NCBI GenBank assembly: GCA_002269645.1
Contig: NIVC01000068.1
Location: forward strand, 186,001 to 250,000
DNA: 64,000 bases
From: Macrostomum lignano
Lineage: Eukaryota
Direction: 5' to 3'
The position numbers and the translations under genes were made by a program. This document shows, one piece after another, positions 1 through 64,000 of this stretch; the first letter of the stretch is position 1, and every line of letters starts with the position of its first letter. The notes below the pieces were generated by a model, which was not told the DNA's origin, searched no databases, and saw only the letters and a program-made list of their open reading frames with translations.

Positions 1-286
1 CGGAGGCGGAGGCGGCGGACATCTGGCGTGAGCATCGGCCGTGTCGGCAATCCTGACAAATTGCGGTTCCATAGCTTCGACTAGATGAGAATTCAATTGG
101 GTGACGATTTTGAAAGCGACCATCAGATCTCTGGCAGCCATGCTGTCAATCAGCATAGTGGCATTAGTGATGGTGCACTCGAACAGTGTCAAAGGCGAGA
201 ATGCGCCTCCGCCGCCTGCGCCACCGCCGGCACCCATCTGCTGCGGAGTCATCATAGCAATGCTGGCCGCCATTTGCTTTGCTTTG
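1..286 (-). CDS. Coding exon of an unidentified minus-strand gene, running off the left edge
   Basis: Minus frame is open from a ...cccactaccAG acceptor (AG at 288-287, phase 2) to base 1: KAKQMAASIAMMTPQQMGAGGGAGGGGAFSPLTLFECTITNATMLIDSMAARDLMVAFKIVTQLNSHLVEAMEPQFVRIADTADAHARCPPPPP. GC-rich against AT-rich flank. Absent from the ORF track because no stop lies inside the window. Confidence 0.65.
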
Positions 287-440
287 CTGGTAGTGGGAAA
301 TTATTAAATTCTGCGTGTATCTTTCAAATTCGATTATTGATCAGCTTGTTATTGAGGCGAGGCACGCTTCAGAACGCTGCTTGTTGCTAATGCAGAAATG
401 CGAATTTATTTGTTTTATTAAACTCGAAACAGTGCAATTG

Positions 441-1375
441 GAGATTCACTCTGACTTGGATAGAAATTCACTCTGACTTGGATAGAGATTCACTCTGACT
501 TGGATAGAGATTCACTCTGACTTGGATAGAGATTCACTCTGACTTGGATAGAGATTCACTCTGACTTGGATAGAGATTCACTCTGACTTGGATAGAGATT
601 CACTCTGACTTGGATAGAGATTCACTCTGACTTAGATAGAGATTCACTCTGACTTAGATAGAGATTCACCCTGACTTGGATAGAGATTCACTCTGATTTG
701 GATAGAGATTCTCCCTGACTTGGATAGATATTCACTCTGACTTGGATAGAGATTCACTCTGACTTGGATAGAGATTCTCCCTGACTTGGATAGAGATTCA
801 CTCTGACTTGGATAGAGATTCACTCTGACTTGGATAGAGATTCTCCCTGACTTGGATAGAGATTCACTCTGACTTGGATAGAGATTCACTCTGACTTGGA
901 TAGAGATTCACTCTGACTTGGATAGAGATTCACTCTGACTTGGATAGAGATTCTCCCTGACTTGGATAGAGATTCACTCTGACTTGGATAGAGATTCACT
1001 CTGACTTGGATAGAGATTCACTCTGACTTGGATAGAGATTCACTCTGACTTGGATAGAGATTCACTCTGACTTGGATAGAGATTCACTCTGACTTGGATA
1101 GAGATTCACCCTGACTTGGATAGAGATTCACTCTGACTTGGATAGAGATTCACTCTGACTAGATAATGGAGAGTCACTCTGACTAGATAATGGAGAGTCA
1201 CTCTGACTAGATAATGGAGAGTCACTCTGACTAGATAATGGAGAGTCACTCTGACTAGATAATGGAGAGTCACTCTGACTAGATAATGGAGAGTCACTCT
1301 GACTAGATAATGGAGAGACACTCTGACTAGATAATGGAGAGTCACTCTGACTAGATAATGGAGAGTCACTCTGAC
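441..1375. repeat. Minisatellite: 22-bp unit TAGAGATTCACTCTGACTTGGA, switching near 1160 to a related 24-bp unit TAGATAATGGAGAGTCACTCTGAC
   Basis: Tandem units read directly from the sequence. Confidence 0.95.
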
Positions 1376-1829
1376 TCTGATAATAGAGTCACTCTCATAA
1401 TCAAGGGCAGTCAATTACAACTAAGTTCTGCAGGGTTCCAAAAAAACAGTGCTAAAGTCACCGATAAACTGCCGAATGAAAACAGATTATATTCATAATT
1501 TCAACAAACTTATGGAACAATAGGCATATTAAATATAGTATATGAGAAAAATAATAAAACCTCCGCATATTATAGACAATTGCATCAGAATAATTCAACA
1601 TTGATTGGTAAACAAGAATCTGTTAGTTACAACTAAATAAAAATCATAAGCGACATATTATTTTTCACAGAGCACAATTTCACTTCGATAAATTGCAAAC
1701 TTATAAATCAATACGTTGTGTCCGTGCGGTTCTACTAAATTAAAGTTATTGAGGAAAATAACTAAAACAACAACTAGCAGGGCGGCATACCTGCACACAA
1801 AAGCCATTTACTTCAAACATTACCATTAC

Positions 1830-3490
1830 CTACAAACTGCCAATTTCAACCCACAAACTGCCAATTTCAACCCACAAACTGCCAATTTCAACCCACAAAC
1901 TGCAAATTTCAACCCACAAACTGCCAATTTCAACCCACAAACTGCAAATTTCAACCTACAAACTGCCAACTTCAACCTACAAACTGCCAATTTCAACCTA
2001 CAAACTGCCAATTTCAACCTACAAACTGCCAATTTCAACCCACAAACTGCCAATTTCAACCCACAAACTGCCAATTTCAACCCACAAACTGGCAATTTCA
2101 ACCTACAAACTGCCAACTTCAACCTACAAACTGTCAATTTCAACCTACAAACTGCCAATTTCAACCCACAAACTGCCAATTTCAACCCACAAACTGCCAA
2201 TTTCAACCTACAAACTGCCAACTTCAACCTACAAACTGCCAAATTCAACCTACAAACTGCAAATTTCAACCTACAAACTGCCAACTTCAACCTACAAACT
2301 GCCAAATTCAACCTACAAACTGCAAATTTCAACCTACAAACTGCCAACTTCAACCTACAAACTGCCAATTTCAACCTACAAACTGCCAATTTCAACCCAC
2401 AAACTGCCAACTTCAACCTACAAACTGCCAATTTTAACCTACAAACTGCCAATTTCAACCCACAAACTGCCAATTTCAACCTACAAACTGCCAACTTCAA
2501 CCTACAAACTACTAATTTCAACCTACAAACTGCTAATTTTAACCTACAAACTGCCAACTTCAACCTACAAACTGCCAACTTCAACCTACAAATTGCCAAC
2601 TTCAACCTACAAACTGCCAATTTCAACCTACAAACTGCCAACTTCAACCTACAAACTGCCAACTTCAACCTACAAACTGCCAACTTCAACCTACAAATTG
2701 CCAATTTCAACCTACAAACTGCCAACTTCAACCTACAAACTGCCAACTTCAACCTACAAACTGCCAAATTCAACCTACAAACTGCAAATTTCAACCTACA
2801 AACTGCCAACTTCAACCTACAAACTGCCAAATTCAACCTACAAACTGCAAATTTCAACCTACAAACTGCCAACTTCAACCTACAAACTGCCAATTTCAAC
2901 CTACAAACTGCCAATTTCAACCCACAAACTGCCAACTTCAACCTACAAACTGCCAATTTTAACCTACAAACTGCCAATTTCAACCCACAAACTGCCAATT
3001 TCAACCTACAAACTGCCAACTTCAACCTACAAACTACTAATTTCAACCTACAAACTGCTAATTTTAACCTACAAACTGCCAACTTCAACCTACAAACTGC
3101 CAACTTCAACCTACAAATTGCCAACTTCAACCTACAAACTGCCAATTTCAACCTACAAACTGCCAACTTCAACCTACAAACTGCCAATTTCAACCTACAA
3201 ACTGCCAACTTCAACCTACAAATTGCCAATTTCAACCTACAAACTGCCAACTTCAACCTACAAACTGCCAATTTCAATCTACAAACTGCCAATTTCAACC
3301 CACAAACTGCCAATTTCAACCTACAAACTGCCAATTTTTAACCTACAAACTGCCAATTTCAACCTACAAACTGCCAATTTCAACCTACAAACTGCCAATT
3401 TCAACCTACAAATTGCCAACTTCAACCTAAAAACTGCCAATTTCAACCTACAAACTGCCAATTTCAACCTACAAACTGCCAATTTCAAAT
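1830..3490. repeat. Minisatellite, 21-bp unit ACAAACTGCCAATTTCAACCT
   Basis: Tandem units; source of the QTANFNL / LKLAVCR pseudo-ORFs. Confidence 0.97.
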
Positions 3491-4044
3491 AATCAATGAT
3501 AAAACGAAATAATTTAAGGAATGCAACCTACGATTTTCCCCACAAGTACAAATATGATTTACAATTTAAATCAACAAAAATAATTTTACTGATCTAAAGA
3601 AAAATATTAATTAATATAATTTAGAGTCAAGAAACTAATTCAAATGGAGATTAAAACTATAGTCTGATACGAAACAAAAAGTTTACGCAAAGTTGAAATT
3701 GGTTTGCAGTGAAAATATAGCATTTGTATTTATATTTCGTTTTGACAAGAGCTTACAAGCTTAAAATGTAAATCAACAGATTAATACCTACGTATTGAAA
3801 CAGTAACGGTGCTTTGCGTACCCGCTGGATAAAAAATTGAACTGATTTTATTCGTTGAATAATAAACCAAATTAATATTGGCATATCTAACGTTAATAAT
3901 ATCGATGGTCGCGCCGGATACATGCTGACAATACAGTATAACTAAATTAAACTGCACTGAAGGAAACCTTTTGCTGACTCAAATTAAAATGTTGTTGTCT
4001 AATCACGGATGAGAATTACACACTGAATGGGAAACCTCGGGATG

Positions 4045-5440
4045 TGGGACACCTAGTCTCTAGATGAGGACAACTAGTCTCCAGATGAGGACAACTAGTC
4101 TCTAGATGAGGGACAACTAGTCTTTTGATGAGGACACCTAGTCTCTAGATGAGGACACCTAGTCTCTAGATGAGGACACCTAGTCTCTAGATGAGGACAA
4201 CTAGTCTCTAGATGAGGACACCTAGTCTCTAGATGAGGACACCTAGTCTCCAGATGAGGGACACCTAGTCTCTAGATGAGGACACCTAGTCTCTAGATGA
4301 GGACACCTAGTCTCTAGATGAGGACACCTAGTCTCTAGATAAGGGGACACCTAGTCTCTTGATGAGGACACCTAGTCTCTAGATGAGGACACCTAGTCTC
4401 TAGATGAGGACACCTAGTCTCTAGATGAGGACACCTAGTCTCTAGATGAGGACACCTAGTCTCTAGATGAGGACACCTAGTCTCCAGATGAGGGACACCT
4501 AGTCTCTAGATGAGGACACCTAGTCTCTAGATGAGGACACCTAGTCTCTAGATAAGGGGACACCTAGTCTCTAGATAAGGGGACACCTAGTCTCTTGATG
4601 AGGGATACCTAGTCTCTAGATGAGGGATACCTAGTCTCTAGATGAGGACACCTAGTCTCTAGATGAGGACACCTAGTCTCTTGATGAGGGACACCTAGTC
4701 TCTAGATGAGGGACACCTAGTCTCTAGATGAGGACACCTAGTCTCTTGATGAGGGACAACTAGTCTCCAGATGAGGGATACCTAGTCTCTAGATAAACCC
4801 TTATCTAGTCATTTTGGGGGAGAACTAGTCTCTACATTAGGGACACCTAGTCCGTAGATGAGGGATAACGGTTCTCTAAGAGTAATGTAGTCTCTGGACA
4901 ACTGGTCTAACTGCAGTATCTAAATGAGTAACAACAATCTACAGATTACTGACCTATAGATCTACAGCCAGTCTCTAGATGAGAGACATTTAGTCTCTGG
5001 ATGAGAGACACTTTCTGTAGATCTATAGCCAGTCTTTAGATGAGGGACACCTAGTCTCTAGATGAGTGACACCTAGTCTCTAGATGAGGGAAAACGGGTC
5101 TCTAGATGAGGGAAAACGGGTCTCTAGATGAGGGAAAACGGGTCTCTAGATGAGAGACATTTATTATCTGGATGAGAGACACTTTCTGTAGATCTATAGC
5201 CAGTCTTTAGATGAGGGACACCTAGTCTCTAGATGAGGGACATCTAGTCTCTAGATGAGGGACATCTAGTCTCGAGATGAGGGACACCTAATCTCTATAG
5301 AGGGATAACGGGTCTCTAGATGATAATCATGTAGTCTCTGGATAGATAAAGTCTATAGATAAAGGACACCTCGTCTAACTGTAGTCTCTAAATAATAAGT
5401 GACACTTTCTGTAGATCTATAGCCAGTCTCTAGATGAGGG
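4045..5440. repeat. Minisatellite, ~21-bp unit GAGGACACCTAGTCTCTAGAT, degenerating to the right
   Basis: Tandem units read directly. Confidence 0.95.
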
Positions 5441-5696
5441 ACAGTGGATATAGAGATGTCACAAAACGAAGACAACTCAAGATATAAGCAAAAGCATATT
5501 ATTCAATAATAGAGATAAAAATAGCCAATGACAATCACATAAAGATCTTGAGAGCATCAGACCGACGGAGGACCAATACACGGTTAACGGAGTACTTAAA
5601 TAGCATCTGTAATTTTGCACTCGCGCCCTAAAATATACTTTATAATATTAATACGCCAAAATGTAAAGAATAGGCAATAAACGAGAAGTAAAAAAA

Positions 5697-8377
5697 TTAG
5701 TTATTACTTCGAACAGACAGATAAATCACCAACCCGATGACAAGTAGTACAACTAGAACTATGATAGCCAATATAATCTTCTTGCGTCTAGCTGATCGCT
5801 TGTAACTAACAGCTTTGCCCAGCTGTTTGTTGCCGGTTTCTACGTGCATGACAGCCTCGCTGACGTGGTCCTCGATGCTGTCCAGCATCTCGCCTTGGTC
5901 GTGCACCATGTGGGCCAGGTCCTTGAATAGCTCGTTGATGCCTGCAAGGGAGAATTGAGATAGGGATGAAATGACAAGCCGCTGTGACGACAAGGGGATC
6001 TGGGAGGCTGGCCCAGCAACTGAGGATCTGGGAGGCTGGCCCAGCAACTGGGGATCTGGGAGGCTGGCCCAGCAACTGGGGATCTGGCAGGCTGGCCCAG
6101 CAACTGGGGATCTGGGAGGCCCAGCAACTGGGGATCTGGGAGGCTGGCCCAGCAACTAGGGATCTGGGAGGCTGGCCCAGCAACTGGGGATCTGGGAGGC
6201 CCAGCAACTGGGGATCTGGGAGGCTGGCCCAGCAACTGGGGATCTGGGAGGCCCAGCAACTGGGGATCTGGGAGGCCCAGCAACTGGGGATCTGGGAGGC
6301 TGGCCCAGCAACTGGGGATCTGGGAGGCTGGCCCAGCAACTGGGGATCTGGGAGGCTGGCCCAGCAACTGAGGATCTGAGAGGCTGGCCCAGCAACTGGG
6401 GATCTGGGAGGCTGGCCCAGCAACTGAGAATCTGGGAGCCGTGGGAGGCTGGCCCAGCAACTGAGGATCTGAGAGGCTGGCCCAGCAACTGAGGATCTGG
6501 GAGGCTGGCCCAGCAACTGAGGATCTGGGAGGCTGGCCCAGCATCTGGGGATCTGGGAGGCTGGCCCAGCAACTGAGGATCTGGGAGGCTGGCCCAGCAA
6601 CTGAGGATCTGGGAGGCTGGCCCAGCATCTGGGGATCTGGGAGGCTGGCCCAGCAACTGAGGATCTGGGAGGCTGGCCCAGCAACTGGGGATCTGGGAGG
6701 CCCAGCAACTGGGGATCTAGGAGGCTGAGGATTTGGGAAACAAGCACAATACCGGAACGCACCAACAATATCCTGCTCCAGCTGATGCAGCTGCTCTTCC
6801 CGCTGCTCAGCAGCCTGGAGATCCAGCTGCTGTTGCTGCTGCTGCTGCTGGCCGCCCAGTCTGAACGGGCTGTCTGCATCAACAAGCTGAGCAGGTTGCT
6901 GCTGCTGCTGATCAAACAGGGAGTCCAGCCCACTCCCGCCAGCTTCGCGCCGCTGTTTAGCTGCGGCCTCCTTCTCTCGGGCCTGGACGAGGCGCTGCAC
7001 CTCTTGAAAATCGCCAGCCACTTTGGTTACCTGGTTAAAGAAAACGAATTGAGCCTGATAAATTACCGAGGGAAGTGTCCAATCTCAACTATTTGAAAAT
7101 AGTTACCGTTTTTTAATCCAATCCTACTTGAATTAATCTTGCTAAAAGTTAAATTTAAATATCGAATTAAATCTAATCTCACTAGATCTAATCTAACCAA
7201 TCTTGATCCAATCTCACCCGATCTAAAACAATCACTCTGGATCTAATCTCATTAGATTTAAGAACGGTTAATCTTAATCTAATCTCACTCGATCTAAACT
7301 AACAATCTTGATCTAATCTCACTCTATCTAAACCAATCAATCTTGATCTAATCTCACTCAATCGAAACCAATCAATCTTGATCTAATCTCACTCTATCTA
7401 AACCAATCAATCTTGATCTAATCTCACTCTATCTAAACCAATCAATCTTGATCTAATCTCACTCAATAAAAATCAATCGATATTGATCTAATCTCACTCT
7501 ATCTAAACCAATCAATCTTGATCTAATCTCACTCTATCTAAACCAATAAATCTTGATCTAATCTCACTCAATCGAAACCAATCAATCTTGATCTAATCTC
7601 ACTCAATAAAAATCAATCGATATTGATCTAATCTCACTCTATCTAAACCAATCAATCTTGATCTAATCTCACTCTATCTAAACCAGTAAATCTTGATCTA
7701 ATCTCACTCAACTCACCCACTAATCTTTCAAGATAAACCAATCAATCTTGATCTAATCTCACGCAATCAAAATCAATCGATATTGATCTAATCTCACTCT
7801 ATTCAAACCAATAAATCTTGATCTAATCTCACTCTATCTAAACTAATCAATCTTGATCTAATCTCACTTTATCTAAACCAATAAATCTTGATCTAATCTC
7901 ACTCAATCGAAACCAATCAATCTTGATCTAATCTCACTCAATCGAAACCAGTCAATCTTGATCTAATCTCACTCTATCTAAACCAATCAATCTTGATCTA
8001 ATCTCACTCAATCGAAACCAGTCAATCTTGATCTAATCTCACTCTATCTAAACCAATCGAAATAAATCACATAGTAAAAGATGCAGTACACTCCGCACCT
8101 GATCCACCAAGCGATCCTTTTGCACTCGCCGCATAGCCGCAGCCATGCCCTGACACATTGGAGTCAAATCTCTCTTCAACTGTTCGGTAGCCCGCTGGCA
8201 TTGAGACAATGTTGTATGCGTCAGCGAGTGAATCTGAGAGCGCAATGCTTCGGAATCTCGGTCCGTACCAATTTTATTAGACAAATTGCGTATCTGGCCA
8301 GTGTTAGTCTGTACGCCAGTTACTAGTTGACTAATCTCGGCAGCCAGATTAGCAAAACGCTCATCGTCTGTAGACAT
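5697..8377 (-). CDS. Syntaxin-7/12-like endosomal Qa-SNARE, 3 coding exons, 263 aa
   Basis: Exons 8377-8099 (donor GTGCGG, phase 0), 7030-6763 (donor GTGCGT, phase 1), 5941-5697 (TAA); 792 nt in frame. Habc region, poly-Q linker, SNARE motif [33 protein letters not shown], C-terminal anchor RKKIILAIIVLVVLLVIGLVIYL. STX7 versus STX12 cannot be resolved by eye. Confidence 0.92.
5990..6730. repeat. Minisatellite, 28-bp unit GGGATCTGGGAGGCTGGCCCAGCAACTG with 24-bp deletion variants (syntaxin intron 2)
   Basis: Tandem units filling most of the intron. Confidence 0.95.
7170..8058. repeat. Minisatellite, 35-bp unit AATCAATCTTGATCTAATCTCACTCTATCTAAACC (syntaxin intron 1)
   Basis: Tandem units read directly. 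Confidence 0.95.
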
Positions 8378-9434
8378 CTTTGATGATTTATTGATTGTAC
8401 TAAGTGTTCAATCAGATGAATGAGTTGGAATTTTATTGCACAATAATGGCATAAAAATAGAATGGTAACTGGTTGCTATTACTTGAAGCAGTAGCATGAG
8501 ACATTTAGTTCTTTAGTTTTAAACGAATTACAATTTGCTATAATATGTTATATTATCCATAAATTTAGTGAATGAGAGCTTTGTTTTACAAAAAATGTTG
8601 CATTACAAATCATCATTAATATAAATGAATGCCTTTAGGATAGAATGATTTTAAGGTGTTTTTTCATTGCATATTTATTTATTGTCTAAATGCACAATAA
8701 TTATAAAACTGTATCTCTATTACAGTGACTTATAAAATGAAAGTTAAAGTTAAGGATCACAACTACTTTTAGGCCTATGCCAAAATATATAGACTATGCC
8801 AGAATAAATATTATAATATCTTAGCACCATTTGTATATCCCTAACAAAATTATATGTATATGTATATGTATATGTGTAAGAAAATGTATATCCCTCTTTG
8901 CTTTTATTTTTATTATATAGATACATATAAAAAATTATTTTACTAGCATAGTTTTTGTTTCTTTCTTTGGCATTTTTAGTACCTGCTCAACATCTGAAAG
9001 ACTCTGAAATACTCCCATCTGTGTCACTATATTTTGCTATAGTAAAACAATTTGTTTTAATTTACACATAAATATAGACTAGGACCTATACCTATAGGGA
9101 TATAGACCATTTTCCTTTAAGAATGTTTGTGCCATGTGGGAAGATTGGATAAAAATTGAAGCATATATCCCAATAGACCATGGGAGGGGGTCAAAATAGG
9201 TAGACTAGAGAAGGGGTTATAATGGGATTTTAGTAACTTTGTTGGCCAACAACTTGTCAACTTTGTCAAAGTTTACTTCAAGCCTGCACCTTGATTGCAA
9301 CTTCATTGTTTCTCCTACAAAAATTTTGTGCAGTAAAAATGGGGAATTTCTTACCTCAAGTGGCAATTTTATTGACAAATTATTAGTTAGACATGAATTG
9401 AATGTAAATGGCTGTTTATAAAGTCTAGACTAGA

Positions 9435-9700
9435 CAGCACAAAGACCCAGTTAGTGGATTCTGAAGGGTAAAGACCCAGTTGGCAGATTCTGAAGGGCAA
9501 AGACCCAGGGGGCCGGTTCTGGAAGATAAAGACCCAGAGAGCAGATTCTAAAGGATAAAGACCCAGTTGGCAGATTCTGAAGGGTAAAGACCCAGTTAGT
9601 AGATTCTGAAGGGTAAGGAAAGACCTAGTTGGCAAATTCTGAAGGGTAAGGACCCAGTTAGCAGATTCAGTTAATGGATTCTGAAGGGTAAAGACCCAGG
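9435..9700. repeat. Degenerate ~29-bp tandem repeat AAAGACCCAGTTGGCAGATTCTGAAGGGT
   Basis: Diverged tandem copies. Confidence 0.8.
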
Positions 9701-10080
9701 GGGGAGGGGGCATGGAATAATTGGGGGGGGGGGTGACCCGTGACCTTGGACTGAAAACCTCATCTGGCCTTCAAGTGGAAAAAGGTTGCCAACACCTAAT
9801 TTACAGGGACACCATACTTGATTCTATATAGGCCCCCTAAAATGATTTTTTTATACCAATTGTCTATAGATGTATTTTTTGTTTATTAGCCTCTTCTAAC
9901 TGTCTAGAAATATTTTTAATCAATTATATATATATATACTTTCTACAATTCTACATAGTTTCCATTCATACTAGAGTAGCCTAGTATCATGTGTGATTAG
10001 GAATTAGGAATACCTAATAGGAATTAGGTATATATGAAATCTGCATTCTACAATTACTGTTTAATGGGGTAGAGTGGCTC

Positions 10081-11452
10081 CAGTGGCGCGTCCAGGGGGT
10101 GGGGCCTGTGCCTCTCTCTACATGTATATCCCTTGGATCCTTTGAAACTTCTATCTTTGCTTCTGTTTCCTCTCTTCTCTCTCATCTTTTGTCTCTCCTG
10201 TCATCTCTTCTTTTGTCTCTTCTCTCTCCCCTCCTCTTTTGTCTCTTCTCTCTCCCCTCCTCTTTTGTCTCTTCTCCCACCTCTCTTCTCTCATGTCTTT
10301 TCTTTTATCCCTCCTTTCTCTTTTTTCTCTGCTCTCTTATTTCTTCACATTTCTCTTTTTTCTCTGCTCTCTTATCTCATCTCTTCCCTGTTCTTTCCTC
10401 TCTACTCTTTCCTCACTCTTTTCTCTCTGCTCTCCTCTCCCCCCTCTACTCATGTCTCTTCCCTTTCCTATCTTTTCTCTCCTCTCTTCTCTTCTCTCTC
10501 ATCTTATCTCATCTCCTGTCATCTCTATCACCTTATCTCTTTTTTCTTAACTTTACTCTCTCATTTCTCATTTTTCTTCTTTTATCTCTGCTTGCTCTCT
10601 TATCTTTTCTCATTTCTCTCTGCTCTCTACTCTCTTCTCTCTCCCCTCTTCTCACTCCTCACTCTCCCTTCTCTCAAAACTTTCTTCCTTTTCTCTCTCT
10701 CCTCTCTTCTTTATACTTCTCTGCTCTCATTTCCCATCTCTCCTGTCATCTCTATTCTCTCTCCTCTATTGTCTCAATCTTCTCTCCTCTATTGTCTCAA
10801 TCTTCTCTCCTATCTATCTCCTCTCTCCTTCATCTCTAATCTATACTATCATTTTTAACATCTCTCCTCTCTTCTCTATGCTTGCTTATCTCCACCCTAT
10901 AATCTCTTTTCTCCATTCTCTACTCTCTTCTCTCTCATCTCTACTCTCTTCTATCTCCTCTCTACTTTATCCTATCTACTCTCTCCTCTCTCATCTCTCC
11001 CTTTCTCACCTCTGGCTCTACTCTCTCCTCCCATTTCTCCCTCCCTATTCTCTCCCCTTCTTCTCTGCCCTCTCCTCTCAAGGTAAAAATATACACTTTG
11101 CAGAGATTAGCCAATAATTAAATGAACCAACAGAGTTTTTTGATGAGAATATGCCAGGAAAAGTAAATTATAAAGTTAAATAAATTTGTGTTTACTTTTT
11201 CTATTCAAAAATTTTCCAATTGCAAATCCTAAAAAGTGTTCTTGGGCAAAAAACATTTAGAATGTTAGTTAAATCAACTAAGCTATTGTATTCATTCTTT
11301 GTGAGATCTTTTTTGGATGTCATTTTTACTTTTTGGTAAAAATTAGCTTTTACAATAATTAAAAAACTCAATTCAAGATGTTGGCATTGCCCCTTCAGTT
11401 TTTACTGGGCCCTAACTGCCCCCCCATCTTGAAACCTCTGGACGTACCCCTG
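10081..11452. mobile_element. Non-autonomous hAT-like element with a CT-rich interior
   Basis: Imperfect TIRs CAGTGGCGCGTCCAGGGG and (reverse complement) CAGGGGTACGTCCAGAGG, 14/18 match. Flanking 8-mers AGTGGCTC (10073-10080) and AGTAGCTC (11453-11460), 7/8 match. An 8-bp TSD with CAG termini is the hAT signature. Interior ~10150-11080 is CT low-complexity. Confidence 0.7.
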
Positions 11453-11709
11453 AGTAGCTCTATATTTTGGCAAAGGCAGCCCTTTTGACCCCCTTACCCC
11501 TAGTTGCACTATAAAAATCAGTATATATATGAATATACATTTTGTATAGGCAAGTATAAACTAGGTTTTTGGTTTCTTTTTTATATTGATCAAATAAGAT
11601 CAATCAAATAGTATAGATAGACTAGCAAATTTAGAATCAAGCCAAGCTATACATATTGATATATATCTATTTAAATTATTGCAATTAGCATTAACTTTAT
11701 CTATTTTTA

Positions 11710-12436
11710 TAATAATAAAGCTTGGCATTCTTTTTATTGTTCATTGTTCATTAAATTGTTCATTAAACTATGTTTTCAATGTTTTTCATATTTTCTCCAC
11801 TGATATTAGCATGTTTGTATATCCCTGAAGCTATTAAAATAGTAAAATTAACAACTGTTTTTAAGCACTTTTTTGTCTCTAGCAATTCTTAACAATTCCT
11901 AACAATTTGAGGGCAGCCTCTTGGCATGGTGTTAGACTTAATGGTTGGTTAATGGTCTTAGCAAGAACTAATTAATAGCAAGAAAATAAGTATGACTCTG
12001 AATGCTTAGACTTCCCCTTCCTCTAACCAACTTATCCCTTTGGACCATAGACATTCCTAACAAGCATCAGTGCCATATCAGACAACATGTGTTAGATTTG
12101 TACTTTCTATTTTGCAATTCAGCCTTTTTGTCTACCATGCTTTTGCCCATAGACAATCCAAGCCATTAATTTACTATAGATATTTAAGCTAACCTGTTTG
12201 CTATGTTAGTATAAAAATAAGTTTAACTCATAGCCTAGGCCCTTCACTTCTTTTTTGCCCCACTGTAGTCTAAAGACAGAAAAAGTGGTTAAAAATAGTT
12301 GTTAATTTTACCATTTTAATAGCTTAGGAGATGTTCAAACATGCTAAAATCAGCTTTTAAAGTGGAGAAAATGCAAAAAAACATTGAAAAAATAGTTTAA
12401 CAAATGATTTGAGAAGAATGCCCAAAGTTTATTAAT
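11710..12436. mobile_element. Foldback/MITE-like long inverted repeat
   Basis: Arm ~11710-11882 aligns by eye to the reverse complement of ~12270-12436 (shared stretches such as TTTTCTCCACT, TTAGCATGTTTG, AAGCTATTAAAAT-GTAAAATTAACAACT). No TSD identified. Confidence 0.7.
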
Positions 12437-12722
12437 GTCCTAAGATGGAATTTTTGTACAAAATCCTGGACGCATTCTATATGTGCTGAATTCATCAACA
12501 GACCCAAAATATGAGAAATTGGAGGAAGTCGAATTTGTCAACAGTTAAAACAAGCTGAGAGAATTTGTCAACAAAATGAGGCAGAATTACTAAAAGTTGT
12601 TTCATATCTTAATAATGTAAATTTCTTTTAAATTTAAAGATTTAGTATATAGAAAGATAGTATATTTATAAGATTAAAGAGCCTTTGTACATTAGAATAC
12701 AAAAACCCAACTTGAATGTGCA

Positions 12723-12992
12723 ACTAGCAATGAGGTCGAAGGCTGGCACCATCATTTGAAGACCCGCGCCTACAGAAGCCAGTTACAGCTGTACGTGCTA
12801 TTCAAACTGCTCCACAGAGAGGCTTTGTTGGCAGACGTACAGGCCCAGCTCATTCTGCAGGGCGAAAATGGCCAAGTGAAGCGTGCTAAATATTGTTGAA
12901 TAGACAATTGATTGAAATCACTGTACCAGAGGTATGACGATCAGGAGCTGACACTTGTAGAGCTTCTCCGAAGGTGCAGCATGCTGCATTGA
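12723..12992 (+). pseudogene. Decayed C-terminal fragment of a Mutator-like (MULE) transposase
   Basis: Translates to TSNEVEGWHHHLKTRAYRSQLQLYVLFKLLHREALLADVQAQLILQGENGQVKRAKYC*IDN*LKSLYQRYDDQELTLVELLRRCSMLH*. Resembles the T-N-N-x-x-E-G-W-H motif after the catalytic Glu of animal MULE transposases. Two internal TGA stops. Confidence 0.65.
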
Positions 12993-15731
12993 ATTTTTAG
13001 TTTTTTAATTTTAGTTTTTTAATTTTAGTTTTTTACTACTTCGGACTCTTTTCATTTCTAAAAAATAATCTTGTTTCTAAGAACTCTTTTCATTTTGTTT
13101 TAATTGCAATTTTAACTTTATATTTTCACATAAACAATGAATACACAAATAACCATGGGTTTGTAAAACCATGATTCACCTTCATTTTACTTTCAAAATT
13201 GGCTTTTGTCTTTTTTTCATTTCTTTGGTATATTTTTGAAACTGCATGTATATTGGACAGGCCTAATCAGATAACTGAATTCATCAACAATGCCTATTAA
13301 GGTAGCCAAATTCGTCAACAGAGTTGACAAATTTGGTGGCACCCTGCTAAAAAAAACTTGTACATTTGCACAAACATTTCTGGCAAACTTTGCATAACTT
13401 TATAAAGTTTATAATTATCTTTTCAAAAGAGAATTATAAATCATAATCATAATTAGTATGAATCATAATCCACACTTTTTGACATTACCTAGGATCGAAT
13501 CTTTGCATAACAATTTTGGAACAAAAAGTTGCACTCAAATTTTTGCGCAAGTTTTTTGGCACTTGAATTTTTAAGCAATTTTTTTACAATGTTTTTTAAA
13601 GTTTAAATAAATCTTTAAAAATAAATTTTATAATTCTCTTTTCATAAGAATTTTGAACTTGTTAGATATAGGCCTAAATTATGGTAGCATATGACTTATC
13701 ATAATGGCAATAGTCAATAGGAGTATGGGTTAATAGGGCCTATACAAAAATGAGTTTTTATTCTATAATAGGCCTATACTTTTAGATATATGCTGCAAAC
13801 TATAGTTATGTTACATTAGATAGGGCCTACTAATATTATATTAATCATATACAGGTGAGCTTTAGCTTGAATGTATTATCATATATGTCTAGCCCTAGCT
13901 GGCCCCTGGCTGAAGCTTTAGATAAACTTAGTAAGCTCTCTTTCCTAGAGGCCTAGTGCATAGGCCTACCATGTATATATAGTAGGCCTACATAGGTCAT
14001 AGTACTAAAAACTAGGCCTAGACCACTTAGGACCTTATTGTTGCATTTAAGAATTTTTCAAAAAGAACTGTATCTTTGTAAGTACAAGCCATAGAGTTGT
14101 AGAGGTTCCTGGACACTTTGTCATTGAATAGGGCATAGTAAAGGCCTAACGTCTAACGAATTTTTTTTGGCCATGAAAATAATGGCAGGAGAAACAAAGA
14201 TAAAGGCAAGACTAGGCCTACCAATCGTTAGAGTTATAGAGCATAGTTTCTGTCGAAGAGCAGGAGTTAGAGTAGGCCTACAAGTACAACTACAACTAGA
14301 AGTATAGATGGGCTGATAGGCATTGGCTTGTCTCTTCTCGAATTTTAAATATTCTTTTGAACCCCGCTGTAATCAGAGGCCTAGTAATTTTTTTACTTTA
14401 ACTTTAAACAATTGCTTAATTTAAACTATGAAAATGGAAATATGGAAAGGTGGTTCTTTGCAGTCAGCACCACTGGATCGGAAGGACACGACCCGAGGTG
14501 GCTGGAATAAACTCGTCCACTAGTCATGTTGATATGCCATGCAACCGAACCTGTCGTAGAAAAAATACTTTTAAATTGAAATTTGAAACCTAAAATTTAT
14601 GTAAAAAAGGCTTAAAAACAAATTAGTATATAAATGCATATAAAAAATCAAAATAAATTTTTTAATTTTTTTAGTTATCTTACATTTTTTAATCTAAGCT
14701 AAAACTATTTTTGTTTTAGAATGAAAATTTTTTTCAGGCTTGGCAATTTAACTAAAGATTTCAAAAAGGAATACTATGACGCAAACAAAATATGCAGTGC
14801 GGTAAAGTAACAAAACCTTATAACATCGCGTTTGAAATGGAAAATATAGAAGTTTTTTGCACGATGCCTTAACATAAATGTTAAGAAAGCCTGCTTCAGT
14901 CCGAGTGCAAAACCTTACAAAGATCATAGATTTTTCCCAGATAACTTAAGCAAAGTTAAAACCAACAATATATTTTTTAAACTGGTGGTTCATAGCTAGC
15001 TGCTAGTTTTGGCTATTTGCTCAAACAAAGTTAACCAATTGTTTAAGAACTTCATCCTAAGCAGTTTGAAAAACTGTGTTTCCCGGGTTTTTTTAACAGA
15101 TTTAACCGTTTTAACAAAACGGAAAGCGATTTAATTTAAAAAGTGGGATTTCTACGAAACCGAAAGAAATTACTCCTATAGGCTTTTCACGAAGATCGGT
15201 TCCTCCAGAAGCAGAATAATTCCGATTCCAGAACCAGAATCAGTAGGAAAATGAAAAGCGTCGAATTTTTCTATTCTATTTTTGTCTTAATATATTACTT
15301 CTCAAAGGATAAAAACATTTTTATTTAAAATCGAGAAACCAGTATTTTTTTAATGCTTGAAATGTTATTTCAAAGCCGCGGGGTTGGCAAAGTTTATTAC
15401 ACCACCTGTTTGCACATCAATCTTGCATTTTTTTAATACTCATATAAATATATGCGCAAAATAGCATAAAATCTTCGCTGTTATTCTATCTATTAGAATT
15501 AAAGTCCTACCTCAATGAACCATTTTTACACATAAAAAATAAATAGGGGCATAGGGCCTATACACTTTTTGGACTATTTAAGATTTTATTAGACTTCCTT
15601 ATTTTCAACAATTTTTGATATATTATAATATTACAGGCTTTTTTCTTTCTTGTGAAAATCATACCATTTGCTCTATTATAGAATATCTCTCACTAAGTTG
15701 TACTAGGCCTAGGCCTAGGCATAGGCCTATG

Positions 15732-16755
15732 ACAGTCATTTTGGTGACAAGTAGAGGTCGGACGGGATCCCGATCCCGATCCCGAAATCTCGGGATCCCG
15801 AGGAAAATTGAATTCCCGCGGGACCAGAATCCTGACCCTAAAAAACTCGAGATTTGAGAACAGGTCTTTCGATTAATAATTTATAGAATTAGTGATTACT
15901 TGAAGGTATTTTGCTTTAACTTGTACTCGTTACATTATTTACTTTGTTGGTTACAAAACTTCATATTAATTTCATTGTGTTTTACTTCTTGATCTTGACA
16001 ATCTTTTCTCAATTTTGTTTAACTTTATATGGACAATACACTAAAAGACCTGATCCCGATTCCCGAAATCCCGATCCCGATCCCGAGAAAAAAATTATTC
16101 CCGATCCCGTTCCCGCTCGAAGATTTCAATCCCGTCCGACCTCTAGTGACAAGACATTTTGGTGACAAGAAAAATACCCTTTTAGTGATAGCCATTCTGT
16201 TTTTAAACAGAAAATTTGCTTGCAAATCTTAAAAGGATATTGAACCTAAAGTTTTATAATTTTTTGAAAAGGTTAAGTTCTGCTTTATTTAATTTTGTTT
16301 ATTTACAATTAAAGAGTTGCAGTCTTTTGAATTGTTTTTCAATCCAAATGTCTCTATACAGCATCAATTTCAATTTCTGCTTTTCTCGTGGTCGGCATTT
16401 CATGAGGATTCTCTATATAGGTTTATGGTTAATGTGTCTGAAAACTCTGGGACAATTCAAAATGATCTGTACAGGAAGAAGACAACATAATTAGTTTTAT
16501 TTGTTTTCCTAAATATATTAATCTTTCAATGAAAATTTTTAAATATATATGTACAAAGCATAAATCTTAACAAAATAACTACAAGCTAATATTATGAAGT
16601 GCCTCTTTTCACCAAAATGACAATACTTATAATATCATTAATTTTTCATAAAAAATGAAGTGTGTCTATCACAAAAGCAACTTGTCACCAAAATGACTAT
16701 TTGTCACCGAAATGTCTATCACCGAAACAACTTGTCACCGAAATGACTGGTATCC
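15732..16755. mobile_element. MULE-like MITE with subterminal repeats, host of the nested element
   Basis: Left CAGTCATTTTGGTGACAAG versus right CTTGTCACCGAAATGACTG(GTATCC); several TGTCACC(G/A)AAATG copies at 16600-16750. Identical 9-mer AGGCCTATG at 15723-15731 and 16756-16764 is a candidate TSD. The left terminus seems to lack ~6 bp. Confidence 0.6.
15752..16145. mobile_element. 394-bp hAT-type MITE
   Basis: Perfect 17-bp TIR TAGAGGTCGGACGGGAT; perfect 8-bp TSD GTGACAAG (15744-15751 and 16146-16153); subterminal ATCCCG repeats at both ends. Confidence 0.92.
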
Positions 16756-17712
16756 AGGCCTATGTGCTTTCTATTATGGCTATGATTTATCCTTTTAATC
16801 TTATGATACTTTTTAGTCATTAAAGTTTATACTAACTTAGTTGGCTATTGTTGCTTTGATTTACCACTAGTAGCTTCAGTGCCCAAGCAACAAGTTGTAT
16901 TTCTACTAAATTATACTACTAAATCATTAATTACAAATTCCAAAAAAGTATTACTAATTATCAAGGGATTCCTAGCTTAATATATGGAATTATAATCTTT
17001 CACAGCTTGATATTGCATTACACTATTTTTTGTCTAATAGCACACTTTTATTTATTAGGAATTTCTACCCATTTTCCATTTGATAGTAGCCAATTTACCT
17101 AACTCCTTACTGTGCATTATGTCTATGATTTATTCAATAAATCACTAATAAATCACTTTCTTTATAGGCAAAACATTTTAGTTTCAACCCAAAATGGTTT
17201 TGTTTTGCAATTACTACTCTTATCAGCAAACACTGCTTTAACACATCTTAATTTATAGGCACACGGCCTGCACTGCTTCTATCCAAATGACTAAAAAAGA
17301 CTAAAAATTTGTTTAGAATAAGCAAAAGTTAAAGCAGGTAAACTGAATTAACAAAGGTTAAACTGGCAAACTCCAGGTTTAAACTGAGTTAGAAAATTTT
17401 GCTTTATGCTTTTTTATACTTGTTTTAGAAGCTTCCCTTTTAGATTACACATAGTCTAATAAAATTGAATGCAGTTTACCAAAACTTAAAATTAAAATAA
17501 GTCATATGGTAAAACAAATTCTGTAAAACAAATAATTTTTGGTGGAAATTTAAAATATAGAAAACTAAAATCTTCTAGTTAAAGTATTATTGGCTAGCAA
17601 GCACTAAATACAATGGATTCCTTTATCTTCCTATTTTAGCTTTATTTATAGTTTTAAAAGAATAAATTTCTGTTACTGATAGTAGCTATTAAACTTTTTT
17701 TCATGTTCCAAA

Positions 17713-20700
17713 ATGTCATCAAATCAACTTGGTGCTCCAAGCAGTGGTGCCAATAGCAAAGTGGTCAGCAAATTCTATAAATTTGGCCAACCCCAGGCAG
17801 CAGAGAAGCAGATGCTGCAGCAGCAGTGCCGCAAACGATTTACTGGCACTCAGTCGCATCCTCGTAAGCAGCCTTTGTTCTCTAGCAAATCGCCTTATTC
17901 AAAGCCAGTTGGAATTAGCAAGCCACCGCCAGGCCACCAGCTGCATCATTTTACCGATTCTCCAGCTAGAAAACAACCTCGAACAGTTTTTCGATTCGAT
18001 TTGGATAAAGATTCGCCTAAATTGTTGTTGGAATCTCAACAGACTGGAACTGAAAATGTAACCAATTCGGAACCAGATTCTTGCCCGGCTGCAAATGGTC
18101 GGTCTTCTTCTTCAAACAGAGTCCAATCTGATGTGAACGAACTTGAAGACGCCGAGTTGGAGCCTTCTAATCAAAGCGAAAGTCATGGCCAGCAGCAACA
18201 GCTTAGCAACAATGCTAATATGAATTCTTGCAATGAATTTTTTGGTCTGCCAATGTTTGTTAAAGATTTGTTGAAAAAGCACAAAGGCATTGATAAGTTG
18301 TACGGTAAGTTTCTTGAGGTATTATTTTTCTATCCTCTTTATTAAATAACAATGTCGACAACTTCATCCATTGTCCAAAGAATCGGCCAATAATCGGTCA
18401 CTTTTTTGTCCACTTCTAAGAATCGGCTATTGTCCACTTCTAAGAATCGGCTATTGTCCACTTCTTAGAATCGGCTATTGTCCACTTCTAAAAGAATGGG
18501 TCATTGTCCACTTCTAAAATTATGGACCATCGCTTCTAAAAATTGGCCATTGTCCACTTCCAAGAATCGGCCATTGTTCACTTCTTACAATCGGCGATTG
18601 TCCAATTTTAAAAATCGGCCATTGTCCAATTTTAAGAATCGGCCATTGTCCAATTTTAAGAATCGGCCATTGTCCAATTTTAAGAATCCTCCATTGTCCA
18701 CTTTTAAGAATCGGCCATTGTCCAATTTTAAGAATCGGCCATTGTCCACTTCTAAGAATCGGCCATTGTCCTCTTCTAAGAATCGGCCATTGTCCTCTCT
18801 CCTAAGAGTCGGCCATTGTCCACTTCTAAGAATCGGCCATTGTCCACTTCTAAGAATCGGCCATTGTCCACTTTTAAGAATCGGCCATTGTCCTCTTCTA
18901 AGAGTCGGCCATTGTCCACTTCTAAGAATCGGCCATTGTCCACCTCTAGGAATCGGCCATTGTCCACCTAAGAATCGGCCATTGTCCACCTAAGAATCGG
19001 CCATTGTCCACCTAAAAATCGGCCATTGTCCACCTAAGAATCGGCCATTGTCCAACTCGAAGAATTGGCAATAGTCCAATATCCAGAGTCTAAGAGTTGC
19101 TTCAACCCCCCCCCCTCAACGCCCTCAGACTGGCAGACAGACTGCCTGTCCATGCCAGCAGTTCAGTCCGGCGGCAACTTGGTGTACAGCTTGCCAACAA
19201 GCGGTGGCAAAACATTGGTAGCGGAACTGCTCATACTCCAACAGTTGCTAGTGAACGGTCGAGATGCATTATTCGTGTTGCCGTTTGTCTCAATAGTACA
19301 GGAGAAAGTTCTATCAACTAGCGCCCTAGGACTCGAGCTGGGGTTCCTAGTGGAAGAATACGCTCACCATAAGGGTCGACTACCACCCGTGAAGCGTAGA
19401 AATCGAAAAACGTTATACATCGCCACTATTGAGAAGGCTCTGACCCTGGTTAACAGTCTGATTGAAGAGAAACGAATCGAAGAATTGGGTATTGTAGTTG
19501 TGGACGAGTTGCACATGATTGGTGAATCTGGACGGGGCTCTACATTGGAGTCCTTAATTACTAAGGTGCTAATATTATTTAGATTTTGCAATCTTGCCTG
19601 GAATAGTTCAGATATGAATAGCAGATTACTTCTGCGTTATTCTTGAAAAGTTGCAGTTTAGCTAGCCGAAAAAATCGCCCATAGACTATCTGGAGAATCG
19701 CTCATAGACAGGAGAATCGCCCATAGATAGAAAACTATCCAGAGGATCACCCATAGACTATCCAGAGAATCGCCCATAGAATATCCAAAGAATCGCCCAT
19801 AGAATAACCAGAGAATCGCCAATAGAGTATCCAGAGAATCGCCCATAGACTATCCAGAGAATCACCCATAGACTATCCAGAGGATCACCCATTAACTATC
19901 TAGAGAATCGCCCATAGAGTATCCAGAGAATCGCCCATAGAATAACCATAGAATCGCCCATAGAGTATCCAAAGAATCGCCCATAGAATAACCAGAGAAT
20001 CGCCAATAGAGTATCTAGAGAATCGCCCATAGAGTATCCAAAGTATCGCCCATAGAATAACCAGAGAATCGCCAATAGAGTATCCAGAGAATCGCCCATA
20101 GACTATCCAGAGAATCGCCCATAGAATATCCAGAGAATCGCCCATAGAGTATCCTGAGAATTGCCTATAGACTACCAGAAAAATCGCCCATAGACTATCC
20201 AGAGAATCGCCCATAGACTAACGGGAGAATCGCCCATAACCTATCCAGAGGATCACCCATTAACTATCTAGAGAATCGCCCATAGAGTATCCAGAGAATC
20301 GCCCATAGAATAACCATAGAATCGCCCATAGAGTATCCAAAGAATCGCCCATAGAATAACCAGAGAATCGCCAATAGAGTATCTAGAGAATCGCCCATAG
20401 AGTATCCAAAGAATCGCCCATAGAATAACCAGAGAATCGCCAATAGAGTATCCAGAGAATCGTCCATAGACTATCCAGAGAATCGCCCATAGAATATCCA
20501 GAGAATCGCCCATAGAGTATCCTGAGAATTGCCTATAGACTACCAGAAAAATCGCCCATAGACTAACGGGAGAATCGCCCATAACCTATCCAGAGGATCA
20601 CCCATTAACTATCTAGAGAATCGCCCATAGAATATCCAGAGAATCGCCCATAGAGTATCCAGAGAATCGCCTATAGAGTATCCAGAGAATCGCCCATAGA

Positions 20701-23700
20701 CTGTCCAGAGAATCGCCCATAGACTATCCAGAGAATCGCCCATAGACTATCCAGAGAATCGCCCATAGACTAACGGGAGAATCGCCCATAGACTATCTGG
20801 AGAACCGCCCATAGACTATCCGGAGAATCGCCCATAGACTATCTGGAGAACCGCCCATAGACTATCTGGAGAATCGCCCATAGACTATCTGAAGAATCGC
20901 CCATAGACTATCCAGAGAATAACCCATAGACTAACCAGAGAATAACCCATAGACTATCCAGAAACCCTCATAGACTATTTAGAGAATCGCCCATAGACTA
21001 TCCACAGAATCGCCCACAGACTATCAATAATTCACCTTTAGGTATAAAAAATCACTTAAGTATAACTTACGAGTACTCTTATGTCTAGCTGACTACTACG
21101 AGTAATAAACATGTTAATTAAGCAGTATAAATAAAATTTCTTTGATCAGATTCGATTTTGTTCGCCGCGGAGCCGCCTGGTCGGCATGAGCGCCACTCTC
21201 AGCAACTTGGACCAGCTGGCCTCGTGTTTGAAGGCCTCTCTATTCACTGGAAATTTCCGTCCAGTTCAACTGAAAGAATACGTGAAAATTGAAGATACAA
21301 TTTATCGATTAGTAACTAATAGCCCGCAGTCGAATTTGGACGAGTCTTCTTCTAGTATGACGTTTGTTAGGCGGCTGAATCACGATAGTTTTGTTGGTCG
21401 ATTGTATCCGGATAAAGCTAGCCGAGCTGCGGATCCTGACCTGCTGTGCGGACTTGTGCTGGAGGTGAGCATGCGCGTCTTGTAATCTCATTAGTAATCC
21501 AAATGCAATCCGAAACTCAAATTCTATAATCCCAAGATCCCTATGATCCCAAAGGTCCCTATGATCCCAAGATCACAATGATCCCAAGATCCCTATTATC
21601 TTAAGATCCCTATCATTCCAAGATCCCTATGATCCCAAAGGTCCCTATGATCCCAAGATCACAATGATCCCAAGATCCCTATTATCTTAAGATCCCTATC
21701 ATTCCAAGATCCCTATGATCCCAAGATCACAATGATCCCAAGATCCCTATTATCTTAAGATCCCTATCATTCCAAGATCCCTATGATCCCAAAGGTCCCT
21801 ATGATCCCAAGATCACAATGATCCCAAGATCCCTATTATCTTAAGATCCCTATCATTCCAAGATCCCTATGATCCCAAAGGTCCCTATGATCCCAAGATC
21901 ACAATGATCCCAAGATCCCTATTATCTTAAGATCCCTATCATTCCAAGATCCCTATGATCCCAAGATCACAATGATCCCAAGATCCCTATTATCTTAAGA
22001 TCCCTATCATTCCAAGATCCCTATGATCCCAAGATCCCTAAGATCCCAATGATCTTTTTGATCCCAAGATCCCTATGATCTTTTTGATCCCAAGATCCCT
22101 ATGATCTTTTTGATTCCAAGATCCCTATAATCCCAAGATCCCTGTGATCTCAAGATCCCACTGATCCCATGATCCCTATGATCATAAGATCCCGATGATC
22201 CCAAGATTCCTATTATCCTAAGATCCCTATTATCCCAAGATCCCAAGATCCATATGATCCCAAGATCCCTATTATCCCAAGATCCCAAGATCCATATGAT
22301 CCCAAGATCCCTATTATCCCAAGATCACTATTATTCTAAGATCACAATAATTCCAACGATCCAAATGATCCCAAGATGCCATTGATCCCAATATTTCTGT
22401 GATTCCGTATTCCTATAAAATTATAGAATCCTATAATCTATATGACCCCCGTGATTCGGAATCCCAGTTTGTTATTGATCCCAGTTAGGCCTAGAATTAA
22501 TCTAATCGCAAATTAAAATTTATCGTTATTTCATCTACTTTAAGTAGTAAATCCACTTCACCGCCAGGTCATCCCAGCCAAGTCCTGTCTGGTGTTTTGC
22601 CAGTCAAAAAAGTCCTGCGAATCCGTGGCCAACCTCTTAGCCAAGTATCTGCCGCGTCGCCTAGCAACGGCTTCTGGCGTTGGCGATGACGTCTATCGGA
22701 GAAGACAGGTTAATTGATTATTTCAGTTAGCGCATACTTTCCCGAGCCTTCAGGTTTAGCTGTCCCAGTTCCTCCCAATCTTCAGGCTCAGTTCCTCTCA
22801 ATCTTCAGGCACAGTTCCTCCCAATCTTCAGGCACAGTTCCTCCCAATCTTCAGGCTCAGTTCCTCCCAATCTTCAGGCACAGTTCCTCCCAATCTTCAG
22901 GCTCAGTTCCTCCCAATCTTCAAGCACAGTTCCTCCCAATCTTCAGGCACAGTTCCTCCCAATCTTCAGGCACAGTTCCTCCCAATCTTCAGGCACAGTT
23001 CCTCCCAATCTTCAGGCACAGTTCCTCCCAATCTTCAGGCACAGTTCCTCCCAATCTTCAGGCACAGTTCCTCCCAAGCTTCAGGCACAGTTCCTCCCAA
23101 TCTTCAGGCTCAGTTCCTCTCAATCTTCAGGCTCAGTTCCTCCCAATCTTCAGGCTCAGTTCCTCTCAATCTTCAGGCTCAGTTCCTCTCAATCTTCAGG
23201 CACAGTTCCTCCCAATCTTCAGGCACAGTTCCTCCCAACCTTCAGGCACTATTCAAGCGGCTTCGCACAGAGGATTGCGACACGGGCGGCGGTAGCGGCA
23301 GCAACGGAAGCAGCGGTCGTTTTTGCCCTGTGCTGGCGGCCACCCTGCCTTTCGGCGTGGCCTATCACCACAGCGGACTGACAGCCGAGGAGCGTCGCTG
23401 CCTCGAAGATGCCTTCGCCGAAGGCACCCTGTGCGTCATCTGCTGCACCTCCACCCTTGCAGCCGGTGTCAACCTGCCAGCTAAACGAGTCATTGTCCGT
23501 TCGCCAATGGTTGGTGCAGCGTTTATTGGCTTGGCCCAGTACCTTCAGATGGTGGGCAGAGCCGGTAGGGCCGGTCTGGACACTGAGGGCGAGAGTGTCA
23601 CCATTGTGCCTGGCAGGGACCGGCTGCGGTTTATGCAGATGCGCTCGGACACAGGCATGCTTAAGTTAGTGTTTATTGTTTATGTCAGATCTAGAGACTA

Positions 23701-26700
23701 GCGAGTCAGATCTAGAGACTAGCGAGTCAGATCTAGAGACTAGCGAGTCAGATCTAGAGACTAGCGAGTCAGATCTAAAGACTAGCGAGTCAGATCTAGA
23801 GACTAATTAGTCAGATCTAGAGACTGGTTAGTCAGATCTAGAGACTGGTTAGTCAGATCTAGAGACTAATTATTCAGATCTCAAGACTTGTTTTTCAGAT
23901 CCAGAGACTGGTTAGTCCGGTCTAGAGACTGGTTAGTCCGGTCTAGAGACTGGTTAGTCAGATCTATAGAATGGTTAGTCAGATCTATAGACTGGTTAGT
24001 CAGATCTAGAGATTTAAGAAATTACAATCGAGCTGTCAATCATTACATACGACTCAAACAGGTGTCGCAGCCGATTGCACGAAGGCGCCGCTCTGCAGTC
24101 GCTAATCCTGAGCAGCCTCACACTGGGCCTTGCTCGCTGCAGGGACGACATCACCAGCTTGCTTGCCTGCAGCTTCTGGGCTGTGCAAGCTCAGCCGGGC
24201 GAATTGGCCGAAGCGATCGACACCTGCCTGACTCGATTGGACGCCCTGAAGTTGCTGGGCTCTGCGCCAGCATCCAAGGCTGGTCAGGAGCAGCAGTGAG
24301 TGCGCCTTGCAGATGCTGGGCTCTGCCTCTATTGTTTTATTTTGGTAGCTCACGCGGAGCTTTTTCCGGTTTGAATGTTTACCTTAGCAACGCAAACTGG
24401 TGCTTTGTGAGCTCGAATATTCACCTTAGGAACTCAAACTTAAGGCTAATCAGTTCGACTGTTTACCTTAGCAACGCAAACTAATGCTTTTTCAGTTCGA
24501 TTATTTACCTTAGCAACGCAAACTAAGGCTTAATCAGTTTGACTGTTTACCTTAGCAACGCAAACTAATGCTTTGTCATTTCGAATTTTTACCTTAGCAA
24601 CGTAAACTGGTGCTTAGTCAGTTCGATTGTTTACATTTAGCAACACAAACTGATAGTTAATCAGTTCGATTGTTTACCTTAGCAACGTAAACTGGTGCTT
24701 AGTCAGTTCGATTGTTTACATTTAGCAACACAAACTGATAGTTAATCAGTTCGATTGTTTACCTTAGCAACGTAAACTGGTGCTTAGTCAGTTCGATTGT
24801 TTACATTTAGCAACACAAACTGATAGTTAATCAGTTCGATTGTTTACCTTAGCAACGAAAATTGGTGCTTAGTCACTTCGAATGTTTACCTTAGCAACTC
24901 AAACTGATGCTTAGTCAATTCAAATGTTTACCTTAGCAACTCAAACTGATGCTTAGTCAGTTTCAGTATTTACCTTAGCAACAGGAACTAATGCTTAATC
25001 AGTTTGAATGTTTACCTTAGAAACGCAAACTGATGCTTTGTCAGTTAATCTATCTACCTTAGCAACACAAGAGAAATTTAATCAGCTCAGATATTTTAGT
25101 TTTCGTTAAGTTTCGCATAAAAATAGAAAAACTCTAGAAAGAATTGCAATAACCAAAAAATATTTCACAACTTGTCCGAATTTCTATCATATACGAAAGC
25201 TAAAGCTCCAATTGCTTGCTTTTTAGTTTGGAAAATGAATGTAAAAAAACAAGTAAAAAATCATCACATGTGGCCGTGGACCCTGAAGCGGTACACGCAG
25301 GTGTAGTCCGGCTGGCCATGGTTGTTGCCAACCTCCAGCAGGACGTATTTAAACACAGCCGATTCCATCGCCGCCTCGCTGTCCACGATGTGAAAAGTTT
25401 GCGTAGGCGGTCCCGACTCTGCGTCGTAGGCAAAGCAGCCCAGCCGGCGTCCAGTCTTGAAGTCGCACGCCTTGGTCAGTCCGTAGACGCAGAACCGCTT
25501 CGGCGCGCTGGCCACAGAGTTGTTGAACGACTGCAGCCGGCTGATGTGGTCGATGCTGACTGCCGACACGCGAATCGGCCGGCTGAGCTGCACGACCGCC
25601 CGGCCTGGGAAACCGGCGAATGACCAGCAGTCTCCCGGCTGGAGACCCGACGGGCCGCTGATGATTGTCTCTGGATCTGGCAGTTGCCGCCACCAGCGCT
25701 GCCATCGCTGCCACCAGCTTGTCAAGCCGCAGTTGCCATTGTGAGCCAGTAGCACGGCTGCACCGCCGCTCTTCAGCGCATAGTCGGGCAGCTGATCCGC
25801 TTCAACAGTTGAGCCTTGCTGACCAGCCGATCTGACAAACTGTCCACACCGACCATTCAATGCTGATGCCGTCTGTTCAAGCCGACGTAGCTGTACAGAT
25901 TGCTTTTCAAACCTGGCTTCGGTGACAGATTTTAAACTGTCCAGTTGAGCTTGAAGTTTCTCGTGCTCCTTAGAGCGATGCCGATCCCTAGTGATTTGTT
26001 CACTCGTGCACTTCTCTGTCCGCTTGGCTAAGTCTTTGACTTGACCGTCAAGTTTGTCCAGATCCTTCTGCAGCTGCTGGATGCTGCCAGTCTGAATACT
26101 GCTGTCACAGTTTCGTCCCGCGAGTTGTTGAGACCTTGATGCAACAGATTTGCGTTAATCCATGGATGTAAAAACTTGTTTAACAGGGACTGTATATCAA
26201 TACTTCAGATCTTTCAGTGTACTCTAGCCGCATCTCTTTTAGACACTCAAGTGAAGCTTTAAATGCAAATACTCAACGTAATACTATAAGCCCCTTACAT
26301 TCCATGGTTCAAAGCGACAAAAATATTACAAAAACTTGCTTTTAACATTATCTACGACTTATTGATTGCCTCTTAACCAGAAAGGATAGATTAGCCTTAA
26401 CAACAGCTGAATTGGCTTGCAGTTTGTTGGAGACGGCAGCTCGGTATTGCGAATTATATCTCTATATCAGATATAATTGAAAAAATATTGATATTTAACT
26501 TGCCTGTGCTGCGGAGGAATATCTACACCCGGTGTCATATTCATTCTGAGATTGCCGTCCAAAGAGGAATCCAGATTGTCATCATAGATGCCGTCATGGG
26601 TAGCAGCGGTCTTCCAGGCGACCAAAATAATAGACAGGACAATAACTGACAGCAGTAACATTTGCATCCAACTTCGATTGCGTCGAACATTGATATTAGT

Positions 26701-29700
26701 CCTGCTATTGATAGTAATAACATTGTTGCGACTGCGACTTTTGCTGGATGATTGTCCATTATTCTTTCTTTGGTTGGCACTTGGCGAATTAGTTAAACTT
26801 TCGTTACTTAATGTTGTGGTGTTGGTAGCAGTTTTCGAGCCACCGCGTGCCGAAGAGCTTGCCGGAGAAGACAGTCCAGCGTATGACGATAACCCACTAT
26901 CTTGGTGAACGTTGCGCAGTGGGGTACTCGCTTTACGGAGTGGCATACCTGGTGGCGTCTTAATCACTGGCAATTTTTCATTGCTTACGAGTACATCATC
27001 GCCTGCTGCTGATTTTGTGTAGACTCTGTGCTGTAGCACCCGCGCCGCTTGCTGCTGTGCCGGATTCGGGGTTGTGACGACGCTGTCGCACACGCACCAG
27101 CCGATGCGCTCGCAGAATGAGCGCAGTATTCTGCCAGCTGGCAAATTATAAACTGTCGGCATTTTCCGCTTTGGTACGGCGGCTGTCTTTAACGTTGGGC
27201 TCATTCTTATAGATTGCTGCGCTTTCTATGAAATTGCCAACCAAAGTTATCGGAACGCGATTCGAAACTTGCCGTCTTATTCACAGCTTGTTAGTTAGCT
27301 TGGCCATAAACAACTTCCTTCGTGTAGGTTAATAACTTGAATGCATGCTATTTATAGCTACATTGATTGCCCCAAAGTGAACGTGTTTAGTACATTTAGT
27401 CATATGTTGATATATGTGTAAAAGCTAAATTTTGGCTAAATTAAGAAAAATTTGTGCCTAAATTAAAGTGACCTACCTTTGGAACCAACCAATTGACGTT
27501 TATATTATGTTCATTTTCACCATTATTATTAATTACTACAGATAGTTGTGATTAAAGAATGAAATAAAAAAACTTAAATTAAAAAAATGTTCCTAAAGCG
27601 AATCGATTATTTACCTTAGCAACGCAAAGGATGCTAAGGCGCATCGATTGTTTACCTTAGCAACACAAATGATGCTAAAGCGCATCGATTGTTTACCTTA
27701 GCAACGCGAATAATGCCAAGGCGCATCGATTGTTTACCTTAGCAACGCAGAGGATGCTAAGGCGCATCGATTGTTTACCTTAGCAACACAAATGATGCTA
27801 AAGCGCATCGATTGTTTACCTTAGCAACGCAGAGGATGCTAAGGCGCATCGATTGTTTACCTTAGCAACACAAATGATGCTAAAGCGCATCGATTGTTTA
27901 CCTTAGCAACGCGAATAATGCCAAGGCGCATCGATTGTTTACCTTAGCAACGCGAATAATGCCAAGGCGCATCGATTGTTTACCTTAGCAACGCAGAGGA
28001 TGCTAAGGCGCATCGATTGTTTACCTTAGCAACACAAATGATGCTAAAGCGCATCGATTGTTTACCTTAGCAACGCGAATAATGCCAAGGCGCATCGATT
28101 GTTTACCTTAGCAACGCAAAGAATGCCAAAGCGAATCGATTGTTTACCTTAGCAACAGACCTTACCTCAGCTCGAATATTTATCATGGCAATAAAATATT
28201 TACAAATTCGAATTCGCAGATCGGCGCCTCAGCCGCAGTCCTCACCATCCGCTAGCCTGACTGCCAGCCAACTTGCCGTCGCCTGCGTCAAAGGCTGCAT
28301 CGAACCTGAACGAGCAAACAGCGTCCTGGCCGAGCTCAATCAGGCCCTGGGCAGCCTGCAGCTGGACTCCTACGTGCACCTGCTCTGGCTGGTTGTGCCG
28401 CCAGAATATCTGCCAGCTTCGTCGTCATCGTCAACGTCAGCGTCCTACGGCGACCTCGCCGGCCTGGCAGATTCGGCGCGCCGATTGCCGGCACTGTTGG
28501 ACTCGTTGGCGCCCGCTGAACGGCGCGCAATCGAAGCCTGCGCCGGCCTGGGCGAAGCCATGGCTATGCGGCTGGCGGCTGGCCGAGCGCCGACAGCTGA
28601 GCAGCTGGTTTGTTTCCTGGAATATCTGCCCGATTTTCCTGGGATTTGTTTCCTGGAATATCTGCCCGATTTTCCTGGGATTTGTTTCTTGGAATATCTG
28701 CCCGTTTTTCCTGGGATTTGTTTCTTGGAATATCTGCCCGATTTTCCTGGGATTTGTTTCTTGTAATATCTGCCCGATTTTCCTGGGATTCGTTTCTTGG
28801 AATATCTGCCCGTTTTTTCTGGGATTTGTTTCTTGGAATATCTGCCCGGTTTTCCTGGGATTTGTTTCTTGGAATATCTGCCCGTTTTTCCTGGGATTTG
28901 TTTCTTGGAATATCTGCCCGATTTTCCTGTGATTTGTTTCTTGGAATATCTGCCCGATTTTCCTGGGATTTGTTTCTTGGAATATCTGCCCGATTTTCCT
29001 GGGATTTGTTTCTTGGAATATCTGCCCGATTTTCCTGGGATTTGTTTCTTGGAATATCTGCCCGATTTTCCTGGGATTTGTTTCTTGGAATATCTGCCCG
29101 ATTTTCCTGGGATTTGTTTCTTGGAATATCTGCCCGATTTTCCTGGGATTTGTTTCCTCTATTTCAATAGAATAAAGATTTCTGTTTCTTGGGATGTGTA
29201 ACCTGTTTCCTAGAATGGCTACCCGTTTTCTTAGAATATGTACTCCGTTTCTTAGAATGGCTACTCTTTTTCTTGGAATATGTCGCCGGCTTTTTTCGAA
29301 TAGCTATAATCTTACCGAAATAAGTTAGTTTTACAATAATTTTTATGTAATAATTTCCTAAAAATCTATTTGATTTCTTGGAATCTTTACCTGATTTCCT
29401 GGAATCAATATACTAAAAATTATCTATCTGGTTTCCTGGAATCTCTACCTTGACTTCCCAAAAAATCTCTACCTTGTTTCCTGGAATTCCGCCTGATTTC
29501 CTGAAATTTCTACCTGATTTCCTGAAATTTCTACCTGATTTCCTGGAATCTCCACCTGATTTCCTGTTTTTTCTACCTGATTTTTAGAATCTCTACCTGA
29601 TTTCCTGGAATCTCTATCTAATTTCCCAGAATCTCTATCTGATTTCCTAGAATCTCTATCTGATTTCCTGGAGTTTCTACCTTATTTCCTGGAATCTCTA

Positions 29701-30923
29701 TCTGATTTCCTGGAATCTCTACCTGATTTCCTGGAATCTCTACCTGATTTCCTGGAATCTCTATCTTATTTCCTGAAATTTCTATCTTATTTCCTGGAAT
29801 TTCTACCTTATTTCCTCGAATCTCCGCTTGATTTTCTGGAATCTCTGCCGGATTTTCTCGAATCTCTGCACTACCTACTTTCCTAGAAATTTCTGAAATG
29901 TCTTTATCTACCTGTTTTATCAAATATTTACCCTTTTGCAACAGCTAGTATCCTCTTTACCCGAAGCTAAACTTTGATTATTTTTTTCCAATTTCTTTCC
30001 CCCGCCCGTCAGCCTCGCCTCCGTCGCGCCCAGCTCACTTTGGTGCTGCTCTGCCTTTGGCGTGGCGACTCCGTCTGGCGCGTTAGCGATCGGTTCAGCC
30101 TCACCAGGGGCTTCGTCCAGCAGCTGCTGACCTCCGCCGCTGCCACGGCCTCCGGGCTCGCCCAGTTTGTGCAGCCGTTCGACCAGTTGTGGGGCCTGCA
30201 GCGACTGTTGCCAGATTTTTCCCAGCGACTGGCGCACTGCGTATCTCCTGAGCTGCTGCCGCTGATGCAGCTGCCGGCTGTGCGGCGGGGCCGGTGAGTC
30301 TGGAATTCTCGAGTTGTCCACCCTCCCAGATCCTCAGGGATTAAGCTACCAGCCTCCCAGATCCTCAGGGATTAACCTACCAGCCTCCCAGATCCTCAGG
30401 GGTTAAGCTACCAGCCTCCCAGATCCTCAGGGGTTAAGCTACCAGCCTCCCAGATCCTCAGGGGTTAAGATACCAGCCTCGTTTATTACCAATGAGTGTC
30501 AGTCCCAAGGCGCAGAGATTGTACATGCCTGACCATGAGAAAGTTATGGGCGCTGTACACCCTGTGCGAGCGCGTGCCTTCGCTGGCTCTGGGCTGACTG
30601 CCGTCTTGATTTTGCCAAACTGCACCCGCAGGGCCCGCCAGCTGTACCAGGCGGGCTTCACCAGCCTGTCGAAGATCGCGGCGTCCAACGCCCGTGAGCT
30701 GTCGGCCGGAGTCGTCCATCTGCCAGTCGGTCAGGCCCGCCGCATGGTGGCCGCCGCCCGGATGTTGGTTCAAGATGCGGCCGAATCTTTGCAGTCTGAG
30801 GCTCGCGACCTACTCGACGGTGTCGCTGGCAAACTGCAGCCGCAGCCGCCCCAACCTGATGGCACTTTGACGCCGTTGAAGGCTGCTAATGGATCTTGCG
30901 ACGATTTGTTTGACTCTTCCTGA
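17713..30923 (+). CDS. HELQ: HELQ (HEL308/Mus301) Ski2-like 3'-5' DNA helicase, 9 exons, 1032 aa
   Basis: Exons 17713-18304, 19129-19565, 21150-21464, 22568-22708, 23246-23664, 24062-24295, 28220-28607, 30013-30293, 30632-30923; all GT-AG, phases consistent, 3099 nt. Motifs [64 protein letters not shown], then winged-helix/ratchet and HhH (ARQLYQAGF). No polymerase domain follows. Confidence 0.95.
18410..19055. repeat. Minisatellite, 24-bp unit AAGAATCGGCCATTGTCCACTTCT (HELQ intron 1)
   Basis: Tandem units read directly. Confidence 0.95.
19670..21020. repeat. Minisatellite, 23-bp unit ATAGACTATCCAGAGAATCGCCC (HELQ intron 2)
   Basis: Tandem units with an internal 368-bp higher-order duplication. 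Confidence 0.95.
21510..22400. repeat. Minisatellite, ~17-bp unit CCCAAGATCCCTATGAT with higher-order blocks (HELQ intron 3)
   Basis: Tandem units read directly. Confidence 0.93.
22765..23249. repeat. Minisatellite, 23-bp unit TTCCTCCCAATCTTCAGGCACAG (HELQ intron 4), last copy overlapping the exon 5 acceptor
   Basis: About 20 units, ending ...ccttcag|GCAC at 23245/23246. Confidence 0.95.
23685..24012. repeat. Minisatellite, 21-bp unit GTCAGATCTAGAGACT(AGCGA/GGTTA) (HELQ intron 5)
   Basis: Tandem units read directly. Confidence 0.93.
24377..25075. repeat. Degenerate 42-43-bp minisatellite with core GTTTACCTTAGCAAC (5' part of HELQ intron 6)
   Basis: Conserved core recurring at 42-43-bp intervals. 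Confidence 0.9.
25264..27204 (-). CDS. SUN-domain (Sad1/UNC-84) inner nuclear membrane protein, ~523 aa, nested antisense in HELQ intron 6
   Basis: Exon A 27204-26504: basic S/T-rich N-terminus and [18 protein letters not shown]. Intron AG|GCAAGT...catcaAG (26503-26135, phase 2). Exon B 26134-25264: open frame with coiled coil ([21 protein letters not shown]), then SUN motifs [56 protein letters not shown]. Probable 5'UTR intron 27476-27226 (AAG|GTAGGT...tttcatAG). Confidence 0.88.
27600..28155. repeat. 41-bp minisatellite with core GTTTACCTTAGCAAC and internal CCTTAGCA/TGCTAAGG stem (3' part of HELQ intron 6)
   Basis: Period measured from ATCGAT at 27602 and 27643. Confidence 0.93.
28608..29880. 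repeat. HELQ intron 7: 36-bp unit GATTTGTTTCTTGGAATATCTGCCCGATTTTCCTGG (28608-29157), then a related 21-bp unit TTTCCTGGAATCTCTACCTGA (~29375-29880)
   Basis: Tandem units; the first array starts at the donor GT. Confidence 0.93.
30322..30480. repeat. 31-bp minisatellite CCTCCCAGATCCTCAGGGATTAAGCTACCAG (HELQ intron 8)
   Basis: About 5 units; reverse complement of the array at 60155-60607. Confidence 0.93.
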
Positions 30924-30931
30924 GTATATTG

Positions 30932-31287
30932 GGATTCGAACCTAGGACCTTTCGAAATCAGAATTTTACAAATTTGACTAGCAGTTTATATCATAATCCT
31001 AATAAGCTTCGGATTCGAACCTAGGACCTTGCGAAATGAAAATTCCACTAATATAATAGCATTTTATCTCATAATCGTATTAATCCTAGGATTCGAACCA
31101 TTGTACGTTGCGAAATAGAAATTGAATAAAAAACATTTTCTTAACTTTAAGATTCGAACCTCGGACCCTTCTTCACTCTGGAATCGAGAGTAGGACCTTG
31201 AAAGTAAAAAAAGACGCGAACTTGAGACCTTACATAAAATTATTGGTGTACTTTCCATTCCAAACTTTTATCTTTTGGGATGCGAAC
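30932..31287 (-). repeat. Degenerate repeat carrying tRNA T-arm/B-box motifs (GGTTCGAATCC on minus)
   Basis: GGATTCGAACC at 30932, 31011 and 31089; variants at 31150, ~31180 and 31277. Confidence 0.75.
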
Positions 31288-31289
31288 CT

Positions 31290-31358
<69 letters not shown>
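31290..31358. repeat. (TCTG)n microsatellite
   Basis: Direct. Confidence 0.97.
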
Positions 31359-32805
31359 AGGACCGTGCGGAAGGAAATATAAATAAGTAGCGTTTATTTA
31401 TCACCCTATTCAGAATTTCGTAGGACCGTCACTAGCTGTAAGAAACAAAATTGCTTTGTTATTCTAAGCACGCTACATATCGGTGTCGGTGTGAAACATT
31501 AGCTATTAGTCTTTCATTGACTTTCTAATTCGAAAAAATCGCTTTAAACAATGGATTTTTGTTGTTAAAGCGTATCTTGTATGCAAGGAAAATGCAGGCA
31601 TTTGAAGCGTTACTCCAGTGCATTGAGTTATTACTCTTACTTATTTAAAATATTTGTCAGGTCTATTTCAGTCTTCTACGAGCGTATTATTTAAAGCAAT
31701 AACTTTGTGCACTTTTGCACCAACAATTTTCTGTCGCATTTTTGCTGTCAAATATGTGCTCTGATATTTAGGAGAAAGGTGCAGCCGTATTCATTTGCTC
31801 AACTTTTGTCAAAGCCAAGTTCTATAATTTGCTAAATTTGTAAGTTCATTAAAATTTCATAATTATTTAATTGCTGACAATGCACGGTAAAAAAGTCAGT
31901 TTTAAATATACACGAGAAGAATCCAACAAATTATTATGGTGATTTATAAATGCAACGTTAAAAGTTTTATTGCCTTACTTTAGAATTACTTTATCTTGTA
32001 CATACCGACCACGTGTACGTAGAATAATATTTTAATTGTGAAGACCATACAACTTTGTGTTTTAAATGAAGCGCATACATAGGCCTACATATGCTAAAAA
32101 TGTGAAATAAAAATTACGAACGTACGATATCAAATGGTGAAATTTATAATAAAAATGTATTTAAAATTATATCTTGAAACTATTTTGCATCCCACTACGT
32201 ACGCTCGTAAGCAAATGTAATTAAGAAATGCGCGTGCATCCGTGCAAAGCCTAAATTTTCCAATAAATTTCGGTTTATGGTATTACGCTTGGAATACCGT
32301 ATTTTATTTGCATGCACGAGACTGCAATGAAGTATTTGCTGAGTTGAACTGTATCATTGTGAACAAAGCGATAGCTCAGAAAACAATTCGAAACAAGTTA
32401 AATACTTACATAAGTATTATCGTGCATTTCAGTTCAGTGGTTTAAACAAAACAGTAATTATTTTTGCAATCTAACTTTTTAAAAGGGACTTTATTCAAAG
32501 ACGCGTTCAGATTAATTATTTTTTTTCACAGATCATTTAAACTCTACTGAAAACTATAAAGAGCGACAATATATTATACCATGATTTAAAATATTACACC
32601 ATTTATCGGTCAAGACAGTCGACTAGACATAAGACTGATAAAGCACATGACGTTTCGTCGGCAATTTAGTCTTTAACTTGTGTGCTTGATCGGATTTTCC
32701 CTTTCATCAAAACATCATGCAAAGTTTACGAGCATTACAAGTATAGTTATTTGATTTGCGAATTTAGATTTAAAGTTCATTCCTTCTCTTAATCGACATG
32801 CAATA

Positions 32806-34786
32806 ATGGCATCTAATTTTGGTCAATTTAATTTCGCCTCTTCCGTGTCACCATCAGTCTACCAGCAGCAAATTACAGAAGCAAATTACAGATGCTCCCT
32901 GGAATCAAAGCACGTTATTCTGTATAATTCGACATTTCCATTAAATGAAAGCTGTGATGTAATTAGAATTTTAGCATTCGGTCGAGTAAGTAATTGTAAA
33001 ATTGAAATTTTTGAAACATTTAGTATGGGAAAAATTCGCAAAATTGAGAAAATATCAAAAAAATAATACTTAATAGTTAAATAATTGTTATTTTTCATTT
33101 TTCAAATGAAATAATTGGACGTTTTGCATAAAACCTTTTTCAAAACTATCTAGTACTAAATTCAGAATTGTAATTAATTAATTCCACGATAATATGCGAG
33201 AAGCCTAAAGAATTATGGCGATTTCTTCCATTTTAAAGCTTAAATTGAGCTGATATACATTTTTTATTTCTTTTTTGAATTGGGATTATTCAAATTAATT
33301 ACAATTAATAAGCGTTAAACACAAGGAAAAAATAATCAAGAAATAATACTTGTAGGTTGATATACGATATAACAAAAAATTAACTTAAGTTATTTAAGTT
33401 TAGATTAACTTTTATATTTTGAGTAACCTTTAAAATATTTTAATATGGCAAACACATCACAATGCGATTTTTTATTTTTTAGAAAATCATTCGATTGTCT
33501 AGCAGTGAAATTGGTGACAAGCAGCAAGTTCGAGCTCAATTCGCCGTGTCAACTTCTACTCAGGCTGCAAAGGACCACGTGTACCACAGAGAGTGCGGTC
33601 GGACTTTGTACATATTTATTGTAAATATTTTTTATGTTAGAATAAGTCCATCTTTTGATTATTGTAAAAATTGAATGCAACAATTAAAATCATAACAAAC
33701 CCTTTTACAGCGCTCAAATGAAGACAGTCAACAGGAGAAACTGTCTATAGATTTCTTTTCTGTACTGGTTGGCACTCTTTTTGGCCTCCTTTTGCTCTTG
33801 CTGGTTTTCGGTCTGGTTTACAGAATACGTGAGTAGCTGTAATGGGATTCTGTAATGGGATGCTGTAATGGAATGCTGTAATGGGATGCTGTAATGGGAT
33901 TCTGTAATGGATGCTGTAATAGATGCTGTGTGCTGTAAGAGTAATGCTGTAACGGATACTGTAATGTAAGGAATGCTGTCAAATAGGTCAATCTCTCTAT
34001 ATGAGTTTTAACTACATCGTTATTCACTTTCAGGTGCAAAATTCTGCAACTCATCTGCACAAGAAGCTTTGCAACGCAAAGAAGATATGCACGAGGTGCG
34101 TCACGTGATGCAGTTTTCATTTCTGTCGAAAGCTTTAAAAAAAGAGACTCATTTAGGAGTTTTCAAATTTTTCCAGATCAAATCTCGAACACTATCGCCT
34201 GGTCTTTGCGGCGCTCTGACCGCTATTGATAATGGGATTGTGAGACAAACCGATGTAAGATGACCTTCCGCTTGTCCGGATTAACTGGACTTCAGTTTCT
34301 TGCGAATGTGTTTTGTCCCTTCTCTTAATACACCGCTAGAAAATATCTCCATTTCTAAAACATCCAATTCCTAAAATATCCCCATTCTTAAAATATCCTC
34401 ATTATTAAAACATCCCATTAATAAAATATCCCCATTTCTAGAACATCCCCATTCCTAGAATATCCCATTCCTAGAATATCCCCATTCCTAGAATATCCCC
34501 ATTCCTAGAACATCCCCATTCCTAGAATATCCCATTCCTAGAATATCCCCATTCCTAAAATATCCCCATTTCTAAAATATCCCTATTCCTAAAATATCCC
34601 CATTCCTAAAATATCCCATTCCTATAATATCCCATTCCTAAAATATCCCCATTCCTAGAATATCCCCTTTCCATTCCTACTGGTTTTTACTGTACTTTGC
34701 AGCTTTCGAATTCGGCTCATCAGCTTGCTGCTGGAGCTGCATCTGTGGAGACTCAGCTGATCGAGAAACAACGGGAGCTGCCACAG
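32806..34786 (+). CDS. Uncharacterised single-pass membrane protein, at least 6 exons, termini uncertain
   Basis: Phase-consistent GT-AG chain 32806-32985, 33483-33620, 33711-33828 (TM FFSVLVGTLFGLLLLLLVFGLVY), 34034-34095, 34177-34254, 34703-34786 = 220 codons without a stop. No signal peptide at ATG 32806; the frame stays open upstream to 32755. Candidate last exon 35462-35545. Confidence 0.55.
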
Positions 34787-35400
34787 GTGAGCAGAATCCC
34801 ACCCGGAATCCCATCCTCAATCTCCCAGAATCCCATCCTCAATCTCCCAGAATCCCATCCTAAATCTCCCAGAATCCCATCCTCAATCTCCCAGAATCGC
34901 ATCCTTAATCTCCCAGAATCCCATCCTCAATCTCCCAGAATCCCATCCTTAATCTCCCAGAATCCCATCCTCAATCTCCCAGAATCCCATCCTCAATCTC
35001 CCAGAATCCCATGAATCTCCCGGAATCCCATCAATCTCCCAGAATCCCATCAATCTCCCAGAATCCTTCCTCAATCTCCCAGAATCCCATCAATCTCCCG
35101 GAATCCCATCAATCTCCCAGAATCCAAAATCAATCTCCTAGAATCCAATCCTCAATCTCCCAGAATCCCATCAATCTCCCAGAATCCCATCAATCTCCCA
35201 GAATCCCATCAATCTCTCAGAATCCCATCAATCTCCCAGAATTCCATCAATCTCCCGGAATCCCATCAATCTCCCAGAATCCCATCAATCTTCCAGAATC
35301 CCATCCTCAATCTCCCAGAATCCCATTAATCTCCCAGAATCCCTTTAATCTCCCAGAATTCCATCAATCTCCCAACGTCCCATCCCTAATATCCTGTTAA
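34345..35400. repeat. Two intronic minisatellites: ~18-bp ATATCCCCATTCCTAGAA (34345-34670) and 19-22-bp AATCTCCCAGAATCCCATC (34793-35400)
   Basis: Tandem units on either side of the 34703-34786 exon. Confidence 0.9.
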
Positions 35401-35911
35401 TCTTCCAGAATTTTATTCCCAAGAGTTCGGCAGTTCAGAATAATCGCAAATAATTTCGTAGAAGCTTCCATTCCAATGGGATAAAAAGAGCCAACGCAAT
35501 GCAGAGTCCGCGTGCAGTTATCAGGGACATCGAAATCAATGTTAATCAAGTATTTGGATTAGAAACCCCAGCTGGTAAAGCTAAGAAGTAAATTAAAGGC
35601 GGACTCAGTATTTCCGCGAGGCTTGAGCAAATTTCCTTACTTATCTGCAGCAGTTGAGCTGTTAATGCAGTCAAACTCATTTGTGTCTCAACTGACGTTG
35701 GTCACCCAGTTCCATGCTTGGTAAATCATCATAGCTGTCTATAGAAGGCTTTTCCCAAATCCCAGTCTCGGATTTCGCCCTCAGATTTAATGCAAATGGC
35801 AGCGCTGAGTTGAAGCAGCTGGCTTGGTTTGATGGTTTTGAATTCAGGCCAGTGTTGCGCAACTGACAGCAGTCGCTATAGATATCCGATTCTCTGAGGG
35901 AATACTTTGAG

Positions 35912-36375
<464 letters not shown>

Positions 36376-37472
36376 TTCTCAGTGTCTCAAGGCCTTAGGA
36401 CTAAATGCATTAGTGTTTTAGTGTCAATAAATCAATCAGCCGCTAAAGTCTCTGCATCATGCAGCGGCAGAACCACTCCCCCAAAAGCCAGTCGCAAGCC
36501 TGTCTCACTCGTATCTGCCCAACCACCCCCCCCCCTCAGAGCGTCAGAAAAAAAGGCTTCCGGGGCTAAAAAAAGCCGTTGGTGAGCAGCTCAAACATCT
36601 TTGAGCAGGAGGAAAAAGCGAACCAAGCACTTCATCTCTTTATTTTTCTTTCTCGCTTGACAAAGAATATTTTCGTGCCGGTAGGCGCGTGTTAAGGGTG
36701 CTAAAAATGAGATTGATGGGACTGGCACTCCATATAGTTATGTATTCATATAAACTATAGTGAGAAATGTGCATTGAAGCGGAAATCAATGTTAGTTGAA
36801 GGGCTGAACACGATGGATGGTGTTATTGGAATGGATTGGTCACAATTAACCAACAATCTCGCAGACTAAACTGCCAGGTAACTAAGTTAATTTATCTCTG
36901 CTTTTGCCTTTGTCACTTCAGTTTTAGCATAGCAACGCAAATATTAAGGCACCATGTCCTTCCCAATTGAAAACAATATGCAAAAGCTGTGCGACGGGTT
37001 TGCCATCAAGAATCTAGGTTTAAATCTCCATGAATACGGTTTGTTCTATTCCAGATTCTAGATATAAATCTCCAGAAGGAAGGTCTTCTCGAGTTTCTTC
37101 TATTCCAGATTTCAAGTCTAAAACTCCATGAAACCTGAAAGGATCTCAGGGATCTCTTGGCTAAAAGCACCGGGCCCTTTCAATTTTAGCGCGGCATAAG
37201 AAATTTGACATAGAATGCCGTGTCAGAGAGGAGCTTTGCTTAACCGATTACTCTGCAGTTGCCTGCTTTCAAGCCTATAGCATTGCTGCTTAATGTGGCT
37301 CGCAGCGGCTTTTGATTAATTGCTGCTGCTACAGGGGTACTGATTTTCTGCTAGGGACAGTTGGGAATAAGTGATGACGGGAGCGGGGGGGGGATAAAAT
37401 ATCCCACGGAATTTCGAGCAGGCAAGTCATCTGACACTCTACCGCTACCTTTCAATAACTTATGAATGGATG

Positions 37473-37810
<338 letters not shown>

Positions 37811-38394
37811 GAGAGGTAGATGGATCGATAGATGGAGGATGAAAAAAATGACGGTATTTGAACTCCCCTTCCGGCCATAGACAAGCGGCAATCTCATTCG
37901 TGGAAAGCAACAATGCATCTATGCAGTCAAAGTAAGTTTCTGAATTATAGATAAGAAGAAGTCTTAAACGGCCTCTTCAGGTGGTAATTATCTCACACAG
38001 TTGTTAAAAATGCCAATAGTAAGTCTTGCCTACAGCCAGCTACTGTTTAATACCTGCAAGCATTTAATTGTATGCCTACGGGTGAATGGTTTGACAGATG
38101 ATGAAGTGTGCGGAAGCTGGGGCCCACAGGGAGATGTCGCAGAACTGGATTAACAAGTAAAAAAATTCAAAAAAGGAAAATGAAACGTGTCAGACTTCTG
38201 TGCTTGGATGAGTAATAAAGCATGAAATAATGAGTGGAGGAAATTGCATTTTAAACAATGGGCTTATGGCTTAAAGTTGGCGCTGACGGTAAAAATATGC
38301 GTAACCATATGGATTATGACTAATTGAAGTTAAATAGAATAAATATAATAATATAAAAACATCATGGAATAGAAAAGAGAAGAAAAGAATAGAT

Positions 38395-39161
38395 TAGAAT
38401 AGAATAGAATAGAATAGAATAGAATAGAATAGAATAGAATAGAATAGAATAGAATAGAATAGAATACAATAGAATAGAATAGAATAGAATAGAATAGAAT
38501 AGAATAGAATAGAATAGAATAGAATAGAATAGAATAGAATAGAATAGAATAGAATAGAATAGAATAGAATAGAATAGAATAGAATAGAATAGAATACAAT
38601 AGAATAGAATAGAATAGAATAGAATAGAATAGAATAGAATAGAATAGAATAGAATAGAATAGAATAGAATATAATAGAATAGAATAGAATAGAATAGAAT
38701 AGAATAGAATAGAATAGAATAGAATAGAATAGAATAGAATAGAATAGAATAGAATAGAATAGAATAGAATAGAATAGAATAGAATAGAATAGAATAGAAT
38801 AGAATAGAATAGAATAGAATAGAATAGAATAGAATAGAATAGAATAGAATAGAATAGAATAGAATAGAATAGAATAGAATAGAATAGAATAGAATAGAAT
38901 AGAATAGAATAGAATAGAATAGAATAGAATAGAATAGAATAGAATAGAATAGAATAGAATAGAATAGAATAGAATAGAATAGAATAGAATAGAATAGAAT
39001 AGAATAGAATAGAATAGAATAGAATAGAATAGAATAGAATAGAATAGAATAGAATAGAATAGAATAGAATAGAATAGAATAGAATAGAATAGAATAGAAT
39101 AGAATAGAATAGAATAGAATAGAATAGAATAGAATAGAATAGAATAGAATAGAATAGAATA
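38395..39161. repeat. (AATAG)n microsatellite
   Basis: Direct. Confidence 0.97.
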
Positions 39162-39504
39162 GCGCGTCTTAAGCTATAGCATAAAAGATCTGCTATAGAG
39201 CAGCAGAGTACATGTACTTCCAGCGACCCAAGAATAGCAATCTGCTATTAACTGTATAGTAGAAAGCAATCTGAACTGAAAAGCCATGAGAGCCTGTTGT
39301 TTGTCAAATTTGTCAAAACAATTTAATGCAAAGCAGTTTACAGAAACTATTCATGTAAATCTAAGAAGGTATTCTGATTCATTTAGTGGCTTTTTACATT
39401 TATTTACTCTGAAAGTTGACCAGTGAAGAACTAATTTGGATGCCGCAGAAACTTAGGGAATTTGATTTGGAAAAGACAAGAAACTTACAAAGAATATAGC
39501 ACAA

Positions 39505-41340
39505 GACATGGGGGATAGAACACAGACAGGCATGGGGGATAGAACACAGACAGGCATGGGGGATGGAACACAGACAGGCATGGGGGATAGAACACAGACA
39601 GGCATGGGGGATGGAACACAGACAGGCATGGGGGATAGAACACAGACAGGCATGGGGGATAGAACACAGACAGAAATGGGGGATGGAACACAGACAGGCA
39701 TGGGGGATAGAACACAGACAGGCATGGGGGATAGAACACATACAGGAATGGGGGATAGAACACATACAGGAATGGGGGATAGAACACAGACAGGCATGGG
39801 GGATAGAACACAGACAGGCATGGGGGATAGAACACAGACAGGCATGGGGGATAGAACACAGACAAGCATGGGGGATAGAACACAGACAAGCATGGGGGAT
39901 AGAACACATACAGGAATGGGGGATAGAACACATACAGGAATGGGGGATAGAACACATACAGGAATGGGGGATAGAACACAGACAGGCATGGGGGATAGAA
40001 CACAGACAGGCATGGGGGATAGAACACAGACAGGCATGGGGGATAGAACACAGACAGGCATGGGGGATAGAACACAGACAAGCATGGGGGATAGAACACA
40101 GACAAGCATGGGGGATAGAACACAGACAAGCATGGGGGATAGAACACAGACAGGCATGGGAGATAGAACACAGACAGGAATGGGGGATAGAACACATACA
40201 GGAATGGGGGATAGAACACATACAGGAATGGGGGATAGAACACATACATGAATGGGGATAGAACACATACAGGCATGGGGGATAGAACACAGACAGGCAT
40301 GGGGGATAGAACACAGACAGGCATGGGGGATAGAACACAGACAGGCATGGGGGATAGAACACAGACAGGAATGGGGATAGAACACATACAGGAATGGGGG
40401 ATAGAACACAGACAAACATGGGGGATAGAACACAGACAAGCATGGGGGATAGAACACAGACAAGCATGGGGATAGAACACATACAGGAATGGGGGATAGA
40501 ACACAGACAGGAATGGGGATAGAACACATACAGGAATGGGGGATAGAACACATACAGGAATAGGGGATAGAACACATACAGGAATGGGGGATAGAACACA
40601 TACAGGAATGGGGGATAGAACACATACAGGAATGGGGGATAGAATACAGACAGGCATGGGGGATAGAACACAGACAGAAATGAGGGGTAGAACACGAAAT
40701 CTAAACAAAAAACACAGGATAGAACACAGACAGGCATGGGGGATAGAACACAGACAAGCATGGGGGATAGAACACAGACAAGCATGGGGGATAGAACACA
40801 GACAAGCATGGGGGATAGAACACAGACAGGCATGGGGGATAGAACACATACAGGAATGGGGGATAGAACACATACAGGAATGGGGGATAGAACACATACA
40901 GGAATGGGGGATAGAACACATACAGGAATGGGGATAGAACACATACAGGCATGGGGGATAGAACACAGACAGGCATGGGAGATAGAACACAGACAGGCAT
41001 GGGGGATAGAACACAGACAGGCATGGGGGATAGAACACAGACAGGAATGGGGATAGAACACATACAGGAATGGGGGATAGAACACAGACAAGCATGGGGG
41101 ATAGAACACAGACAAGCATGGGGGATAGAACACAGACAAGCATGGGGGATAGAACACATACAGGAATGGGGGATAGAACACATACAGGAATGGGGATAGA
41201 ACACATACAGGAATGGGGGATAGAACACATACAGGAATGGGGGATAGAACACATACAGGAATGGGGGATAGAACACATACATGAATGGGGGATAGAATAC
41301 AGACAGGCATGGGGGATAGAACACAGACAGAAATGAGGGG
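39505..41340. repeat. 24-bp minisatellite GGGGGATAGAACACAGACAGGCAT
   Basis: Tandem units; source of the MGDRTQTG and CSIPHACL pseudo-ORFs. Confidence 0.97.
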
Positions 41341-41507
41341 TAGAACACGAAATCTAAACAAAAAGAAAACTACAATAGAAATGCAGCCGAGTGTAAATTG
41401 TACCTCCATCGCAGGTTGGCCAATCAGCCGTGACATCATCCCAGGGCAGTACTCATCATCATCAGCAGCCTCAGCAGCATTCGGGTCCACATCAATTCCG
41501 ATCATCA

Positions 41508-62536
<21,029 letters not shown>

Positions 62537-62577
62537 GTGAGGCGTGTACTTTTTTATACTGGGCATTTCCCAATCCT

Positions 62578-62885
62578 GTCTGCCTCAGTGTCTGCCTCAG
62601 TGTCTGCCTCAGTGTCTGCCTCAGTGTCTGCCTCAGTGTCTGTCTCAGTGTCTGTCTCAGTGTCTGTCTCAGTGTCTGTCTCAGTGTCTGTCTCAGTGTC
62701 TGTCTCAGTGTCTGTCTCAGTGTCTGTCTTAGTGTCTGTCTCAGTGTCTGTCTCAGTGTCTGTCTCAGTGTCTGTCTTTGTGTCTGTCTCAGTGTCTGTC
62801 TCAGTGTCTGTCTCAGTGTCTGTCTCAGTGTCTGTCTCAGTATCTGTCTCAGTGTCTCAGTGTCTGTCTCTGTTTCTCAGTGTCT
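62578..62885. repeat. 12-bp repeat (TCTCAGTGTCTG)n
   Basis: Direct. Confidence 0.93.
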
Positions 62886-63689
62886 CACCTGTCTGTCTAT
62901 GACCAGGTATTATCGTGACCAATCTATTTGCCTGTCCATCAGAGACCTTCTAAAACCTCAATCTCATTTAGGCAAAATGAGAGTTCAAATAATCGAACCT
63001 TTTGCGCCAATCAAAATTTCGGCAAAAAACTTCCAATGATTCTCTCTTGAAGTAGCCATTGAACAGAAGGAGACTATAAGCTTCCATGTCGAAGAGTCAA
63101 TGATTAAATACCCACCTCTGTAGCAGCAGCCCTACTCTCCTCTCCCAAGTCGGTACTCAGGAAAAAAGAGCTTATGAAAGAAGAGCAGGGATTCAGCTAA
63201 ATTATTTTTTATCCATCTTACTAAGCCTCCTGTCTATCCTCTCTTCTCGACTGGTCAACTTTTATCACGAACGGCTAGTTGGGTGCGAGTTCCGCGCCCG
63301 CAAACTCGAACTCTCTTAGGTCCGAACACATTTGTCTGAATTATGCTCAACTCCAGCCTATACTTTGAGATCCTGTTCCATCTTGGAAAGGTTTTCTCTC
63401 GTTTTTTTGCTTTCTCAGTCTCAGAATTGCCAGCTGAGCAATAAATAATGTATGATGGCTCGTATAAAAAGTTCTCGGACTACCAGGACAAGTTGTGTTC
63501 CCAGTCTGCCTGACTGTTTGTTTCCTGAGAAACTCGGTTGAATTTGCATTTCACATGTTTTTCTCTGCATTGCAAGTTGATGTATTGCCCTGCGGGGGAT
63601 GGCAAGCAGGCATGGGTGTGTAGGACATGGGGGTCTGGAGTTCGATCTCTGCATGGCTTTTGTACCAGTCTATTTGGTCAGTAAAGTAC

Positions 63690-63960
63690 TTTGTGTCTGC
63701 GTCTTTGTGTCTGTGTGTCTGTGTGTCTTTATGTCTTTGTGCCTGTGTGTCTTTGTGTCTGTGTCTTTGTGTCTTTGTGTCTGTGTGTCTTTGTGTCTGT
63801 GTGTCTGTGTGTCTTTGTGTCTTTGTGTCTTAGGGTCTGTGTGTCTTTGTGTCTTTGTGTCTGTGTGTCTTTGTGTCTTAGGGTCTTTGTATCTTTGTCT
63901 GTCTGTCTGTCTGTCTGACTGTCTGTCTGTCTTTCAGTGTCTGTCTTTCTGTCTGTCCGC
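63690..63960. repeat. GTGTCT/TCTG low-complexity tract
   Basis: Direct. Confidence 0.88.
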
Positions 63961-64000
63961 CCCTATGTCTGCTTGTCTGCATATGTGCTTCAAATATGTG

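Follow-up and report, generated by a model that had tools for sequence, protein, structure and literature searches.

A two-exon SUN-domain gene on the opposite strand within HELQ intron 6 of the flatworm Macrostomum lignano

Introduction

SUN1 and SUN2 (UNC-84, klaroid) are the canonical inner-nuclear-membrane proteins of LINC complexes, and the available SUN2 structures include 4DXT, 4FI9 and 6WMG. Both the SUN and the HELQ families have germline roles in other systems. Nesting of one gene antisense within another is well known. In Drosophila, about 6% of genes lie within introns, and 2mit, which lies inside timeless2, is an example of a nested gene on the strand opposite to its host (PMC3786989).

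Here we describe a nest of this class in Macrostomum lignano, found in a stretch of 64,000 nucleotides (the window) of contig NIVC01000068.1, assembly Mlig_3_7, in which a SUN-domain gene lies inside the helicase gene HELQ. Both gene models are already public, with overlapping coordinates, in the 2017 Mlig_3_7 annotation in GenBank. No mention of the nested SUN gene or of the nest was found in the literature searched, and what is new is only that the arrangement is written down. Our overall reading, which we hold to be very probable, is that a genuine, transcribed two-exon SUN gene lies antisense in HELQ intron 6, and that the nesting is a lineage-specific architectural accident which implies no coupling with HELQ.

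Results

The features of the locus are collected in Table 1. When the nine coding exons of HELQ were spliced together, the 3105 nt encoded 1034 residues that equal PAA91939.1 at every position. DEAD, Helicase_C, HTH_61 and POLQ_helical domains were detected in a Pfam scan and a polymerase domain was absent; in this combination, with its winged helix, the host is like the HELQ / Hel308 / Mus301 helicases. The best named matches in a homologue search were animal proteins called 'helicase POLQ-like' (40-44% identity). Intron 6 is the sixth of eight introns, and no other HELQ intron is as long. The last base of exon 6 is 24295, at the donor GCA/GTGAGT (the slash marks the exon boundary; GT at 24296-24297), exon 7 begins at 28220, after the acceptor TTCGCAG/A (AG at 28218-28219), and the junction translates as ...GQEQ-Q-SAPQ.... 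An earlier note on this DNA had placed a whole antisense SUN gene in a 3.9-kb intron 6 of HELQ at 24296-28219, and these coordinates proved correct to the base.

Table 1. Features of HELQ, the nested SUN gene and the flanking arrays (positions in the window)
Feature	Position	Strand	Description
Host gene HELQ (helicase POLQ-like; BOX15_Mlig027672g1 / Mlig027672.g1; PAA91939.1)	17707..30923	+	nine coding exons
HELQ coding exons 1-5	17707-18304, 19129-19565, 21150-21464, 22568-22708, 23246-23664	+	
HELQ coding exons 6-9	24062-24295, 28220-28607, 30013-30293, 30632-30923	+	
HELQ exon 6	24062..24295	+	winged-helix/HTH_61 part
HELQ intron 6	24296..28219	+	GT-AG, phase 2, 3924 nt; contains the entire SUN gene
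Tandem array A	24369..25070	.	42-nt unit, 16.6 copies (TRF); downstream with respect to the SUN gene
SUN 3' flank, putative 3' UTR	25071..25263	-	ATTAAA motif around 25078-25083, bordering array A; extent inferred
SUN exon 2	25264..26134	-	residues 234 (part)-523 and stop; stalk helix ~25825-26094, SUN domain ~25267-25803
SUN intron	26135..26503	-	369 nt, GC-AG (CACAG/GCAAGT...CATCAAG/GT), phase 2, array-free
SUN exon 1	26504..27204	-	residues 1-233 and two bases of codon 234; low-complexity N-terminal region and TM
SUN gene (Mlig015518.g3; PAA91940.1; 523 aa)	ATG 27204, stop 25264	-	two exons, whole CDS inside HELQ intron 6
SUN 5' flank	27205..27584	-	acceptor-like TTTCATAG 22 nt upstream of the ATG; degenerate array B units set in gradually from ~27462
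Tandem array B	27585..28156	.	41-nt unit, 14 copies (TRF); same satellite family and orientation as array A
HELQ exon 7	28220..28607	+	linker and start of POLQ_helical domain

The spliced SUN model likewise equals its public protein, PAA91940.1, at every one of 523 residues. The HELQ and SUN proteins carry neighbouring accession numbers on one contig, and the nesting is present in the public record. Among 71 frame-preserving donor/acceptor pairs considered as alternative splice models, the annotated protein is obtained only from CACAG/GCAAGT with CATCAAG/GT. A retrogene origin of the SUN gene is rejected because of this spliceosomal GC-AG intron, which is conserved in both copies of the gene described below. 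The introns of the SUN gene had been described as short and array-free, unlike those of the host. This is true of their size and content (369 nt, 0% array), but the coding region holds one intron, not several. The 5' flank may act as a promoter or in trans-splicing.

The Mlig_3_7 annotation was produced from a stranded RNA-seq transcript assembly from which weak antisense transcripts had been removed (PMC5730564). Because both models match this transcript-derived, strand-aware annotation exactly, both genes appear to be transcribed and HELQ exons 6 and 7 to be joined. A minus-strand SUN transcript and exon 6-7 splicing had each been named in the earlier note as a test; both are supported indirectly, via the annotation method and not via read alignments, the first by a SUN model derived from stranded RNA-seq and the second by the transcript-derived PAA91939.1.

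Tandem arrays make up 47% of the 64-kb window, and the M. lignano genome is highly repetitive and its assembly redundant (PMC5730564). Such a setting would favor an error of assembly or annotation, as when HELQ and a gene unrelated to it are brought together in a chimeric contig. However, the nest is also present on a diverged duplicate contig, NIVC01001001.1 (copy g1), and on the near-identical twin of the latter, NIVC01004323.1 (copy g2), and the order HELQ exon 6, array, SUN, array, HELQ exon 7 is identical on the three separate contigs. In addition, the copies align collinearly and without a break from one end of the intron to the other (3475 bp, 93%). We give next to no credence to an artefact, and take the nest as real in what follows.

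The SUN domain (PF07738) was detected at residues 391-522 with 102.6 bits and E = 2e-29, at a Pfam cut-off of 22 bits. SUN2 structures from human and mouse match residues 345-522 with E ~1e-30, and SUN1 matches at 5e-25. A single TM segment lies at residues 178-198 (26611-26673), with a Kyte-Doolittle mean of 2.3 over 19 residues. An AlphaFold2 monomer model of low confidence (mean pLDDT 47.6) predicts a helix at 171-204 in the TM region, one continuous helix at 248-337 in the stalk (pLDDT 57-64) and beta strands at 360-522. An intact gene with TM, coiled coil and SUN domain had been claimed; TM and SUN domain stand, and the coiled-coil stalk is a predicted long helix only. In a 15-sequence alignment, 23 invariant columns are kept by the nested SUN protein, including C403, C513 and the YRFRVHG tail; C403 (GDCW) and C513 (YTCVY) align to the SUN2 disulfide cysteines in GNCW and YTCIY. 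In the KASH-lid region a segment of similar length is present, with a strongly diverged sequence unusually rich in W and R, and the nearest cysteine (NGNC) is three alignment positions off the KASH-cross-linking cysteine of SUN2. No relatives of the first 240 residues were detectable in homologue searches. The N-terminal region of ~177 residues is presumably nucleoplasmic, the ~90-residue luminal helix predicted by the model would be of the kind that trimerises in SUN1/SUN2, the C-terminal SUN domain would form a beta-sandwich, and the protein would most likely make up the inner part of a LINC bridge, its KASH partner bound in the perinuclear space.

The other M. lignano SUN protein measures 1003 residues, as against 523 for the nested one, and the two are at most 35% identical. 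In a neighbour-joining tree the distances between the nested SUN domain and most of the SUN domains sampled are about equal (0.62-0.67), and the vertebrate SUN3 clade (98% bootstrap) excludes it. Vertebrate SUN3 gave the best named matches in a word-indexed search (39-40% over the domain), and an exhaustive HMMER search placed the long M. lignano SUN, fish SUN1-like and SUN2, insect SUN3 and klaroid-like proteins at about equal rank. Because the exhaustive search ranks several SUN types about equally, orthology with SUN3 is unsupported; judged from these sequence comparisons, the nested gene is a long-branch SUN paralogue and not a SUN3 orthologue. In the SUN-family tree, a kind of check proposed in the earlier note, membership of the testis SUN3/SUN4/SUN5 subfamily was judged against SUN3 proteins, with which the nested gene did not group.

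The germline-candidate list of eLife 2016 contains a short SUN2-like transcript, RNA1509_20484, with logFC of 4.5 and -8.5; among the published supplementary tables searched for either gene, this one alone gave a lead. RNA1509_20484 is 1570 nt long, scores 101.8 for PF07738 and has SUN2 as its best human match. Judged by its length, its Pfam score and that human match, it is probably the transcript of the nested SUN gene, which would then probably be used mainly in the germline.

Between the present copy and g1, identity is 98.3% in the CDS, 97.0% in the SUN intron, 95.9% in the 3' flank and 87% in the 5' flank, and the two diverged copies have the same SUN splice sites and an intact ORF. With 26 differences in total, dN/dS was 0.24 for exon 2 (P = 0.037), 0.75 for exon 1 and 0.49 overall (P = 0.065), a weak signal of selection. 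In copy g2 the reading frame is cut short by a 1-nt deletion, which may be genuine decay or an error of the long-read assembly. It could be argued from the g2 frameshift, from an overall dN/dS not significantly below 1 and the still higher value of exon 1, from the long orphan branch with its low identity to the longer SUN protein of M. lignano, and from the atypical KASH-lid, that the gene is a duplicate in decay or without function, transcribed but released from selection as a LINC component. Such decay fits poorly with an ORF that is intact and GC-AG splice sites that are identical in two diverged copies, with a CDS whose identity exceeds that of the intron and of either flank, with the low dN/dS of exon 2, with the retention of every family-invariant SUN residue and with the probable strong germline enrichment. 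We regard it as very improbable and favor a working SUN gene.

Arrays A and B, on the two sides of the SUN gene, share the core TGTTTACCTTAGCAAC, which occurs 27 times, always on the + strand and always within the two arrays (0.02 expected); no occurrence was found elsewhere in the 64-kb window. Tandem arrays cover 48-89% of seven HELQ introns and 32% of intron 6; in the SUN gene, intron included, their share is 0%. When the SUN segment is subtracted, ~1.4 kb of intron 6 is left, 90% of it array, and resembles the neighbouring introns. Because the SUN segment has arrays of a single minisatellite family on either side, the arrangement suggests that the segment was inserted into an array-filled intron. 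A compact SUN-bearing segment of ~2.4-2.5 kb would have entered HELQ and split one minisatellite into two arrays, and the nest would later have been copied in the recent duplication of the M. lignano genome. A transposon-borne SUN gene was also considered and rejected, as no terminal inverted repeats or long direct repeats bound the segment; no target duplication was found around it either, and the array edges are heavily decayed. An Rfam scan of the whole 64-kb window detected no RNA families. Nothing specific on array-filled introns in Macrostomum was found in the literature searched.

The HELQ loci of a tapeworm (Hymenolepis), an annelid (Capitella), a damselfly (Ischnura) and an amphioxus (Branchiostoma) were compared by gene calls and tblastn, and no nested gene or SUN-like sequence was found in any of them. 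Conservation of the nesting in related genomes, proposed as a check in the earlier note, was thus not observed at these four loci; the nest is present in the M. lignano duplicates. Intron 6 may itself be lineage-specific, since its position (around residue 715) falls in a poorly conserved linker, where a single alignment, that of Ischnura, covers the site.

These comparisons bear on the proposal, also made in the earlier note, that SUN and HELQ form a co-regulated or transcriptionally exclusive pair. Antisense SUN transcription would then couple the two genes, via shared germline activation or via mutually exclusive interference. Both families are germline-active elsewhere, the probable SUN transcript is germline-enriched and the arrangement has been retained in both diverged copies; the copies are however 2-7% diverged, so that retention shows a recent duplication and nothing more. 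Against coupling, too, the flanking arrays point to chance insertion, nested antisense genes are common and generally treated as insertions into long introns, and data on HELQ expression were not found in the published supplementary tables searched. Coupling of this kind is unlikely, and the proposed pair is left unsupported by a nest that is absent in four animals, by insertion-like flanks and by a guest that is not a SUN3 orthologue. More specifically, germline transcription of antisense SUN might tune HELQ output or exon 6-7 splicing, or the genes might share a germline chromatin domain; in a weaker variant, the arriving SUN-plus-satellite segment would have created or greatly enlarged intron 6 within the poorly conserved linker. 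Taken jointly, we find these proposals decidedly doubtful. If coupling were true, chromosome tethering at the nuclear envelope and recombination repair would be tied at a single locus. Accidental nesting is the reading that we retain.

Discussion

The nest is ordinary and of little importance beyond bookkeeping, though it gives a clean local example of a gene within a minisatellite-filled intron. M. lignano has in this gene a second, short, fast-evolving SUN gene, probably germline-enriched, which makes a reasonable candidate for studies of meiotic chromosome movement or of the sperm, which are elaborate in this model flatworm.

The nested protein is like SUN1/SUN2 (UNC-84, klaroid) in the order of N-terminal region, TM, predicted long helix and C-terminal SUN domain, and it keeps their disulfide cysteines and the C-terminal YRFRVHG. 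It differs from them in its W- and R-rich lid, and shows 34-44% identity to any SUN domain. With vertebrate testis SUN3 (also SUN4/SPAG4 and SUN5) it has in common its shortness, a brief predicted stalk and probable germline enrichment, but it falls outside the 98%-bootstrap SUN3 clade. As for the host, M. lignano HELQ carries a nested gene, whereas the four other animal loci do not. The arrangement is similar to the nested genes of Drosophila and vertebrates, such as 2mit in timeless2, in that a whole compact guest lies on the opposite strand in the longest host intron and the two products are unrelated. In contrast to catalogued nested genes, the M. lignano guest stands between two arrays of a single minisatellite family, in an intron that otherwise consists of tandem repeats, and the nest is found in the duplicated copies that this recently polyploid genome carries.

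Gene models of the nested pair

The region between HELQ exons 6 and 7 is bordered by two plus-strand reading frames. The upstream frame matches HTH_61, a helicase winged-helix module, in Pfam; the downstream frame, searched alone, gave no Pfam match. When the helicase exons were concatenated, homologue search returned one near-identical M. lignano 'hypothetical protein' (94% to the rough model), with hundreds of animal proteins named 'helicase POLQ-like' next in line at 40-44%. Splice-aware reconstruction of HELQ gave nine exons, eight introns that are all GT-AG, and a product of 1034 aa that exactly matches PAA91939.1. The UniProt entry A0A1I8HQX6 (M. lignano, 1608 aa, 'DNA polymerase theta') shares a 90% cluster with this HELQ and probably stems from a merged gene prediction of earlier date, not from a true POLQ.

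The end of exon 6 reads ...GAGCAGCA/GTGAGTGC on the plus strand (a slash marks the splice boundary), with the donor GT at 24296-24297, and exon 7 is preceded by ...TTCGCAG/ATCG, with the acceptor AG at 28218-28219. With phase 2 at either junction, the frame runs on as ...GQEQ-Q-SAPQ..., so that the intron limits given in the earlier note are exact. Intron 6 is the sixth of the eight and the longest, the remaining ones being of 338-1584 nt.

This intron holds two long minus-strand reading frames, the second with a Sad1/UNC (SUN) domain (E = 7e-30). In the DNA around the M. lignano HELQ homologue, a HELQ gene was called with a 524-aa Sad1_UNC gene inside it on the opposite strand. Among the frame-preserving splice combinations on the minus strand of the window, the pair CACAG/GCAAGT and CATCAAG/GT was picked, yielding a GC-AG intron of 369 nt and a protein of 523 aa. 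Exact-sequence look-up identified this protein as PAA91940.1 (BOX15_Mlig015518g3) and showed two sister copies, g1 of 524 aa and g2 of 438 aa; in UniProt, PAA91940.1 is already labelled 'SUN domain-containing protein'. The donor carries the full AG/GCAAGT consensus and belongs to the sole intron in the coding region; the splice sites are identical in the window copy and in g1. Contig NIVC01000068.1 (GCA_002269645.1) aligns to the window at 100% identity across 21.9 kb, and in its record the 1034-aa HELQ gene encloses the SUN gene. The window models and the public record thus agree with the earlier note that the SUN gene lies wholly inside HELQ intron 6 on the opposite strand, and GenBank already lists the two genes at overlapping coordinates.

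Features of the HELQ/SUN locus and its neighbours in the window
Feature	Position	Strand	Remarks
Syntaxin-type t-SNARE gene	about 5700-8407	minus	upstream of HELQ; introns likewise filled with tandem arrays
Its SNARE domain and TM	5700-6155	minus	
Its Syntaxin_2 N-terminal domain	8051-8407	minus	
HELQ coding exons	17707-30923	plus	
HELQ intron 4	22709-23249	plus	range includes first bases of exon 5
HELQ intron 6	24296-28219	plus	
Array A	24369-25070		42-nt unit; one side of SUN segment, intron 6
SUN gene	27204-25264	minus	two exons
SUN intron donor	26498-26503	minus	
Array B	27585-28156		41-nt unit; other side of SUN segment, intron 6
HELQ intron 7	28608-29156	plus	
Calcium-binding EGF-domain exon	49723-49935	plus	EGF_CA/EGF_3, E about 1e-10; surrounded by arrays; part of a multi-exon gene downstream

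Evidence of transcription

The GenBank annotation of GCA_002269645.1 derives from a genome-guided transcriptome, not from ab initio prediction; it was built from stranded RNA-seq with StringTie (--rf mode), TACO and a boundary caller, and an antisense transcript was removed if it was weaker than the opposite strand by a factor of five or more (PMC5730564). Since both of our models equal the deposited transcript-derived proteins residue for residue, the annotation indicates, indirectly, that the SUN gene has a minus-strand transcript and that HELQ exons 6 and 7 are joined, the two points on which the earlier note had made its arrangement depend.

A probable germline transcript of the SUN gene was found in the literature. 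Grudniewska et al. tabulate two PF07738 transcripts among their germline candidates, one of 3880 nt (best human match SUN1, Pfam score 100.8) and RNA1509_20484, of 1570 nt (best human match SUN2, best UniRef match a fish protein, Pfam score 101.8) (PMC5173321). The score that we computed for the M. lignano 1003-aa SUN protein is 100.8, exactly that of the 3880-nt transcript. The nested gene scores 102.1-102.6 against PF07738, its best solved structure is SUN2, and fish proteins are among its best exhaustive matches. From the Pfam score and the SUN2 and fish-protein matches, RNA1509_20484 is probably the nested SUN gene. Its logFC is 4.5 between juvenile and intact G2/M cells and -8.5 between intact and head-only G2/M cells, within the range of testis-confirmed genes in the same table (PMC5173321). 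Among the rows searched of these tables, HELQ had no match (PMC5173321).

The SUN protein and its relatives

The SUN domain matched the solved structures of SUN2 (about 1e-30) and SUN1 (5e-25). An alignment with 14 relatives has 23 invariant columns, which include C403 and C513, aligned with both SUN2 disulfide cysteines, and the terminal YRFRVHG. A counterpart of the KASH-lid is present, with an unusually high content of tryptophan and arginine. Residues 178-198 are strongly hydrophobic, and the AlphaFold2 model, of low confidence (mean pLDDT 47.6), shows two helices (171-204 and 248-337) followed by a beta domain (360-522). Of the TM, coiled-coil and SUN architecture proposed earlier, the order TM, long helix, SUN domain therefore stands; the coiled coil is a prediction. 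In the exhaustive search, residues 1-240 had no detectable relatives among 1.8 billion representative proteins. Residues about 22-79 (window 27060-27150), predicted as one helix and three beta strands at pLDDT 50-62, could tentatively be a small folded module.

A word-indexed search with the SUN protein ranked vertebrate SUN3 proteins at the top. Exhaustive search gave no match above 50% identity, and its ranking was almost flat, running through the M. lignano 1003-aa SUN protein (34%), fish SUN1-like and SUN2, insect SUN3 and an Artemia klaroid-like protein. In a neighbour-joining tree, which left out SUN4 and SUN5, the nested gene fell outside the vertebrate SUN3 clade (98% bootstrap), which speaks against SUN3 orthology, and did not group with the other M. 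lignano SUN protein. Judged from these comparisons, the nested gene is a long-branch SUN paralogue that the tree ties to no particular SUN group.

Tandem arrays and the probable origin of the nest

Of the 64-kb window, 47% is tandem array; among the HELQ introns the share is 32% in intron 6 and 48-89% in the other seven. Genome-wide, simple and tandem repeats amount to 15% (assembly paper, PMC5730564). No array was found in the SUN gene or its intron, and the HELQ exons are likewise free of them. The contrast drawn earlier between short, array-free guest introns and those of the host is borne out for the single intron of the SUN coding region.

The units of arrays A and B, which flank the SUN segment, are clearly homologous. 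A 16-mer core common to both was counted 27 times, against 0.02 expected by chance; every occurrence is on the plus strand and inside these two arrays, with none in the rest of the 64 kb. Both arrays decay toward the SUN gene. With the 2.5-kb SUN segment taken out, intron 6 measures 1.4 kb, is 90% array and resembles the neighbouring introns. The simplest reading of this layout has a compact segment with the SUN gene ending up inside an intronic minisatellite that was already there. A retrocopy origin of the SUN gene is ruled out by its intron, and no transposon termini were found around the segment. The nearest SUN paralogue in the genome is only about 34% identical, so a recent parent copy is absent.

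The other HELQ introns (18305-30631) each have their own unit family (17, 21, 23, 24, 31 or 36 nt), beginning 1-107 nt past the donor. On the HELQ sense strand the A/B core reads TTTACCTTAG/CAAC, acceptor-like, and on the SUN sense strand GCTAAG/GTAAAC, donor-like; intron 6 would thus carry 27 cryptic splice-site-like motifs. Intron 4 is built almost wholly from a 23-nt unit, CAGTTCCTCCCAATCTTCAGGCA, repeated in tandem 21 times, and every repeat amounts to a strong 3' splice-site motif. Splicing to exon 5 uses the final one (TTCCTCCCAACCTTCAG/GCAC), so that the true acceptor comes after about 20 near-identical decoys at 23-nt spacing. In intron 7 a 36-nt array begins at the first bases, and 14 occurrences of the donor context CTG/GTTTGTTTCCTGG were counted with as many as 4 mismatches allowed; the later units have AT in place of the GT. 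Introns 4 and 7 suggest that introns here may have grown by tandem duplication of sequence beside splice sites, a pattern limited to 2 of the 16 HELQ splice sites.

Duplicate copies and selection

Redundancy in the M. lignano assembly is known and goes back to duplicated chromosomes in the sequenced line (PMC5730564). The order exon 6, array, SUN, array, exon 7 was found again on NIVC01001001.1 (copy g1) and at the end of NIVC01004323.1 (copy g2). Between the window and NIVC01001001.1, nucleotide identity is 98.3% in the SUN coding sequence, 97.0% in its intron, 95.9% in the 3' flank and 87% in the 5' flank. The coding sequences differ by 16 non-synonymous and 10 synonymous changes, a dN/dS of 0.49 (one-sided binomial P 0.065, as for the following values); exon 2, with the stalk and SUN domain, gives 0.24 (P 0.037), and exon 1, the N-terminal region, 0.75 (P 0.38). 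This is a weak but consistent sign that the luminal part of the protein may be under constraint. Copy g2 (9744-11686 in the NIVC01004323.1 locus) differs from g1 at 2 of 1944 positions. One of the two is the loss of a single nucleotide at coding position 134, which may be genuine allelic variation or a long-read indel error; the frameshift that results accounts for the annotated 438-aa product, with its start at Met87.

Conservation and comparison with other nested genes

No nested gene was called in the HELQ loci of Hymenolepis diminuta, Capitella teleta, Ischnura elegans and Branchiostoma floridae, and tblastn of the SUN protein against the same four loci gave no match at E up to 1. The nesting, whose conservation the earlier note had proposed to check, is thus absent from these four animal loci. 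HELQ intron positions at residues 199/200 and 936/937 are common to M. lignano and the compared species; that of intron 6 falls in a poorly conserved linker, spanned in Ischnura by one alignment block. For the suggested regulatory or functional pairing of HELQ and SUN no evidence was found, and the literature searched holds no mention of the nested SUN gene or its arrangement. Taken together, the nest is real, was correctly described, and is ordinary. Genes that lie antisense within introns are well known as a class. Intronic genes account for about 6% of Drosophila genes (PMC3786989). With the antisense intronic class the HELQ/SUN pair shares a compact guest, residence in the longest host intron, and unrelated products.
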